NCBI RefSeq assembly: GCF_050320075.1
Contig: NZ_CP190018.1
Direction: 5' to 3' (one strand)
Origin: Escherichia coli
GTDB taxonomy: Bacteria > Pseudomonadota > Gammaproteobacteria > Enterobacterales > Enterobacteriaceae
DNA length: 64,000 nt
In this document: positions 1 through 64,000 of the stretch, one piece after another
How positions within the stretch are numbered: position 1 is the first letter of the stretch
Layout: each line of letters starts with the position of its first letter
Program-made: the position numbers and the translations under genes
The notes under the pieces: model-generated
What the model was told of the DNA's origin: nothing
What the model saw: only the letters and a program-made list of their open reading frames with translations
Database searches by the model: none

Positions 1-196
1 CCGGGAACAGTTTTAATTTCAGCTCGCCTTTGGTTCTCTCCTGCAATAAATCATTGAATTTTTTCGCCGCAATATGTTGCGAGTCGGTTTGTGAGGTTTC
101 ATAACCGAAACGTAAAGACTGCGCCGCCATTGAAGATGTACTAAATGCAGCCAGGCCAGCAATGAATAATGCGTAGGTTACAGAGCGTAATTTCAT
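1..196 (-). CDS. yiaO: TRAP transporter periplasmic solute-binding protein, N-terminal 65 codons only (gene runs off the window start)
   Basis: Reverse complement of 1-196 translates MKLRSVTYALFIAGLAAFSTSSMAAQSLRFGYETSQ... (signal peptide then binding-protein N-terminus); ATG at 196-194 with AAGGAAA upstream; absent from ORF track because truncated. Confidence 0.8.
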   Translation of the reverse strand, partial: MKLRSVTYALFIAGLAAFSTSSMAAQSLRFGYETSQTDSQHIAAKKFNDLLQERTKGELKLKLFP

Positions 197-208
197 AATA
201 TTTTCCTT

Positions 209-1486
209 TTAATTAATCCATTTCAAAGGGAGGATGATGAGATCGGGAATAAAAACAAATACGACTAATAATGAATATAAAACCAGGACGTAAGGGAAAA
301 CGCCTCTGACTGCATCATCGAATTTGAGTTTTGCCACCCCTGAAATAACGTTAAGCACATTACCGATAGGCGGTGTAATTAAGCCGATTGAGCAGTTAAT
401 GATAAACATGACACCGAAATAAATCGGATCGATTCCTGCCTCTTTAACTAAAGGCATTAATACCGGGGTAAGAATTAATACCGTCGGCGTTAAATCCATG
501 ACCATGCCGACAATCAGGATAGCCACCATAATGACGATAAACAGCAGACGCGGTGAATCGACCAGCGGTTGCAGTAAATCAGAAACCATCATCGGCAGTT
601 CAGCAATGGTGATCAGCCAGGCGGAAACTTGTGCCGAGGCCACCAGAAACATCACCACTGAGGTCGTTTTCGCTGCGCCAATGAGCACATGCCAAAGTGT
701 GGCGAAGGTCATTTCACGGTAAATAACTGTGGCGACAAACAGCGCATAGAAAGCAGCAACGGCCCCGGCTTCGGTAGGGGTAAACAGACCGGAGCGAAAC
801 CCGCCAATAATGATGACTGGAAGAAACAGCGCCCAGATACCGGAGACAAAAGAGTGCCAGATTTCCTGCATCGTTGCTTTTTGCTGGCGGGGTAAATTAA
901 GGCGACTGGCCTGCCACCACCAGGTAAGCATCAGCGTTGCGCCCATCATCATGCCAGGGGCAATGCCCGCCATAAACAGCTTACTGATGGATAATCCGCT
1001 GGAAACGCCGAAAATAATAAACGGAATGGAAGGGGGAATAATTGGCGCGATAATGCCGCCAGAGGCAATCAGCCCCGCCGCCCGGTTGACCGGGTAGTTG
1101 GCGCTGCGCATCATCGGCACCAGTAGAGCGGCAACGGCGGCGGTATCCGCAACGGCAGAACCAGAAAGGCTTGCCATAATCATAGCCGCCAGCACGCCGA
1201 CGTAGCCCAGCCCGCCTGGTTTATGCCCCACCAGTTTCATCGGCAGGTCAACAATGCGTTTTGACAAGCCGCCCGCATTCATGATTTCACCCGCCAGCAC
1301 AAAGAACGGAATCGCCAGCAGGGAGAAGCTGTCGGCTCCGTTCACCAGCGTTTGTGCCATGATCTGGACATCAAACATGTCCAGCCAGAACATTAACGCC
1401 GCTCCGCACAACAACAGTGCCCAGGCAATAGGCAAACCGATAGCAATACCACCCAACAGACAGCCCAGAAAAATCAGCACAGCCAT
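209..1486 (-). CDS. yiaN: TRAP transporter large permease (DctM family), 425 aa
   Basis: ORF track 209..1486; polytopic membrane protein recognised as YiaN; sits between yiaO and yiaM. Confidence 0.9.
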   Translation of the reverse strand: MAVLIFLGCLLGGIAIGLPIAWALLLCGAALMFWLDMFDVQIMAQTLVNGADSFSLLAIPFFVLAGEIMNAGGLSKRIVDLPMKLVGHKPGGLGYVGVLAAMIMASLSGSAVADTAAVAALLVPMMRSANYPVNRAAGLIASGGIIAPIIPPSIPFIIFGVSSGLSISKLFMAGIAPGMMMGATLMLTWWWQASRLNLPRQQKATMQEIWHSFVSGIWALFLPVIIIGGFRSGLFTPTEAGAVAAFYALFVATVIYREMTFATLWHVLIGAAKTTSVVMFLVASAQVSAWLITIAELPMMVSDLLQPLVDSPRLLFIVIMVAILIVGMVMDLTPTVLILTPVLMPLVKEAGIDPIYFGVMFIINCSIGLITPPIGNVLNVISGVAKLKFDDAVRGVFPYVLVLYSLLVVFVFIPDLIILPLKWIN

Positions 1487-1488
1487 GA

Positions 1489-1962
1489 TTAAGCTCCTTG
1501 CGGTGGCGACGTTAGAGAATTGCTACGCGTGATGAGTTGATATAAATGACGCAGTTCAAAGAATGCGATAACGAGGCTGGTGGGCAGACAAGCGGCATAC
1601 ATCAGGCCGATAGGCAAACCGAGGATCGGTGAATAATCGCTCCAGTCCTGAATTGTTTTTAGCGTTGCGCCCCAGGCCAGTGCGCCACAAATAAATAAGA
1701 TTAAGGAATGGGTAACCAGAGCGACTCGTCGCTGCCATGCGGGGGAGAGTTTCTCCACCAGAAAGGTGACCTGAACGTGGGCGTTATCCATAAAAGCCAC
1801 AATCGCGCCAATAAATGTTAACCAGACAAATAAATAACGTGACAATTCATCTACAGATAAAATGCTTGTCTGAAAACCATATCTTAAAATAATGTTTATA
1901 AACACAATACAGGAAAGTACGGCGAGATTAATCGCCAGTATTGCTTCAAGTATTTTTTTCAT
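1489..1962 (-). CDS. yiaM: TRAP transporter small permease (DctQ family), 157 aa
   Basis: ORF track 1489..1962; 4-TM small subunit; stop 3 bp before yiaN start. Confidence 0.9.
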
Positions 1963-2079
1963 AGCTATTCCTTGAGGCTATGTCTGTCATAATTCAAGTT
2001 GCATGTGCAGCAACCTAAATTATTAATATAGTTAGAGCAATAACATTACCCAGGCGTTCTGGCGTAGACGATTATTCGA

Positions 2080-2550
<471 letters not shown>

Positions 2551-2558
2551 TTATCTCC

Positions 2559-3557
2559 TCATAACGCCTGGATTTTGGCCCACACGCTGTCATCAACGGT
2601 GATGCCGTTACGGCGGTTTTCGGCCAGCAGGGTAGTAAATTCGTGGCCGGGTAAGCGGATGGCCTGGTTTTCGTCAGCGCGTTCAGCGGTAGTAACGTAA
2701 TCCATGATGCGTTGCAGCTTTGCATCGCGGGTGGGGCCGTCGATCAATTTATCCACTTCGATGGCGATAAAGATTTGCGAAACGCCGTATTCGTCGCTGT
2801 TGTCCTGGGTGACTTCGGCAACCGATGCGCCGTCGGAAAGGAGAGTGGCGATCATATCCAGCACAATCGACATGCCAGAACCTTTCCAGTAGCCCATCGG
2901 CAAAATGCGGCGATTCTTCTCGATAACGCCAGGTTCTTTGGTCAAATTGCCCTCATCATCAAAGCCACCATCAACCGGGAGCTGACGACCTGCCAGACGG
3001 TTAACTTCTAACATGCCGTAAGAGAACATCGACATCGACATATCGACCATGGTGATTGGGGTAGAAGGAATGGCGACGATCAGCGGGTTGGTGCCGATGC
3101 GACACTCTTTTGCGCCCCACGGCGGCATTACGGCGATGGAGTTGGTCCAGCAAATGCCAATATAGCCTTTTTCCGCCGCCTGCCAGCCGTAGCTGCCGCC
3201 GCGCATCCAGTGGTTGGCATTACGTAGTGCCACCAGACCAATACCATGATCGGCAGCCAGTTCGATGGCGCGATCCATCATCTTTTTCGCTGTCAGGTTA
3301 CCGATCGAACGCTGGGCGTCCCACTGTTCAATTGCGCCGAGGCTGGTTATACGTTTGGGTTGGGCATCAGGAATGATATCGCCGTTTTCCAGTTGTTGAA
3401 TGAAACGAGGGAAACGGTTGACGCCGTGAGAATAAACGCCGGATTCGGTGGTGCGGGCGAACATCTCGGCACAGGCATCAGCCGTTTCGCTGTCAACGCC
3501 GCGTGAAATTAAGACTCGATTAAAGGCTGCTTTTAACTGCTCAAATGTCACTTTCAT
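2559..3557 (-). CDS. yiaK: 2,3-diketo-L-gulonate reductase (Ldh2-type dehydrogenase), 332 aa
   Basis: ORF track 2559..3557; recognised YiaK sequence; first gene of operon. Confidence 0.9.
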
Positions 3558-3757
3558 CCCTGGCTTCCTTGTTTTTTTGATCGCTTTTTTGGCTTAAAAT
3601 TTCAATATGCGAAATCTGATTTCAAATATATCGATCGCTTTTTAACAAAGCAATCTGATTGATGAATTTCAAAAAACTTAAAAATCAAGTGGTTATAAAT
3701 TATCTGTCGAGATCGTGAACTACGACACACTTTGCGCTACCATCAGGACGCGACAAA
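3558..3757. promoter_or_regulatory. divergent yiaK-operon / yiaJ control region
   Basis: 200-bp AT-rich gap between divergent yiaK and yiaJ starts; YiaJ-repressed promoter is known to lie here in K-12; individual sites not resolved by eye. Confidence 0.5.
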
Positions 3758-4606
3758 ATGGGGAAAGAAGTGATGGGAAAAAAAGAGAACGAGATGGCGC
3801 AGGAAAAAGAGCGTCCAGCCGGAAGCCAGAGTCTGTTTCGCGGGTTGATGCTGATTGAGATTTTGAGCAACTATCCAAACGGTTGTCCGTTGGCGCATCT
3901 TTCGGAGCTGGCTGGTTTAAATAAGAGTACCGTCCATCGCTTATTGCAGGGATTACAGTCCTGCGGCTATGTGACCACCGCGCCCGCCGCAGGGAGTTAC
4001 CGCCTGACTACCAAATTTATTGCCGTCGGGCAGAAGGCGCTGTCTTCGCTGAATATCATTCATATCGCCGCTCCGCATCTTGAGGCACTGAACATCGCCA
4101 CTGGTGAAACCATTAACTTCTCCAGCCGCGAAGACGATCACGCTATTTTGATTTATAAGCTGGAACCCACAACCGGGATGCTGCGAACCCGTGCCTATAT
4201 AGGCCAGCATATGCCGCTCTACTGTTCCGCAATGGGCAAGATCTACATGGCGTTTGGTCACCCGGACTACGTGAAGTCATACTGGAAAAGCCATCAGCAT
4301 GAGATCCAGCCGTTAACCCGCAATACCATTACCGAGCTGCCCGCGATGTTCGACGAACTGGCGCACATTCGTGAAAGCGGAGCGGCGATGGACAGAGAAG
4401 AAAACGAACTCGGCGTCTCCTGTATTGCTGTTCCGGTGTTTGATATTCATGGGCGGGTGCCGTACGCCGTGTCGATTTCTCTTTCGACATCACGTCTGAA
4501 ACAGGTGGGGGAGAAAAATCTCCTGAAACCACTGCGTGAAACCGCGCAGGCTATTTCTAATGAACTGGGATTTACTGTCAGGGACGACCAGGGCGCGATC
4601 ACATAA
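3758..4606 (+). CDS. yiaJ: IclR-family transcriptional repressor of the yiaK operon, 282 aa
   Basis: ORF track 3758..4606; N-terminal HTH, C-terminal IclR effector domain. Confidence 0.9.
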   Translation: MGKEVMGKKENEMAQEKERPAGSQSLFRGLMLIEILSNYPNGCPLAHLSELAGLNKSTVHRLLQGLQSCGYVTTAPAAGSYRLTTKFIAVGQKALSSLNIIHIAAPHLEALNIATGETINFSSREDDHAILIYKLEPTTGMLRTRAYIGQHMPLYCSAMGKIYMAFGHPDYVKSYWKSHQHEIQPLTRNTITELPAMFDELAHIRESGAAMDREENELGVSCIAVPVFDIHGRVPYAVSISLSTSRLKQVGEKNLLKPLRETAQAISNELGFTVRDDQGAIT

Positions 4607-4707
4607 CGCTTTGGACAAGTGCCAAAACTTTAACATTTCCTTCGTTGGATCAAAGCAGTAGAGACGCGCTCTCTGGCACTCTGCTGTTTTAGTGCAAAGG
4701 AGTGATC

Positions 4708-5181
4708 ATGAACCGGTTTATTATTGCGGATGCGACGAAATGTATCGGTTGCCGTACCTGTGAAGTGGCTTGCGCAGTGTCGCATCAGGAGAATCAGGAT
4801 TGCGCTGCGTTGTCACCAGACGAGTTTATTTCCCGTATTCGTGTCATTAAAGACCACAGCTGGACCACGGCGGTAGCCTGTCATCAGTGTGAAGATGCAC
4901 CGTGCGCGAATGTCTGCCCTGTTGACGCGATAAGCCGCGAACATGGGCATATTTTCGTTGAACAATCACGTTGCATTGGCTGTAAAAGCTGTATGCTGGC
5001 TTGCCCGTTTGGTGCGATGGAGGTCGTTTCTTCGCGCAAAAAGGCGAGGGCGATTAAGTGCGATCTGTGCTGGCATCGGGAGACGGGGCCGGCCTGTGTT
5101 GAAGCCTGCCCGACAAAGGCGTTGCAGTGCATGGATGTCGAGAAAGTGCAGCGGCATCGGCTACGGCAGCAGCCTGTTTGA
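4708..5181 (+). CDS. ysaA: 4Fe-4S ferredoxin-type protein, 157 aa
   Basis: ORF track 4702..5181 (GTG at 4702, first ATG at 4708); repeated CxxCxxCxxxCP cysteine clusters. Confidence 0.8.
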   Translation: MNRFIIADATKCIGCRTCEVACAVSHQENQDCAALSPDEFISRIRVIKDHSWTTAVACHQCEDAPCANVCPVDAISREHGHIFVEQSRCIGCKSCMLACPFGAMEVVSSRKKARAIKCDLCWHRETGPACVEACPTKALQCMDVEKVQRHRLRQQPV

Positions 5182-5229
5182 AACGTTTTCCGGCGTTTCT
5201 CAACGCCGGAATAGTGCGCTTTGTTTATG

Positions 5230-5327
5230 CCGGATGCGGCTAAAACGCCTTATCCGGCCTACAAATTCTACCAAATTCAATATATTGCAGAAATCATGTA
5301 GGCCTGATAAGCGTAGCGCATCAGGCA
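5230..5327. repeat. REP/BIME-type palindromic units (inverted pair)
   Basis: GCCGGATGCGGCTAAAACGCCTTATCCGGCCTAC (~5230-5263) and inverted TGTAGGCCTGATAAGCGTAGCGCATCAGGCA (~5297-5327) between convergent ysaA and avtA. Confidence 0.75.
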
Positions 5328-5331
5328 ATTT

Positions 5332-6585
5332 TTAGTGACTTTCAGCCCAGGCTCTTTCTATCTCTTCTGCCAGAATCTTCACACCCGCCTCAATTTTATC
5401 CGGCTCCGGCACGTAGTTCATGCGCATACATTGATGTGTATGTGGCCACGGTTTATCCAGCCCTAGGAAGAAGTTGTGCCCCGGCACCATCAGCACGCCG
5501 CGTGCTTTCAGGCGCTGATAGAGCTGCTCGGTCGTAATGGGCAAATCCTTAAACCATAGCCAGAGGAAAATGGCTCCTTCCGGTTTATGAATCAGGCAGC
5601 GATCTTCCGGTAAATAGCGGCGAATGATGGCGATAGTTTCCTGAACACGCTGGTAGTAAAACGGTTTGATGACTGTTTCAGACAGGCGCAGCAGATCGTT
5701 ACGCTTAATCATTTCACACATCACCGCCGGACCAATACCGCCAGGTGCCAGGCTGATAATGCCGTTCATATTGGTGATGGCGGTGATGATTTTTTCATTG
5801 GCGATGATAATGCCGCAGCGGGAGCCAGGTAGACCCAGCTTGGAAAGACTCATGCACAGTACGATATTCGGATTCCACAGCGGGCGCGCTTCGCTGAAGA
5901 TGATACCCGGGAACGGGACGCCATAAGCGTTATCAATCACCAGCGGAATGCCATGTTGATTCGCCAGCGCGTCAAGCTTCAGCAACTCTTCGTCAGTAAT
6001 CACATTGCCTGTTGGATTCGTCGGCCGGGAGACGCAAATCATCCCGGTTTCTTCGCCAATATGCAGATGCTCAAAATCGACGTGGTATTTAAACTGGCCT
6101 TCCGGCAGCAGTTCAATATTCGGACGCGCAGAGACAAACAGATCTTCTTCCAGTCCGGCGTCAGCGTAGCCAATGTACTCCGGTGCCAGCGGAAACAGCA
6201 CTTTTTTGACCCGACCATCGGCACGGCGTCCGGCGAACAGATTAAATAAGTAGAAAAACGCGCTCTGGCTGCCGTTTGTTAGTGCAATATTCTGTGGTTC
6301 GATATCCCAACCCAACTTATCGCGCAGCATTCCGGCAAGCAGTGTGAGTAGCTCCGTTTTCCCCTGTGGACCGTCGTAATTGCACAGTGCATCAGTCGCT
6401 TTGCCACTTTCCAGCATGTCGGTCAGTAGCGTCTGGAAGTAGTCCTGCATTTCCGGGATCTGCGCTGGATTACCGCCGCCGAGCATAATCGCGCCAGGCG
6501 TGCGTAAACCGTCGTTCAGATCTTCCATCAGCAGCGTAATGCCGGAGTGGCGGGTAAATTTGTCACCAAAAAGGGAGAATGTCAT
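5332..6585 (-). CDS. avtA: valine-pyruvate aminotransferase (transaminase C), 417 aa
   Basis: ORF track 5332..6690; start moved to internal ATG 6585-6583 (MTFSLFGDKFTRHSG...), the known AvtA N-terminus. Confidence 0.9.
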   Translation of the reverse strand: MTFSLFGDKFTRHSGITLLMEDLNDGLRTPGAIMLGGGNPAQIPEMQDYFQTLLTDMLESGKATDALCNYDGPQGKTELLTLLAGMLRDKLGWDIEPQNIALTNGSQSAFFYLFNLFAGRRADGRVKKVLFPLAPEYIGYADAGLEEDLFVSARPNIELLPEGQFKYHVDFEHLHIGEETGMICVSRPTNPTGNVITDEELLKLDALANQHGIPLVIDNAYGVPFPGIIFSEARPLWNPNIVLCMSLSKLGLPGSRCGIIIANEKIITAITNMNGIISLAPGGIGPAVMCEMIKRNDLLRLSETVIKPFYYQRVQETIAIIRRYLPEDRCLIHKPEGAIFLWLWFKDLPITTEQLYQRLKARGVLMVPGHNFFLGLDKPWPHTHQCMRMNYVPEPDKIEAGVKILAEEIERAWAESH

Positions 6586-6762
6586 AGCGGGATATCTGTC
6601 GAACTCTGTAGCAAGGAAGGTAACAATAACGCTACATTTGCTGGGGTGCAAATCGCTCTGTTGAAGAGTGAGCGGTGCTTTATCCTGCAACGCTGATTAG
6701 CTCTGACATTTTATCCTGGTTGGCGGCTTCCCGAGGTACTGACGAACGGGAAGCCGGAAAAG

Positions 6763-8793
6763 TCACTGTTGCCCAGCCCAGATGACCAGCACTTTATCGT
6801 CGCCATGCTCACGAACAAAGCCGTAGCCCTGCTTCAGCGAAAGTGTCGTTTGTTTGCCCGCGCCAATTGCGGGATGGCGGGCGCGGAACTGGCTGATTTT
6901 CTGCCAGTGCGCGACGCTGGCGGCAGATTTACCGCTAACATCCTGCCAGTTCATATCCGAACGCGTACCTTGCAGCGGATCCGAACCGGTGGGGCCGAAC
7001 GGACGCGAGGATTCATCACCATAAAAGATTTGTACCGCGCCTGGCGCTAATAATAATAACTCTGCTGCTTTGTCGCCCCCTTCACGGAACAGGCGGGTAT
7101 CATGCGACGAGAGGTAGCTCAACACGTTGAAATCCTGCAATTTCTCCGCCATTTGCTGCCAGGTCGTATCCATCTGCGCCAGACAATCGACTGCTTTAGC
7201 CGCCTGCTCCTGATAATCGAAATTGATCATCGCATCGAAGCCGTGGCGATAGTAGTCACTTTGCATCACGCCGTGGCCCCAGGCTTCACCGGTCATCCAG
7301 AAAGGTTTGTCATCTAATGCTTTGTCGGGGTTAGCTTTTTTCCATTCGCGAAGCGCGGCGCTGGCTTCGGTTTTCAGTTGCTGCCAGGCGGGCAACTCAA
7401 CATGTTTGGCGGTGTCGACCCGAAAACCATCAATCCCATAGTCGCGGACCCACTGACTTAACCAGTGGGTTAAGTAATCGCGAGGGGTAAAGCCGTCGAT
7501 GACTTTAGCGTGGGTATCCGTTTTGTTTTTATAGAACACCGGCAGACCAGAAGCGGTCGTTGATTCGGTTTTGATATCCGGCAAAAAGGCCAGCGACATA
7601 GTGAGATCGTCGAATCCCGGATTGTCGTAATCGCCGATATCGGTTCTGATCCAGTTTTTTCCCCACCATTTATCCCAGCCTGTTTTGTCGCTGAAATTAA
7701 TGTAATCGTTAAAGCTATGCCAGGTTTGCCCGGCGGCAGGTTTCCAGTCGCTCCAGCGTTCACCCAACGTTTTTTTCACTTCGTCACCAGAAAGATATAA
7801 CGCGCCAAACTGATACTCCTGCATATCCGCCAGTGTGGCATAGCCGGTGTGGTTCATCACGACATCAAAGAGAATACGAATACCGCGCTGATGCGCGCTA
7901 TCAACCAGTGTCCGTAGATCGGCTTCACTGCCCATATTGGCATCAAGATTCGTCCAGTCCTGTGTGTAATAACCGTGGTAGGCATAATGCGGGAAATCGC
8001 CTTTTGTACCGCCGCCGACCCAGCCGTGAATTTGCTCAAATGGGGCACTTATCCATAAAGCATTGACGCCCAGCTGCTGGAGGTAATCCAGTTTGTTGGT
8101 CAGGCCGCGTAAATCGCCGCCGTGAAAAGTGCCAATTTCTGCCATACCGTCTTTATGACGTCCGTAACTCTGGTCATTACTGGGATCGCCGTTTTCGAAA
8201 CGATCTGTCAGCACAAAGTAAACCGTGGCGTTATGCCAGTCGAAAGGGGCAGGGGCGTCAGTTTCTGCCCGTTCCAGCAGGAGTAAACCGTTGCTGGTGG
8301 CAGCGGGTTGTAACGTTATTTGACCGTTCTTCACTATCGCAATTTGCTGGCTGTAATAATCCCGGACTGCGGCTCCCTCCGGAAAAGTGGCGCTGACATC
8401 CAGTGTGAGCGGTAATCCATCCCATTTCGGGCATTCACGGACCAGGCTTGCTACCGGTTCGACGGCGTTCTGGATGGAAATCATCAATGTTGGTGTACCG
8501 GAGCGGGTGTCTAGTTGCAGCGTATATTCGCCGTCCCTGAACAATCGCCATTGAGGTGGCGTGTTGCTACAAGGTTGCAGGGAAAGCATCTGATTGAGTT
8601 TTATCGCATCCGCAGGCTGCCAGCACTGTTGGTCAAAATTTATCGTTAGTGGACGCGTACCTTTGGGCAACTGCGCGTGGCTGACAAATGTTCCCGTCCC
8701 CTGTTCGCTAAAGGCGGGAAACCCCGGAGAAGTCCAGCTGGCGGCAACGGCGAAGCCAGGAAGGAGCGTCAGAAAACAGGCGGCGAGTTTCAT
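6763..8793 (-). CDS. malS: periplasmic alpha-amylase, 676 aa
   Basis: ORF track 6763..8793; signal peptide plus GH13 alpha-amylase sequence. Confidence 0.9.
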   Translation of the reverse strand: MKLAACFLTLLPGFAVAASWTSPGFPAFSEQGTGTFVSHAQLPKGTRPLTINFDQQCWQPADAIKLNQMLSLQPCSNTPPQWRLFRDGEYTLQLDTRSGTPTLMISIQNAVEPVASLVRECPKWDGLPLTLDVSATFPEGAAVRDYYSQQIAIVKNGQITLQPAATSNGLLLLERAETDAPAPFDWHNATVYFVLTDRFENGDPSNDQSYGRHKDGMAEIGTFHGGDLRGLTNKLDYLQQLGVNALWISAPFEQIHGWVGGGTKGDFPHYAYHGYYTQDWTNLDANMGSEADLRTLVDSAHQRGIRILFDVVMNHTGYATLADMQEYQFGALYLSGDEVKKTLGERWSDWKPAAGQTWHSFNDYINFSDKTGWDKWWGKNWIRTDIGDYDNPGFDDLTMSLAFLPDIKTESTTASGLPVFYKNKTDTHAKVIDGFTPRDYLTHWLSQWVRDYGIDGFRVDTAKHVELPAWQQLKTEASAALREWKKANPDKALDDKPFWMTGEAWGHGVMQSDYYRHGFDAMINFDYQEQAAKAVDCLAQMDTTWQQMAEKLQDFNVLSYLSSHDTRLFREGGDKAAELLLLAPGAVQIFYGDESSRPFGPTGSDPLQGTRSDMNWQDVSGKSAASVAHWQKISQFRARHPAIGAGKQTTLSLKQGYGFVREHGDDKVLVIWAGQQ

Positions 8794-8844
8794 GGCGGAT
8801 GAGTCCTTATTGCTGCGATTTCAGACAGTTTGCCAGCGATAAGC

Positions 8845-8884
8845 CAGACAAAACTCATCCCTGAGCGGTAAGTCCACAGGATGA
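8845..8884 (-). promoter_or_regulatory. candidate MalT boxes upstream of malS
   Basis: GGATGA hexamers (MalT box consensus GGA[T/G]GA) at 8879-8884 (plus orientation) and 8845-8850 (minus orientation), 50-90 bp upstream of malS start. Confidence 0.35.
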
Positions 8885-9112
8885 GAAGCAAGGGTGAGCG
8901 ATCGCGCGCAAAAAACGGCTGAATTTTGCGATAAACCCCACATTTTCTGCGATTTAGCGCCAATCTGAATCGTTAACTCGTGACATAGTTTCAGATTTGG
9001 ACTATTCCTTGGGGTGCTCTTGACAGCTATTTTTGATATGATTTGAGATTCAACTCTCAAATTTGTGAAAAATATAAGGTGTTGGAATGATTAAATCCGA
9101 CCAGGAGACCTG

Positions 9113-9937
9113 ATGATTTTGACTCCCATACGACGATATGGGGCGATGATTCTTATGTTACTCACTCTGGTGTTTTCGAGTGAGGTGTTAGCGAAGACGC
9201 ACACAACAACAGCGAGTCAAAAGTCCCACTTAACTAAAGCTAGTAATAAACAGGTAAGCAGTAAACAAGAGTATTCTCGCAATAGTGCAAAGAGTAGTTC
9301 ACTTCCTGATTTGCGAAAATACCCTTCCGGAACACCAAGGAAAAAGGCGTTTCTCCGGACTGTAATGCCTTACATTACCAGCCAAAATGCGGCCATTACT
9401 GCGGAACGTAACTGGCTCATTTCAAAACAGTATCAGGGCCAATGGTCACCTGCTGAGCGTGCGCGTCTGAAAGACATCGCCAAACGCTACAAGGTGAAGT
9501 GGTCTGGTAATACGCGCAAAATCCCGTGGAATACCTTGCTTGAACGCGTAGACATTATCCCCACTAGTATGGTGGCGACGATGGCTGCAGCAGAAAGCGG
9601 TTGGGGAACGTCGAAGCTGGCGCGCAACAACAACAACCTGTTCGGCATGAAATGCATGAAAGGACGTTGTACTAATGCGCCGGGTAAAGTGAAGGGGTAC
9701 TCACAGTTTAGTTCTGTCAAAGAATCGGTGAGCGCCTATGTCACTAACCTGAATACTCACCCGGCTTACTCTTCGTTCCGTAAATCGCGTGCACAGCTGC
9801 GTAAAGCGGATCAGGAAGTGACTGCCACAGCGATGATTCACAAACTGAAGGGCTACTCGACCAAAGGGAAGAGTTATAACAACTACCTGTTCGCAATGTA
9901 CCAGGATAACCAACGGTTAATCGCGGCGCATATGTAA
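9113..9937 (+). CDS. bax: Bax protein, putative glucosaminidase-domain protein, 274 aa
   Basis: ORF track 9113..9937; recognised Bax sequence. Confidence 0.85.
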   Translation: MILTPIRRYGAMILMLLTLVFSSEVLAKTHTTTASQKSHLTKASNKQVSSKQEYSRNSAKSSSLPDLRKYPSGTPRKKAFLRTVMPYITSQNAAITAERNWLISKQYQGQWSPAERARLKDIAKRYKVKWSGNTRKIPWNTLLERVDIIPTSMVATMAAAESGWGTSKLARNNNNLFGMKCMKGRCTNAPGKVKGYSQFSSVKESVSAYVTNLNTHPAYSSFRKSRAQLRKADQEVTATAMIHKLKGYSTKGKSYNNYLFAMYQDNQRLIAAHM

Positions 9938-9950
9938 TTGCATTTCCTCG

Positions 9951-10022
9951 AGCCTTATCCGACTTGTCAGTCGGATAAGGCTTTTGCTCGCATCAGGTGG
10001 TTGTGCTGAGTTACCTGATGCG
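9951..10022. terminator. back-to-back hairpins between convergent bax and xylR
   Basis: Perfect palindromes AGCCTTATCCGACTTGTCAGTCGGATAAGGCT (9951-9982, then TTTT) and CGCATCAGGTGG...CCTGATGCG (9989-10022). Confidence 0.6.
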
Positions 10023-10044
10023 ACGCCGACAATTCTCATCATCG

Positions 10045-11223
10045 CTACAACATGACCTCGCTATTTACATCGCGATACTCTTTTGGCGTCGTGTCATATG
10101 CTTTTTTAAAAACAGAGTAGAAATATTGCAGCGATGGATAACCGCACATTTGCGATATCTCATTGATTGACAAGGTGGTTGAAATCAGCAGACTGCGCGC
10201 TTTCTCCAACTTCTCGGCATGAATCATGGCATGGATGGTTTCGCCCACCTCTTCTTTAAAACGCTTCTCAAGATTGGAGCGCGAGATCCCGACCGCATCG
10301 AGTACCTGATCCACTTTAATCCCTTTACAGGCGTGATTACGAATGTAATGCATGGCCTGAATAACGGCGGGATCGGTCAGCGAGCGGTAATCTGTTGAGC
10401 GCCGTTCAATGACGCGAACTGGTGGGACCAAAATCCGCTGTAGCGGCATTTCTTCTTTATCTAATAATCGATGCAACAGTTTTGCCGCCTGATAGCCCAT
10501 TTGCCGCGCGCCCTGAGCGACCGAAGAAAGGGCGACACGCGACAGATAGCGGGTCAGTTCTTCGTTATCGATGCCAATCACGCATAATTTTTCCGGTACG
10601 GGAATATGTAGATGTTCACATACTTGCAGAATATGCCGCGCCCGGGCGTCAGTAACGGCAATAATCCCGGTTTGCGGTGGCAGCGTTTGTAGCCAGTCTG
10701 CCAGCCGATTTTGCGCGTGTTGCCAGTTCTCTGGCGCGGTTTCTAACCCCTGATAAACCACTCCGCGATACTTTTCTTCGGCGACAAGCTGACGAAATGC
10801 ATATTCGCGTTCAGTGGCCCAACGTTTACCGCTTGATTCCGGAAGACCATAAAAAGCAAAGCGGTTAACGCCTTTCTCTTTTAAATGCAAAAATGCGCTT
10901 TCAACCAGCGCATAGTTATCGGTGGCAATGTAATGAACGGGTGGGTAACTTTCGGCAAGGTGATACGAGCCACCAACCCCAACAATGGGGACGTCGACAT
11001 CAGCCAGCGCTTGCTCGATTTGTTTGTCGTCGAAGTCGGCAATGACGCCATCTCCTAACCAGTCCTTGATTTTATCAATGCGGGCGCGGAAATCTTCTTC
11101 AATGAAAATATCCCATTCCGATTGTGACGCCTGTAAATATTCCCCTACGCCTTCTACTACCTGCCGGTCATAGGCTTTATTGGCATTGAACAGTAATGTG
11201 ATGCGGTGACGTTTAGTAAACAT
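10045..11223 (-). CDS. xylR: xylose-responsive AraC-family activator, 392 aa
   Basis: ORF track 10045..11223; periplasmic-binding-like sensor domain plus C-terminal AraC HTH. Confidence 0.9.
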   Translation of the reverse strand: MFTKRHRITLLFNANKAYDRQVVEGVGEYLQASQSEWDIFIEEDFRARIDKIKDWLGDGVIADFDDKQIEQALADVDVPIVGVGGSYHLAESYPPVHYIATDNYALVESAFLHLKEKGVNRFAFYGLPESSGKRWATEREYAFRQLVAEEKYRGVVYQGLETAPENWQHAQNRLADWLQTLPPQTGIIAVTDARARHILQVCEHLHIPVPEKLCVIGIDNEELTRYLSRVALSSVAQGARQMGYQAAKLLHRLLDKEEMPLQRILVPPVRVIERRSTDYRSLTDPAVIQAMHYIRNHACKGIKVDQVLDAVGISRSNLEKRFKEEVGETIHAMIHAEKLEKARSLLISTTLSINEISQMCGYPSLQYFYSVFKKAYDTTPKEYRDVNSEVML

Positions 11224-11300
11224 GGTTCTTTTCCTGCTGAATCATGCAAAAACTCAAAACCGGTAATACGTTACCGGCTTTGAGAAAATTTTTATCAAAA

Positions 11301-12482
11301 TCAAGAACGGCGTTTGGTTGCGGAGTCCATCCATACTGCCAGCAACAGAATCGCACCTTTAACGATATACTGCCAGAAGGTCGGTACATCCATCATACTC
11401 ATACCGTTATCCAGTGAAGCCATGATGAATGCCCCCATTACCGCTCCGGCAACGCTTCCCACACCGCCAGCCAGACTGGTGCCGCCAATCACGCATGCGG
11501 CAATTGCGTCCAGTTCGGCGATATTTCCCGCAGAAGGTGAACCAGCGCCAAGTCGAGAACTGAGGATTAATCCGGCGATAGCGACCATTAATCCGTTAAT
11601 AGCGAATACGGCAAGTTTGGTGCGTTCAACGTTGATCCCGGAGAGACGTGCTGCTTCCAGATTGCCGCCGATGGCATAAATGCGTCGTCCAAATGCCGTC
11701 CGCGTTGCCATAAACATTCCGCCGAGTAACAGCAACGTCAGCAGCAGAACAGGAGTGGGAACGCCACGGTAATCGTTCAACAGCCAGATTGCGCCTAAGA
11801 CGATAATCGCCGTTAATGCCTGGCGACCGACAACTGCGGTAGAGGCCGGAGACTGCAAACCCAAAGCCTGACGGCGCATTCTTCCGCGCCATTGCCAGCC
11901 AACAAAAGCCATTAAGCCAAGCGCGCCAATGATGAAGCCGGTGCTGGCGGGTAGATAGCTTTGCCCGATTTGTGACATCGCGGCGCTGGTGGGGGAAACA
12001 GTCGTGCCGTTGGTGATGCCAATGAGTATGCCGCGAAATGCCAACATGCCCGCGAGGGTGACAATAAATGAAGGGACTTTGCGGTACGCGACCCACCATC
12101 CGTTCCAGGCACCGAGAAGCAGTCCCAGAACCAACGTCACAATGATGGTAAGTGGCAAAGGCCAGCCTAGCCAGACGTCACAAATCGCCGCGACGCCACC
12201 TAATAGCCCCATCATTGAGCCGACGGAAAGGTCGATTTCAGCAGAAATTATGACGAACACCATTCCTACCGCGAGGATGCCGGTAATCGCGGTCTGGCGT
12301 AACAGGTTGGAGACGTTACGAGCGCTTAAGTAGGCACCATCGGTGGTCCAGGTAAAGAACAGCATGATTGCGATGATAGCTGCAATCATCACGAAGACCT
12401 GCAAATTCAGTGACTTCAACCCGGAAAAGCCACCGGATGTCGGTACGGCCAATTTCACTTCAGACGGATTGCTTTTCGACAT
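11301..12482 (-). CDS. xylH: xylose ABC transporter permease, 393 aa
   Basis: ORF track 11301..12482; start overlaps xylG 3' end by 23 bp. Confidence 0.9.
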
Positions 12483-14001
12483 GATGTTCGCTCCTCAATG
12501 CGGCTTCCATCACCTGCTCCTGAGTCAGGTTATGATTTATCAGGTTGGCTTTTAGTTTCCCTTCATGCATCACCAGTACACGATCGCTAAGGCCGAGCAC
12601 TTCAGGTAATTCGGAAGAGATGACAATAACGGCAATACCCTGCTGGACGAGTTGGTTAATTAATTTGTAGATCTCGTATTTCGCGCCAATATCGATACCC
12701 CTGGTAGGTTCATCAAGAATGAGAATGCGCGGGTTGAGTAACAGACAGCGAGCGAGGATCGCTTTTTGCTGATTGCCGCCGCTCAAACGTCCAATAGCAA
12801 GGTCGGGGGACGACGTTTTAACTTTGAGTTGCTGGATTGATTCCAGAATACATTTTTGCTCTGCCGCGTCATCAAGCTGGCTAATACCGCCGGTAAATTT
12901 ATTGAGTGCGGCGAGGGTAATATTTTTACCAACCGCCATTACCGGAACGATGCCGTCGCGCTTTCTGTCTTCGGGGACCATCGCAATCCCCTGGGCGATG
13001 GCTTGCTGACAGTTACGAATATCTACCTGTTTGCCATCAATATAAATTTTTCCTTCCCATTGTCCGGGCCACACGCCAAACAGGCACTGAATGGTCTCGG
13101 TACGTCCGGCACCAACGAGTCCGGCAATACCCAGTATTTCGCCACGTTTCAGGGAAAACGAGACATCATTAACTCGTTTAATATGACGATTAACCGGATG
13201 CCATGCCGTCAGATGTTCAATACGTAATATTTCATCTCCGGTGGTATGTGGTTCATTAGGGTAAAGCGCGGTTAACTCTCGCCCGACCATCATGGTGATA
13301 ATATCGTCTTCACTCATTCCGGCAGCATCACGCGTACCAATGTGCTGACCGTCGCGAATAACGCAAATCGTATCGGAAATCGCTTTGACTTCGTTGAGTT
13401 TGTGCGAAATATAAATACAGGCGATACCGTGCTGTTGCAGATCGCGAATAATATCCAGTAAAACCGACGTTTCCTGCTCAGTTAATGAGGCTGTCGGTTC
13501 ATCGAGAATTAACAAACGCACCTGTTTATTAAGTGCCTTGGCAATTTCAACCAGTTGTTGTTGCCCAAGCCCTAAATCGCCAACGCGGGTATCGGGTGAA
13601 ATGGATAAACTGACCTGTGCGAGCAGCTTCTGACAGCGTAGTGTCATCAGGTCATAATCCATAATGCCATTGTGGGTTATTTCGTTACCCAGGAAGATAT
13701 TTTCCAGCACAGTCAATTCTTTCACCAGGGCCAATTCCTGGTGAATGATGGCGATACCTTTGCGTTCGGTATCGCGGATGTGACTCGCCTGAATCTCTTC
13801 TCCCGCAAAAATAATTTCGCCTTCGTAGGAGCCATGGGGATAAATACCACACAGCACTTTCATCAGCGTTGATTTACCAGACCCATTTTCCCCACAGAGT
13901 GAGACGATTTCGCCAGCATTCAACCGCAAGCTGACGTTATCAATCGCCTTCACACTGCCGAAGGTTTTGGTAATGTTCTTCATTTCAAGTAGATAAGGCA
14001 T
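12460..14001 (-). CDS. xylG: xylose ABC transporter ATP-binding protein (two ABC domains), 513 aa
   Basis: ORF track 12460..14001; Walker [10 protein letters not shown] and signature LSGGNQQK motifs. Confidence 0.9.
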
Positions 14002-14078
14002 AACGACTCCACCTAAGCCAATTCATTCACGCGGCATGGAGAGAAATCACGCCCCCGCTCCCCGCCGGGGCGTAACGC

Positions 14079-15071
14079 TTACAGCTCGCTCTCTTTGTGG
14101 AATCCGTCTTTAACTACCGTTTCTTTGATGTTGTTTTTATTCACATCGATCGGTGTCAGCAGGCGGGAGGGAACATCTTTCAGACCATTATTCAGAGTGG
14201 TATCTGCTTTTGGTTCCTGACCATTGCCCAACTCAACGGCAATTTCTGCGGCAGTATTTGCCAACAATGTAATAGGTTTATACACCGTCATAGTTTGCGT
14301 ACCGGCAGCAATACGTTTAATACCTGCGAGATCCGCATCCTGGCCGGAAATTGCTACTTTCCCTGATAAACCTTGCGCACTTAATGCCTGAATTGCCCCA
14401 CCTGCGGTGGCATCGTTTGAGGCAACTACAGCATCAATTTTGTTATTATTGGCGGTTAGCGCGTTTTCCATAATTTTCAATGCGTTTTCCGGTAACCAGC
14501 CATCAACCCATTGGTCACCAACGACTTTAATTTTTCCGGAATCAACGTAAGGTTTTAACACTTTCATTTGCCCGGCGCGGAACAGCTTGGCGTTGTTATC
14601 TACCGGCGAGCCGCCCATCAGGAAGTAATTACCTTGCGGAACAATATCGACCAGGGCTTTTGCCTGCAGTTCACCGACTTTTTCGTTATCGAAAGAAATA
14701 TAAAAATCGATATCCGCATCGTTAATCATACGGTCGTAAGCTAATACTTTAATACCTTCTTGTTTGGCTTCTTTTACAACGTTACTTAATACCTGACCGT
14801 TATACGGAATAATGACAAGAACATCGACGCCCCGGTTAATCATGTTTTCAATCTGCGACATTTGTGTTTCTTCATTGCCATTTGCAGACTGTACAAATAC
14901 TTTCGCGCCGAGAGATTCTGCCTTTTTCACAAAAATATCTCGATCTTTTTGCCAGCGTTCAAGACGGAGATCATCAATCGCCATACCTATTTTGACTTCT
15001 TTGGCGTGTGCCGCAACGTTGGTAAGCAGAAGTGAGGTGCAAAGGGTGAGTAGAATGTTCTTTATTTTCAT
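14079..15071 (-). CDS. xylF: D-xylose-binding periplasmic protein, 330 aa
   Basis: ORF track 14079..15149; start placed at ATG 15071-15069 (MKIKNILLTL... signal peptide). Confidence 0.9.
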   Translation of the reverse strand: MKIKNILLTLCTSLLLTNVAAHAKEVKIGMAIDDLRLERWQKDRDIFVKKAESLGAKVFVQSANGNEETQMSQIENMINRGVDVLVIIPYNGQVLSNVVKEAKQEGIKVLAYDRMINDADIDFYISFDNEKVGELQAKALVDIVPQGNYFLMGGSPVDNNAKLFRAGQMKVLKPYVDSGKIKVVGDQWVDGWLPENALKIMENALTANNNKIDAVVASNDATAGGAIQALSAQGLSGKVAISGQDADLAGIKRIAAGTQTMTVYKPITLLANTAAEIAVELGNGQEPKADTTLNNGLKDVPSRLLTPIDVNKNNIKETVVKDGFHKESEL

Positions 15072-15436
15072 GGTGTAGGGCCTTCTGTAGGTAGAGGACA
15101 GCTTTAATAAGTAACAATCACCGCGATAAACGTAACCAATTTTTAGCAACTAAACAGGGGAAAACAATTACAGATTTTTATCTTTCGATTACGATTTTTG
15201 GTTTATTTCTTGATTTATGACCGAGATCTTACTTTTGTTGCGCAATTGTACTTATTGCATTTTTCTCTTCGAGGAATTACCCAGTTTCCTCATTCCATTT
15301 TATTTTGCGAGCGAGCGCACACTTGTGAATTATCTCAATAGCAGTGTGAAATAACATAATTGAGCAACTGAAAGGGAGTGCCCAATATTACGACATCATC
15401 CATCACCCGCGGCATTACCTGATTATGGAGTTCAAT
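15072..15436. promoter_or_regulatory. divergent xylFGH / xylAB control region (XylR- and CRP-dependent)
   Basis: 365-bp AT-rich gap between divergent xylF and xylA starts; TGTGA half-sites at 15324-15328 and 15345-15349 are candidate CRP elements. Confidence 0.55.
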
Positions 15437-16759
15437 ATGCAAGCCTATTTTGACCAGCTCGATCGCGTTCGTTATGAAGGCTCAAAATCCTCTAACCCGT
15501 TAGCATTCCATCACTATAATCCCGACGAACTGGTGTTGGGCAAGCGTATGGAAGAGCACTTGCGTTTTGCCGCCTGCTACTGGCACACCTTCTGCTGGAA
15601 CGGGGCGGACATGTTTGGTGTGGGGGCGTTTAATCGTCCGTGGCAGCAGCCTGGTGAGGCACTGGCGTTGGCGAAGCGTAAAGCAGATGTCGCATTTGAG
15701 TTTTTCCACAAGTTACATGTGCCATTTTATTGCTTCCACGACGTGGATGTTTCCCCTGAGGGCGCGTCGTTAAAAGAGTACATCAATAATTTTGCGCAAA
15801 TGGTTGATGTCCTGGCAGGCAAGCAAGAAGAGAGCGGCGTGAAGCTGCTGTGGGGAACCGCTAACTGCTTTACAAACCCTCGCTACGGCGCGGGTGCGGC
15901 GACGAACCCAGATCCAGAAGTCTTCAGCTGGGCGGCAACGCAAGTTGTTACAGCGATGGAAGCAACCCATAAATTGGGCGGTGAAAACTATGTCCTGTGG
16001 GGCGGTCGTGAAGGTTACGAAACGTTGTTAAATACCGACTTGCGTCAGGAGCGTGAACAGCTGGGCCGCTTTATGCAAATGGTGGTTGAGCATAAACATA
16101 AAATCGGCTTTCAGGGTACGTTGCTTATCGAACCGAAACCGCAAGAACCGACCAAACATCAATATGATTACGATGCTGCGACAGTCTATGGCTTCCTGAA
16201 ACAGTTTGGTCTGGAAAAAGAGATTAAACTGAACATTGAAGCTAACCACGCGACGCTGGCAGGTCACTCTTTCCATCATGAAATAGCCACCGCCATTGCG
16301 CTTGGCCTGTTCGGTTCTGTCGACGCTAACCGTGGCGATGCACAACTGGGCTGGGACACCGACCAGTTCCCGAACAGTGTGGAAGAGAATGCGTTGGTGA
16401 TGTATGAAATTCTCAAAGCAGGCGGTTTCACCACCGGCGGTCTGAACTTCGATGCCAAAGTACGTCGTCAAAGTACTGATAAATATGATCTGTTTTACGG
16501 TCATATCGGCGCGATGGATACGATGGCGTTGGCGCTGAAAATTGCAGCACGCATGATTGAAGATGGCGAGCTGGATAAACGCATCGCGCAGCGTTATTCC
16601 GGCTGGAATAGCGAATTAGGCCAGCAAATCCTGAAAGGCCAAATGTCACTGGCAGATTTAGCCAAATATGCTCAGGAACACAATTTGTCTCCGGTGCATC
16701 AGAGTGGTCGCCAGGAGCAACTGGAAAATCTGGTAAACCATTATCTGTTCGACAAATAA
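15437..16759 (+). CDS. xylA: xylose isomerase, 440 aa
   Basis: ORF track 15425..16759; start at ATG 15437 ([15 protein letters not shown]...). Confidence 0.95.
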
Positions 16760-16830
16760 CGGCTAACTGTGCAGTCCGTTGGCCCGGTTATCGGTAGCGA
16801 TACCGGGCATTTTTTTAAGGAACGATCGAT

Positions 16831-18285
16831 ATGTATATCGGGATAGATCTTGGCACCTCGGGCGTAAAAGTTATTTTGCTCAACGAGCAGGGCGAGGTGG
16901 TTGCTGCGCAAACGGAAAAGCTGACCGTTTCGCGCCCGCATCCACTCTGGTCGGAACAAGACCCGGAACAGTGGTGGCAGGCAACTGATCGCGCAATGAA
17001 AGCCCTGGGCGATCAGCATTCTCTGCAGGACGTTAAAGCATTGGGTATTGCCGGCCAGATGCACGGTGCAACCTTACTGGATGCCCAGCAACGGTTATTA
17101 CGCCCTGCCATTTTGTGGAACGACGGGCGCTGTGCGCAAGAGTGCGCTTTGCTGGAAGCGCGAGTTCCGCAATCGCGGGTGATTACCGGTAACCTGATGA
17201 TGCCCGGATTTACTGCGCCTAAATTGCTATGGGTTCAGCGGCATGAGCCGGAGATATTCCGTCAAATCGACAAAGTATTGTTACCGAAAGATTACTTGCG
17301 TCTGCGTATGACGGGGGAGTTTGCCAGCGATATGTCTGACGCAGCTGGCACCATGTGGCTGGATGTCGCAAAGCGTGACTGGAGTGACGACATGCTGCAG
17401 GCTTGCCACTTATCTCGTGACCAGATGCCCGCATTATACGAAGGCAGCGAAATTACTGGTGCTTTGCTACCTGAAGTTGCGAAAGCGTGGGGTATGGCGG
17501 CGGTGCCAGTTGTCGCAGGCGGTGGTGATAATGCAGCTGGTGCGGTTGGTGTAGGAATGGTTGATGCTAATCAGGCAATGTTATCGCTGGGGACGTCGGG
17601 AGTCTATTTTGCTGTCAGCGAAGGGTTCTTAAGCAAGCCAGAAAGCGCCGTACACAGCTTTTGCCATGCGCTACCGCAGCGTTGGCATTTAATGTCTGTG
17701 ATGCTGAGTGCAGCGTCGTGTCTGGATTGGGCTGCGAAATTAACGGGCCTGAACAATGTCCCAGCTTTAATCGCGGCTGCTCAACAGGCTGATGAAAGTG
17801 CCGAGCCAGTTTGGTTTCTGCCTTATCTTTCCGGCGAGCGTACACCACACAATAATCCCCAGGCGAAGGGGGTTTTCTTTGGTTTGACTCATCAACATGG
17901 CCCCAATGAACTGGCGCGAGCAGTGCTGGAAGGCGTGGGTTATGCGCTGGCAGATGGCATGGATGTCGTGCATGCCTGCGGCATTAAACCGCAAAGTGTT
18001 ACGTTGATTGGTGGCGGGGCGCGTAGTGAGTACTGGCGTCAGATGCTGACGGATATCAGCGGTCAGCAACTCGATTACCGCACGGGGGGGGATGTGGGGC
18101 CAGCACTGGGCGCAGCAAGGCTGGCGCAGATTGCGGCGAATCCAGAGAAATCGCTCATTGAGTTGTTGCCACAACTGCCGTTAGAACAGTCGCATCTACC
18201 AGATGCGCAGCGTTATGCCGCTTATCAGCCACGACGAGAAACGTTCCGTCGCCTCTATCAGCAACTTCTGCCATTAATGGCGTAA
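16831..18285 (+). CDS. xylB: xylulokinase, 484 aa
   Basis: ORF track 16831..18285; FGGY kinase N-terminus MYIGIDLGTSGVK. Confidence 0.95.
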   Translation: MYIGIDLGTSGVKVILLNEQGEVVAAQTEKLTVSRPHPLWSEQDPEQWWQATDRAMKALGDQHSLQDVKALGIAGQMHGATLLDAQQRLLRPAILWNDGRCAQECALLEARVPQSRVITGNLMMPGFTAPKLLWVQRHEPEIFRQIDKVLLPKDYLRLRMTGEFASDMSDAAGTMWLDVAKRDWSDDMLQACHLSRDQMPALYEGSEITGALLPEVAKAWGMAAVPVVAGGGDNAAGAVGVGMVDANQAMLSLGTSGVYFAVSEGFLSKPESAVHSFCHALPQRWHLMSVMLSAASCLDWAAKLTGLNNVPALIAAAQQADESAEPVWFLPYLSGERTPHNNPQAKGVFFGLTHQHGPNELARAVLEGVGYALADGMDVVHACGIKPQSVTLIGGGARSEYWRQMLTDISGQQLDYRTGGDVGPALGAARLAQIAANPEKSLIELLPQLPLEQSHLPDAQRYAAYQPRRETFRRLYQQLLPLMA

Positions 18286-18381
18286 ACGTTATCCCCTGCC
18301 TGACCGGGTGGGGGATAATTCACATCTATATATATCAGTAATTAATTAATATTTAGTATGAATTTAGGTAATGACTCCAAC

Positions 18382-18885
18382 TTACTGATAGTGTTTTATG
18401 TTCAGATAATGCCCGATGACTTTGTCATGCAGCTCCACCGATTTTGAGAACGACAGTGACTTCCGTCCCAGCCTTGCCAGATGTTGTCTCAGATTCAGGT
18501 TATGTCGCTCAATGCGCTGAGTGTAACGCTTGCTGATTACGTGCAGCTTTCCCTTCAGGCGGGATTCATACAGCGGCCAGCCATCCGTCATCCATACCAC
18601 GACCTCAAAGGCCGACAGCAGGCTCAGAAGACGCTCCAGTGTGGCCAGAGTGCGTTCACCGAAGACGTGCGCCACAACCGTCCTCCGTATCCTGTCATAC
18701 GCGTAAAACAGCCAGCGCTGACGTGATTTAGCACCGACGTAGCCCCACTGTTCGTCCATTTCAGCGCAGACAATCACATCACTGCCCGGCTGTATGCGCG
18801 AGGTTACCGACTGCGGCCTGAGTTTTTTAAGTGACGTAAAATCGTGTTGAGGCCAACGCCCATAATGCGGGCGGTTGCCCGGCAT
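18382..18885 (-). CDS. insB: IS1 InsB (transposase catalytic part, normally expressed as InsAB by -1 frameshift), 167 aa
   Basis: ORF track 18382..18885; overlaps insA 3' end in -1 frame. Confidence 0.9.
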
Positions 18886-19079
18886 CCAACACCATTCATG
18901 GCCATATCAATGATTTTCTGGTGTGTACCGGGTTGAGAAGCGGTGTAAGTGAACTGCAGTTGCCATGTTTTACGGCAGTGAGAGCAGAGATAGCGCTGAT
19001 GTCCGGCAGTACTTTTACCGTTACGCACCACGCCTTCAGTAGCTGAGCAGGAGGGACAACTGATGGAGATGGAAGCCAC
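18804..19079 (-). CDS. insA: IS1 InsA, 91 aa
   Basis: ORF track 18804..19079; [30 protein letters not shown]... zinc-finger/HTH InsA. Confidence 0.9.
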
Positions 19080-19146
19080 GGGAGCACCTCAAAAACACCA
19101 TCATACACTAAATCAGTAAGTTGGCACCATTACCCCGGGCTTTTAT

Positions 19147-20142
19147 TTAACTCACTAGTCTGTTTCTGTCGATTCGTTGTACCAGCATAGAAAGTAACAA
19201 ACTCGCTGCCAACGTCGCGCAAAAGATCCAAATAATATCGAGTATTGGCCAGTTTTTAAGCTCAATCCCCCGGGTGCGCAGTGCATGGATAATCAAGGCG
19301 TGGAATCCGTATATACCCAACGAATGGCGGGAGATTAAGCCAAGTCCGCGAACGGTACGCGTATCAAGCGTGTTTTTAACCAGAGTCAATAGCGTGATTG
19401 CGCAGATAAAAACCATCGGCCCACAGTAAAGATACCAGGTATCGGCAAAATTTCCGCGCCACTGCAATTCATATAATGTCCCGCGAGAGATAATAAAAAC
19501 CCCCGTCGCAAACAGTGCGGCGCTCCCCCACGACAGTGCTTTATGCTGTGTGTCCATCATCCCTATAGCGCGGCCCAACATGCCATAAAGGATGTAGTAA
19601 AAAGTATCGCCATTGATATATAAGTTAATTGGCAGCCATTCAAAACCGTCAATTTTCTGCGGCACTGTGTTTGGGTTAGCGATAATACCAATCACCACCA
19701 TTAGCACCAGCAACATTTTTCCGCCGACGTTCTTCACCTGAATCAGCGGTGAAACCAGATAAATCACCGCAATCGCGAAGAAAAACCACAAGTGGTAAAA
19801 CACTGGCTTTTGCAGCAGGTTTTTCAGCGCTAACTCCACATTGATGGAGGTAGACAGCGCAATGTAGAGCAGTGCGATTGCGCTATAAAAAAGCAGACAT
19901 AAGCCGATACGTAAAAAATGGCGCGGCTGGGCGCTGCGTTCGCCAAAAAAGAGATAGCCGGAAATCATGAAAAATAGCGGCACGCTGACACGAGAGGCAG
20001 AATTCAGAACATTGGCGATATCCCAGGTGACGGGGCTAACACTATGAGCATTGGTCACATACCAGGTAGTGGTGTGAATCATCACCACCATTAAACACGC
20101 TATCCCTCGCAGGTTATCAATCCAGTAAATTTTGGGCTGCAT
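19147..20142 (-). CDS. wecH: membrane O-acetyltransferase for enterobacterial common antigen (acyltransferase-3 family), 331 aa
   Basis: ORF track 19147..20142; multi-TM acyltransferase; stop codon 12 bp from IS1 end. Confidence 0.85.
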
Positions 20143-20316
20143 CTGTGTCTCTGTATCTGGTTAAAAAAAGTCTGACCGATAAATCATTCGGTTGGCGCAC
20201 TGGAATAATCTGAGTTTTATCACTACAGCTTATAGAGGCTTAAGGAAATTCGTAAGATATCAGCCACTATACCGATATAAATAATAAGACTCACCTGCAA
20301 ACCAGACGGTAATTTA

Positions 20317-20625
20317 ATGATGATGAACTCTTTCTTTCCGGCAATGGCGCTTATGGTGCTTATGGCGCTAGTGGGTTGTTCTACACCGCCACCCGTGCAG
20401 AAAGCACAACGGGTAAAGGTTGATCCTCTGCGTTCGTTGAATATGGAAGCGTTATGCAAGGATCAGGCGGCAAAACGTTATAACACCGGCGAGCAAAAAA
20501 TCGACGTCACTGCTTTTGAACAATTTCAGGTAAGCTATGAAATGCGCGGTTATACCTTCCGTAAAGAGCAGTTTGTCTGTTCTTTTGACGCAGATGGCCA
20601 TTTTTTGCATCTTTCCATGCGTTAA
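20317..20625 (+). CDS. ysaB: small lipoprotein (lipobox LVGC), about 99-102 aa
   Basis: ORF track 20317..20625; three consecutive ATG codons, exact start uncertain. Confidence 0.7.
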   Translation: MMMNSFFPAMALMVLMALVGCSTPPPVQKAQRVKVDPLRSLNMEALCKDQAAKRYNTGEQKIDVTAFEQFQVSYEMRGYTFRKEQFVCSFDADGHFLHLSMR

Positions 20626-20719
20626 GCCCTGCTTTTTCCCGTTTCGTACTGTATATCTTCCATCCAGCGGGTATACTGATCCCTTCCTTTAAATCCACAC
20701 GTATCCAGCACGAAATAAT

Positions 20720-21631
20720 ATGCAAAAGTTTGATACCAGGACCTTCCAGGGCTTGATCCTGACCTTACAGGATTACTGGGCTCGCCAGGGCTGCACCATT
20801 GTTCAACCATTGGACATGGAAGTCGGCGCGGGAACCTCTCACCCAATGACCTGTCTGCGCGCGCTGGGGCCAGAACCGATGGCGGCTGCTTATGTTCAGC
20901 CTTCTCGTCGCCCGACCGATGGTCGCTACGGCGAAAACCCCAACCGTTTACAGCACTACTATCAGTTCCAGGTGGTCATTAAGCCATCGCCGGACAATAT
21001 TCAGGAGCTGTACCTTGGTTCTCTGAAAGAGCTGGGCATGGACCCGACCATCCACGACATCCGTTTCGTGGAAGATAACTGGGAAAACCCGACGCTGGGT
21101 GCCTGGGGGCTGGGCTGGGAAGTGTGGCTGAACGGCATGGAAGTGACGCAGTTCACTTACTTCCAGCAGGTTGGTGGTCTGGAGTGTAAACCGGTTACCG
21201 GCGAGATCACCTACGGTCTGGAACGTCTGGCAATGTACATTCAGGGCGTAGACAGCGTTTACGACCTGGTCTGGAGCGACGGCCCGCTGGGTAAAACCAC
21301 CTACGGCGACGTGTTCCATCAGAACGAAGTGGAGCAGTCCACTTACAACTTCGAATACGCGGATGTGGACTTCCTGTTCACCTGCTTTGAGCAGTACGAG
21401 AAAGAAGCGCAGCAGCTGCTGGCGCTGGAAAATCCGCTGCCGCTGCCAGCCTACGAGCGTATTCTGAAAGCCGCCCACAGCTTCAACCTGCTGGATGCGC
21501 GTAAAGCCATCTCCGTCACCGAGCGTCAGCGCTACATTCTGCGAATTCGCACCCTGACCAAAGCAGTGGCTGAAGCATACTACGCTTCCCGTGAAGCCCT
21601 CGGCTTCCCGATGTGCAACAAAGATAAGTAA
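20720..21631 (+). CDS. glyQ: glycine--tRNA ligase alpha subunit, 303 aa
   Basis: ORF track 20720..21631; highly conserved GlyQ sequence. Confidence 0.95.
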
Positions 21632-21640
21632 GAGGCGGCT

Positions 21641-23710
21641 ATGTCTGAGAAAACTTTTCTGGTGGAAATCGGCACTGAAGAGCTGCCACCAAAAGCACTG
21701 CGCAGCCTGGCTGAGTCCTTTGCTGCGAACTTCACTGCGGAGCTGGATAACGCCGGCCTCGCACACGGCACCGTTCAATGGTTTGCTGCTCCGCGTCGTC
21801 TGGCGCTGAAAGTAGCTAACCTGGCGGAAGCGCAACCGGATCGTGAAATCGAAAAACGCGGCCCGGCGATTGCTCAGGCGTTCGACGCTGAAGGCAAACC
21901 GAGCAAAGCGGCAGAAGGCTGGGCGCGTGGTTGCGGTATTACCGTAGACCAGGCTGAGCGTCTGACTACCGATAAAGGTGAATGGCTGCTGTATCGCGCC
22001 CACGTGAAGGGCGAAAGCACCGAAGCACTGCTGCCGAATATGGTTGCGACTTCGCTGGCGAAACTGCCGATCCCGAAACTGATGCGCTGGGGCGCAAGCG
22101 ACGTGCACTTCGTGCGTCCGGTGCACACCGTGACCCTGCTGCTGGGCGACAAAGTCATTCCGGCTACCATTCTGGGCATTCAGTCCGATCGCGTGATTCG
22201 CGGCCACCGCTTTATGGGCGAGCCGGAATTCACTATCGACGATGCCGATCAGTATCCGGAAATTCTGCGTGAGCGCGGTAAAGTCATCGCCGATTACGAA
22301 GAACGTAAAGCGAAGATTAAAGCCGATGCTGAAGAAGCGGCGCGTAAGATTGGCGGTAACGCTGACTTAAGCGAAAGCCTGTTGGAAGAAGTCGCTTCGC
22401 TGGTGGAATGGCCGGCTGTGCTGACCGCAAAATTCGAAGAGAAATTCCTCGCGGTGCCGTCTGAAGCGCTGGTTTACACCATGAAAGGTGACCAGAAGTA
22501 CTTCCCGGTGTATGCGAACGACGGCAAACTTCTGCCGAACTTTATCTTCGTTGCCAACATCGAATCGAAAGATCCGCAGCAGATTATCTCCGGTAACGAG
22601 AAAGTCGTTCGTCCACGTCTGGCGGATGCTGAGTTCTTCTTCAATACCGACCGTAAAAAACGTCTGGAAGATAACCTGCCGCGCCTGCAAACCGTGCTGT
22701 TCCAGCAACAGCTGGGTACACTGCGTGACAAAACTGACCGCATCCAGGCACTGGCTGGCTGGATTGCTGAACAGATTGGCGCTGACGTTAACCATGCTAC
22801 CCGTGCGGGCCTGCTGTCTAAGTGCGACCTGATGACCAACATGGTCTTCGAGTTCACCGACACCCAGGGCGTTATGGGGATGCACTACGCGCGTCACGAT
22901 GGCGAAGCGGAAGATGTTGCAGTGGCGCTGAACGAGCAGTATCAGCCGCGCTTTGCCGGTGATGACCTGCCGTCTAGCCCGGTAGCCTGTGCGCTGGCGA
23001 TTGCTGACAAGATGGATACTCTGGCGGGTATCTTCGGTATCGGCCAGCATCCGAAAGGCGACAAAGACCCGTTTGCGTTGCGTCGTGCCGCACTTGGCGT
23101 ACTGCGTATTATCGTTGAGAAGAACCTCAACCTTGATCTGCAAACGCTGACCGAAGAAGCAGTGCGTCTGTATGGCGATAAGCTGACTAATGCCAACGTG
23201 GTTGATGATGTTATCGACTTTATGCTCGGTCGCTTCCGCGCCTGGTATCAGGACGAAGGTTACACCGTTGACACAATCCAGGCGGTACTGGCACGTCGTC
23301 CGACGCGTCCGGCAGATTTTGATGCCCGTATGAAGGCAGTATCGCACTTCCGTACTCTGGATGCGGCAGCGTCACTGGCGGCGGCAAACAAGCGTGTATC
23401 TAACATTCTGGCGAAGTCTGACGAAGTGCTGAGCGATCGCGTGAATGCTTCTACTCTGAAAGAGCCGGAAGAAATTAAACTGGCGATGCAGGTGGTTGTG
23501 CTGCGCGATAAACTGGAGCCGTACTTTGCTGAAGGTCGTTACCAGGATGCGCTGGTCGAACTGGCAGAGCTGCGTGAGCCAGTTGATGCTTTCTTCGATA
23601 AAGTGATGGTCATGGTTGATGACAAAGAATTGCGTCTCAACCGTCTGACCATGCTGGAGAAACTGCGCGAACTGTTCCTGCGAGTTGCGGATATTTCGCT
23701 GTTGCAGTAA
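21641..23710 (+). CDS. glyS: glycine--tRNA ligase beta subunit, 689 aa
   Basis: ORF track 21641..23710; starts 9 bp after glyQ stop. Confidence 0.95.
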
Positions 23711-23723
23711 TAACGTCGTTATT

Positions 23724-23754
23724 AAAAAGCCTGCCATCTGGCAGGCTTTTTTTA
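23724..23754 (+). terminator. rho-independent terminator of glyQS
   Basis: AAAAAGCCTGCCATCTGGCAGGCTTTTTTT hairpin plus T-run 14 bp after glyS stop. Confidence 0.8.
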
Positions 23755-24007
23755 TCGCTAAATAATACAGCAACCTTTAATAATCTTCTGATGAATAAAG
23801 ATTATCTCATATATTAATTTTATGAGATTTTTTTAGGATTATATCAAGGAGAAGAAACGAACTTATTAAGCTAGAATAGCCACGGGTGCTTGAGACTGTT
23901 TGTCTCAGGTATTCACCGAAAGGCAGACAGAGAAAAGCCCCACCTGACTATAAATCAAAGTGTACTGCACCCATTTTGTTGGACGATGAAATGGAATAGC
24001 CCCTAAT

Positions 24008-34072: not shown

Positions 34073-35281
34073 ATGACACCTTCAAATTATCAGCGTACCC
34101 GCTGGTTGACACTCATCGGTACTATCATTACCCAGTTTGCGCTGGGGTCGGTTTATACCTGGAGCCTGTTTAACGGCGCGCTTTCTGCCAAGCTGGATGC
34201 GCCGGTAAGCCAGGTCGCTTTCTCTTTCGGCTTGTTAAGTCTGGGGCTGGCAATTTCATCTTCTGTTGCGGGGAAATTACAGGAACGTTTTGGCGTTAAA
34301 CGCGTCACTATGGCTTCCGGCATTTTGCTGGGATTAGGCTTCTTCCTGACAGCGCATTCTGACAACCTGATGATGCTGTGGTTAAGCGCCGGTGTGCTGG
34401 TCGGTCTGGCGGATGGCGCGGGTTACCTGCTGACGCTCTCTAACTGCGTGAAGTGGTTCCCGGAGCGTAAAGGTCTGATCTCCGCGTTCGCTATCGGTTC
34501 TTATGGTCTGGGTAGCCTGGGGTTCAAATTTATCGACACGCAGCTGCTCGAAACGGTGGGTCTGGAAAAAACATTTGTGATTTGGGGAGCGATTGCGCTG
34601 GTGATGATTGTTTTCGGCGCAACGTTAATGAAAGACGCACCAAAACAGGAAGTGAAAACCAGCAATGGTGTCGTGGAGAAAGATTACACGCTGGCAGAGT
34701 CGATGCGTAAACCGCAGTACTGGATGTTAGCGGTAATGTTCCTGACTGCCTGCATGAGCGGCCTGTACGTGATTGGGGTAGCGAAAGATATCGCCCAAAG
34801 TCTGGCACACCTTGATGTGGTTTCCGCAGCCAATGCAGTCACTGTTATTTCCATCGCCAACCTTTCAGGTCGTCTGGTTCTGGGGATACTGTCTGACAAA
34901 ATCGCCCGAATCCGTGTTATCACCATTGGTCAGGTGATTTCGCTGGTGGGTATGGCGGCCCTGCTGTTTGCACCATTGAATGCAGTGACGTTCTTTGCAG
35001 CGATTGCCTGCGTGGCGTTTAACTTTGGCGGCACTATCACGGTGTTCCCGTCACTGGTCAGTGAGTTCTTCGGCCTCAATAACCTGGCGAAAAACTACGG
35101 TGTGATTTATCTCGGTTTCGGTATCGGCAGCATTTGTGGGTCGATTATCGCCTCACTGTTTGGCGGCTTCTATGTGACCTTCTACGTGATTTTCGCCCTG
35201 CTGATTCTGTCACTGGCGCTCTCTACGACGATTCGTCAGCCAGAGCAGAAAATGTTGCGTGAGGCGCATGGCTCCCTTTAA
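34073..35281 (+). CDS. yhjX: MFS transporter (oxalate/formate antiporter family), pyruvate-inducible, 402 aa
   Basis: ORF track 34028..35281; start at ATG 34073 (MTPSNYQRTRWLTLIG...). Confidence 0.85.
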   Translation: MTPSNYQRTRWLTLIGTIITQFALGSVYTWSLFNGALSAKLDAPVSQVAFSFGLLSLGLAISSSVAGKLQERFGVKRVTMASGILLGLGFFLTAHSDNLMMLWLSAGVLVGLADGAGYLLTLSNCVKWFPERKGLISAFAIGSYGLGSLGFKFIDTQLLETVGLEKTFVIWGAIALVMIVFGATLMKDAPKQEVKTSNGVVEKDYTLAESMRKPQYWMLAVMFLTACMSGLYVIGVAKDIAQSLAHLDVVSAANAVTVISIANLSGRLVLGILSDKIARIRVITIGQVISLVGMAALLFAPLNAVTFFAAIACVAFNFGGTITVFPSLVSEFFGLNNLAKNYGVIYLGFGIGSICGSIIASLFGGFYVTFYVIFALLILSLALSTTIRQPEQKMLREAHGSL

Positions 35282-35366
35282 TCATCTGCCGCGAGCTACT
35301 GGGCTTTAGCCTTAGTGTGAATCAAACGCTTCAACGCAATGTATAAACAATGACGCGTAAAATTTG

Positions 35367-35389
35367 GGCCAGTTAACTGGCCCTTTTTA
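35367..35389 (+). terminator. yhjX rho-independent terminator
   Basis: GGGCCAGTTAACTGGCCC hairpin followed by TTTTT. Confidence 0.7.
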
Positions 35390-35604
35390 CTGCTTTTTGT
35401 AACGCTAAAGTCTCTTTTCAAACTTGCATTTTTGTAAATTTGTGCTTCGTGCACACTCTTTCCCCACACTTTTTCCCTTTGCTGTGGTCTACTTATTCGC
35501 GCGTGTAGATTTTACTTATCTGACTACCTCCGCACTTTTCCCCTGCCGGGCCTGAAAAGCCGTTAAGCAGGGTGTTATCACCTGTTTGTCCAGGGTTTGT
35601 TTGC

Positions 35605-37296
35605 ATGAGATACATCAAATCGATTACACAGCAGAAGCTGAGCTTTTTGCTTGCAATCTATATTGGCCTTTTTATGAATGGCGCGGTTTTTTACCGCCGC
35701 TTCGGCAGCTATGCGCACGATTTTACCGTCTGGAAAGGCATTTCTGCTGTTGTTGAACTGGCCGCCACCGTACTGGTGACCTTCTTTTTACTGCGTCTTC
35801 TTTCGCTGTTTGGCCGCCGCAGCTGGCGTATTCTGGCATCGCTGGTGGTGCTCTTTTCCGCAGGTGCCAGCTATTACATGACCTTCCTTAATGTAGTCAT
35901 TGGTTATGGCATCATCGCATCCGTCATGACCACCGATATCGACCTGTCAAAAGAAGTTGTTGGTCTGAACTTTATTCTCTGGTTAATCGCCGTTAGTGCA
36001 TTGCCTCTTATCCTTATCTGGAATAACCGCTGTCGCTACACCTTGCTCCGACAACTGCGAACCCCAGGGCAGCGTATTCGCAGCCTGGCGGTCGTCGTAC
36101 TGGCGGGTATTATGGTTTGGGCACCGATTCGTTTGCTGGATATCCAGCAGAAGAAAGTGGAGAGGGCGACCGGCGTTGATTTGCCGAGTTATGGCGGTGT
36201 CGTAGCGAACTCTTATCTGCCATCAAACTGGCTTTCTGCGTTGGGGCTGTATGCCTGGGCGCGGGTCGATGAATCTTCCGATAACAATTCATTGCTTAAT
36301 CCGGCGAAGAAATTCACTTATCAGGCACCGCAAAACGTTGATGACACTTATGTCGTGTTTATCATCGGTGAAACCACGCGTTGGGACCATATGGGCATTT
36401 TCGGCTATGAGCGTAATACCACGCCGAAGCTGGCCCAGGAGAAAAATCTGGCGGCGTTCCGTGGCTATTCTTGTGACACGGCGACCAAACTTTCTCTGCG
36501 TTGCATGTTTGTACGAGAGGGTGGAGCGGAAGATAATCCGCAGCGCACATTAAAAGAACAGAACATTTTCGCGGTGCTGAAGCAGTTAGGATTCAGTTCT
36601 GACCTCTACGCTATGCAGAGCGAAATGTGGTTCTACAGCAACACGATGGCAGACAACATTGCTTATCGTGAGCAGATTGGTGCGGAGCCACGTAACCGTG
36701 GCAAGCCGGTAGATGATATGTTGCTGGTAGACGAAATGCAGCAATCGCTGGGGCGCAACCCGGATGGCAAGCATCTGATCATTTTGCATACCAAAGGTTC
36801 GCACTTTAACTACACCCAGCGTTACCCGCGCAGCTTTGCGCAGTGGAAGCCGGAATGTATTGGTGTTGATAGCGGCTGTACCAAAGCGCAGATGATCAAC
36901 TCCTATGACAACTCGGTGACCTATGTGGATCACTTTATCTCCAGCGTGATTGATCAGGTTCGCGATAAGAAAGCGATTGTGTTCTACGCAGCTGACCACG
37001 GTGAGTCAATTAATGAACGCGAGCACCTGCACGGCACACCGCGTGAACTGGCACCGCCGGAGCAGTTCCGTGTGCCGATGATGGTCTGGATGTCAGATAA
37101 ATATCTGGAAAATCCGGTCAATGCACAGGCATTTGCGCAGCTGAAAAAAGAAGCCGACATGAAAGTGCCACGCCGTCATGTAGAACTGTACGACACCATC
37201 ATGGGTTGTCTTGGCTATACTTCACCGGATGGTGGAATTAACGAAAACAACAACTGGTGCCACATCCCGCAGGCAAGAGAGGCGGCGGCTAACTAA
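35605..37296 (+). CDS. eptB: Kdo2-lipid A phosphoethanolamine transferase, 563 aa
   Basis: ORF track 35572..37296; start at ATG 35605 ([16 protein letters not shown]...); N-terminal TM domain plus sulfatase-like periplasmic domain. Confidence 0.85.
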
Positions 37297-37387
37297 GAGG
37301 CCTGCTGACTTTCTCGCCGATCAAAAGGCATTTTGCTATTAAGGGATTGACGAGGGCGTATCTGCGCAGTAAGATGCGCCCCGCATT

Positions 37388-37806
<419 letters not shown>

Positions 37807-38396
37807 GCACCGCACTCATTGTGGGATACAGCGTATCCGTCTTATCCGATCTAAACGGCAACACTCCACACATTTCCCTGCCAAATTTGCGCCCCATATC
37901 TCACTATCCATTAACGGATTTGTGACAGAAACCATTGTCTTTTTTTATATTTGCTTAAATCTTTTTTTGCGTTACTTATGGCTGGCGCTGGCATTTTCCG
38001 CTGTGCGGTTTAGCGTTCATGGTATTAATCGCTCAGATATCCACCTTTTCATCAGATTTTTTTCACAAAATGCATAAAACTTAATCACCAATTGTTGCTA
38101 ATTATTAAGCTGATTGTTCTGGTTATGTTGGAGTAGCACAAATTTCTCTGCTGCAAATAGCTGTTTGAAGTTTTTTTAATCTTTGTTTGTGGATTCTCAC
38201 CGTTGGTGTAAATCCCGGTGGGCTGTATTGACGTTTTCACATTCTGTTGACAGATTGTAGGTCACGAGGGGCATTTTATGGAGGATCCGCACTGTAACAC
38301 TGATGTTAATTAGTACGGCATCCCCACCTCATAACGTTGACCCGACCGGGCAAAAAACAAAAAAGGTCAGGCAGCGACAACCCACTGCAAAGGGTT

Positions 38397-38417
38397 AAAA
38401 CAACAAACATCACAATT
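38397..38417 (+). promoter_or_regulatory. CA-rich element in the dppA leader (candidate GcvB sRNA target)
   Basis: AAAACAACAAACATCACAATT just upstream of the GGAG ribosome-binding site; dppA is a known GcvB target, exact pairing not verified. Confidence 0.4.
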
Positions 38418-38428
38418 GGAGCAGAATA

Positions 38429-40036
38429 ATGCGTATTTCCTTGAAAAAGTCAGGGATGCTGAAGCTTGGTCTCAGCCTGGTGGCTATGACCGTCGCAGCA
38501 AGTGTTCAGGCTAAAACTCTGGTTTATTGCTCAGAAGGATCTCCGGAAGGGTTTAACCCGCAGTTGTTTACCTCCGGTACTACCTATGACGCCTCTTCCG
38601 TGCCGCTTTATAACCGCCTGGTTGAATTTAAAATCGGCACCACCGAAGTGATTCCGGGCCTCGCTGAAAAGTGGGAAGTCAGCGAAGACGGAAAAACCTA
38701 TACCTTCCATCTGCGTAAAGGTGTGAAGTGGCACGACAACAAAGAATTCAAACCGACGCGCGAACTGAACGCCGATGACGTGGTGTTCTCGTTCGATCGT
38801 CAGAAAAACGCGCAAAACCCGTACCATAAAGTCTCTGGCGGCAGCTACGAATACTTCGAAGGCATGGGCTTGCCGGAGCTGATCAGCGAAGTGAAAAAGG
38901 TGGACGACAACACCGTTCAGTTTGTGCTGACTCGACCGGAAGCGCCGTTCCTCGCTGACCTGGCAATGGACTTCGCCTCTATTCTGTCAAAAGAATATGC
39001 TGACGCGATGATGAAAGCCGGTACACCGGAAAAACTGGACCTCAACCCAATCGGTACCGGTCCGTTCCAGTTACAGCAGTATCAAAAAGATTCCCGTATC
39101 CGCTACAAAGCGTTTGATGGCTACTGGGGCACCAAACCGCAGATCGATACGCTGGTTTTCTCTATTACCCCTGATGCTTCCGTGCGTTACGCGAAATTGC
39201 AGAAGAATGAATGCCAGGTGATGCCGTACCCGAACCCGGCAGATATCGCTCGCATGAAGCAGGATAAATCCATCAACCTGATGGAAATGCCGGGGCTGAA
39301 CGTCGGCTATCTTTCATATAACGTGCAGAAAAAACCACTCGATGATGTGAAAGTTCGCCAGGCTCTGACCTACGCGGTGAACAAAGACGCGATCATCAAA
39401 GCGGTTTATCAGGGCGCGGGCGTGGCAGCGAAAAACCTGATCCCGCCAACCATGTGGGGCTATAACGACGACGTTCAGGACTACACCTACGATCCCGAAA
39501 AAGCGAAAGCCTTGCTGAAAGAAGCGGGCCTGGAAAAAGGCTTCTCCATCGACCTGTGGGCAATGCCGGTACAACGTCCGTATAACCCGAACGCTCGCCG
39601 CATGGCGGAGATGATTCAGGCAGACTGGGCGAAAGTCGGCGTGCAGGCCAAAATTGTCACCTACGAATGGGGTGAGTACCTCAAGCGTGCGAAAGATGGC
39701 GAGCACCAGACGGTAATGATGGGCTGGACTGGCGATAATGGGGATCCGGATAACTTCTTCGCCACCCTGTTCAGCTGCGCCGCCTCTGAACAAGGCTCCA
39801 ACTACTCAAAATGGTGCTACAAACCGTTTGAAGATCTGATTCAACCGGCGCGTGCTACCGACGACCATAACAAACGCGTTGAACTGTACAAGCAAGCGCA
39901 GGTGGTGATGCACGATCAGGCTCCGGCACTGATCATCGCTCACTCCACCGTGTTTGAACCGGTACGCAAAGAAGTTAAAGGCTATGTGGTTGATCCATTA
40001 GGCAAACATCACTTCGAAAACGTCTCTATCGAATAA
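38429..40036 (+). CDS. dppA: dipeptide ABC transporter periplasmic binding protein, 535 aa
   Basis: ORF track 38429..40036. Confidence 0.95.
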   Translation: MRISLKKSGMLKLGLSLVAMTVAASVQAKTLVYCSEGSPEGFNPQLFTSGTTYDASSVPLYNRLVEFKIGTTEVIPGLAEKWEVSEDGKTYTFHLRKGVKWHDNKEFKPTRELNADDVVFSFDRQKNAQNPYHKVSGGSYEYFEGMGLPELISEVKKVDDNTVQFVLTRPEAPFLADLAMDFASILSKEYADAMMKAGTPEKLDLNPIGTGPFQLQQYQKDSRIRYKAFDGYWGTKPQIDTLVFSITPDASVRYAKLQKNECQVMPYPNPADIARMKQDKSINLMEMPGLNVGYLSYNVQKKPLDDVKVRQALTYAVNKDAIIKAVYQGAGVAAKNLIPPTMWGYNDDVQDYTYDPEKAKALLKEAGLEKGFSIDLWAMPVQRPYNPNARRMAEMIQADWAKVGVQAKIVTYEWGEYLKRAKDGEHQTVMMGWTGDNGDPDNFFATLFSCAASEQGSNYSKWCYKPFEDLIQPARATDDHNKRVELYKQAQVVMHDQAPALIIAHSTVFEPVRKEVKGYVVDPLGKHHFENVSIE

Positions 40037-40186
40037 TTAAAAGCCATACCCGGTGGCGCTGTGCCTCTGCGTGCAGCGCCATCCGGCAGCAATACTTCAT
40101 TCCCTGCCCGACCTGGGCGGGAATTGATTTGTGAGCAATACAGACACGCAGTTCCAGGCTGCGGGTCACTACAGAGAATCCGGGTT

Positions 40187-41206
40187 ATGTTGCAGTTTAT
40201 TCTCCGACGTTTGGGACTCGTCATCCCCACGTTTATCGGTATTACCCTTCTCACATTTGCCTTTGTCCACATGATCCCGGGCGATCCGGTGATGATCATG
40301 GCGGGCGAACGTGGGATCTCCCCAGAGCGTCACGCGCAGCTGCTGGCTGAACTCGGCTTAGATAAACCGATGTGGCAGCAGTATCTCCATTACATTTGGG
40401 GCGTAATGCACGGCGATTTAGGCATTTCGATGAAAAGCCGCATCCCGGTATGGGAAGAGTTCGTGCCGCGCTTTCAGGCCACGCTGGAACTTGGCGTCTG
40501 CGCGATGATTTTTGCTACGGCAGTCGGTATTCCGGTTGGTGTGCTGGCTGCGGTTAAACGCGGTTCCATTTTCGATCACACGGCGGTTGGCCTGGCGCTG
40601 ACAGGTTATTCAATGCCTATCTTCTGGTGGGGCATGATGCTGATCATGCTGGTTTCGGTGCACTGGAACCTGACGCCCGTCTCCGGTCGCGTGAGCGACA
40701 TGGTGTTCCTCGATGATTCCAATCCGTTAACCGGTTTTATGCTAATCGACACCGCCATCTGGGGTGAAGACGGTAACTTTATCGATGCCGTCGCCCATAT
40801 GATCCTGCCCGCCATTGTGCTGGGTACTATCCCGCTGGCGGTCATTGTACGTATGACACGCTCCTCGATGCTGGAAGTGCTGGGTGAAGATTATATCCGC
40901 ACCGCGCGCGCCAAAGGGTTGACCCGCATGCGGGTGATTATCGTCCATGCGCTGCGTAACGCGATGCTGCCGGTAGTGACCGTTATCGGCCTCCAGGTGG
41001 GAACATTGCTGGCGGGGGCGATTCTGACCGAAACCATCTTCTCGTGGCCCGGTCTGGGGCGCTGGTTGATTGACGCACTGCAACGCCGCGACTATCCGGT
41101 AGTGCAGGGCGGCGTATTGCTGGTGGCGACGATGATTATCCTCGTCAACTTGCTGGTCGATCTGCTGTACGGCGTGGTGAACCCGCGTATTCGTCATAAG
41201 AAGTAA
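40187..41206 (+). CDS. dppB: dipeptide ABC transporter permease, 339 aa
   Basis: ORF track 40061..41206; start at ATG 40187 (MLQFILRRLGLVIPTF...). Confidence 0.9.
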   Translation: MLQFILRRLGLVIPTFIGITLLTFAFVHMIPGDPVMIMAGERGISPERHAQLLAELGLDKPMWQQYLHYIWGVMHGDLGISMKSRIPVWEEFVPRFQATLELGVCAMIFATAVGIPVGVLAAVKRGSIFDHTAVGLALTGYSMPIFWWGMMLIMLVSVHWNLTPVSGRVSDMVFLDDSNPLTGFMLIDTAIWGEDGNFIDAVAHMILPAIVLGTIPLAVIVRMTRSSMLEVLGEDYIRTARAKGLTRMRVIIVHALRNAMLPVVTVIGLQVGTLLAGAILTETIFSWPGLGRWLIDALQRRDYPVVQGGVLLVATMIILVNLLVDLLYGVVNPRIRHKK

Positions 41207-41215
41207 GGGGACATC

Positions 41216-42118
41216 ATGTCACAGGTTACTGAAAATAAAGTGATTAGCGCACCGGTGCCGATGACCCCGTTACAGGAGTTCTGGCACTATTTTAAACGCA
41301 ACAAAGGCGCGGTCGTCGGGCTGGTTTACGTCGTCATCGTGCTGTTTATCGCGATCTTTGCCAACTGGATTGCACCCTATAACCCGGCGGAACAGTTCCG
41401 CGATGCACTGCTCGCCCCGCCAGCCTGGCAGGAAGGCGGCAGCATGGCGCACTTGCTGGGCACCGATGACGTAGGCCGTGATGTGCTGTCGCGTCTGATG
41501 TACGGTGCGCGATTGTCACTGCTGGTTGGCTGTCTGGTAGTTGTGTTATCGCTGATTATGGGCGTTATTCTCGGCCTGATCGCCGGTTACTTCGGAGGCC
41601 TGGTCGATAACATCATCATGCGCGTGGTCGATATCATGCTGGCGCTGCCAAGTTTGCTGTTGGCACTGGTGCTGGTGGCAATTTTCGGCCCGTCGATTGG
41701 TAACGCCGCGCTGGCATTGACCTTCGTTGCCTTGCCGCACTATGTGCGCTTAACCCGCGCCGCCGTGCTGGTGGAGGTGAATCGCGATTACGTTACCGCG
41801 TCTCGCGTGGCAGGTGCCGGGGCGATGCGTCAGATGTTTATTAACATCTTCCCGAACTGCCTTGCGCCTCTGATTGTTCAGGCGTCGCTCGGTTTCTCTA
41901 ACGCCATTCTCGATATGGCTGCTCTTGGTTTCCTCGGCATGGGGGCGCAGCCGCCAACGCCGGAGTGGGGCACCATGCTCTCCGACGTGTTGCAGTTCGC
42001 GCAAAGCGCCTGGTGGGTCGTGACCTTCCCGGGTCTGGCGATCCTGCTGACGGTGCTGGCATTTAACCTGATGGGTGACGGTCTGCGTGACGCGCTCGAT
42101 CCCAAACTGAAGCAGTAA
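41216..42118 (+). CDS. dppC: dipeptide ABC transporter permease, 300 aa
   Basis: ORF track 41216..42118. Confidence 0.9.
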
Positions 42119-42128
42119 GAGGTTCGAG

Positions 42129-43108
<980 letters not shown>

Positions 43109-43112
<4 letters not shown>

Positions 43113-44113
43113 GTACGCATGAGGCCACCTCGCAACAACCGCTGTTGCAGGCTATCGACCTGAAAAAACATTATCCGGTGAAGAAAGGTATGTTCGCGCC
43201 GGAACGTCTGGTGAAGGCGCTGGACGGCGTTTCGTTTAACCTTGAACGTGGCAAAACGCTGGCAGTAGTAGGTGAATCTGGCTGCGGTAAATCGACCCTC
43301 GGTCGGTTGCTGACGATGATCGAAATGCCCACCGGTGGTGAGCTGTATTACCAGGGGCAGGATCTGCTCAAGCACGATCCGCAGGCGCAGAAGCTGCGTC
43401 GGCAGAAAATCCAGATTGTCTTCCAGAACCCTTACGGTTCGCTGAATCCACGTAAAAAAGTCGGGCAAATTCTTGAAGAGCCGCTGCTTATTAATACCAG
43501 CTTAAGCAAAGAACAGCGTCGGGAAAAAGCCCTGTCGATGATGGCGAAAGTCGGCCTGAAAACCGAACATTATGACCGCTATCCGCATATGTTCTCCGGC
43601 GGTCAGCGTCAGCGTATCGCCATTGCCCGTGGTCTGATGCTCGACCCGGATGTGGTGATTGCCGATGAACCGGTTTCCGCGCTGGACGTTTCAGTGCGTG
43701 CGCAGGTGCTGAATCTGATGATGGATTTGCAGCAGGAGTTGGGGCTGTCTTATGTCTTTATCTCGCACGACCTGTCAGTGGTTGAGCACATTGCCGATGA
43801 AGTGATGGTGATGTACCTGGGCCGCTGCGTGGAGAAGGGAACGAAGGACCAAATCTTCAATAACCCGCGTCATCCGTACACTCAGGCGCTACTCTCCGCG
43901 ACGCCGCGCCTGAACCCGGACGATCGCCGCGAGCGCATCAAGCTCACCGGTGAACTGCCAAGCCCGCTCAATCCACCGCCGGGCTGCGCGTTTAACGCCC
44001 GCTGTCGTCGGCGCTTCGGCCCCTGCACTCAGTTGCAGCCGCAGCTAAAAGACTACGGCGGTCAACTGGTAGCTTGTTTTGCTGTTGATCAGGATGAAAA
44101 TCCGCAGCGTTAA
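43109..44113 (+). CDS. dppF: dipeptide ABC transporter ATP-binding protein, 334 aa
   Basis: ORF track 43109..44113; 4-bp overlap with dppD; Walker A GESGCGKS. Confidence 0.9.
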
Positions 44114-44142
44114 CTCACAAAACCGGGGCCATGCGCTCCGGT

Positions 44143-45414
44143 TTACTCAATAAGCTTCAACAGTGGCGACAAGCATAACAAAATGCCGTACAGCAGAATC
44201 AGCCAGGCTTTAAACCCGCGAAGTTTTTCCAGTTGTGCGACTTTATAGATCAGGAAAAATGGAATGAGGCACGACACAATGCCATATAACGGGCTTCCCA
44301 ACTGAAAGAACACCAGCACCGATACACGAAACGAAACCCAAATCGTCAACGTAATGACGATAAAAGCGCAGATCGCCAGAGTCAGCATGCGTGAGTTAAT
44401 TTTCTTGGTATCAATAATTCGGCTTAACAGATTGAGAATAATGCCTTTAATAGCCTCGTGGAAACCGAGATAAATGCCAAAGAATGCGGTCAGTACGGCA
44501 AAGATATTCAGCACCGTAGAGGTGATATGAATGATATGCCCAGGGATCACCTGCGCGGCCAGTGCCAGTGCCGAGATATTTTGTTCAAAGGCAGAAACGG
44601 CTTCTTCGTGGCTAATTGAGAAAGTAAACGAAAAGGCAAAAAACAGGATCACCGCGATGAGCGTGATATAACTAATTCGGTGGGTACGCAGCGCGAGCCG
44701 GGTTGCCAGTACTTTATCTGCTTCCCGTTTACGATAGGCAATATTCATTGGGTTAAGTACCTGAATAAATACTGCAGAAAAGAAGCAAAATGGAATGGTA
44801 AGCAGGACATCGCGGAAAAAGACGGAGGCTTGCGGGAAGGCGGTTATATTGGTGAAATTCCAGTGCGGGATCATCGCAAAACCGAACACGACGATAATCC
44901 CTACTTTGACCACCACCATTGGCCCGGAAATCTTAAACAGTAATCGTTCACCACCAGACGCAATTGCCACCAGTACGGCGAAAATGGCGACTTTATAAAG
45001 TAGAGATTGTGAAAGATCGGCATCGGTTAAACCGAAGGTTTTCAGGTACGAGGCGCTGTCGAAAACCACGGAGAGAGAGTAGATAAAAATCCCGTGGATA
45101 ATCATCAAAAAGTAGATAACCCCGAGGAAAATTCCCCAGTTCTTCCCCAGGTAATGACTGATAATATCGGTGTAGTCATTACAGGAATCGCTTTCAGAAA
45201 GGGTTTTTAAATAAATGTCCTGCACTACCCAGGTGGCAGGATAAGCAATGATCGCTGCGGTAATAAATACCCAAATTCCCTTCAAGCCAATTTGTACTGG
45301 CATCAGCACGGTTCCGGCACCAATCGCCATGCCTATGCATAATAAAACCCAGCCGAAGTCGTAGCGTGTAAACGGCAATTTCTGATCGTGTTTCGGTAGT
45401 GTGTTGTGCTGCAT
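44143..45414 (-). CDS. yhjV: HAAAP-family amino-acid transporter homologue, 423 aa
   Basis: ORF track 44143..45477; start placed at ATG 45414-45412 ([22 protein letters not shown]...). Confidence 0.8.
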
Positions 45415-45774
45415 AAAGTCCTGTCCAGAAAGAAGTCGGCCTCGCAAAAATGAATAAACCCAGTTTCTCTTGCGCAACAGGTGGAGAAGTCGAATACGCA
45501 GTATGTAAAAAATGAGGCAACAGATTCACTGGGGAGGTCGCGAGGAGGCGCAATTCTACAAAATTGCGCATTTCACTACCAGTCTGGAGTCAGCTCGGAT
45601 ATGAACTGCAACTATTGCAAATAAAGAAATTAAGCTGGAAGGCATCGCGCAATGAGGAAGATTGCCGGGTGCTGACGGTAAAAAGCAATCGTAAAATCAG
45701 CGGCAAGCCGGAAAGGTTCCGGTGAGGCGCAATGTTGCGGGGGCTTAATCCCTGGTGGCATTGGTTGCTGGAGA

Positions 45775-45840
45775 GAGAAAACCCCCGCACGTTGCAGGTA
45801 TGCACCTGACAACACCACGGGGGCCATTCTTGCATCCAAA
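45775..45840 (-). ncRNA. rdlD: Rdl-type antisense sRNA, copy 1 (approximate ends)
   Basis: Minus-strand promoter -35 TTGTAA (45876-45871), 17-bp spacer, -10 TATTCT (45853-45848); minus-strand hairpin over 45823-45782 followed by U-run; predicted length about 66 nt, antisense to the ldr leader. Confidence 0.45.
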
Positions 45841-45889
45841 CAATACAAGAATAGCCGCGAAACGTTGTCATTACAACTCAGGCGGCTAT

Positions 45890-45997
45890 ATGACGCTCGC
45901 AGAGCTGGGCATGGCCTTCTGGCATGATTTAGCGGCTCCGGTCATTGCTGGCATTCTTGCCAGCATGATCGTGAACTGGCTGAATAAGCGGAAGTAA
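45890..45997 (+). CDS. ldrD: Ldr type I toxin peptide, 35 aa, copy 1
   Basis: MTLAELGMAFWHDLAAPVIAGILASMIVNWLNKRK; last 36 codons of ORF-track 45755..45997. Confidence 0.8.
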   Translation: MTLAELGMAFWHDLAAPVIAGILASMIVNWLNKRK

Positions 45998-46258
45998 CGT
46001 GTCAGACGGGCGTCAGGCTGCCGTAATGGCAATTTGCGCCCGGACCAGGCCGCAGGGATAAAACTCTGCGGCCTTTTTCGTAAGAAAAATGCAACGGTTG
46101 CAAGCGGATAATATTCTGCTGAATGCACAGCACAGAGTGAAGAAGTGATGGATTTCGACGAACAAAAATGGCCGTAGAATCAGCGGCAAGCCGGAAGGGT
46201 TCCGGTGAGGCGCAATGTTGCGGGGGGCTTTATCCCTGGTGGCATTGGTTGCTGGAGA

Positions 46259-46324
46259 GAGAAAACCCCCGCACGTTGCAGGTATGCACCTGACAACACC
46301 ACGGGGGCCATTCTTGCATCTAGA
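46259..46324 (-). ncRNA. Rdl-type antisense sRNA, copy 2 (approximate ends)
   Basis: Same promoter and terminator architecture as copy 1, shifted by 484 bp. Confidence 0.45.
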
Positions 46325-46373
46325 CCATTCAAGAATAGCCGCGAAACGTTGTCATTACAACTCAGGCGGCTAT

Positions 46374-46481
46374 ATGACGCTCGCAGAGCTGGGCATGGCC
46401 TTCTGGCATGATTTAGCGGCTCCGGTCATTGCTGGCATTCTTGCCAGTCTGATCGTGAACTGGCTGAACAAGCGGAAGTAA
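46374..46481 (+). CDS. Ldr type I toxin peptide, 35 aa, copy 2
   Basis: MTLAELGMAFWHDLAAPVIAGILASLIVNWLNKRK; last 36 codons of ORF-track 46215..46481. Confidence 0.8.
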   Translation: MTLAELGMAFWHDLAAPVIAGILASLIVNWLNKRK

Positions 46482-46741
46482 CGTGTCAGACGGGCGTCAG
46501 GCTGCCGTAATGGCAATTTGCGCCCGGACCAGGCCGCAGGGATAAAACTCTGCGGCCTTTTTCGTAAGAAAAATGCAACGGTTGCAAGCGGATAATATTC
46601 TGCTGAATGCACAGCACAGAGTGAAGAAATGATGGATTTCGACGAACAAAAATGGCCGTAGAATCAGCGGCAAGCCGGAAAGGTTCCGGTGAGGCGCAAT
46701 GTTGCGGGGGCTTTATCCCTGGTGGCATTGGTTGCTGGAGA

Positions 46742-46807
46742 GAGAAAACCCCCGCACGTTGCAGGTATGCACCTGACAACACCACGGGGGCTAATCTTGA
46801 CTCTAGA
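46742..46807 (-). ncRNA. Rdl-type antisense sRNA, copy 3 (approximate ends)
   Basis: Same architecture shifted by a further 483 bp; body carries several substitutions relative to copy 2. Confidence 0.4.
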
Positions 46808-46856
46808 CCACTCAAGAATAGCCGCGAAACGTTGTCATTACAACACAGGCGGCTAT

Positions 46857-46964
46857 ATGACGCTCGCAGAACTGGGCATGGCCTTCTGGCATGATTTAGC
46901 GGCTCCGGTCATTGCTGGCATTCTTGCCAGTATGATCATGAACTGGCTGAACAAGCGGAAGTAA
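46857..46964 (+). CDS. Ldr type I toxin peptide, 35 aa, copy 3
   Basis: MTLAELGMAFWHDLAAPVIAGILASMIMNWLNKRK; last 36 codons of ORF-track 46689..46964. Confidence 0.8.
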   Translation: MTLAELGMAFWHDLAAPVIAGILASMIMNWLNKRK

Positions 46965-47014
46965 CGTGTCATGCGGGCGTCAGGCTGCCGTAATGGCAAT
47001 TTGCGCCCGGATCA

Positions 47015-47045
47015 GGCCGCAGGGGTGAAACTCTGCGGCCTTTTT
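47015..47045. terminator. hairpin terminating ldr copy 3 and lying 6 bp beyond the bcsG stop on the other strand
   Basis: GGCCGCAGGGGTGAAACTCTGCGGCC followed by TTTTT; same element follows ldr copies 1 and 2. Confidence 0.6.
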
Positions 47046-47050
47046 CGTGC

Positions 47051-48730
47051 TTACTGCGGGTAAGGCACCCAGTCGCCGCCGTTCAGGCGAACGTACGGTT
47101 TATCCTGGTATTGAATAACTACTGCATTTGAGTTCTCTGAGACCGGTGCTGTTTGTGGCAACCCACTGGTGAGTTTTTTCCAGTCAACATTGTCTTCGGT
47201 GAAAATCTTGCCATCAAGAACGCGAACCACCAGATCGGAGATAGCCAGGAAGCTGCTCGGTTGGTCGATGACAATCGGTGCCCCCTGATGTGGTGCCTTC
47301 ATGCCGAAGAATTTCACCCCAACGGGGACGTCTGTGATAGACGGGCTAGGGATATCACGTAGGCCAGATACCTGCATTCTGTCGCCCTTCAGCGCGCCGC
47401 CGTGTTCCGGCACCACGACCACCATCACTTTACGACCCGATTTCTCCAGTTCAGTAAAGAAGGCGTCCAGTTCATCAAAGAATTTCTGCGCCCGCGCTTT
47501 GTAATCCGCTGTTTTGCTGACGCCCGGATAATGGTTGCCGTCATGCAGTGGAAGCGTGTTGTAGAACGTGGCACTACGGCTGTTTTTATCTTTTTCGGTA
47601 ACGTCCAGCCAGCGGTTAAGCACGGCGGTATCGTCATAAACCGGCGAACCATCAAAGCCCAGCAAAATAACCGGCAGATTTGTTTGATCCATCAATTCGG
47701 TCTGCATGCCGCCATTTTCGCGAACTTCTTTCAAAAAACCGCCGAACTGGCCGTTATGTCCCATCATCAGGTGCTGGGTAAAGCCCAGTTTCGACAGGTT
47801 ATCAAACAGATAGCAGTCGTTATTTGCCGGTTGATACAGATTAGTGTGCGAAGTCTGCCCGCAGCTGGCGCGCAGTAAACGGATCGCCGCCGGGCCACTG
47901 TAGGAGGTGGCGGAGTTAAAGTTCTTGAACTCAATATCGAAATGCGACCACAGCGGATGCGACATCAACCCGGCGGCTTCAATATCCGACCAGGAAAGCG
48001 AACAGATATTAATCACCAGTAGTTCAAATGGTTGAGCATCAGCGGGCAGCGAAGACGGGAAGGTCGATTTACGTTTCGCCTCCGCGTTATAGAAATTATT
48101 CAGCCAGGCGTTAAGGTTCGCCGTTGTTGGCGGTGCAGTTTGTGCGGGCATATCACCCACTACCGGTGCGCCACCCGTCGCCGCAACGGTTGCCGCTGCG
48201 TTGCCACCCGTCGTTGTTACAGTGGTCGTCGGTTGACCGGCTGGCCACAAGGAGAAACTTGGTCCCGCCAGGGTAAGTACGTTCAGCCATAGCAGAATGG
48301 CAACCACAAAAACGGTAATGCGAATCCATTGTGACAGGAATAACCAGGCCACTAATAAAACAAAAATGGCCCCAATCATCTGCCAGTTAATAAAGCGTGT
48401 GACAAGGTCGATTAAATAATCGGTACTGAACCCCGCCACCTGCGAACCCTGGCTCATTATGCTTTCCGGGCCAGGCAACCAGGTGTCATGCCAGAACAAA
48501 GCAAAGCCGATCGGCAGGGCAATCCAGTGGCGTAAGCGATGCAGGCTGTAGCGCGGAATGGGCATCAGCAGAAACGCGGCAAACACCAGATTGAGGAGCG
48601 GATGGAAGTTAAGATATCCCGCCCACAACAGGCCGAACTTAACCAGAAAATAGAAGTTCCAGCCGGAAAGGCCGCGCCAGTATTGCCAGAGGGAAGAAGG
48701 CATGGCGGTATTTTGCGTAAATTGAGTCAT
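47051..48730 (-). CDS. bcsG: cellulose phosphoethanolamine transferase, 559 aa
   Basis: ORF track 47051..48730. Confidence 0.9.
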
Positions 48731-48918
48731 TTTTTGGTTGCCCTGGCTTTTTCCGTGCGGCGTAACGTCCCGGCCGGTTTAACATAACGAGGTTTAGCAA
48801 AGAACAAACGTAAGGTGTCGCGAATGCGTCGCAAAGAGTGCCGCGCCAGATAGCCCAGCGGGAAAAATATCAGTGCGCAAACGACAATAATTTCAATGAT
48901 ATCGCTGATGGTCATCAT
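48727..48918 (-). CDS. bcsF: small membrane protein of the cellulose synthase complex, 63 aa
   Basis: ORF track 48727..48918; 4-bp overlaps with bcsE and bcsG. Confidence 0.8.
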
Positions 48919-50486
48919 GATGAGCGCTCCACAGCATCATCTAACAGTCGCATTGGTTCTGGTATTCGTCGCCAGTGGCGACCATCGTGCTCGGCATTAA
49001 TGACCGGTTTAGAATTTTGCGTTAAAGGCAGCGGCATGCCCCATTGTTCTGGGGCAAGCAGGCGCATCTGCACCAGCTCGGCACTGATTTGATCATCTTC
49101 AAACCAGACCATACGGTTTGAGAAAATGTCGCCAGTCGGCAATGGGAAAATATGATTCAACGCGGTATCCAGATCGTTAATCCGACAGAATGAGAGAAAC
49201 AGCACCAGCCGATTACCGCCAATAGTCATGATATCGCCGGTGCGGTTAGGGCGACACAGCGTCAGGGCTTGCTCAACGCGGATACCCGGTACCGGACGTA
49301 GGGCAACCAGAACGCCTTTACCGTGGGCAGGTAATAGAGGGTTATTCATCATGTTGTTGACGGCATTACAGAACACATCCCACTTCTGGAAACCACGCAG
49401 TTTGAGCGGCTGGGTCATTGACAGCAAGGTAGTGATACCTTCCGGCACATAGCGACTAAACTTCTGCCCTTGCACGCTTTCGATCATCGTCAGACAGCGG
49501 GAGAGTGGGGCATTCCATGGGATAACCATATTTGCACCGCAGGCCAATAACAAACGTTCATCGGTGGCGCGCAGGCTAGCGGTATTTTCCCGTACGAGGA
49601 TTTTCATCGCACTACCGCGCTGGCGACGCAGAGTATGAATGCTGCGGGCCAGTGGCTCGATTTGCGCATTTTGTTGTAAAGAAAAGACCACCGTCGCCGC
49701 CTGAGCGGTACGGGCTTCATTGAACAGGACTTCGTTATTGTTGAACAGTTGCCAGTGTTCTGATAGCGGCGGCGCACCTTCCAGTACAGCAACATTACTC
49801 AGAATGCGTTTTTCGTCGCTGCGTGGTTGGATCTCCGCCTCTTCGCTTTGAACTAATGTCCAGATACCATTTTGTTGCTGAACGCTAAGCTGCTGACGGG
49901 CGCTAACCCCTTTTTCGTTGCACCAGAAGGCAATATCCAGCAAATGTTGGTCGCCCTGAAAACGCAAACTGGCAAGACCAAAAAGTGAACGGTATTCCTC
50001 AAGCAACAATGAAAATTGTTTATCGTTATTATTTCCGGGATTAATTACCAAAAGCGAACAATGGTTTAACCTGCTCCATTTATTCATTTTATCCAACCAT
50101 GAGCGAAGCCGCTCGGCAGGAATGTTTTGCCATGCGTTATTTGCGCAAACAAGAATAAAAAGGTAATTATGGGGATCAATAGAACACTGCAAATCACGGG
50201 CCAAATAGTATAGACCTTTTTCATGATTTAGCATTGAAAATAATTTTATTTTTTCCGGTCCTTGAGAATCATCTAATTGAAAGATTTTCGCCGGATCGCT
50301 GTCCATGCTAATGACCGCGACGTGTGCGGTTTCAGCCTGGGATGCAATTGTTTGATTCGCCAGACTGATAGCATCTTCATGGCGATCGACGTTAAACCAC
50401 CAGACGCCGCCTGCTGGCATATGTCGCAGCTCATCCCATAATGATGAGATACCGATAGAGAATACAGGGTCCACAATGTCCCTCAT
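48915..50486 (-). CDS. bcsE: c-di-GMP-binding cellulose synthesis protein, 523 aa
   Basis: ORF track 48915..50486. Confidence 0.9.
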
Positions 50487-50757
50487 GTCATCATTTTGTC
50501 TGATTATCAGTTTACTAGCGAAAGCTAAGAAATAAACCTACCATTGAAATTAAAACTTATCAGATTTAGCATGTGAATCAATTTAGCAGGTCACAAGACG
50601 TGTGATTTTAGTCTTTTCGTTTTTAACTTTTTTTGTTGCGTAACGGAAAGTCAAAAAGTGAGCAAATTCCCGTCTCGCCGTAAACAATAAACCGGCGAAA
50701 TGCTCACGGTTAGAATTGTCTCATGAACGGTACGGTTATTTCATAGGGATCAAGCAA
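50487..50757. promoter_or_regulatory. divergent bcsEFG / bcsRQABZC promoter region
   Basis: 271-bp gap between divergent bcsE and bcsR starts; individual sites not resolved. Confidence 0.5.
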
Positions 50758-50946
50758 ATGAATAACAATGAACCAGATACTCTGCCTGATCCCGCGATAG
50801 GCTATATCTTCCAGAATGATATTTTGGCGTTAAAGCAGGCATTTTCACTGCCTGATATTGATTATGCCGATATTTCCCAACGCGAACAGTTGGCCGCGGC
50901 ATTAAAACGCTGGCCGTTGCTGGCAGAGTTTGCGCAACAAAAGTAG
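50758..50946 (+). CDS. bcsR: cellulose synthesis regulatory protein, 62 aa
   Basis: ORF track 50716..50946; start at ATG 50758 (MNNNEPDTLPDPAIGYIFQ...). Confidence 0.8.
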   Translation: MNNNEPDTLPDPAIGYIFQNDILALKQAFSLPDIDYADISQREQLAAALKRWPLLAEFAQQK

Positions 50947-50957
50947 GGGATTGGTGA

Positions 50958-51710
50958 ATGGCCGTACTGGGATTGCAGGGGGTGCGGGGAGGCGTGGGGA
51001 CAACAACCATCACCGCCGCATTAGCCTGGTCATTACAAATGTTGGGAGAAAATGTCCTGGTGGTCGATGCCTGCCCGGACAACTTGTTGCGCCTGTCATT
51101 TAACGTTGATTTTACCCACCGTCAGGGCTGGGCCAGAGCTATGCTGGATGACCAGGACTGGCGTGACGCCGGGTTGCGCTATACCTCGCAGCTCGATTTG
51201 CTGCCTTTTGGTCAGTTATCCATTGAAGAACAAGAAAATCCACAGCACTGGCAAACCCGGCTGAGCGATATTTGCTCCGGCTTACAGCAACTAAAAGCCA
51301 GCGGGCGTTACCAGTGGATTTTAATCGACTTACCGCGTGATTCCTCGCAGATAACCCACCAGCTGCTGAGTTTGTGCGATCACTCGCTGGCAATCGTCAA
51401 TGTGGATGCCAACTGCCATATCCGGCTGCATCAGCAGGCGCTGCCGGATGGCGCGCATATTTTGATTAATGACTTCCGTATCGGCAGTCAAGTTCAGGAC
51501 GATATTTACCAGCTTTGGTTGCAAAGCCAGCGCCGATTACTGCCGATGCTCATTCATCGTGATGAAGCGATGGCTGAATGCCTGGCGGCTAAGCAACCAG
51601 TCGGTGAATATCGCAGTGATGCGCTGGCGGCTGAAGAGATACTGACGCTGGCTAACTGGTGCCTGTTGAACTATTCCGGGCTGAAAACGCCAGTCGGGAG
51701 TAAATCATGA
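50958..51710 (+). CDS. bcsQ: ParA/MinD-like ATPase of the cellulose synthase complex, 250 aa, intact
   Basis: ORF track 50958..51710; deviant Walker A GVRGGVGTTT; codon 6 is TTG (50973-50975). Confidence 0.9.
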   Translation: MAVLGLQGVRGGVGTTTITAALAWSLQMLGENVLVVDACPDNLLRLSFNVDFTHRQGWARAMLDDQDWRDAGLRYTSQLDLLPFGQLSIEEQENPQHWQTRLSDICSGLQQLKASGRYQWILIDLPRDSSQITHQLLSLCDHSLAIVNVDANCHIRLHQQALPDGAHILINDFRIGSQVQDDIYQLWLQSQRRLLPMLIHRDEAMAECLAAKQPVGEYRSDALAAEEILTLANWCLLNYSGLKTPVGSKS

Positions 51711-54325
51711 GTATCCTGACCCGGTGGTTGCTTATCCCGCCGGTCAACGCGCGGCTTATCGGGCGTTATCGCGATTATCGTCGTCACGGCGCGTCGGCTT
51801 TCAGCGCGACGCTCGGCTGTTTTTGGTTGATCCTGGCCTGGATTTTTATTCCGCTGGAGCACCCGCGCTGGCAGCGTATTCGCGCAGAACATAAAAACCT
51901 GTATCCGCATATCAACGCCTCGCGTCCGCGTCCGCTGGACCCGGTCCGTTATCTCATTCAAACATGCTGGTTACTGATCGGTGCATCGCGCAAAGAAACG
52001 CCGAAACCGCGCAGGCGGGCATTTTCAGGTCTGCAGAATATTCGTGGACGTTACCATCAATGGATGAACGAGCTGCCTGAGCGCGTTAGCCATAAAACAC
52101 AGCATCTTGATGAGAAAAAAGAGCTCGGCCATTTGAGTGCCGGGGCGCGGCGGTTGATCCTCGGTATCATCGTCACCTTCTCGCTGATTCTGGCGTTAAT
52201 CTGCGTTACTCAGCCGTTTAACCCGCTGGCGCAGTTTATCTTCCTGATGCTGCTGTGGGGGGTAGCGCTGATCGTACGGCGGATGCCGGGGCGCTTCTCG
52301 GCGCTAATGTTGATTGTGCTGTCGCTGACCGTTTCTTGCCGTTATATCTGGTGGCGCTACACCTCTACGCTGAACTGGGACGATCCGGTCAGCCTGGTGT
52401 GCGGGCTTATTCTGCTGTTCGCCGAAACGTACGCGTGGATTGTGCTGGTGCTCGGCTACTTCCAGGTAGTATGGCCGCTGAATCGTCAGCCGGTGCCATT
52501 GCCGAAAGATATGTCGTTGTGGCCGTCGGTGGATATCTTTGTCCCGACTTACAACGAAGATCTCAACGTGGTGAAAAATACCATTTACGCCTCGCTGGGT
52601 ATCGACTGGCCGAAAGACAAGCTGAACATCTGGATCCTTGATGACGGCGGCAGGGAAGAGTTTCGCCAGTTTGCGCAAAACGTGGGGGTGAAATATATCG
52701 CCCGTACCACTCATGAACATGCGAAAGCGGGCAACATCAACAATGCGCTGAAATATGCCAAAGGCGAGTTCGTGTCGATTTTCGACTGCGACCACGTACC
52801 AACGCGATCGTTCCTGCAAATGACCATGGGCTGGTTCCTGAAAGAAAAACAACTGGCGATGATGCAGACGCCGCACCACTTCTTCTCACCGGACCCGTTT
52901 GAACGCAACCTGGGGCGTTTCCGTAAAACACCTAACGAAGGCACGCTGTTCTATGGTCTGGTGCAGGATGGCAACGATATGTGGGACGCCACTTTCTTCT
53001 GCGGTTCCTGTGCGGTGATTCGCCGTAAGCCGCTGGATGAAATTGGCGGCATTGCTGTCGAAACTGTGACTGAAGATGCGCATACCTCTTTGCGCCTGCA
53101 CCGTCGTGGCTACACCTCTGCATATATGCGTATTCCGCAGGCGGCGGGGCTGGCGACCGAAAGTCTGTCGGCGCATATCGGTCAGCGTATTCGCTGGGCG
53201 CGCGGGATGGTGCAAATCTTTCGTCTCGATAACCCGCTCACCGGTAAAGGGCTGAAGTTTGCTCAGCGGCTATGTTACGTCAACGCCATGTTCCACTTCT
53301 TGTCGGGCATTCCACGACTGATCTTCCTGACTGCGCCGCTGGCGTTCCTGCTGCTGCATGCCTACATCATCTATGCGCCAGCGTTGATGATTGCCCTGTT
53401 CGTGCTGCCGCATATGATCCATGCCAGCCTGACCAACTCCAAGATCCAGGGCAAATATCGCCACTCTTTCTGGAGTGAAATCTACGAAACGGTGCTGGCG
53501 TGGTATATCGCACCACCGACGCTGGTGGCGCTGATTAACCCGCACAAAGGCAAATTTAACGTCACCGCCAAAGGTGGACTGGTGGAAGAAGAGTACGTCG
53601 ACTGGGTGATCTCGCGGCCCTACATCTTCCTTGTTCTGCTCAACCTGGTGGGCGTTGCGGTAGGCATCTGGCGCTACTTCTATGGCCCGCCAACCGAGAT
53701 GCTCACCGTGGTCGTCAGTATGGTGTGGGTATTCTACAACCTGATTGTTCTTGGCGGCGCAGTTGCGGTATCGGTAGAAAGCAAACAGGTACGCCGATCG
53801 CACCGCGTGGAGATGACGATGCCCGCGGCAATTGCCCGCGAAGATGGTCACCTCTTCTCGTGTACCGTTCAGGATTTCTCCGACGGTGGTTTGGGGATCA
53901 AGATCAACGGTCAGGCGCAGATTCTGGAAGGGCAGAAAGTGAATCTGTTGCTTAAACGCGGTCAGCAGGAATACGTCTTCCCGACCCAGGTGGCGCGCGT
54001 GATGGGTAATGAAGTTGGGTTGAAATTAATGCCGCTCACCACCCAGCAACATATCGATTTTGTGCAGTGTACGTTTGCCCGTGCGGATACATGGGCGCTC
54101 TGGCAGGACAGCTACCCGGAAGATAAGCCGCTGGAAAGTCTGCTGGATATTCTGAAGCTCGGCTTCCGTGGCTACCGCCATCTGGCGGAGTTTGCGCCTT
54201 CTTCGGTGAAGGGCATATTCCGTGTGCTGACTTCTCTGGTTTCCTGGGTTGTATCGTTTATTCCGCGCCGCCCGGAGCGGAGCGAAACGGCACAACCATC
54301 GGATCAGGCTTTGGCTCAACAATGA
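51707..54325 (+). CDS. bcsA: cellulose synthase catalytic subunit (GT2 plus PilZ domain), 872 aa
   Basis: ORF track 51707..54325; 4-bp overlap with bcsQ. Confidence 0.95.
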   Translation: MSILTRWLLIPPVNARLIGRYRDYRRHGASAFSATLGCFWLILAWIFIPLEHPRWQRIRAEHKNLYPHINASRPRPLDPVRYLIQTCWLLIGASRKETPKPRRRAFSGLQNIRGRYHQWMNELPERVSHKTQHLDEKKELGHLSAGARRLILGIIVTFSLILALICVTQPFNPLAQFIFLMLLWGVALIVRRMPGRFSALMLIVLSLTVSCRYIWWRYTSTLNWDDPVSLVCGLILLFAETYAWIVLVLGYFQVVWPLNRQPVPLPKDMSLWPSVDIFVPTYNEDLNVVKNTIYASLGIDWPKDKLNIWILDDGGREEFRQFAQNVGVKYIARTTHEHAKAGNINNALKYAKGEFVSIFDCDHVPTRSFLQMTMGWFLKEKQLAMMQTPHHFFSPDPFERNLGRFRKTPNEGTLFYGLVQDGNDMWDATFFCGSCAVIRRKPLDEIGGIAVETVTEDAHTSLRLHRRGYTSAYMRIPQAAGLATESLSAHIGQRIRWARGMVQIFRLDNPLTGKGLKFAQRLCYVNAMFHFLSGIPRLIFLTAPLAFLLLHAYIIYAPALMIALFVLPHMIHASLTNSKIQGKYRHSFWSEIYETVLAWYIAPPTLVALINPHKGKFNVTAKGGLVEEEYVDWVISRPYIFLVLLNLVGVAVGIWRYFYGPPTEMLTVVVSMVWVFYNLIVLGGAVAVSVESKQVRRSHRVEMTMPAAIAREDGHLFSCTVQDFSDGGLGIKINGQAQILEGQKVNLLLKRGQQEYVFPTQVARVMGNEVGLKLMPLTTQQHIDFVQCTFARADTWALWQDSYPEDKPLESLLDILKLGFRGYRHLAEFAPSSVKGIFRVLTSLVSWVVSFIPRRPERSETAQPSDQALAQQ

Positions 54326-54335
54326 TGATAACGCG

Positions 54336-56675
54336 ATGAAAAGAAAACTATTCTGGATTTGTGCAGTGGCTATGGGGATGAGTGCGTTCCCCTCTTTCAT
54401 GACGCAGGCGACGCCAGCAACGCAACCACTGATCAATGCTGAGCCAGCTGTAGCCGCCCAGACGGAACAAAATCCGCAGGTGGGGCAAGTGATGCCAGGC
54501 GTGCAGGGCGCTGATGCCCCCATCGTGGCGCAGAACGGTCCTTCGCGTGATGTGAAGCTGACCTTTGCGCAAATTGCGCCCCCGCCGGGCAGCATGGTGC
54601 TACGTGGCATTAACCCGAACGGCAGCATTGAGTTTGGTATGCGCAGCGATGAAGTGGTGACGAAGGCGATGCTCAACCTCGAATACACGCCATCGCCATC
54701 GTTACTGCCTGTCCAGTCGCAGTTAAAGGTTTATCTCAATGATGAACTGATGGGCGTGCTGCCAGTGACCAAAGAACAGTTGGGTAAAAAAACGCTGGCA
54801 CAAATGCCCATTAACCCACTGTTTATTACCGACTTCAACCGTGTGCGGCTGGAGTTTGTCGGTCATTATCAGGACGTGTGCGAAAACCCGGCCAGCACCA
54901 CGCTTTGGCTGGATGTTGGGCGGAGCAGTGGACTGGATTTGACCTATCAGACCCTGAATGTGAAGAATGACCTGTCACACTTCCCGGTACCATTCTTTGA
55001 CCCGCGTGATAACCGTACTAACACCTTGCCGATGGTCTTTGCGGGTGCGCCGGATGTTGGGCTGCAACAAGCATCTGCCATTGTCGCCTCGTGGTTTGGT
55101 TCGCGTTCTGGCTGGCGTGGGCAGAACTTCCCGGTGCTCTATAACCAATTGCCGGATCGCAATGCCATCGTTTTTGCCACCAATGACAAACGCCCGGACT
55201 TCCTGCGCGATCATCCGGCGGTAAAAGCCCCGGTGATTGAGATGATCAACCATCCGCAGAATCCTTATGTCAAACTGCTGGTGGTGTTTGGTCGTGACGA
55301 CAAAGACCTGTTGCAGGCAGCGAAAGGTATCGCTCAGGGTAACATTCTGTTCCGTGGTGAAAGCGTGGTAGTGAATGAAGTGAAACCGCTGCTACCGCGT
55401 AAGCCGTACGATGCGCCGAACTGGGTGCGTACCGATCGTCCGGTTACCTTTGGTGAACTGAAAACCTATGAAGAACAGTTACAATCCAGCGGTCTTGAGC
55501 CAGCAGCGATTAACGTTTCGCTAAACCTGCCGCCGGATCTCTACCTGATGCGCAGTACCGGCATTGATATGGATATTAATTATCGCTACACCATGCCGCC
55601 GGTGAAAGACAGTTCGCGGATGGATATCAGCCTGAATAACCAGTTCCTGCAATCCTTCAACCTGAGCAGCAAACAGGAGGCGAATCGCCTGCTGCTGCGG
55701 ATTCCGGTATTACAAGGTTTGCTGGATGGCAAAACGGATGTCTCTATTCCGGCGCTGAAACTGGGCGCGACCAACCAGCTGCGCTTTGACTTTGAGTATA
55801 TGAACCCGATGCCGGGCGGTTCGGTGGATAACTGCATTACCTTCCAGCCGGTGCAGAATCATGTGGTGATTGGTGATGATTCCACCATCGACTTCTCGAA
55901 GTATTACCACTTCATCCCGATGCCGGATCTACGCGCCTTTGCTAACGCGGGCTTCCCGTTCAGCCGGATGGCGGATCTGTCACAAACCATCACCGTGATG
56001 CCGAAAACGCCTAACGAAGCACAGATGGAAACCTTGCTGAATACTGTTGGTTTTATCGGCGCACAGACGGGCTTCCCGGCGATTAATCTGACGGTGACCG
56101 ATGATGGCAGCACCATTCAGGGCAAAGATGCCGACATCATGATCATCGGTGGTATCCCGGACAAATTAAAAGACGACAAGCAGATCGACCTGCTGGTGCA
56201 GGCGACCGAAAGCTGGGTGAAAACGCCGATGCGCCAGACCCCGTTCCCCGGCATTGTGCCGGACGAGAGCGATCGCGCGGCAGAAACCCAGTCAACGCTG
56301 ACCTCTTCCGGTGCGATGGCGGCGGTGATTGGCTTCCAGTCGCCGTATAACGACCAGCGTAGCGTGATTGCGCTGCTGGCAGATAGCCCACGCGGTTATG
56401 AAATGCTTAACGATGCGGTGAACGATAGCGGCAAACGCGCCACCATGTTCGGTTCGGTCGCGGTGATCCGCGAGTCCGGTATCAATAGCCTGCGTGTTGG
56501 CGACGTCTATTACGTTGGCCATCTGCCGTGGTTCGAACGCTTATGGTATGCCCTGGCAAACCATCCGATTCTGCTGGCGGTGCTGGCGGCAATCAGCGTC
56601 GTGCTGCTGGCCTGGGTACTGTGGCGTTTGCTGCGTATTATCAGCCGTCGTCGTCTTAACCCGGATAACGAGTAA
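54336..56675 (+). CDS. bcsB: cellulose synthase periplasmic subunit, 779 aa
   Basis: ORF track 54249..56675; start at ATG 54336 (MKRKLFWICAVAMGMSAF...), 11 bp after bcsA stop. Confidence 0.9.
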   Translation: MKRKLFWICAVAMGMSAFPSFMTQATPATQPLINAEPAVAAQTEQNPQVGQVMPGVQGADAPIVAQNGPSRDVKLTFAQIAPPPGSMVLRGINPNGSIEFGMRSDEVVTKAMLNLEYTPSPSLLPVQSQLKVYLNDELMGVLPVTKEQLGKKTLAQMPINPLFITDFNRVRLEFVGHYQDVCENPASTTLWLDVGRSSGLDLTYQTLNVKNDLSHFPVPFFDPRDNRTNTLPMVFAGAPDVGLQQASAIVASWFGSRSGWRGQNFPVLYNQLPDRNAIVFATNDKRPDFLRDHPAVKAPVIEMINHPQNPYVKLLVVFGRDDKDLLQAAKGIAQGNILFRGESVVVNEVKPLLPRKPYDAPNWVRTDRPVTFGELKTYEEQLQSSGLEPAAINVSLNLPPDLYLMRSTGIDMDINYRYTMPPVKDSSRMDISLNNQFLQSFNLSSKQEANRLLLRIPVLQGLLDGKTDVSIPALKLGATNQLRFDFEYMNPMPGGSVDNCITFQPVQNHVVIGDDSTIDFSKYYHFIPMPDLRAFANAGFPFSRMADLSQTITVMPKTPNEAQMETLLNTVGFIGAQTGFPAINLTVTDDGSTIQGKDADIMIIGGIPDKLKDDKQIDLLVQATESWVKTPMRQTPFPGIVPDESDRAAETQSTLTSSGAMAAVIGFQSPYNDQRSVIALLADSPRGYEMLNDAVNDSGKRATMFGSVAVIRESGINSLRVGDVYYVGHLPWFERLWYALANHPILLAVLAAISVVLLAWVLWRLLRIISRRRLNPDNE

Positions 56676-56681
56676 TTGAAG

Positions 56682-57788
56682 ATGAATGTGTTGCGTAGTG
56701 GACTCGTGACGATGCTGCTGCTGGCTGCCTTTAGTGTTCAGGCAGCCTGTACCTGGCCTGCCTGGGAACAGTTTAAAAAGGATTACATCAGTCAGGAAGG
56801 GCGCGTCATCGACCCCAGCGACGCGCGCAAAATCACCACTTCCGAAGGGCAAAGTTACGGCATGTTCTTTGCCCTGGCGGCTAACGACCGTGCAGCTTTC
56901 GATAATATTCTCGACTGGACGCAGAACAATCTCGCTCAGGGTTCTTTAAAAGAACGTTTGCCCGCATGGCTGTGGGGCAAGAAAGAGAACAGTAAGTGGG
57001 AAGTGCTGGACAGCAATTCGGCCTCCGATGGTGATGTCTGGATGGCCTGGTCGTTGCTGGAGGCGGGGCGTTTGTGGAAAGAGCAGCGTTATACCGACAT
57101 CGGCAGCGCGTTGTTAAAACGTATTGCGCGGGAGGAAGTGGTGACGGTGCCTGGGCTGGGCTCCATGTTGTTGCCGGGCAAAGTGGGATTTGCAGAGGAT
57201 AACAGCTGGCGTTTTAACCCCAGCTACCTGCCGCCGACGCTGGCGCAGTATTTCACCCGCTTTGGCGCGCCGTGGACTACGCTGCGCGAAACCAATCAAC
57301 GTTTATTGCTGGAAACCGCCCCGAAAGGCTTTTCGCCAGACTGGGTGCGCTATGAGAAAGACAAAGGCTGGCAGCTAAAAGCCGAAAAAACATTGATCAG
57401 CAGCTACGACGCGATCCGCGTTTACATGTGGGTAGGCATGATGCCTGACAGCGATCCGCAAAAAGCGCGGATGCTCAACCGGTTTAAACCGATGGCGACA
57501 TTCACCGAGAAAAACGGCTATCCGCCAGAAAAAGTGGATGTGGCTACGGGGAAAGCGCAGGGTAAAGGACCGGTCGGTTTTTCTGCCGCCATGCTGCCCT
57601 TTTTACAAAACCGCGATGCGCAGGCCGTTCAGCGCCAGCGCGTGGCCGATAACTTTCCCGGCAGCGATGCCTATTACAACTATGTGCTGACCCTGTTTGG
57701 ACAAGGCTGGGATCAACACCGTTTCCGCTTCTCGACAAAAGGTGAGTTATTACCTGACTGGGGCCAGGAATGCGCAAATTCACACTAA
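56682..57788 (+). CDS. bcsZ: periplasmic endo-1,4-beta-glucanase (GH8), 368 aa
   Basis: ORF track 56676..57788; start at ATG 56682 ([21 protein letters not shown]). Confidence 0.9.

Positions 57789-64000: not shown

Follow-up and report, generated by a model that had tools for sequence, protein, structure and literature searches.

The complete IS1 that lies between xylB and wecH in the Escherichia coli stretch analysed here (64,000 nucleotides, hereafter the window) is probably the copy that survived when IS1 eroded the yiaB-yiaA interval step by step, the last step being homologous recombination between two direct IS1 copies. The original prediction had put forward, instead of a simple insertion, an IS1 adjacent deletion or a recombination of two IS1 copies, and this view agrees with both a nested series of deletions and a two-IS1 intermediate that we found among relatives. 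The locus is arranged in the window as follows:

16831..18285, plus strand: xylB (xylulokinase), intact, open reading frame of 484 aa
18286..18366: kept part of the xylB-yiaB intergenic DNA, 81 bp, ending in TGAATTTA at 18359..18366
18367..19134, minus strand: complete IS1, 768 bp, insA-proximal end towards wecH, without a target-site duplication
19135..19146: remnant CCGGGCTTTTAT, 12 bp, from the hairpin of the yiaA terminator (right arm plus T-tail)
19147..20142, minus strand: wecH (O-acetyltransferase), intact, open reading frame of 331 aa, stop codon 12 bp from IS1

The open reading frame coordinates bear out the gene ends that had been claimed, 18285 for xylB and 19147 for wecH. The xylB sequence is identical to the annotated WP_001551823.1 in three relatives, YZLc1-3 (GCF_025583585.2, locus L001), Ec-U3 (GCF_060473275.1, locus L002) and CFSAN061763 (locus L003), and the wecH product is identical to WP_001551822.1. 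The space between the two genes had been described as an 81-bp spacer plus a complete 768-bp IS1; both parts are there, and the description had omitted the last 12 bp (861 = 81 + 768 + 12). The 9-mers flanking IS1, ATGAATTTA on the left and CCGGGCTTT on the right, are indeed not a direct repeat, and searches by blastn and tblastn across the 64 kb found neither yiaA nor yiaB, as had been noted. A second IS1 copy was likewise not found in the 64-kb window. This layout is a structural fact of the sequence in which chance plays no part.

Members of the IS1 family measure ~768 bp and have imperfect terminal inverted repeats of ~23 bp that start with GGTAATG or GGTGATG. The element at 18367..19134 has this length and such repeats, GGTAATGACTCCAACTTACTGAT and GGTAATGGTGCCAACTTACTGAT, which match at 20 of 23 positions. 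Its coding features are the following:

18804..19079, minus strand: insA, 91 aa, GTG start, matching NCBIfam NF033558 positions 1-81, with the Zn-binding domain NF050000
18382..18885, minus strand: insB reading frame, matching NF033558 positions 75-199 (of 199) with 147.7 bits
18828..18822, minus strand: A6C frameshift motif AAAAAAC (TTAAAAAACTC), site of the -1 frameshift that leads to the InsAB' fusion

The insA and insB' frames are joined by the predicted -1 frameshift at A6C, and the identical IS1 copy in YZLc1-3 carries the annotation 'programmed frameshift'. An identical copy has the domains PF03811, PF12759 and PF03400 (Zn-ribbon/HTH/DDE). Judged by these features, the window IS1 looks intact. 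At 768/768 positions it agrees with both copies of YZLc1-3 and with those in Ec-U3, GCA_052874255.1 and GCA_050489405.1; there are 51-52/768 differences from the IS1A-type copies in strains 81 and HCP17S3_I4, and 36/768 from the one in strain H32. The 8-9 bp target duplication is missing between its flanks, as is expected of an IS1 copy that went through deletion or recombination, so the reading as a simple insertion fails while membership in the IS1 family is unaffected.

The expected gene order xylB-yiaB-yiaA-wecH is seen in IS-free relatives, among them many complete E. coli genomes whose flanks are 100% identical to those of the window; there, xylB is followed by yiaB (113 aa), yiaA (145 aa) and the convergent wecH, with YiaB and YiaA recognised as such by NCBIfam. 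MG1655 likewise has the order xylB-yiaB-yiaA-wecH (PMC10652928). It had been suggested that the missing interval be defined against a reference, and a comparison with the IS-free CFSAN061763 sets it at 940 bp (L003 2568..3507), comprising 86 bp upstream of yiaB, yiaB, yiaA and, from the yiaA terminator hairpin, its left arm and its loop. This hairpin, AAGCCCGGTCAGTCCAATGTGACCGGGCTT followed by TTATTT, occupies L003 3486..3515, and the breakpoint falls between L003 3507 and 3508. The fixed IS1 junction cuts the stem-loop of this intrinsic terminator, of which only the 3' arm and the T-tail are kept.

A 734-bp segment made up of the 3' part of yiaB and of yiaA matches 5420 of 5426 complete E. 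coli genomes, always on the chromosome and with a median of one copy. The yiaBA pair is near-core in E. coli, and its full loss is rare given how widely this segment is present. The two genes are separate transcription units (PMC10127797). Both lie within a deletion of the genome-reduced strain DGF-298, so yiaBA is dispensable in the laboratory (PMC10652928).

These comparisons also bear on the idea that IS1 simply inserted into a lineage already without yiaBA, or that its duplication was erased by point mutations. The original prediction had named two observations that would speak against it, an IS-free lineage that also lacks yiaAB and a yiaA/yiaB copy transposed elsewhere. In the IS-free clade members both genes are intact and the flanks show 0 differences; the 64-kb window has no yiaAB copy at another place. 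The 734-bp segment matches nearly all complete genomes, and the flanks of the window map 940 bp apart in the IS-free L003. We rejected simple insertion in either form as next to impossible.

Relatives of the window preserve the locus in a series of states, here numbered S0 to S4:

S0, L015 (SRR13893734), L016 and L017: IS-free, yiaB and yiaA intact; nothing lost
S1, GCA_052874255.1 and GCA_965285185.1: xylB, intact yiaB, yiaA nt 1-108, IS1, wecH; 359 bp lost
S2, Ec-U3 (human urine, Burkina Faso) and GCA_050489405.1: xylB, yiaB nt 1-120, IS1, wecH; 734 bp lost (L003 2774..3507)
S3, YZLc1-3 (chicken, China): xylB, IS1, 214-bp segment with the yiaB remnant, IS1, wecH; the S2 loss plus a second IS1
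S4, the window: xylB, IS1, wecH; 940 bp lost

The S0 and S1 assemblies and the second S2 assembly (GCA_050489405.1) were retrieved by means of a clade-specific GlyS variant; WecH was uninformative as a look-up query, its variant being too widespread (7,640 blocks). The right junction beside wecH, IS1 followed by CCGGGCTTT, is constant from S1 to S4, and S1 shares with the window both this junction and the IS1 sequence. The left junctions across S1-S4 fall at L003 3148, 2773 and 2567. Checking lineage members for the same junctions, as had been proposed, located the right junction in S1-S3 and both junctions of the window in YZLc1-3. Among the 5,426 complete genomes, the right junction occurs in one piece only in YZLc1-3 and Ec-U3, and this confinement makes it the mark of a single ancestral event. 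A primary state of simple insertion, with IS1 between duplicated CCGGGCTTT or a duplicated yiaA site, was not found among the relatives examined.

The S2 element also lacks a duplication, with GGCGTGTTA on its left and CCGGGCTTT on its right, and the Ec-U3 locus (L002) equals L003 with 2774..3507 replaced by IS1. In S3, the two IS1 copies (L001 2568..3335 and 3550..4317, both on the minus strand) are 214 bp apart. The left copy lies 81 bp after xylB, in direct orientation to the right one, and is a normal insertion, since TGAATTTA flanks it on both sides as an 8-bp duplication. Removing this copy and one TGAATTTA from YZLc1-3 yields Ec-U3 at every base (exact string comparison). The left junction of the window is the left junction of the left S3 copy, and its right junction is that of the right S3 copy. 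Removing one IS1 and the 214 bp (982 bp in all) from YZLc1-3 gives the window without a mismatch in 5,901 nt, again by exact string comparison. The sister state YZLc1-3 therefore holds a direct IS1 pair that brackets exactly the DNA missing from the window. A literature search on strain YZLc1-3 found nothing.

The strains in question are closely related. Across the 64 kb, aside from the IS region, Ec-U3 differs from the window at 0 SNPs, YZLc1-3 at 1 and the IS-free CFSAN061763 at 9 (four-way MAFFT alignment, excluding window 18300..19140, where IS1 was misaligned against the yiaBA of CFSAN061763). With so few SNPs over 64 kb, the four belong to one young clone. The IS-free S0 locus L015 matches the window without a single difference across ~13 kb of flanking sequence. 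The sole SNP of YZLc1-3, at window 29382, is private to it, which makes YZLc1-3 a cousin of the window rather than its ancestor.

We also observed that a 168-bp RtT-like tandem unit (window 37557..37724), downstream of the tRNA-Pro gene beside eptB, varies in copy number. Two units are present in the window, in YZLc1-3 and in 348 complete genomes, and one each in Ec-U3 and CFSAN061763. The indel was rejected as a marker that would group the window with YZLc1-3, and the two-unit state is ancestral given its presence in 348 genomes; Ec-U3 and CFSAN061763 would each, apparently, have lost a unit independently. A T at window 37628 is common to the window and YZLc1-3 only. The base suggests that the window may be closer to YZLc1-3 than to Ec-U3, and it is uninformative for Ec-U3, which has lost the RtT unit that contains the site. 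NMBU_W05E18, a 99.8% relative in the RtT region, belongs to ST38/phylogroup D (PMC7311804).

Two further features of the window were noted. An IS150 (IS3 family, with a programmed frameshift) separates glyS from hokA at ~24008..25377. Every close relative examined has it at this position, and it appears to be an old, fixed insertion. The MG1655 gene order has insJ/insK beside hokA (PMC10652928). Three tandem type I toxin genes of the Ldr family lie between yhjV and bcsG at ~45,890..46,970 (coordinates by offset from L007 47372..48446, annotation from the identical YZLc1-3 sequence). They are the usual ldr/rdl repeat cluster.

The states described above can be ordered into a route. An IS1 became fixed within the hairpin of the yiaA terminator, 12 bp past the wecH stop codon, and ever more of the DNA on the other side of this junction is missing, 359 bp in S1, 734 bp in S2 and 940 bp in S4. 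The path from S0 through S1 to S2 could have been either an insertion followed by recombination or intramolecular transposition of IS1, that is, adjacent deletion. A second, identical IS1 would then have inserted at TGAATTTA in direct orientation to give a two-copy, S3-like ancestor, and RecA-type recombination between the 768-bp direct repeats would have cut out, as a circle unable to replicate, the 214-bp yiaB remnant along with one IS1. In recA+ cells, recombination is frequent between direct repeats of ~0.8 kb with 214 bp between them. The IS1 that survived would be a hybrid, with its left flank from one copy and its right flank from the other, and would carry no target-site duplication because its flanks come from different copies. 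As all IS1 copies are identical, no crossover point or chimera can prove recombination.

Adjacent deletion and recombination may both have contributed to the series. Relatives show a fixed IS end, the other end at new sites, no duplication and nested end-points, a pattern that would fit adjacent deletion and insertion-then-recombination equally well. The 940-bp loss was no single event: it adds up from two or three successive steps at the least, all anchored at the same end of IS1.

The main alternative concerns the last of these steps. An IS1 in the S2 state may have transposed intramolecularly (replicatively) into TGAATTTA, 206 bp leftward, and deleted the yiaB remnant in one step; YZLc1-3 would on this view have received its second IS1 independently, at the same TGAATTTA hot spot. 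The product of recombination is identical to that of such a direct adjacent deletion from S2 to TGAATTTA. A nested series in which one end of the IS stays put while the other moves (S1, S2, S4) is the classical signature of IS1 adjacent deletion, and the window is separated from Ec-U3, an S2 strain, by no SNP over 64 kb. Other strains, moreover, have independently acquired IS1 at both left-hand sites. H32, whose yiaBA is intact, has its IS1 variant exactly at TGAATTTA, in the same orientation and bounded by the identical 8-bp duplication. The IS1A-type copies in strains 81 and HCP17S3_I4 lie exactly at GGCGTGTTA in yiaB with a 9-bp duplication. The target duplications are placed as follows:

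L004 2593..2600 and 3369..3376: TGAATTTA
L005/L006 2591..2599 and 3368..3376: GGCGTGTTA

The left junctions of S2 and of the window are recurrent IS1 targets given this reuse in H32, 81 and HCP17S3_I4, and an independent hit at TGAATTTA is less improbable because the site is a hot spot. Adjacent deletion nevertheless requires two independent transpositions at the same base pair within a very young clone, whereas recombination reuses one insertion that has already been observed. Same-orientation IS1 copies are also found elsewhere, at ~+73, +86, +159, +207, +318, +507, +570 and +599 bp from the site, and the TGAATTTA hot spot is not exclusive, since insertions in other lineages are spread over at least 8 further positions. 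We consider the one-step deletion unlikely and favor recombination between two direct IS1 copies as the final event.

We note separately that TGAATTTA and GGCGTGTTA are reused base-pair-identically, in the same orientation, by diverged IS1 variants in unrelated lineages. IS1 is found somewhere in the ~1-kb xylB-wecH interval in ~29 of 5,426 complete genomes, at many positions. It is conceivable, if rather improbable, that TGAATTTA, which lies upstream of yiaB, and GGCGTGTTA, at yiaB codon 40, are base-pair-precise IS1 hot spots specific for orientation, perhaps directed by a host factor, or that the erosion of yiaBA in an IS1-rich clone was selected rather than neutral.

An assembly artefact would be another way to arrive at the window, from a true YZLc1-3-like structure whose identical IS1 copies were collapsed and whose 214 bp were dropped. 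The two structures differ only by the 982-bp unit between identical repeats, and the exact arrangement of the window occurs in no complete RefSeq genome and in no other public sequence examined. This explanation is very improbable all the same: the 64 kb run contiguously through IS1 and IS150, which points to long-read or hybrid data that normally resolve 1 kb, a short-read collapse usually breaks contigs at IS copies rather than joining them cleanly, and the product seen in the window is biologically expected.

Lost with the interval are both inner-membrane proteins of the YiaA/YiaB family, the promoters of the two genes and the terminator of yiaA; xylB and wecH remain intact. wecH, which converges on the junction, is now without a terminator-like site between its stop codon and IS1, and none is left in window 18200..19300. 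Transcripts of wecH probably run into the insA end of IS1, read-through being likely because IS1 is co-directional with wecH and its insA end lies 12 bp from the stop codon. With yiaB and yiaA absent from the 64-kb window, the source strain would be a naturally occurring double knockout of two still uncharacterised proteins of the inner membrane. The locus is a clean natural illustration of the way in which an IS comes to lack a target duplication. With four successive states kept in public genomes, it could be used in teaching or as a clonal marker of the sublineage. Its importance beyond strain typing is slight; what interest remains lies in the preserved natural intermediates and in the base-pair-precise reuse of two IS1 targets.

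As an element, the window IS1 resembles the IS1A/IS1B-type members of the IS1 family from E. coli and Shigella in its 768 bp, its ~23-bp repeats, its insA and insB' frames and its A6C motif. It departs from its sister copies, which carry 8- or 9-bp duplications, in having none, because its two flanks derive from two different insertion/deletion events. As an event, it belongs to a type that is already known; this is standard IS biology and calls for no new mechanism. IS1-promoted deletions in the gal region are a classical example of extending adjacent deletions. Target duplications are documented to be lost when identical ISs recombine or when an adjacent deletion occurs, and in the Lenski long-term lines the adjacent deletions of IS150 begin small and grow over time (PMC11708052). 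The series described here is like the gal and IS150 deletions in its fixed IS end, its growth from 359 to 734 to 940 bp and its lack of a duplication. It differs from the Lenski time course in that it was assembled from natural isolates (chicken, human urine and others), and from one-step intramolecular transposition in that a two-copy intermediate can be seen for at least one of its steps, which points to recombination. The likeness to recombination between direct IS repeats lies in the two-copy intermediate of a clonal relative and in a product with one IS, the outer flanks and no duplication; compared with such recombination in general, the interval here is very small (214 bp) and is itself the remnant of an earlier IS1-associated deletion.

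Follow-up and report, generated by a model that had tools for sequence, protein, structure and literature searches.

We found that the gap between dppA and dppB in Escherichia coli is a genuine control region that folds as RNA and belongs to a known type, and the explanation that we consider likely is that it is a short, BIME-free allele acting at the RNA level through two modules. The first module, next to dppA, holds a hairpin at which the dppA message ends; the second, next to dppB, is a leader conserved across Enterobacterales, which may pair with the small RNA RyhB.

The stretch analysed (64 kb in all; henceforth the window) contains here the E. coli dppABCDF operon; its genes are named as RefSeq annotates them in K-12 and in E. 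coli genomes with 100% identity. A 401-base segment spanning the gap matches many E. coli chromosomes at 100% identity, and in these dppA and dppB are annotated on either side. An earlier sequence-only reading had described a 150-bp gap in an otherwise tightly packed operon, and both its coordinates and its gene calls proved correct: in the list of open reading frames, dppB and dppC are separated by 9 bp and dppC and dppD by 10 bp, while dppD and dppF overlap by 4 bp (Table 1). Further upstream, a tRNA-Pro(CGG) gene lies at 37388-37464, and two tandem full-length matches to RtT RNA (Rfam RF00391, 97-99 bits) lie between it and dppA, at 37501-37632 and 37665-37800.

Table 1. Features of the dppA-dppB gap and of the surrounding operon (positions in the window)
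Feature	Position	Strand	Remarks
dppA (periplasmic dipeptide-binding protein)	38429-40036	+	ORF list; RefSeq annotation of identical genomes; stop codon TAA at 40034-40036
dppA-dppB gap	40037-40186	+	150 bp
Linker TTAAAAGCCATAC plus first C	40037-40049	+	contains the BIME-1 junction (40048/40049), uninterrupted in this window
HP1	40050-40086	+	-27.3 kcal/mol, z -3.5; 15+4 bp, one bulged A
HP2	40097-40127	+	-16.4 kcal/mol, z -3.9; G+C-rich
Most conserved spacer block	40128-40145	+	from orthologue comparison
Conserved leader module	40129-40189	+	61 nt; match to covariance model R1
RyhB complement TGTGAGCAAT	40130-40139	+	perfect 10-nt complement of RyhB nt 41-50 (AUUGCUCACA); within the most conserved block
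HP3	40143-40167	+	-12.7 kcal/mol, z -3.4
dppB translation-initiation region (ACUACAGAGAAUCCGGGUU-AUG)	40168-40189	+	conserved; weak Shine-Dalgarno
dppB	40187-41206	+	ORF list
dppC	41216-42118		ORF list
dppD	42129-43112		ORF list
dppF	43109-44113		ORF list

We investigated the folding of the spacer, which the sequence-only reading had named as a check, and found that the RNA of the 150-bp gap forms three separate hairpins (HP1, HP2 and HP3), each of which lies individually beyond its dinucleotide shuffles. The whole spacer reaches a minimum free energy of -61.9 kcal/mol (z = -3.1), and only 1 of 200 shuffles was as good. The palindrome quoted in the earlier reading is present and corresponds to HP1. 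The description of the spacer as GC-rich holds for the hairpin stems but not for the spacer overall, whose 55% G+C is the same as that of the flanking coding sequence (48-59%). Within 40037-40186, covariance-model searches against Rfam families returned no match up to E = 1. Two copies of the motif AGCAATAC are present, one following HP1 (40087-40095) and the other following HP2 (40134-40142), and the first copy is kept as CAGCAGTGC in genera that carry the REP pair described below.

HP1 starts 13 nt past the dppA stop codon and had been called REP-like, a label that turned out to be right by descent but not by family membership. We took as canonical a REP with a GTAG head followed by the imperfect palindrome GCC(G/T)GATG...ATC(C/A)GGC. 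A search of the window with canonical REP patterns found a pair only at 5229-5326 and none at 40050-40086, where HP1 reads ATAC-CCGG in place of the canonical GTAG-GCCGG. Furthermore, the HP1 47-mer was found at a median of 1 place per genome across 5421 E. coli genomes (blastn, E up to 10). We thus rejected HP1 as a canonical dispersed REP, given its single copy, the missing GTAG head and the failure to match the REP patterns. What HP1 does have in common with REP/BIME elements is its extragenic position, its location within a transcription unit and its stable RNA hairpin.

Evidence for descent comes from other genera, as an inverted REP pair occupies exactly the HP1 site in Leclercia, Superficieibacter, Citrobacter, strain RIT691 and several metagenomic relatives. 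In an alignment spanning four genera, the left arm of REP1 is the counterpart of the HP1 5' arm and the right arm of REP2 that of the HP1 3' arm, while 26 nt from the inner halves are absent. Because its arms align to the outer arms of the REP pair while the inner 26 nt are gone, HP1 is a collapsed (i.e., fused) REP dimer. The resulting stem is longer and near-perfect, with a folding energy of -27.3 kcal/mol compared to -13.2 kcal/mol for the Y REP and -20.9 kcal/mol for the Z REP of K-12. At seven loci (L006, L009, L011, L012, L088, L157 and L172), from Pseudocitrobacter, Enterobacter-like taxa and metagenomic relatives, the dppA-dppB spacer carries another palindrome family instead of REPs (i.e., CCCTCTCCC...GGGAGAGGG and GGGTGAGGG...CCCTCACCC). 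The dppA-dppB site thus seems to attract whichever palindromic repeat family a genome has.

The gap exists in two forms, as the dppA-dppB gap of K-12 MG1655 and E. albertii measures 307 bp compared to the 150 bp of the window. Alignment to K-12 placed the difference in a 157-bp BIME-1 (RIP-type) insertion after GCCATAC, at window 40048/40049, flanked by a CATAC repeat, in which a linker joins a canonical Y REP to a Z REP. This K-12 RIP/BIME-1 element was reportedly worked on by Abouhamad and Manson in 1994. It sits at the same locus and the 150 nt downstream of it resemble the window sequence, but its Y REP, IHF-site linker and Z REP are missing from the window. It appears as 'REPv266b' in PMC10100675, and as REP266 in EcoGene naming. 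Using junction-specific queries, we found the filled junction in 3114 out of 5426 complete E. coli genomes (57%), K-12 among them, and the empty junction (i.e., the short allele of the window) in 2166 (40%), with about 140 genomes fitted by neither query. The K-12 insert was found at a median of 6 places per E. coli genome, and the 120-bp core of the dpp insertion is 88% identical to the BIME-1 at window 5213-5332. Across its 64 kb the window has no other canonical BIME-1 (i.e., a Y REP, a linker and a Z REP).

The short form appears to be the older layout, because outgroup genera run directly from TTAAAAGC... into their own palindromes. Over the shared 150 nt, K-12 and the window differ at about five positions, none of which falls in HP1, the conserved block or HP3; the differences are at the insertion boundary (40044), in HP2 (four, i.e., one stem C/T and three loop bases) and in the dppB leader (one). 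That HP1 arose by REP fusion, and how frequent the two alleles are, we regard as minor additions to knowledge.

To relate these structures to transcripts we used published data, all of which come from the K-12 307-bp allele, where HP1, the block and HP3 are identical to those in the 150-bp allele of the window. Under each of three growth conditions, Term-seq in K-12 detected a dominant RNA 3' end at 3705889(-) (Adams et al. 2021, PMC7815308), and this is the sole curated dominant 3' end called in the K-12 spacer (PMC7815308). We checked the mapping on the sequence and found that it corresponds to window 40088, 2 nt past the last base pair of HP1. Another K-12 3' end, 3707800(-) (window ~38334), 95 nt upstream of the dppA start, is very strong, with Term-seq scores exceeding those at HP1 17-fold in the two conditions compared (PMC7815308); it points to plentiful 5'-UTR fragments or to transcription ending early in the dppA leader.

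DirectRNA-seq reads upstream and downstream of the dppA-dppB junction numbered 234 and 64 in untreated cells, a 3.7-fold drop, and 250 and 141 under bicyclomycin, giving a Rho score of 2.06 with p = 3.6e-5 (PMC7815308). Since the drop is smaller with the Rho inhibitor bicyclomycin, the step-down is partly Rho-dependent. The peak of the Rho termination region was mapped at K-12 3705667(-) (PMC7815308), which corresponds to window ~40310, i.e., 123 nt into dppB and outside the spacer.

The sequence-only reading had suggested that the palindrome could keep the upstream message stable or attenuate transcription, with DppA made in excess over the membrane components, and had named a step in RNA-seq coverage as a check. 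The published K-12 coverage contains this step into dppB, and stabilisation is supported by the Term-seq end just past HP1. Attenuation is supported by the fall in coverage into dppB, with the caveat that the mapped Rho region peaks within dppB rather than in the spacer. We conclude that the proposal to stabilise or attenuate is supported, ordinary and largely known for K-12.

No U tract follows HP1, and its 3' end is therefore best explained as the product of trimming or processing that stops at the hairpin. A different account, which we consider unlikely, is that HP2 and its U-rich tail act as a leaky intrinsic terminator at which most transcripts stop after dppA, the HP1 end being merely a trimmed product. 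A lax scan for consensus terminators did flag 40103-40121 together with AATTGATTTG, and 39 distinct orthologous spacers have a hairpin (mean energy -14.9 kcal/mol) 0-20 nt before UUGUGAGC, in most cases at no more than 10 nt. The hairpins at the HP2 position across Enterobacterales are unrelated in sequence, and in Pectobacterium and Brenneria the position is taken by a textbook terminator (AAAATCGC...GCGATTTTTT). By contrast, the U tract that follows HP2 in the window (UUGAUUUGUG, 40124-40133) is interrupted, with 6 U in 10. Moreover, none of the three K-12 Term-seq conditions gave a curated dominant 3' end where the U tract of HP2 lies (3705846-56), the only such end at 37058xx being 3705889, meaning that HP2 may not terminate in E. 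coli. Also at odds with a terminator at HP2 are the bicyclomycin-sensitive, hence Rho-dependent, part of the coverage drop and the spacers of RIT691, L085 and L198, which have no separate HP2.

With good confidence, then, we attribute the imbalance between dppA and dppBCDF mRNA to the first module (40050-40133), through which dppA mRNA would be made to outnumber dppBCDF mRNA. Specifically, HP1 would block 3'-to-5' exonucleases and set the 3' end of a stable dppA-only message, while readthrough transcripts would be thinned by Rho-dependent termination early in dppB, as seen in K-12. The weak, terminator-like HP2 may add to this thinning, as its positional conservation suggests.

This arrangement has parallels elsewhere. 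REP/BIME elements between binding-protein and permease genes, at malE-malF and hisJ-hisQ, are said to have been described by Newbury et al. in 1987 and Stern et al. in 1988. REP325 (yjdMN) stabilises the mRNA of the upstream gene and attenuates, partly in a Rho-dependent manner (preprint 10.64898/2026.03.23.713779). What the dpp junction shares with these three systems is a stable extragenic palindrome right after a first, highly expressed cistron, an RNA 3' end at the palindrome base, a distal step-down and attenuation that is partly Rho-dependent. Unlike the REP/BIME elements in those systems, HP1 is single copy, has no GTAG head, is a fused remnant of two REPs and is more stable than canonical REPs. 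The dppA 3' end is marked in vivo by HP1 and not by the annotated canonical REPs. As HP1 is common to both E. coli alleles, the BIME-1 insertion (present in 57% and absent in 40% of genomes) may be dispensable for marking the dppA 3' end.

The 3' half of the gap contains a conserved dppB leader that was absent from the sequence-only reading. We found that the last ~60 nt before dppB are kept across Enterobacterales and consist of the block TTGTGAGCAATACAGAC, a hairpin and ACAGAGAATCCGGGTTATG. Loci were gathered both via the DppB protein and via a metagenome scan; the metagenomic set was chosen by the exact block, and so only the protein-selected genomes count for block conservation. The block, the hairpin and the ribosome-binding site were found in loci selected by the DppB protein only, a selection that is therefore independent of the block. 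The block is absent from Yersinia, Edwardsiella, Arsenophonus and one Enterobacteriaceae MAG.

HP3, the hairpin of this leader, was represented by 32 distinct sequences, each of which folded into one end-to-end hairpin (mean z -2.8). The MAFFT/RNAalifold consensus was weak owing to register shifts, and we used these per-sequence folds and a model-based alignment instead. In the latter, compensatory changes were found at 9 out of 9 pairs, with a covarying stem and a variable loop. The proportion of paired cells was 89.9% compared to 76.4% in shuffles (none out of 500 reached the observed value) and 28-51% with the partners slid, in an alignment which, being fitted to the model, somewhat favours the structure.

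We regard it as very improbable that the spacer carries a dppBCDF promoter or a small coding sequence (i.e., a leader peptide or a minus-strand ORF at 40009-40299). That ORF, of 96 codons, does run antisense across the spacer, one E. coli genome has a hypothetical protein annotated there, under HP1, and a GTG at 40131 starts a short frame. However, promoter-like sites within 37500-44500 were found only at 37922 and 38607, and none in the spacer. The lengths of orthologous spacers and hairpins differ by non-multiples of 3, meaning that no frame is conserved, and conservation tracks base pairing rather than codons. Because its frame is not conserved among orthologues, the minus-strand ORF is probably spurious. 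A start-stop mini-ORF (NTG-TGA) at the block was likewise rejected as inconsistent across taxa. We also compared the block by eye with the Fur box, of which 4 out of 10 core positions are matched in E. coli, as well as with CRP and FNR sites.

Within the block, TGTGAGCAAT, the best conserved 10-mer of the leader, is complementary to RyhB (taken from the K-12 annotation) over nucleotides belonging to the core that is invariant in Rfam RF00057. No other complement of at least 8 nt to the RyhB core is present across the 5.85-kb dpp mRNA, and by an arithmetic estimate about 0.004 such matches are expected by chance per 150-nt spacer. The predicted hybrid has an energy of -13.3 kcal/mol and an opening cost of 3.1, which makes the site accessible; in the same calculation the validated sodB site gave 9 nt, -11.7 kcal/mol and an opening cost of 3.95. 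The predicted site lies 48-57 nt upstream of the dppB AUG, beyond the range for a direct ribosome block.

Complementarity to RyhB of at least 9 nt was found in 21 out of 30 Enterobacterales loci chosen via the DppB protein, independently of the block, although among 300 shuffled versions of RyhB there was at least one that matched 22 species compared to the 21 observed and, as the spacers are homologous, the species count is not an independent test. Across taxa the paired stretch moves yet remains complementary to RyhB, covering nt 39-48 in Pantoea, 40-51 in Erwinia and 44-52 in one Rahnella. We put direct RyhB pairing at 40130-40139, a prediction, at close to an even chance.

Published data place this prediction in a regulatory context. 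In Beauchene et al. 2015 (PMC4676285), dppBCDF, without dppA, is among the new candidate operons decreased by RyhB; there, the candidate rests on transcript profiling of fur versus fur ryhB strains, with typical effects of about 2-fold. DppD and DppF each contain one essential [4Fe-4S] cluster, required for assembly (PMC12136057). For iscRSUA, PMC12533949 reports from Desnoyers et al. 2009 that RyhB has the distal part cleaved while a strong intergenic structure preserves iscR.

The second module (40129-40189) comprises a single-stranded block complementary to the RyhB seed, the covarying HP3 and a weak ribosome-binding site. Under iron limitation, RyhB-Hfq would bind the block and bring about decay or Rho-dependent polarity of dppBCDF, with its two ATPases bearing [4Fe-4S] clusters, while dppA mRNA would stay protected behind HP1, as iscR does in iscRSUA. 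Put tentatively, and at somewhat below an even chance, the 61-nt leader would be an undescribed RyhB-responsive intercistronic switch, in which RyhB pairs with UGUGAGCAAU and dppBCDF mRNA is removed while dppA mRNA ends at HP1.

The spacer could be simpler than this: a mere landing pad for palindromic repeats (REP/BIME or CCCTCTCCC-type) with generic 3'-end protection and attenuation, its block conserved for ordinary reasons (e.g., as a terminator U tract, an RNase E site, an S1 or standby site, or a translational enhancer serving the weak ribosome-binding site of dppB), with RyhB affecting dppBCDF indirectly. We consider this possible, though doubtful. It accommodates the unrelated palindromes found at the same place in different genera and the start of the block inside the U-rich tail of HP2, and a single-stranded A/C-rich enhancer upstream of dppB would be plausible, because the dppB Shine-Dalgarno is weak. 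E. coli has about 100 sRNAs, so that a 10-nt match to some part of an sRNA is not rare, and the duplex energy of RyhB with the whole spacer is not exceptional, 7% of shuffles being equal or better. On the other hand, the complement hits the invariant RyhB seed and overlaps the nucleotides used for sodB, and taxa in which one flank of the block is altered extend their RyhB complementarity on the other flank. Furthermore, dppBCDF without dppA was picked out by an independent transcriptomic study (PMC4676285).

As in iscRSUA, RyhB would act on a polycistronic mRNA at the junction before distal, iron-related cistrons, with an intergenic structure guarding the proximal cistron; unlike in iscRSUA, the dpp pairing is predicted, at a site ~50 nt upstream of the start codon and not at the ribosome-binding site. 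As in RyhB-sodB, the same RyhB seed would be used (nt 38-46 for sodB, nt 41-50 for dpp), with a perfect duplex of similar length and energy, but the sodB site spans the start codon whereas the predicted dppB site lies upstream of a hairpin.

The junction also resembles hisJ-hisQ, where GcvB acts on hisQ (PMC9299463), in that an sRNA would target the permease gene that comes first after a binding-protein gene; unlike there, GcvB complementarity to the dppA-dppB spacer is at chance level. Pairing of GcvB with the C/A-rich block was accordingly rejected, as the best R1 duplex (-17.2 kcal/mol) equals the shuffled mean (-17.2 kcal/mol). The known GcvB site in the dppA 5'-UTR gave -24.9 kcal/mol. 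The oppA-oppB junction was also rejected as a parallel RyhB site, with just an 8-nt complement inside oppB, at chance level; this complement (CTGGAAGC, to RyhB nt 53-60) lies at +27 to +34 of K-12 oppB (L205 427-434). Beauchene et al. also mention oppBCDF as possibly affected by RyhB (PMC4676285).

The conserved, RyhB-complementary dppB leader is, in our view, a modestly novel lead. A RyhB site before dppB would supply a direct mechanism for the published, unexplained decrease of dppBCDF but not dppA, and the two [4Fe-4S] clusters needed by the translocator would give a reason for it. If true, iscRSUA would gain a second example of its type, an operon whose parts are uncoupled by an sRNA, and the uptake of peptides and haem would be linked to iron sparing.

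Follow-up and report, generated by a model that had tools for sequence, protein, structure and literature searches.

Escherichia coli K-12 (MG1655) carries a single ldrD/rdlD toxin-antitoxin pair, LDR-D, between yhjV and bcsG, while the tandem triplet of ldrA, ldrB and ldrC (LDR-A/B/C) is located elsewhere, between kdsA and chaA. According to the summary in PMC4147584 of the work of Kawano et al. (2002), overproduction of LdrD kills K-12 cells and condenses the nucleoid, and the pairing of Rdl with the mRNA is shown for the K-12 ldrD/rdlD pair. There, RdlD is encoded opposite the long 5' untranslated region (UTR); it leaves the ribosome-binding site free and yet prevents the toxin from being made. 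From a wider comparison, Fozo et al. (2010; PMC2887945) inferred an LdrD and an LdrB group, followed by lineage-specific duplications and losses. More than one pair at the yhjV-bcsG position has also been described: Kim et al. (2017; PMC5435950) reported three ldrD/rdlD pairs between bcsG and yhjV in BL21(DE3).

Two other systems resemble Ldr/Rdl in part. Like Ldr/Rdl, Ibs/Sib is multi-copy and tandem and has cis-encoded antisense antitoxins, and its paralogues vary in short recognition segments; Sib RNAs repress their cognate ibs mRNAs only (Han et al., 2010; PMC2943612). Unlike Rdl, Sib covers the whole ibs open reading frame (ORF), and the discrimination between paralogues is experimental for Sib but only predicted for Rdl. 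In hok/sok, as in ldr/rdl, the target of the antisense RNA is a part of the 5' UTR that precedes the ribosome-binding site of the toxin; the toxin family is unrelated.

Here, we describe a locus in a stretch of 64,000 nucleotides of E. coli DNA (contig NZ_CP190018.1), referred to as the window, in which three LDR-D-type units lie between yhjV and bcsG. Very probably, these units form an array that is normal for E. coli, old and polymorphic, with three complete type I toxin-antitoxin modules of the ldrD/rdlD type in tandem.

Architecture of the array

TRF finds a single array at positions 45690–47048, with a period of 484 bp, 2.8 copies, 96% matches, no indels and a score of 2541. It is flanked on the left by yhjV (44143–45414) and on the right by bcsG (47051–48730), both on the minus strand according to the ORF list and the RefSeq annotation. 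The start codons of the three ldr genes, at 45890, 46374 and 46857, are spaced by 484 and 483 bp, in agreement with the unit length of about 483 bp given by the original prediction. The extent that it gave, 45692–47047, is slightly shorter than that found by TRF. Its three units stand, but the array consists of 2.8 rather than three periods of 483/484 bp, because the third unit lacks the 104-nt spacer present on units 1 and 2. The position between yhjV and bcsG, with three LDR-D units, is confirmed by TRF, the ORFs, the matches to Rfam family RF01813 (see below) and the flanking genes. The ldr ORF, its terminator and the Rdl gene are intact in all three units, each of which also has a putative Rdl promoter, read from the sequence.

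The two inter-unit spacers, delimited by sequence comparison at 46075–46178 and 46559–46662, differ from each other by one mismatch. Among 14 spacers from seven strains, the first 45 nt are nearly invariant, with one substitution in B1.H1.1 and one 1-nt end gap, and the promoter-proximal half is highly variable. When the spacer was compared by short-word BLAST with the two flanks and with K-12 LDR-A/B/C, only chance matches of 8–13 nt came up; the spacer is a piece of the ancestral repeat unit and not a junction derived from the flanks.

Toxin genes and ldr transcripts

On the plus strand, unit 1 encodes the 35-residue peptide MTLAELGMAFWHDLAAPVIAGILASMIVNWLNKRK (45890–45997), which is identical to WP_001295224.1, the Ldr variant met most often at yhjV-bcsG in the sampled strains. 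Unit 2 encodes this peptide with M26L (46374–46481, plus strand; WP_000170738.1) and unit 3 encodes it with V28M (46857–46964, plus strand; WP_001521561.1); these are exactly the differences that had been predicted for the three LdrD-like peptides. The unit 3 peptide, the one that was run against Pfam, matches PF13940 (Ldr_toxin) over residues 1–35 of 35 with E = 2e-25, and the unit 1 and unit 2 peptides are one or two residues away from it. RefSeq (PGAP) calls all three ORFs Ldr family toxin, presumably using some rule other than the NCBIfam HMMs, as an NCBIfam HMM search with the three peptides matched no family. No further Ldr-like peptides were found among the translated ORFs of the 64-kb window.

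Downstream of each of the three ORFs, the terminator scan located an 11-bp GC-rich hairpin followed by a T-run on the plus strand, bearing out the prediction of a separate terminator for each unit. These terminators are at 46047–46079 in unit 1 (hairpin 46047–46074), 46531–46563 in unit 2 (hairpin 46531–46558) and 47014–47046 in unit 3 (hairpin 47014–47041), the last one abutting the 3' end of bcsG.

No promoter was found when 45480–47120 was scanned with a strict sigma-70 consensus; therefore, the ldr and rdl promoters given here are putative and were assigned by eye. Candidate −10 hexamers for the ldr mRNA, all on the plus strand, are TAAAAT at 45692–45697 in unit 1 and TAGAAT at 46175–46180 in unit 2 and at 46659–46664 in unit 3. 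These hexamers coincide with the unit boundaries. The −35 region of unit 1 falls in unique flanking sequence, and those of units 2 and 3 fall in the spacer. An ldr mRNA starting at the unit boundary would be about 375 nt long, a length that agrees with the ldrD mRNA of Kawano and co-workers, which is reportedly about 370 nt. The predicted 376-nt ldr RNA has a strong computed fold (z = −7.6), in which the sequence GGCGCAA close to the 5' end pairs with UUGCGCC just upstream of the terminator and the start-codon region is buried. A similar long-range 5'–3' closure is a feature of the hok mRNA, the likeness being one with the predicted fold of the full-length ldr mRNA.

The region of the Rdl loop contains an ATG (45800 in unit 1) that starts an ORF continuing in frame into ldr, and the same ORF is found in all three units of the window. 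Coupling to a leader ORF, ldrX, in the manner of hok/sok has been proposed for ldrD as a hypothesis (PMC4147584). The in-frame upstream ORF was considered as a candidate ldrX and dropped, as it is not conserved throughout: three of 24 D-type units from other strains (units 1 and 4 of 042 and unit 1 of O111) have it broken or lack the ATG, and the upstream ORF of LDR-A/B/C is in another reading frame. This incomplete conservation may be a further difference from hok/sok.

Rdl antisense RNAs

The original prediction of a 66-nt Rdl on the opposite strand of each unit is borne out by three full-length matches to RF01813 (rdlD), covering model positions 1–66 of 66 with 81.7–87 bits, where the gathering score is 50. 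The RNAs are located on the minus strand at 45776–45841 in unit 1 (81.7 bits; 5' tail GUUUGGAUGCAAGAAUG), 46260–46325 in unit 2 (81.8 bits; 5' tail GUCUAGAUGCAAGAAUG) and 46743–46808 in unit 3 (87 bits; 5' tail GUCUAGAGUCAAGAUUA, which is the K-12 rdlD allele). In the predicted folds, 11 unpaired nucleotides at the 5' end are followed by a long terminator hairpin, with z ranging from −3.2, the value for unit 1, to −4.0. In each unit, the Rdl 5' end is 49 nt upstream of the ldr ATG and there is no overlap with the ORF or the ribosome-binding site. Putative rdl promoters, also on the minus strand, were assigned at 45848–45876 in unit 1 (−35 TTGTAA, 17-nt spacer, −10 TATTCT), 46332–46360 in unit 2 and 46815–46843 in unit 3; the proposed −10 TATTCT lies 6 nt before the Rdl 5' end.

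Sequence variation in Rdl is concentrated at its 5' end. All six differences between the three Rdl RNAs of the window are within nt 1–17, and nt 18–66 are identical. Between units 1 and 3, six of the 20 differences are inside this 17-nt tail (Fisher p = 8e-5). In a set of 24 units from 10 strains, the tail has a diversity of 0.19, compared to 0.025 for the ORF and 0.040 for the whole unit; within arrays, tails differ at 23.8% of positions and ORFs at 2.6%. At least eight discrete tail variants can be distinguished; their position in the array varies from strain to strain, and they are also present in a divergent E. coli cluster, in Escherichia sp. E1V33 and in E. whittamii. For cognate pairs, the predicted energy of the tail duplex is −25 to −27 kcal/mol, whereas non-cognate pairs give −6 to −24 kcal/mol. 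Neighbouring units never share a tail in seven E. coli arrays and two arrays of other Escherichia genome clusters. That tails are always distinct within an array does not hold as a general rule; it fails in K-12 LDR-A/B, in the kdsA-chaA array of E. whittamii and in Kluyvera cryocrescens.

Comparison with K-12 and BL21(DE3)

Pairwise identities between the 379-bp core units of the window are 97.1%, 95.5% and 94.7%, corresponding to 11–20 differences per pair. In the same alignments, the units are 95.0–98.7% identical to K-12 LDR-D and 77–79% to LDR-A/B/C; out of 35 peptide residues, 33–34 are the same as in LdrD and about 21 the same as in LdrA. The higher identity to LDR-D and the yhjV/bcsG synteny place all three units in the LdrD subgroup, not with LdrA/B/C.

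K-12 LDR-D has the same flanks as the window array, its peptide is one or two residues apart from those of the window, and its RdlD is identical to the Rdl of window unit 3. It differs in consisting of one unit without spacer and in having Phe at position 3 of the peptide (F3), where all three window copies have Leu (L3). The K-12 LDR-A/B/C locus has the same tandem-triplet architecture, and blocks of the 5' UTR and the Rdl terminator stem are conserved; however, it is at another locus, has a period of 535 bp, shares only 21 of 35 peptide residues and contains an unrelated spacer. A literature search for the additional gene names ldrE and ldrF returned only noise.

The BL21(DE3) triplet (NC_012892.2) is like that of the window in locus, copy number, 483-bp period and spacer family. 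Its bcsG-proximal unit is 98.7% identical to window unit 3 and has the same Rdl tail allele. The order of the alleles is different: the allele of window unit 1 is found in BL21 unit 2, and that of window unit 2 is missing from BL21. Copy 3 of BL21 encodes the F3 variant of K-12, whereas the window copies carry M26L and V28M, and the BL21 spacer haplotype near the ldr −35 region is unlike that of the window.

Copy number across E. coli and related species

A 3001-bp query, containing the array and about 800 bp of each flank, was compared with the complete E. coli genomes of RefSeq (5,426 genomes). The 40 best-listed records are all 100% identical to the query over 3001 bp, i.e., at least 40 complete genomes contain this very sequence, each with three PGAP-annotated Ldr family toxin genes. 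These 40 records are from humans, dogs, gulls, chickens, water and food and from many countries; several of the identical strains may be ST38. The number of records at least 99% identical to the query is 230. The arrangement seen in the window is fixed in a lineage of dozens of independently finished genomes.

To estimate copy number, 60 rows were taken at even steps through the ranking of 5,443 matching records. One copy at yhjV-bcsG was found in 23 of the 60 records (K-12 lines, O157:H7, O55:H7 and LF82), two copies in six (B1.H1.1 and O111:H8 strain 9662), three copies in 20 (BL21(DE3)) and four copies in nine (042 and FCI1), the strains in brackets being examples. In the remaining two rows, the locus is split by an insertion sequence and a plasmid matches bcsG only, respectively. 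Rows with 74% query coverage correspond to four copies, as checked directly in 042 and FCI1; for two of the nine records, four copies were assigned by analogy. More than one unit (two to four) is present in about 60% of the sampled chromosomes and three copies in about one third, frequencies that are only rough because complete RefSeq genomes are skewed to clinical and laboratory lineages. In this 60-row sample, three units are found about as often as one. Being both published and annotated in RefSeq, the three-copy state at yhjV-bcsG is already known and is an ordinary copy-number variant.

The Ldr locus adjacent to bcsG is syntenic in Salmonella enterica subsp. arizonae and diarizonae, Citrobacter, Kluyvera, Pseudocitrobacter and other Escherichia, with one genome considered per species. 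In these genomes, most species have one copy, Escherichia sp. E1V33 and the divergent 'E. coli' cluster have two, and Kluyvera sichuanensis has three.

Age of the array and origin of the K-12 single copy

Units of the window have close relatives in other strains: unit 3 is 98.7% identical to K-12 LDR-D, the same value as for BL21 unit 3, and between unit 1 and unit 3 of FCI1 the identity is 98.4%. As the units are 3–5% diverged and each is closer to a unit of another strain, the array is old. The mean pairwise difference among the 24 units from 10 strains is 0.040, compared to 0.011–0.013 in the adjacent parts of yhjV and bcsG of the same strains.

The K-12 locus is the BL21(DE3) locus minus exactly 966 bp, or two periods. 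Read from the right, the two are identical over 1745 bp, a stretch that reaches 7 nt beyond the start of the unit; read from the left, the identity extends to about nt 120 of the unit, except for two single-nucleotide differences in yhjV. The F3 residue of K-12 LdrD is found in BL21 in copy 3 only. The single copy of K-12 is best read as the product of a two-unit deletion in a BL21-like triplet, whose units 1 and 3 would have recombined. A deletion is preferred to an insertion on grounds of parsimony, given the distinct alleles of BL21 units 1 and 2. Duplication of a K-12-like single copy could not yield the array, because the spacer is absent from single-copy loci and has no match in the flanks.

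Discussion

In the working proposed for the array, each unit would give rise to an ldr mRNA of about 375 nt, the 3' half of which codes for the 35-residue hydrophobic toxin, and the strand opposite the ldr 5' UTR would give rise to the 66-nt Rdl, which would pair with the mRNA and stop toxin translation. That transcription, toxicity and repression take place in the strain of the window is suggested by the intact state of the parts. Copy number, one to four in E. coli, most likely shifts via unequal homologous recombination between units. No evidence contradicting an old polymorphic array was met.

The original prediction took the locus for a strain-specific local amplification, or else for a repeat-collapse issue. 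From a viewpoint confined to K-12, an expansion does suggest itself, and O157:H7, O55:H7 and LF82 have a single unit as well. However, a recent, strain-specific amplification of a K-12-like LDR-D unit is very unlikely: the units differ from each other by 3–5%, carry different Rdl tail alleles and each have a closer relative in another strain, and duplicating a K-12-like sequence could not give the array with its 104-nt spacer, which single-copy loci lack and which resembles neither flank. References with three units at this position include the at least 40 genomes identical over array and flanks and the BL21(DE3) triplet, and three-copy arrays, about as common as single copies, make up about one third of the sampled genomes. 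Tandem repeats of about 480 bp are prone to short-read mis-assembly, and for an AIEC strain, one paper speculated that the other LDR locus had been assembled wrongly (PMC7232551). An artefact, be it false expansion here or collapse of the repeats in the one-copy references, is nevertheless extremely improbable, with three units that can be told apart by 11–20 differences per pair and the same array sequence coming from dozens of independently finished genomes. In addition, K-12 and many of its derivatives consistently have one copy, and K-12 and BL21 differ by a clean 966-bp indel within otherwise identical sequence.

A functional element might be added to the old polymorphic array, in which the units are kept as separately regulated modules and selection diversifies the Rdl 5' tail, each antitoxin preferring its own ldr mRNA. 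The confinement of the Rdl differences in the window to nt 1–17 and the higher predicted stability of cognate tail duplexes are in line with this, as are the tail diversity, which exceeds that of the whole unit and, within arrays, that of the ORF, the lack of tails shared by neighbours in nine Escherichia D-locus arrays and the recurrence of alleles across clusters. The cognate-only repression in Sib/Ibs (PMC2943612) would be a precedent. Nevertheless, we consider such selection doubtful. The promoter-proximal half of the spacer is highly variable, too, and the tail may be weakly constrained sequence with old haplotypes; the 49 nt common to all Rdl copies could permit cross-repression; and neighbours with identical tails do occur, in the three arrays named above. 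With some 8–10 alleles, arrays in which all tails are distinct would arise fairly often by chance (about 0.08 by a rough estimate), and the arrays compared are phylogenetically non-independent. It is likewise rather unlikely that the 17-nt single-stranded tail is a hypervariable specificity determinant and that the arrays are collections of old, trans-specifically maintained antitoxin alleles. If true, unequal crossing-over would reshuffle a small set of non-cross-reacting modules, with each toxin under its own antisense control.

As an old polymorphic array, the locus has little discovery value in itself; the type I toxin-antitoxin family is well known, and this variant of it is catalogued. 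Since the single pair of K-12 seems to have arisen by deletion and two to four units are present in about 60% of the sampled genomes, K-12 is no neutral reference for this locus. Outside K-12, the use of ldrD primers and probes and studies of Ldr toxicity, persistence and rdl knock-outs should allow for several near-identical toxin genes with distinct antisense tails.

Copy number and variation of the ldr array

Taking exactly 966 bp, or two periods, out of the three-unit yhjV-bcsG locus of BL21(DE3) gives the locus of K-12 (strain J53), with its single LDR-D unit; the remaining sequence is near-identical. The F3 variant of the K-12 LdrD peptide is found, among the BL21 copies, only in copy 3. 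The single copy of K-12 thus looks like a deletion derivative. The K-12-specific F3 residue also occurs in an LdrD-like peptide encoded by a 503 bp contig with a coverage of 0.66 in an assembly labelled 'Bacillus sp.' (NZ_JABWSY010000055.1), for which contamination with laboratory E. coli K-12 is probably the source.

In the spacers between units, the first 45 nucleotides (46075-46119 and 46559-46603 in the window) are near-invariant across all 14 spacers from seven strains, the exceptions being one substitution in strain B1.H1.1 and one single-nucleotide gap at the end. The 60 nucleotides that follow occur as two strongly different haplotypes; the window has the rarer one, which is shared with B1.H1.1. 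Within the units, differences from one to the next cluster in the 17-nucleotide 5' tail of the Rdl antisense RNA (45826-45841, 46310-46325 and 46793-46808), with a diversity of 0.19 versus 0.040 over the whole unit. Identical discrete tail variants are seen again in further strains and in further Escherichia species.

Predicted ldr mRNA fold and upstream frame

In the predicted fold of the ldr mRNA, a GGCGCAA segment near the 5' end pairs with UUGCGCC directly before the terminator (45726-45732 with 46036-46042 in unit 1, with equivalents in units 2 and 3). This predicted long-range closure would resemble that of hok mRNA, and both segments are also kept in LDR-A/B/C, the separate Ldr triplet of K-12. 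In each of the three window units, an ATG opposite the Rdl loop begins a frame of 30 codons that continues in-frame into the ldr ORF (45800-45889 in unit 1, with equivalents in the other units). This frame is broken in a few units from other strains, and in LDR-A/B/C it is not conserved.

Other RNA features and insertion sequences

On the plus strand, two RtT RNA matches of about 100 bits each lie in tandem after a tRNA-Pro (CGG) gene (37388-37800). Further upstream, an Rfam match to the sok antitoxin (23884-24037, plus strand; 88 bits) lies near a cspA thermoregulator match (25764-26191, minus strand) and is immediately followed by an ORF (24008-24529, plus strand) that has the appearance of a putative IS3-family transposase ORF A. 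Together, the sok match and the adjoining ORF may represent a hok/sok locus broken by an insertion sequence, as is the case for hokA in K-12. In strain 2015C-3163 (NZ_CP027219.1), an integrase-core (insertion sequence) gene is annotated under the match to the yhjV-bcsG Ldr array, indicating that this array is also open to disruption by IS insertion.

Follow-up and report, generated by a model that had tools for sequence, protein, structure and literature searches.

Variation in the leader loop and antisense 5′ tail of a three-unit ldrD/rdlD locus in Escherichia coli

Related antisense systems and the LDR-D locus

In sib/ibs as in ldr/rdl, the toxin genes and their cis-antisense RNAs form paralogous pairs that are highly similar to one another. 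The variable target-recognition domains (TRDs) of the Sib RNAs decide which ibs is the cognate target (Han et al., 2010; PMC2943612). Sib spans the entire length of the ibs mRNA, and its two TRDs, both internal, were demonstrated by mutagenesis. In the hok/sok system, an 11-nt Sok tail recognizes a loop of the hok mRNA (Franch et al., 1999, as summarized in PMC1635323). Sok and Rdl are alike in being antisense RNAs of about 65 nt that have a free 5′ tail, predicted in the case of Rdl, followed by a stem-loop/terminator. Both systems also share processing of the duplex by RNase III, and the RNase III-processed RdlD/ldrD double-stranded RNA has been captured in vivo (PMC7373196). A leader open reading frame, ldrX, has been proposed and likened to mok (PMC4147584, PMC8167048). 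The placement of ldrX is ambiguous, however, and the refolding that follows 3′ processing is a hok feature that is not known for ldr. The Hok and Ldr peptides are not homologous, as Ldr belongs to PF13940 and not to Hok/Gef, and the Rfam sok model (RF01794) scores 24–29 bits on the ldr leader, below its gathering score of 59, which does not support homology with hok/sok.

A further comparison comes from plasmid copy-number control. Antisense loop sequences of ColE1 RNA I/RNA II and R1 CopA/CopT define plasmid incompatibility groups. By analogy, a few loop bases may set the binding rate in ldr/rdl and hence the choice of target by regulator, and discrete, mutually non-interfering classes may coexist. 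The ColE1 and R1 systems govern the replication of competing replicons, whereas the ldr classes adjoin one another in a single chromosomal array.

The LdrD peptide of E. coli K-12 is toxic when overexpressed and is repressed by Rdl (PMC4147584). K-12 has a single unit at LDR-D, whereas the window analysed here, a stretch of 64,000 nucleotides, has three ldrD/rdlD units at the same locus, between the same flanking genes yhjV and bcsG and with the same 35-amino acid Ldr peptide family (Table 1). Three pairs between bcsG and yhjV have also been annotated in BL21(DE3) on the basis of transcriptome data (PMC5435950). The units of the window form direct repeats with a period of 483–484 bp, close to the 0.5 kb of LDR long repeats. 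The three open reading frames of 35 amino acids share the form MTLAELGMAFWHDLAAPVIAGILAS(M/L)I(V/M)NWLNKRK; RefSeq names their products ‘type I toxin-antitoxin system toxin Ldr family protein’, and database homologues carry PF13940 (Ldr_toxin). The approximate 5′ end of the unit 1 mRNA was placed from a −10-like TAAAAT at 45691–45696 and the 3′ end from the terminator and its T-run. The resulting transcript of about 379 nt is near the length of the ldrD mRNA, reportedly about 370 nt. Ldr/Rdl is a known system, and what is new is a testable observation on its loop and tail.

Table 1. Coordinates of features at the three-unit LDR-D locus (positions in the window)
Feature	Position	Strand	Remarks
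yhjV	44143..45414	-	Left boundary of LDR-D; open reading frame; named in 100%-identical E. coli genomes and K-12
Unit 1 ldr mRNA (putative)	45703..46081	+	Ends approximate; ~379 nt
Rdl copy 1	45776..45841	-	RF01813 (rdlD), 81.7 bits, full length 1–66; 5′ GUUUGGAUGCAAGAAUGG...
Leader hairpin copy 1 (predicted)	45822..45856	+	5′ strand 45822–45832; 13-nt loop 45833–45845; 3′ strand 45846–45856; in full-length mRNA MFE, pair probabilities 0.80–0.95; alone −9.3 kcal/mol
Divergence hot spot, copy 1	45825..45845	.	Loop allele CATCCAAACAATA; stem variant CATT; 9/23 variable columns
Variable patch columns, copy 1	45825, 45827, 45833, 45834, 45837, 45839, 45842, 45844, 45845		
Putative rdl −10 box	45848..45853	-	TATTCT; within 3′ strand of leader hairpin; by eye
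Putative rdl −35	45871..45876	-	TTGTAA; by eye
ldr CDS copy 1	45890..45997	+	35 aa: MTLAELGMAFWHDLAAPVIAGILASMIVNWLNKRK; ATG at 45890
ldr terminator, unit 1	46047..46074	+	
Rdl copy 2	46260..46325	-	RF01813, 81.8 bits; 5′ GUCUAGAUGCAAGAAUGG...
Leader hairpin copy 2 (predicted)	46306..46340	+	Loop 46317–46329, CATCTAGACCATT; pair probabilities 0.67–0.80
ldr CDS copy 2	46374..46481	+	M26L; ATG at 46374
ldr terminator, unit 2	46531..46558	+	
Rdl copy 3	46743..46808	-	RF01813, 87 bits; 5′ GUCUAGAGUCAAGAUUAG...
Leader hairpin copy 3 (predicted)	46789..46823	+	Loop 46800–46812, ACTCTAGACCACT; stem variant TAAT; pair probabilities 0.87–0.93
ldr CDS copy 3	46857..46964	+	V28M; ATG at 46857
ldr terminator, unit 3	47014..47041	+	
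bcsG	47051..48730	-	Right boundary gene of LDR-D

A divergent patch in the predicted leader hairpin and Rdl tail

The first-pass annotation had pointed to a segment upstream of each ldr start codon that differs between copies, and the strings it quoted are present as written (copy 1 ...GCATCCAAACAATACAAGAATAGCC at 45831–45856, copy 2 ...GCATCTAGACCATTCAAGAATAGCC, copy 3 ...GACTCTAGACCACTCAAGAATAGCC). Alignment of the unit cores (45695–46081, 46178–46565 and 46662–47048; 388 columns) reveals 23 variable columns, nine of which lie inside the 21 bp between 45825 and 45845. The clustering is borne out by a scan-statistic permutation test (p is about 4e-5 with a window of 21 bp and stays below 1e-3 with 15 and 30 bp). 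Identity per 20-bp window falls to 70–90% in the patch only and is 90–100% elsewhere, which contradicts an even spread of substitutions. The annotation had also described the coding parts as nearly identical; this is roughly so, yet five of the 105 coding nucleotides vary and two of the peptides carry a substitution (Table 1).

All three Rdl copies score well above the RF01813 gathering score of 50, and copy 3 is the same base for base as K-12 RdlD across the 64 nt annotated in K-12 (GTCTAGAGTCAAGATTAGCCCCC...). The 5′ end placed by Rfam is also the one annotated for K-12 rdlD, and each match stops 49 nt upstream of its own ldr ATG, so that there is no overlap with the start codon. The Rfam consensus structure leaves Rdl nt 1–16 unpaired, and nt 1–11 are unpaired in the ViennaRNA MFE structure of all three copies. 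Rdl is accordingly predicted to consist of a single-stranded 5′ tail, of the type found in Sok, followed by a stem-loop/terminator. The suggestion that the divergent segment corresponds to the 5′ part of Rdl holds for six of the nine sites, which are Rdl nt 3, 5, 8, 9, 15 and 17. It does not hold for the other three, 45842, 45844 and 45845, which precede the Rdl 5′ end (positions −1, −3 and −4) and are therefore outside the RNA duplex.

On the ldr side, the predicted MFE structure of the full-length mRNA contains a hairpin with a variable loop in all three copies, with pair probabilities of 0.67–0.95. The 11-bp stem is formed by the 5′ strand GGC(C/T)A(T/A)TCTTG and the 3′ strand CAAGAATAGCC. 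The patch is predicted to comprise the 13-nt apical loop and two positions of the 5′ strand of the stem, a correspondence that is new here. The 3′ strand would also carry, on the opposite DNA strand, the putative rdl −10 box. With 19 haplotypes considered, pairing holds in 90.9% of cells. No compensatory changes were found among these haplotypes, which show two one-sided U-A to U-G changes and eight of eleven invariant pairs; with so little variation in the stem, the covariation test gives no information.

The loop and tail alleles of copies 1 and 2 are absent from K-12. The hot spot of copy 3 is identical to that of K-12 LDR-D, and five sites elsewhere differ.

Proposed pairing of tail and loop

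In the proposed mechanism, Rdl would start within the ldr loop, its nt 1–9 being complementary to loop nt 9–1 and its nt 10–17 to the 5′ strand of the hairpin stem. Pairing would nucleate between tail and loop, much as the Sok 5′ tail does on the hok target loop, and would then zip through the invariant 49 nt to give a 66-bp Rdl/ldr duplex, which could be cleaved by RNase III and/or block translation of the leader. Because the nucleating bases are those that differ, binding should be fastest between each Rdl and the ldr mRNA of its own unit. Cognate control would be preferential and not absolute.

Predicted energies are in keeping with a partial preference. Rdl nt 1–9 have −12.4 to −13.0 kcal/mol with the cognate loop and 0 to −9.5 kcal/mol with non-cognate loops, and a 17-nt Rdl tail has −26 to −28 kcal/mol with the cognate hairpin region and −6 to −25 kcal/mol with the others. 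When nine tails from the population set described below are matched with one another's targets, the predicted mean penalty for non-cognate pairing is 11.6 kcal/mol. The Rdl1 tail can still pair with the ldr2 loop with two G-U wobbles, at a predicted −9.5 versus −12.4 kcal/mol, and nt 1–7 are common to Rdl2 and Rdl3. Discrimination is predicted to be weak for Rdl1 with ldr2 and, both ways, for Rdl2 with ldr3.

Thermodynamic specificity of the full duplex was considered and rejected, as non-cognate duplexes stay very stable (predicted −57 to −83 kcal/mol, compared with −83 to −86 kcal/mol for cognate ones); any specificity must therefore be kinetic. Selection of co-resident alleles for maximal orthogonality was also rejected, the value being 11.55 kcal/mol against 11.63 kcal/mol for random distinct alleles.

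The variable positions among the paralogues coincide with Rdl nt 3–17 and the target loop, and the same is found at the ABC locus. A likeness to Sib/Ibs may be drawn from this, in that a few variable bases would fall in the elements that nucleate pairing, and repression that prefers the cognate partner is proposed by analogy. Unlike Sib, ldr/rdl would depend on one contact between 5′ tail and loop, possibly with an invariant loop-loop site (candidate at 45797–45810) in addition, and partial discrimination is predicted. The likeness to hok/sok is that the target would be the apical loop of a long, highly folded toxin leader. Cognate specificity, predicted to be partial, is the best reading of the data, and we give a probability of about 0.5 to the proposition that the patch is the recognition interface of the ldr/rdl pairs, with preferential cognate control and with distinct classes kept by selection. 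Kinetic nucleation, specificity in vivo and selection on the loop classes would be its components. In the literature searched, no experiments on Rdl cross-repression or cross-reactivity were found, nor any description of the loop/tail variability as an organized allele series.

The three sites that are not transcribed raise the question of whether the patch tunes the rdl promoter or transcript, the discriminator (−1 to −4) and positions +3 to +9 altering output, start site or regulation. These sites fall in the stretch from the putative −10 box to +1 (45841) and are unable to act via the duplex; the G+C content of the discriminator differs between copies (TGTATT, TGAATG and TGAGTG), and −1 co-varies with +3. 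Read from this +1, the distance to the −10 box is 6 nt and the spacer 17 nt. On the other side, the promoter is a mere 8/12 match to consensus found by eye, which falls below the threshold in a promoter scan that returned no sigma-70 site for rdl. The −10 box and the Rdl +1/+2 dinucleotide (GU) are invariant, the sites that are most variable and most polymorphic are transcribed, and neither discrete trans-species classes nor a single copy per genome is predicted by promoter tuning. As an explanation of the patch it is thus quite unlikely, and it should be pointed out that it is compatible with cognate recognition and the two can coexist.

It has also been considered that the patch alters a peptide, either ldrX or a 65-amino acid extended Ldr that begins at an in-frame ATG 90 nt upstream (45800, 46284 and 46767). 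In all three copies the patch contains no stop codon in the ldr frame, nor in the +2 frame, into which the loop allele TTAAC of other strains introduces a TAA. Gene callers often output extended Ldr proteins, and the published proposal of ldrX speaks for a leader frame as well. This explanation is, however, highly improbable. The in-frame ATG has no usable Shine–Dalgarno spacing, the open reading frame with a good Shine–Dalgarno sequence (45732–45809) stops short of the patch, and none of three candidate placements of ldrX combines a plausible Shine–Dalgarno sequence with an initiation region under Rdl. ABC-type units, which have no such in-frame ATG, show the same loop variability, and three of the nine changes, together with the variation in ABC loop length, would be odd for a conserved peptide.

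Allele classes across strains and species

In 53 D-type units from 21 strains, which were chosen by similarity rank and not by phylogeny, mean pi reaches 0.214 in the patch, whereas the flanks have 0.024, third codon positions 0.036, the 3′ UTR 0.035 and the spacer between units 0.042. Patch diversity is thus about nine times that of the flanks and six times that of third codon positions. The patch is the window of maximum pi in the unit, and none of 20,000 permutations reaches the observed value (p < 5e-5). The minor count is 8 of 53 or higher in every one of the 11 variable patch columns and in 12 of 57 flank columns (Fisher, 9e-7). Singleton density is similar in the patch (two in 21 columns) and the flanks (19 in 367), so that recent mutation is not elevated. 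At the LDR-ABC locus between chaA and kdsA (25 units from 11 strains), diversity has its maximum at the same loop.

These figures bear on the idea of a mutational hot spot, in which greater chemical or replicative mutability attaches to the single-stranded loop that a hairpin or cruciform exposes, or to the region of transcription start. The patch is indeed both the loop of an inverted repeat and a transcription start site. The singleton density speaks against greater mutability, as do the many transversions among the changes, the identity of copy 3 with K-12 LDR-D in the patch despite differences elsewhere, and the occurrence of identical alleles in different species, and we consider such a hot spot scarcely credible.

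Units of other species were collected by a protein search with the in-frame extended open reading frame, followed by retrieval of the contigs that encode the matches. Of the 12 loops found in E. fergusonii, Escherichia sp. E2562 and HH154, nine match an E. coli allele exactly, at a flank divergence of 1–9%. In E2562, 11 lineage-specific substitutions are common to at least three of the four paralogues and begin 5 nt 3′ of the loop, and the loops themselves are distinct. This pattern is evidence of conversion and suggests concerted evolution that has spared the loop.

Relaxed constraint combined with old paralogy would leave the loop alone free to accumulate neutral differences between ancient units, with the rest held by purifying selection and gene conversion. 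It accords with a unit that is otherwise dense with peptide, Rdl stem-loop, promoters and predicted long-range mRNA pairing, with array orders that roughly fit deletion derivatives of a longer ancestral array, with co-resident alleles that show no special orthogonality, and with K-12 rdlB being the same as rdlC. On balance this explanation is unlikely. Patch diversity is some five to six times that of third codon positions and spacer, and no patch column is variable through rare variants alone. Within an allele class, the loop is conserved at least as well as the constrained flanks; for the loops from other species, the summed loop distance is 3, compared with at least 4.9 expected at the flank rate. 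In addition, neutral conversion should homogenize the loop too, whereas in E2562 it remains distinct next to the shared substitutions.

About ten discrete allele classes of loop and tail can be distinguished in Escherichia. Among 5426 complete genomes, 1718, 1359 and 2083 have the respective alleles of the window, and the extra copies number 20, 24 and 43; at least 98% of the carriers of each allele have it in a single copy. An allele is repeated in one of 13 distinct array architectures, compared with 5.1 expected under shuffling by a null that takes the units to be without shared ancestry; the one-copy pattern could simply go back to an ancestral array whose units were distinct already. The stricter statement that no array ever repeats an allele is contradicted by units 3 and 4 of MS21-1, by the 1–2% of carrier genomes with extra copies, and at the ABC locus by K-12, whose rdlB and rdlC have identical tails, and by QEC11, where the two corresponding units do as well; ‘rarely’ is defensible.

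That the classes are conserved within themselves, common to species and almost always present once per genome suggests that selection keeps them distinct. High patch diversity at intermediate frequency, the unraised singletons, the trans-species loops and the single copies make drift and hypermutation poor explanations. The first-pass annotation had left cognate specificity and neutral drift on an equal footing; the position of the patch at the predicted contact of tail and loop and the population data favour specificity, although the predicted discrimination is incomplete and asymmetric.

More tentatively, the approximately ten classes may be trans-species specificity (‘immunity’) classes that selection protects from homogenization, each LDR unit policing itself; we regard this as possible and still doubtful. 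If it is true, an identical duplicate would be covered by the Rdl of its twin and could be freely lost, whereas loss of a unit of unique class would leave its stable toxin mRNA with no Rdl to oppose it. The scheme would account for arrays that consist of differing classes, usually one of each, and for the persistence of multiple copies, and chromosomal arrays of type I toxins would act like sets of plasmid incompatibility groups.

These observations bear on why enterobacterial chromosomes hold several near-identical small-toxin/antisense modules and on how Rdl finds ldr mRNA. The 13-nt loop and the 9-nt tail segment, which exist in few natural versions, offer an experimental handle. Should the versions set who represses whom, Ldr/Rdl would be a second natural RNA ‘address code’ after Sib/Ibs, one with the population-genetic mark of maintained diversity (alleles at 25–38% and common to species), and synthetic biology would gain orthogonal pairs of natural antisense RNA and target. 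Functional equivalence of the alleles would leave the sharp trans-species classes in need of another explanation.

The length of the loop varies in ABC-type units. A scan of genome contigs for loops of 14 nt returned two loci.

The array between yhjV and bcsG

The array at 45.4–47.05 kb belongs to a known system, Ldr/Rdl, in which each unit carries an ldr toxin mRNA and its antisense RNA, Rdl. It is a three-unit LDR-D array and not ldrABC, since the site matches the K-12 ldrD/rdlD region between yhjV and bcsG, where K-12 has one unit only. The units repeat with a period of 483–484 bp, and each encodes an LdrD-type peptide of 35 aa; the three Rdl matches score 82–87 bits (gathering score 50). 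K-12 LDR-D corresponds to copy 3, which shows no difference from it anywhere in the variable patch (45825–45845 in copy 1) and whose Rdl begins with the same bases as the annotated K-12 rdlD, GUCUAGAGUC... Three-copy D arrays are on record for BL21(DE3) (PMC5435950). Many complete E. coli genomes have the same intergenic region at 100% identity, with three ‘Ldr family’ toxins annotated there.

Features of the LDR-D array and its boundaries
Feature	Position	Strand	Remark
yhjV	44143-45414	-	left boundary gene
bcsG	47051-48730	-	right boundary gene
ldr ATGs, copies 1-3	45890, 46374, 46857	+	
Rdl copy 1	45776-45841	-	full-length Rfam RF01813 (rdlD) match
Rdl copy 2	46260-46325	-	full-length Rfam RF01813 (rdlD) match
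Rdl copy 3	46743-46808	-	full-length Rfam RF01813 (rdlD) match
Putative rdl -10 box, TATTCT	45848-45853		
ldr terminator-like hairpins, units 1-3	46047-74, 46531-58, 47014-41		transcript ends
Sub-threshold RF01794 matches	45739-45892, 46223-46376, 46706-46859	+	

An in-frame ATG 90 nt 5′ of each ldr start (45800, 46284 and 46767, + strand), with a frame open across the patch, would yield a 65-aa extended Ldr. ABC-type units (chaA-kdsA site) are without this ATG; ‘Ldr’ proteins of 65–91 aa are frequent in public gene calls.

A variable patch and its alleles

The strings quoted for the three copies in the first-pass annotation match the sequence, and the concentration of differences upstream of the ldr ATG that it described is confirmed. 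Of the 388 columns in the unit-core alignment 23 vary, nine of them within the 21 bp of the patch (permutation p ~4e-5 for a 21-bp window, <1e-3 for 15- and 30-bp windows). The coding parts, said to be nearly identical, vary at five of 105 nt, and two residues are replaced (M26L in copy 2, V28M in copy 3). The segment had also been assigned to the 5′ part of Rdl; six of the nine sites are indeed inside Rdl (nt 3, 5, 8, 9, 15 and 17, the 5′ end being 45841), so the segment does not fall outside it. The remaining third lies upstream of the 5′ end, at -1, -3 and -4 between the putative -10 box and the start, and has no route through the RNA duplex. These three sites may serve to adjust the rdl promoter, or may just be loop positions that are free to vary.

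K-12 and 20 other E. coli strains, sampled along the similarity ranking, have one to five LDR-D copies, with an almost invariant peptide and about ten discrete patch alleles. Over 53 units the patch has a mean nucleotide diversity of 0.214; the flanks have 0.024, third codon positions 0.036, the 3′ UTR 0.035 and the inter-unit spacer 0.042. The patch is the peak-diversity window of the unit (0 of 20,000 permutations as high, p <5e-5). Each of the 11 patch columns that vary is at intermediate frequency (minor count 8 or more among 53), versus 12 of 57 in the flanks (Fisher 9e-7). Hypermutability of the patch would be another source of such diversity, and there is no sign of it: singletons (two in 21 patch columns versus 19 in 367 flank columns) have a similar density, and the patch excess is entirely old variation. 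Flanks differ by 1.8% between units with the same allele in different strains and by 2.55% between different alleles, nearly as much in the first case as in the second, which argues that flanks recombine around intact alleles. At the independent LDR-ABC locus (25 units, 11 strains) the diversity peak is in the same loop, a 14-nt variant included.

Three short blocks seem to be combined mosaic-fashion in the loop alleles, which would imply either recombination within the 13 nt or convergence. Among D-type units of the window and of the comparison loci L001 and L005-L021, C at loop position 10 (45842, rdl -1) occurs only with G at loop position 7 (45839, Rdl nt 3).

The predicted leader hairpin and predicted Rdl–ldr pairing

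On the best-supported reading the patch is a tail/loop recognition interface, and its alleles are kept apart as separate classes that favour cognate Rdl–ldr pairing. An inverted repeat, GGC(C/T)A(T/A)TCTTG ... CAAGAATAGCC, surrounds the variable 13-mer (45833–45845 in copy 1), and is predicted to form an ldr-leader hairpin with an 11-bp stem, one mismatch and a 13-nt apical loop. ViennaRNA puts the hairpin in the minimum-free-energy (MFE) fold of each copy's full-length mRNA (pair probabilities 0.67–0.95). Rdl starts inside the loop; its nt 1–9 are complementary to loop nt 9–1, and nt 10–17 to the 5′ strand of the stem. The predicted unpaired Rdl 5′ tail spans 16 nt by the Rfam consensus, 11 nt by the MFE fold. 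The geometry would be like that of Sok/hok, where the Sok tail, 11 nt long, has a hok mRNA loop as its target (PMC1635323).

Sequence comparison speaks neither for nor against the hairpin. Over 19 distinct haplotypes 90.9% of cells are paired and eight of 11 stem pairs never vary, the sole changes being two one-sided U-A to U-G substitutions; the 3′ strand is invariant because the same bases serve as the putative rdl -10 region. Exactly one stem mismatch is found in 19 of 19 haplotypes (90 units of D and ABC types, from E. coli and three other Escherichia genomes), C.A with CATT and A.A with TAAT (45825/45853 and 45827/45851); fully paired TATT and doubly mismatched CAAT stems were never seen in this set.

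In the predicted full-length fold the 5′ leader (45725–45735, GGCGCAAU...) pairs with the 3′ UTR (~46029–46039, ...AUUUGCGCC), as at equivalent positions in units 2 and 3, and the ldr start region is hidden; this predicted pairing is reminiscent of hok mRNA 5′–3′ end pairing. Every unit also has, in its ldr-sense leader, a match to Rfam RF01794, ‘sok (CssrC)’, that stays under the gathering score of 59 (24–29 bits; E 8e-4 to 0.02). The consensus hairpin of RF01794 corresponds stem for stem to the leader hairpin, the model loop CUaaACAAc being the variable loop and the model end the ldr AUG. This sub-threshold match hints at a leader architecture in common with hok-type loci, which the literature treats as analogous to ldr and not homologous.

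Predicted energies (kcal/mol) for cognate versus non-cognate pairs are -12.4 to -13.0 versus 0 to -9.5 for Rdl nt 1–9 on the loop, -26 to -28 versus -6 to -25 for the 17-nt tail on the hairpin region, and -83 to -86 versus -57 to -83 for the full 66-nt Rdl on the leader. The predicted discrimination is asymmetric and incomplete. Copies 1 and 3 separate clearly; Rdl1 meets ldr2 with two G-U wobbles and no mismatch, Rdl2 meets ldr1 with two mismatches, and Rdl2 and Rdl3 have nt 1–7 in common. In antisense RNAs of this kind specificity is set kinetically, at nucleation. Since full non-cognate duplexes stay very stable, any specificity of Rdl would likewise have to be kinetic, with nucleation presumably at the loop.

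The first-pass annotation had weighed cognate specificity and neutral drift equally. The population data speak against drift and would fit selection for preferential pairing in vivo; the weakly discriminated pairs within the array oppose a strict one-Rdl-one-ldr rule, as do the identical tails of K-12 rdlB and rdlC, and the occasional repetition of alleles. Co-resident alleles show no greater orthogonality than random distinct alleles. In Sib/Ibs, paralogous type I antitoxin RNAs are known to choose their cognate targets by variable recognition domains (PMC2943612), and a review describes the principle for OrzO/zorO too (PMC8167048). According to reviews, how Rdl acts is still unsettled and the ldrX model awaits confirmation (PMC4147584); in the literature examined, no published cross-reactivity test for Rdl was found. 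What appears to be new for Ldr/Rdl is that the variable patch maps onto a tail/loop contact, and that its alleles form discrete types, have intermediate frequencies and are common to several species.

Array make-up in E. coli and other Escherichia

Exact 41-nt queries, one per window allele, find the three alleles in 1718, 1359 and 2083 of 5,426 complete genomes (25–38%), with only 20, 24 and 43 places beyond one per genome. An allele is repeated in one of 13 distinct multi-copy architectures (MS21-1), against 5.1 expected by shuffling under a null that ignores shared ancestry. For that reason, and because the architectures may have arisen by deletion from a longer ancestral array whose units already differed, the rarity of repeats is taken as descriptive.

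Four D-type units, no two with the same loop, are present in each of E. fergusonii, Escherichia sp. E2562 and Escherichia sp. HH154. Of these 12 loops nine are exactly E. coli alleles despite flanks 1–9% apart, and therefore the loop is conserved within a class no less than the constrained rest of the unit; between classes, loops differ at about 25% of positions. The E2562 paralogues are under concerted evolution, as 11 lineage-specific substitutions are common to at least three of the four. These start just 5 nt 3′ of the loop, and the loops remain distinct. No lineage-specific sites common to the paralogues in this way were seen in E. fergusonii, so the point concerns one lineage. The four-unit array of E. 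fergusonii ATCC 35469 (CU928158.2) has bcsG on one side and a PLP-dependent Cys/Met-metabolism gene in place of yhjV on the other.

The five-unit LDR-D array of E. coli MS 21-1 (NZ_CP146670.1) has one loop allele common to units 3 and 4 and a TATTAT -10 box in unit 3; IS1 lies inside yhjV, and bcsG is a pseudogene. In E. coli O157:H7 Z570 the chaA-side ABC-type unit with ldr at 1110 (locus L027) is without ~6 nt of the Rdl stem (ACAACAGGGCTAATC, not ACAACAGAACGGGGGCTAATC), and its Rdl may therefore be defective. A truncated ldr unit with loop allele CATCTAGACCATT (2461–2721 of locus L034, from the 7.6-Mb record CP050202.1) adjoins the plasmid-type genes TraC, StbA/ParM and Plasmid_stab_B; separately, complete E. 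coli genomes have about 27,000 LDR matches, of which 29 are on plasmids.

Follow-up and report, generated by a model that had tools for sequence, protein, structure and literature searches.

An intact bcsQ and a full-length cellulose gene cluster in a natural Escherichia coli sequence

The 64-kb stretch of E. coli DNA analysed here (the window) carries what is very probably, at about 0.9, an ordinary wild-type phosphoethanolamine-cellulose locus of a natural isolate, with bcsRQABZC, the divergent bcsEFG and the adjoining pdeK, and the capacity to make cellulose is predicted from it. The codon at which bcsQ is interrupted in K-12 laboratory strains is a leucine codon in the window. This observation is confirmed; it concerns a defined codon in a well-annotated gene, and chance is not at issue.

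The bcsQ frame is open at codon 6

In the window, bcsQ starts with ATG GCC GTA CTG GGA TTG CAG (50958-50978) and runs without a single internal stop to a TGA at 51708-51710, encoding a protein that begins MAVLGLQGVRGGVGTTT. A sequence-only reading of the window had claimed that codon 6 is TTG and that the 250-aa frame is open, and both are seen in the sequence. The same reading gave TAG as the K-12 state of this codon, which is what the MG1655 sequence and the literature give (PMC5944007, PMC7397504); the MG1655 gene, b3534, is annotated as a pseudogene in NC_000913.3. Alignment of the bcsQ start with K-12, a check that the reading had proposed, leaves one base different between the window and MG1655 from -60 to +90 nt, the T>A at codon 6. 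The 17T>A marker of the K-12 bcsQ-null genotype is thus absent, the window having TTG in place of TAG.

Table 1 Features of the window. Amino acid (aa) changes are relative to K-12.
Feature	Position	Strand	Description
IS1	18367-19134		768 bp
sok-like antisense RNA match	23884-24037
IS150 transposase ORFs	24008-25377
hokA	25479-25631
cspA thermoregulator 5'UTR (Rfam) plus gene	25764-26191	-	493 bits
tRNA-Pro	37388-37464
RtT RNA repeats, tandem	37499-37632, 37665-37800
rdlD RNA matches	45776-45841, 46260-46325, 46743-46808	-
ldr ORFs	45890-45997, 46374-46481, 46857-46964	+
bcsG	47051-48730	-	559 aa; phosphoethanolamine transferase modifying cellulose; 3 aa changes
bcsF	48727-48918	-	63 aa; 0 aa changes; nucleotide-identical to K-12; TIGR03493
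bcsE	48915-50486	-	523 aa; c-di-GMP-binding GIL-domain protein; 3 aa changes
bcsE/bcsR divergent intergenic (promoter) region	50487..50757	.	271 bp
A-run 5' of bcsR ATG	50755-50757		1 nt shorter than in K-12 and Nissle
bcsR (yhjR)	50758-50946	+	62 aa; 1 aa change; intact
bcsQ	50958-51710	+	250 aa; ParA/MinD-type ATPase; 3 aa changes plus the K-12 codon-6 stop
bcsQ codon 6	50973..50975	+	TTG (Leu) here; TAG in K-12
bcsA	51707-54325	+	872 aa; cellulose synthase catalytic subunit with PilZ domain; 1 aa change (M41L)
bcsB	54336-56675	+	779 aa; periplasmic subunit; 8 aa changes
bcsZ	56682-57788	+	368 aa; periplasmic GH8 endoglucanase; 2 aa changes
bcsC	57770-61243	+	1157 aa; TPR and outer-membrane channel protein; 11 aa changes
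pdeK (hmsP)	61325-63313	+	662 aa; c-di-GMP phosphodiesterase adjoining operon; 4 aa changes

Integrity of the bcs genes and pdeK

We compared the nine bcs genes and pdeK with K-12, using the MG1655 annotation (NC_000913.3) as the template for all ten. The genes are colinear with their K-12 counterparts and identical to them in length and in start and stop codons, and the encoded proteins differ by 0-11 residues each (Table 1). A search of the nine bcs genes and pdeK for internal stops, frameshifts, truncated starts and missing motifs found none. The sequence-only reading had named a stop or frameshift in bcsA, bcsB, bcsC, bcsE or bcsG as the finding that would speak against it, and comparison with K-12 reveals no such lesion in these genes.

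Each protein also aligns with its NCBIfam model over the full length and scores well above the curated cutoff, which, together with the K-12 lengths, bears out the claim of full-length frames for bcsRQABZC and bcsEFG. BcsQ matches the equivalog model NF007460 over residues 1-249 of 250 (538.6 bits, cutoff 399), BcsA matches NF008558 over residues 1-872 of 872 (1793 bits, cutoff 992) and BcsC matches NF008520 over residues 1-1157 of 1157 (2193 bits, cutoff 858). The match of BcsB to NF008325 likewise covers the whole length (1387 bits, cutoff 922), and scores of 75.8 bits for BcsR (NF040717, cutoff 46) and 781.5 bits for PdeK (NF008807, cutoff 733) were obtained.

The BcsQ sequence is identical at 247 of 250 positions to the crystallised E. 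coli protein (6YBU, 6YAR), with three residues differing, agreement at K249 and the same N-terminal GVRGGVGTTT P-loop region. In bcsA, 36 of the changes relative to K-12 are synonymous and one is non-synonymous. We take the family-defining motifs of BcsA to be the GT2 D,D,D,QxxRW series, FFCGS and TED, followed by RxxxR and DxSxxG in the C-terminal PilZ domain. The window protein has DCD360, FFCGS430, TED455 and QRIRW493 in the GT2 core, and RRSHR696 and DFSDGG723 at the PilZ c-di-GMP site. BcsE has the RxGD motif of the GIL domain as RTGD415, BcsZ has E55, and BcsG has C243, S278, H396, E442 and H443, its metal-site and nucleophile residues. The motifs that were checked in BcsA, BcsE, BcsG and BcsZ are essential for function. 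The single change in BcsR, V23L, is shared with Nissle and O157.

Gene junctions and the promoter region

The layout of the junctions is exactly that of K-12. The sequence-only reading had described the genes as joined by the expected short overlaps, which is true of four junctions out of the seven: bcsQ/bcsA (4 nt, ATGA), bcsZ/bcsC (19 nt), bcsE/bcsF (4 nt) and bcsF/bcsG (4 nt). The remaining three are short gaps, of 11 nt from bcsR to bcsQ, 10 nt from bcsA to bcsB and 6 nt from bcsB to bcsZ.

Relative to K-12, the divergent bcsE/bcsR intergenic region differs by three substitutions and by an A-run that is 1 nt shorter, and no insertion element was found in its 271 bp. This run lies just 5' of the bcsR start codon and reads agcaaATG in the window and agcaaaATG in K-12 and Nissle, which alters the spacing ahead of the first gene of the operon.

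Allele frequencies and selection

Of 5247 complete matching E. coli genomes, 3551 contain an exact copy of the 61-mer that has codon 6 of the window at its centre; the corresponding K-12 61-mer with TAG has exact matches in 349. Among the matches listed for the TAG form, 60 of 60 are K-12 laboratory derivatives, including MG1655, DH5alpha, C600, J53, DH1, NCM3722 and HMS174; the allele was not seen outside laboratory K-12 in these 60 of the 349 carriers. Because of these counts, and because the listed carriers are all K-12 derivatives, we regard TTG as the ancestral, majority state, while TAG appears to be derived, limited to the K-12 laboratory lineage and a mark of it. The mutation has been dated to the common ancestor of K-12 (PMC5944007).

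The window and MG1655 differ by approximately 280 substitutions over the nine bcs genes, and divergence from K-12 at synonymous sites is about 8%. Comparison of the nine concatenated genes with K-12 gives a dN/dS of 0.039, and comparison with Nissle 1917 one of 0.050; these low values point strongly to purifying selection on the bcs genes. Public collections contain each of the nine Bcs proteins, in exactly this sequence, on 1000 contigs or more. Most of the amino acid differences are K-12/phylogroup-A states, also found in NCTC86, at which the window has the residue of Nissle, of O157 or of both; examples are BcsZ F63 (shared with both) and BcsB T165, N184 and R224. Lineage-specific substitutions are BcsQ G65D and A129S, BcsA M41L, BcsB V63I and I756V, BcsE D350G and S491N, and several in BcsC.

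Lineage of the window and loss of bcs genes elsewhere

The 20-kb bcs region is 100% identical in the natural isolates 746, SCU-109, CE2050, YZLc1-3, ECamp083, MS14384 and Ec-U3. One of them is of ST963, which we take to lie within the ST38 complex of phylogroup D. This isolate, MS14384, comes from urosepsis (PMC10024524). For ST38 and ST963, neither the published literature nor the PMC10881479 supplements yielded usable data on phenotype or bcs integrity.

Not every E. coli keeps the cluster intact. Loss-of-function mutations in bcs were reported in 55.3% of ST95 genomes; of 76 common STs, 74 include at least some strains with such mutations, and in 14 of these STs more than 80% of strains have them (PMC10881479). 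In the genomes that we compared, O157:H7 Xuzhou21 has a stop at bcsQ codon 66 and a bcsC frameshift, and NCTC86 has stops at bcsQ codon 191 and bcsG codon 24 together with a bcsA frameshift. The lesions of these two strains are independent and illustrate recurrent natural loss of the cellulose pathway.

Other features of the window

Between yhjV and bcsG (45776-46964) the window has three ldr/rdl units, type I toxin-antitoxin modules arranged in tandem. At this site K-12, O157 Xuzhou21 and NCTC86 have one unit each, and Nissle has two.

The IS1 element has terminal inverted repeats matching at 23 of 30 positions and is not flanked by a 9-bp target duplication. In strain 746 its place is taken by a 940-bp segment with the complete yiaB and yiaA genes. 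The window is nearly identical to both 746 and Ec-U3, and each of them differs from it at the IS1/yiaAB junction; Ec-U3 has the same right IS1 junction and retains 204 bp more on the left side. The arrangement looks like an IS1-associated adjacent deletion.

An IS150 copy is situated between a sok-like antisense RNA match and hokA (23884-25631), and so splits the hok/sok-type locus. Upstream of dppA, tRNA-Pro is followed by two RtT RNA repeats (37388-37800). The strong Rfam match to the cspA thermoregulator falls on a CDS that RefSeq names cspE in the near-identical strain 746, which is probably an inconsistency of naming.

Predicted cellulose capacity and alternative explanations

BcsQ, a ParA/MinD-type ATPase, forms an assembly with BcsR and BcsE. 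The intact bcsQ of the window would supply the ATPase required for assembly of the Bcs complex. Since the stop codon of bcsQ and the start codon of bcsA overlap in the sequence ATGA, we infer that the two genes are translationally coupled; an intact bcsQ would then keep bcsA expression coupled, and this would be the step upset by the K-12 nonsense codon. Two effects of the K-12 stop, the loss of BcsQ and polarity on the downstream genes, may be at work singly or together (PMC5944007). Changing TAG to TTG at codon 6 made W3110 cellulose-proficient, giving strain AR3110, and cellulose synthesis needs c-di-GMP from DgcC under CsgD control, with PdeK as the local antagonist (PMC7397504). In the proposed scheme, CsgD-dependent DgcC would supply c-di-GMP to the PilZ domain of BcsA and to BcsE, and cellulose would be made. 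The antagonist pdeK is in the window and intact; csgD, dgcC and rpoS lie outside its 64 kb. At the level of genotype the interpretation given by the sequence-only reading is supported, and cellulose production given c-di-GMP input is a reasonable prediction.

The most serious alternative is that the frames are open and the locus is nevertheless phenotypically silent under standard assay conditions, owing to missense changes in Bcs proteins or to faulty regulation that originates beyond the window (in csgD, dgcC or rpoS, or through expression restricted by temperature). No calcofluor signal was seen in BL21 or H10407, although the bcs genes of both strains are full length (PMC5944007), so open frames are necessary but not sufficient. 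Cellulose loss is also often selected in pathogenic clones (PMC10881479), and the window carries lineage-specific substitutions. Against a silent locus stand the dN/dS of about 0.04-0.05, the intact state of all the known functional motifs, the very wide distribution of the exact alleles and the fact that most differences from K-12 are common to Nissle or O157. We therefore consider this explanation unlikely, while giving it more weight than the others. It is considerably less probable still that the lineage-specific BcsQ G65D/A129S and BcsE D350G/S491N changes and the 1-nt shorter bcsR spacer could shift the amount or regulation of cellulose relative to model strains; were they to matter, the locus would be a natural variant in the regulation of the BcsERQ module rather than plain wild type.

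A K-12 derivative with a repaired bcsQ would share TTG at codon 6 with AR3110. The sequence-only reading had held that this is not MG1655 DNA, and the roughly 280 bcs substitutions, the three ldr copies in place of one and the IS1 replacing yiaAB agree with it. Natural isolates match the region at 100% identity and K-12 does not, and we reject an AR3110-like origin, which has next to no probability, on this divergence and the flanking differences. A sequencing or assembly error that hides a real stop codon is as improbable, since the same 61-mer is present in 3551 complete genomes and the same 20 kb in at least seven independent assemblies; these many identical assemblies exclude it. A wild-type locus of a natural isolate thus remains our preferred reading of the window.

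This result shows that the window comes from a natural E. coli other than K-12, still genetically equipped to make phosphoethanolamine cellulose. Because bcs function has been lost repeatedly, and in some clones this loss is linked to virulence (PMC10881479), an intact cluster is informative for annotation at the strain level, although it is still the default state. Neither the bcsQ lesion of K-12 nor the wild-type state goes beyond textbook knowledge. An intact bcsQ is the usual condition of the species; its presence is no discovery and advances no open question.

Comparison with known bcs systems

The window has the composition of a type II (E. coli-type) cluster. It contains a BcsA with GT2 core and C-terminal PilZ site, full-length BcsB, BcsZ and BcsC encoded 3' of bcsA, bcsR and an intact bcsQ 5' of bcsA, and a divergent bcsEFG with the BcsE RxGD motif and the key residues of BcsG.

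Comparison with related loci indicates where the window stands. The naturally disrupted lineages (ST95 clades, O157:H7/ST11 and NCTC86; PMC10881479) have the same locus but carry stops and frameshifts, none of which is present in the window. The cellulose-negative bcsQ(TAG6) genotype of K-12 (MG1655, W3110), described by Serra et al. 2013 as cited in PMC5944007 and PMC7397504, shares the gene layout, whereas its defining TAG lesion is absent. The window closely resembles the E. coli/Salmonella-type bcs cluster of E. coli 1094, AR3110 and UTI89, whose product is phosphoethanolamine cellulose. The same nine genes are found in the same order and orientation, with the same lengths and junctions, and pdeK lies beside the operon as described in PMC7397504. 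The window differs from this cluster only by alleles, and in structure and organisation it holds nothing new relative to it.
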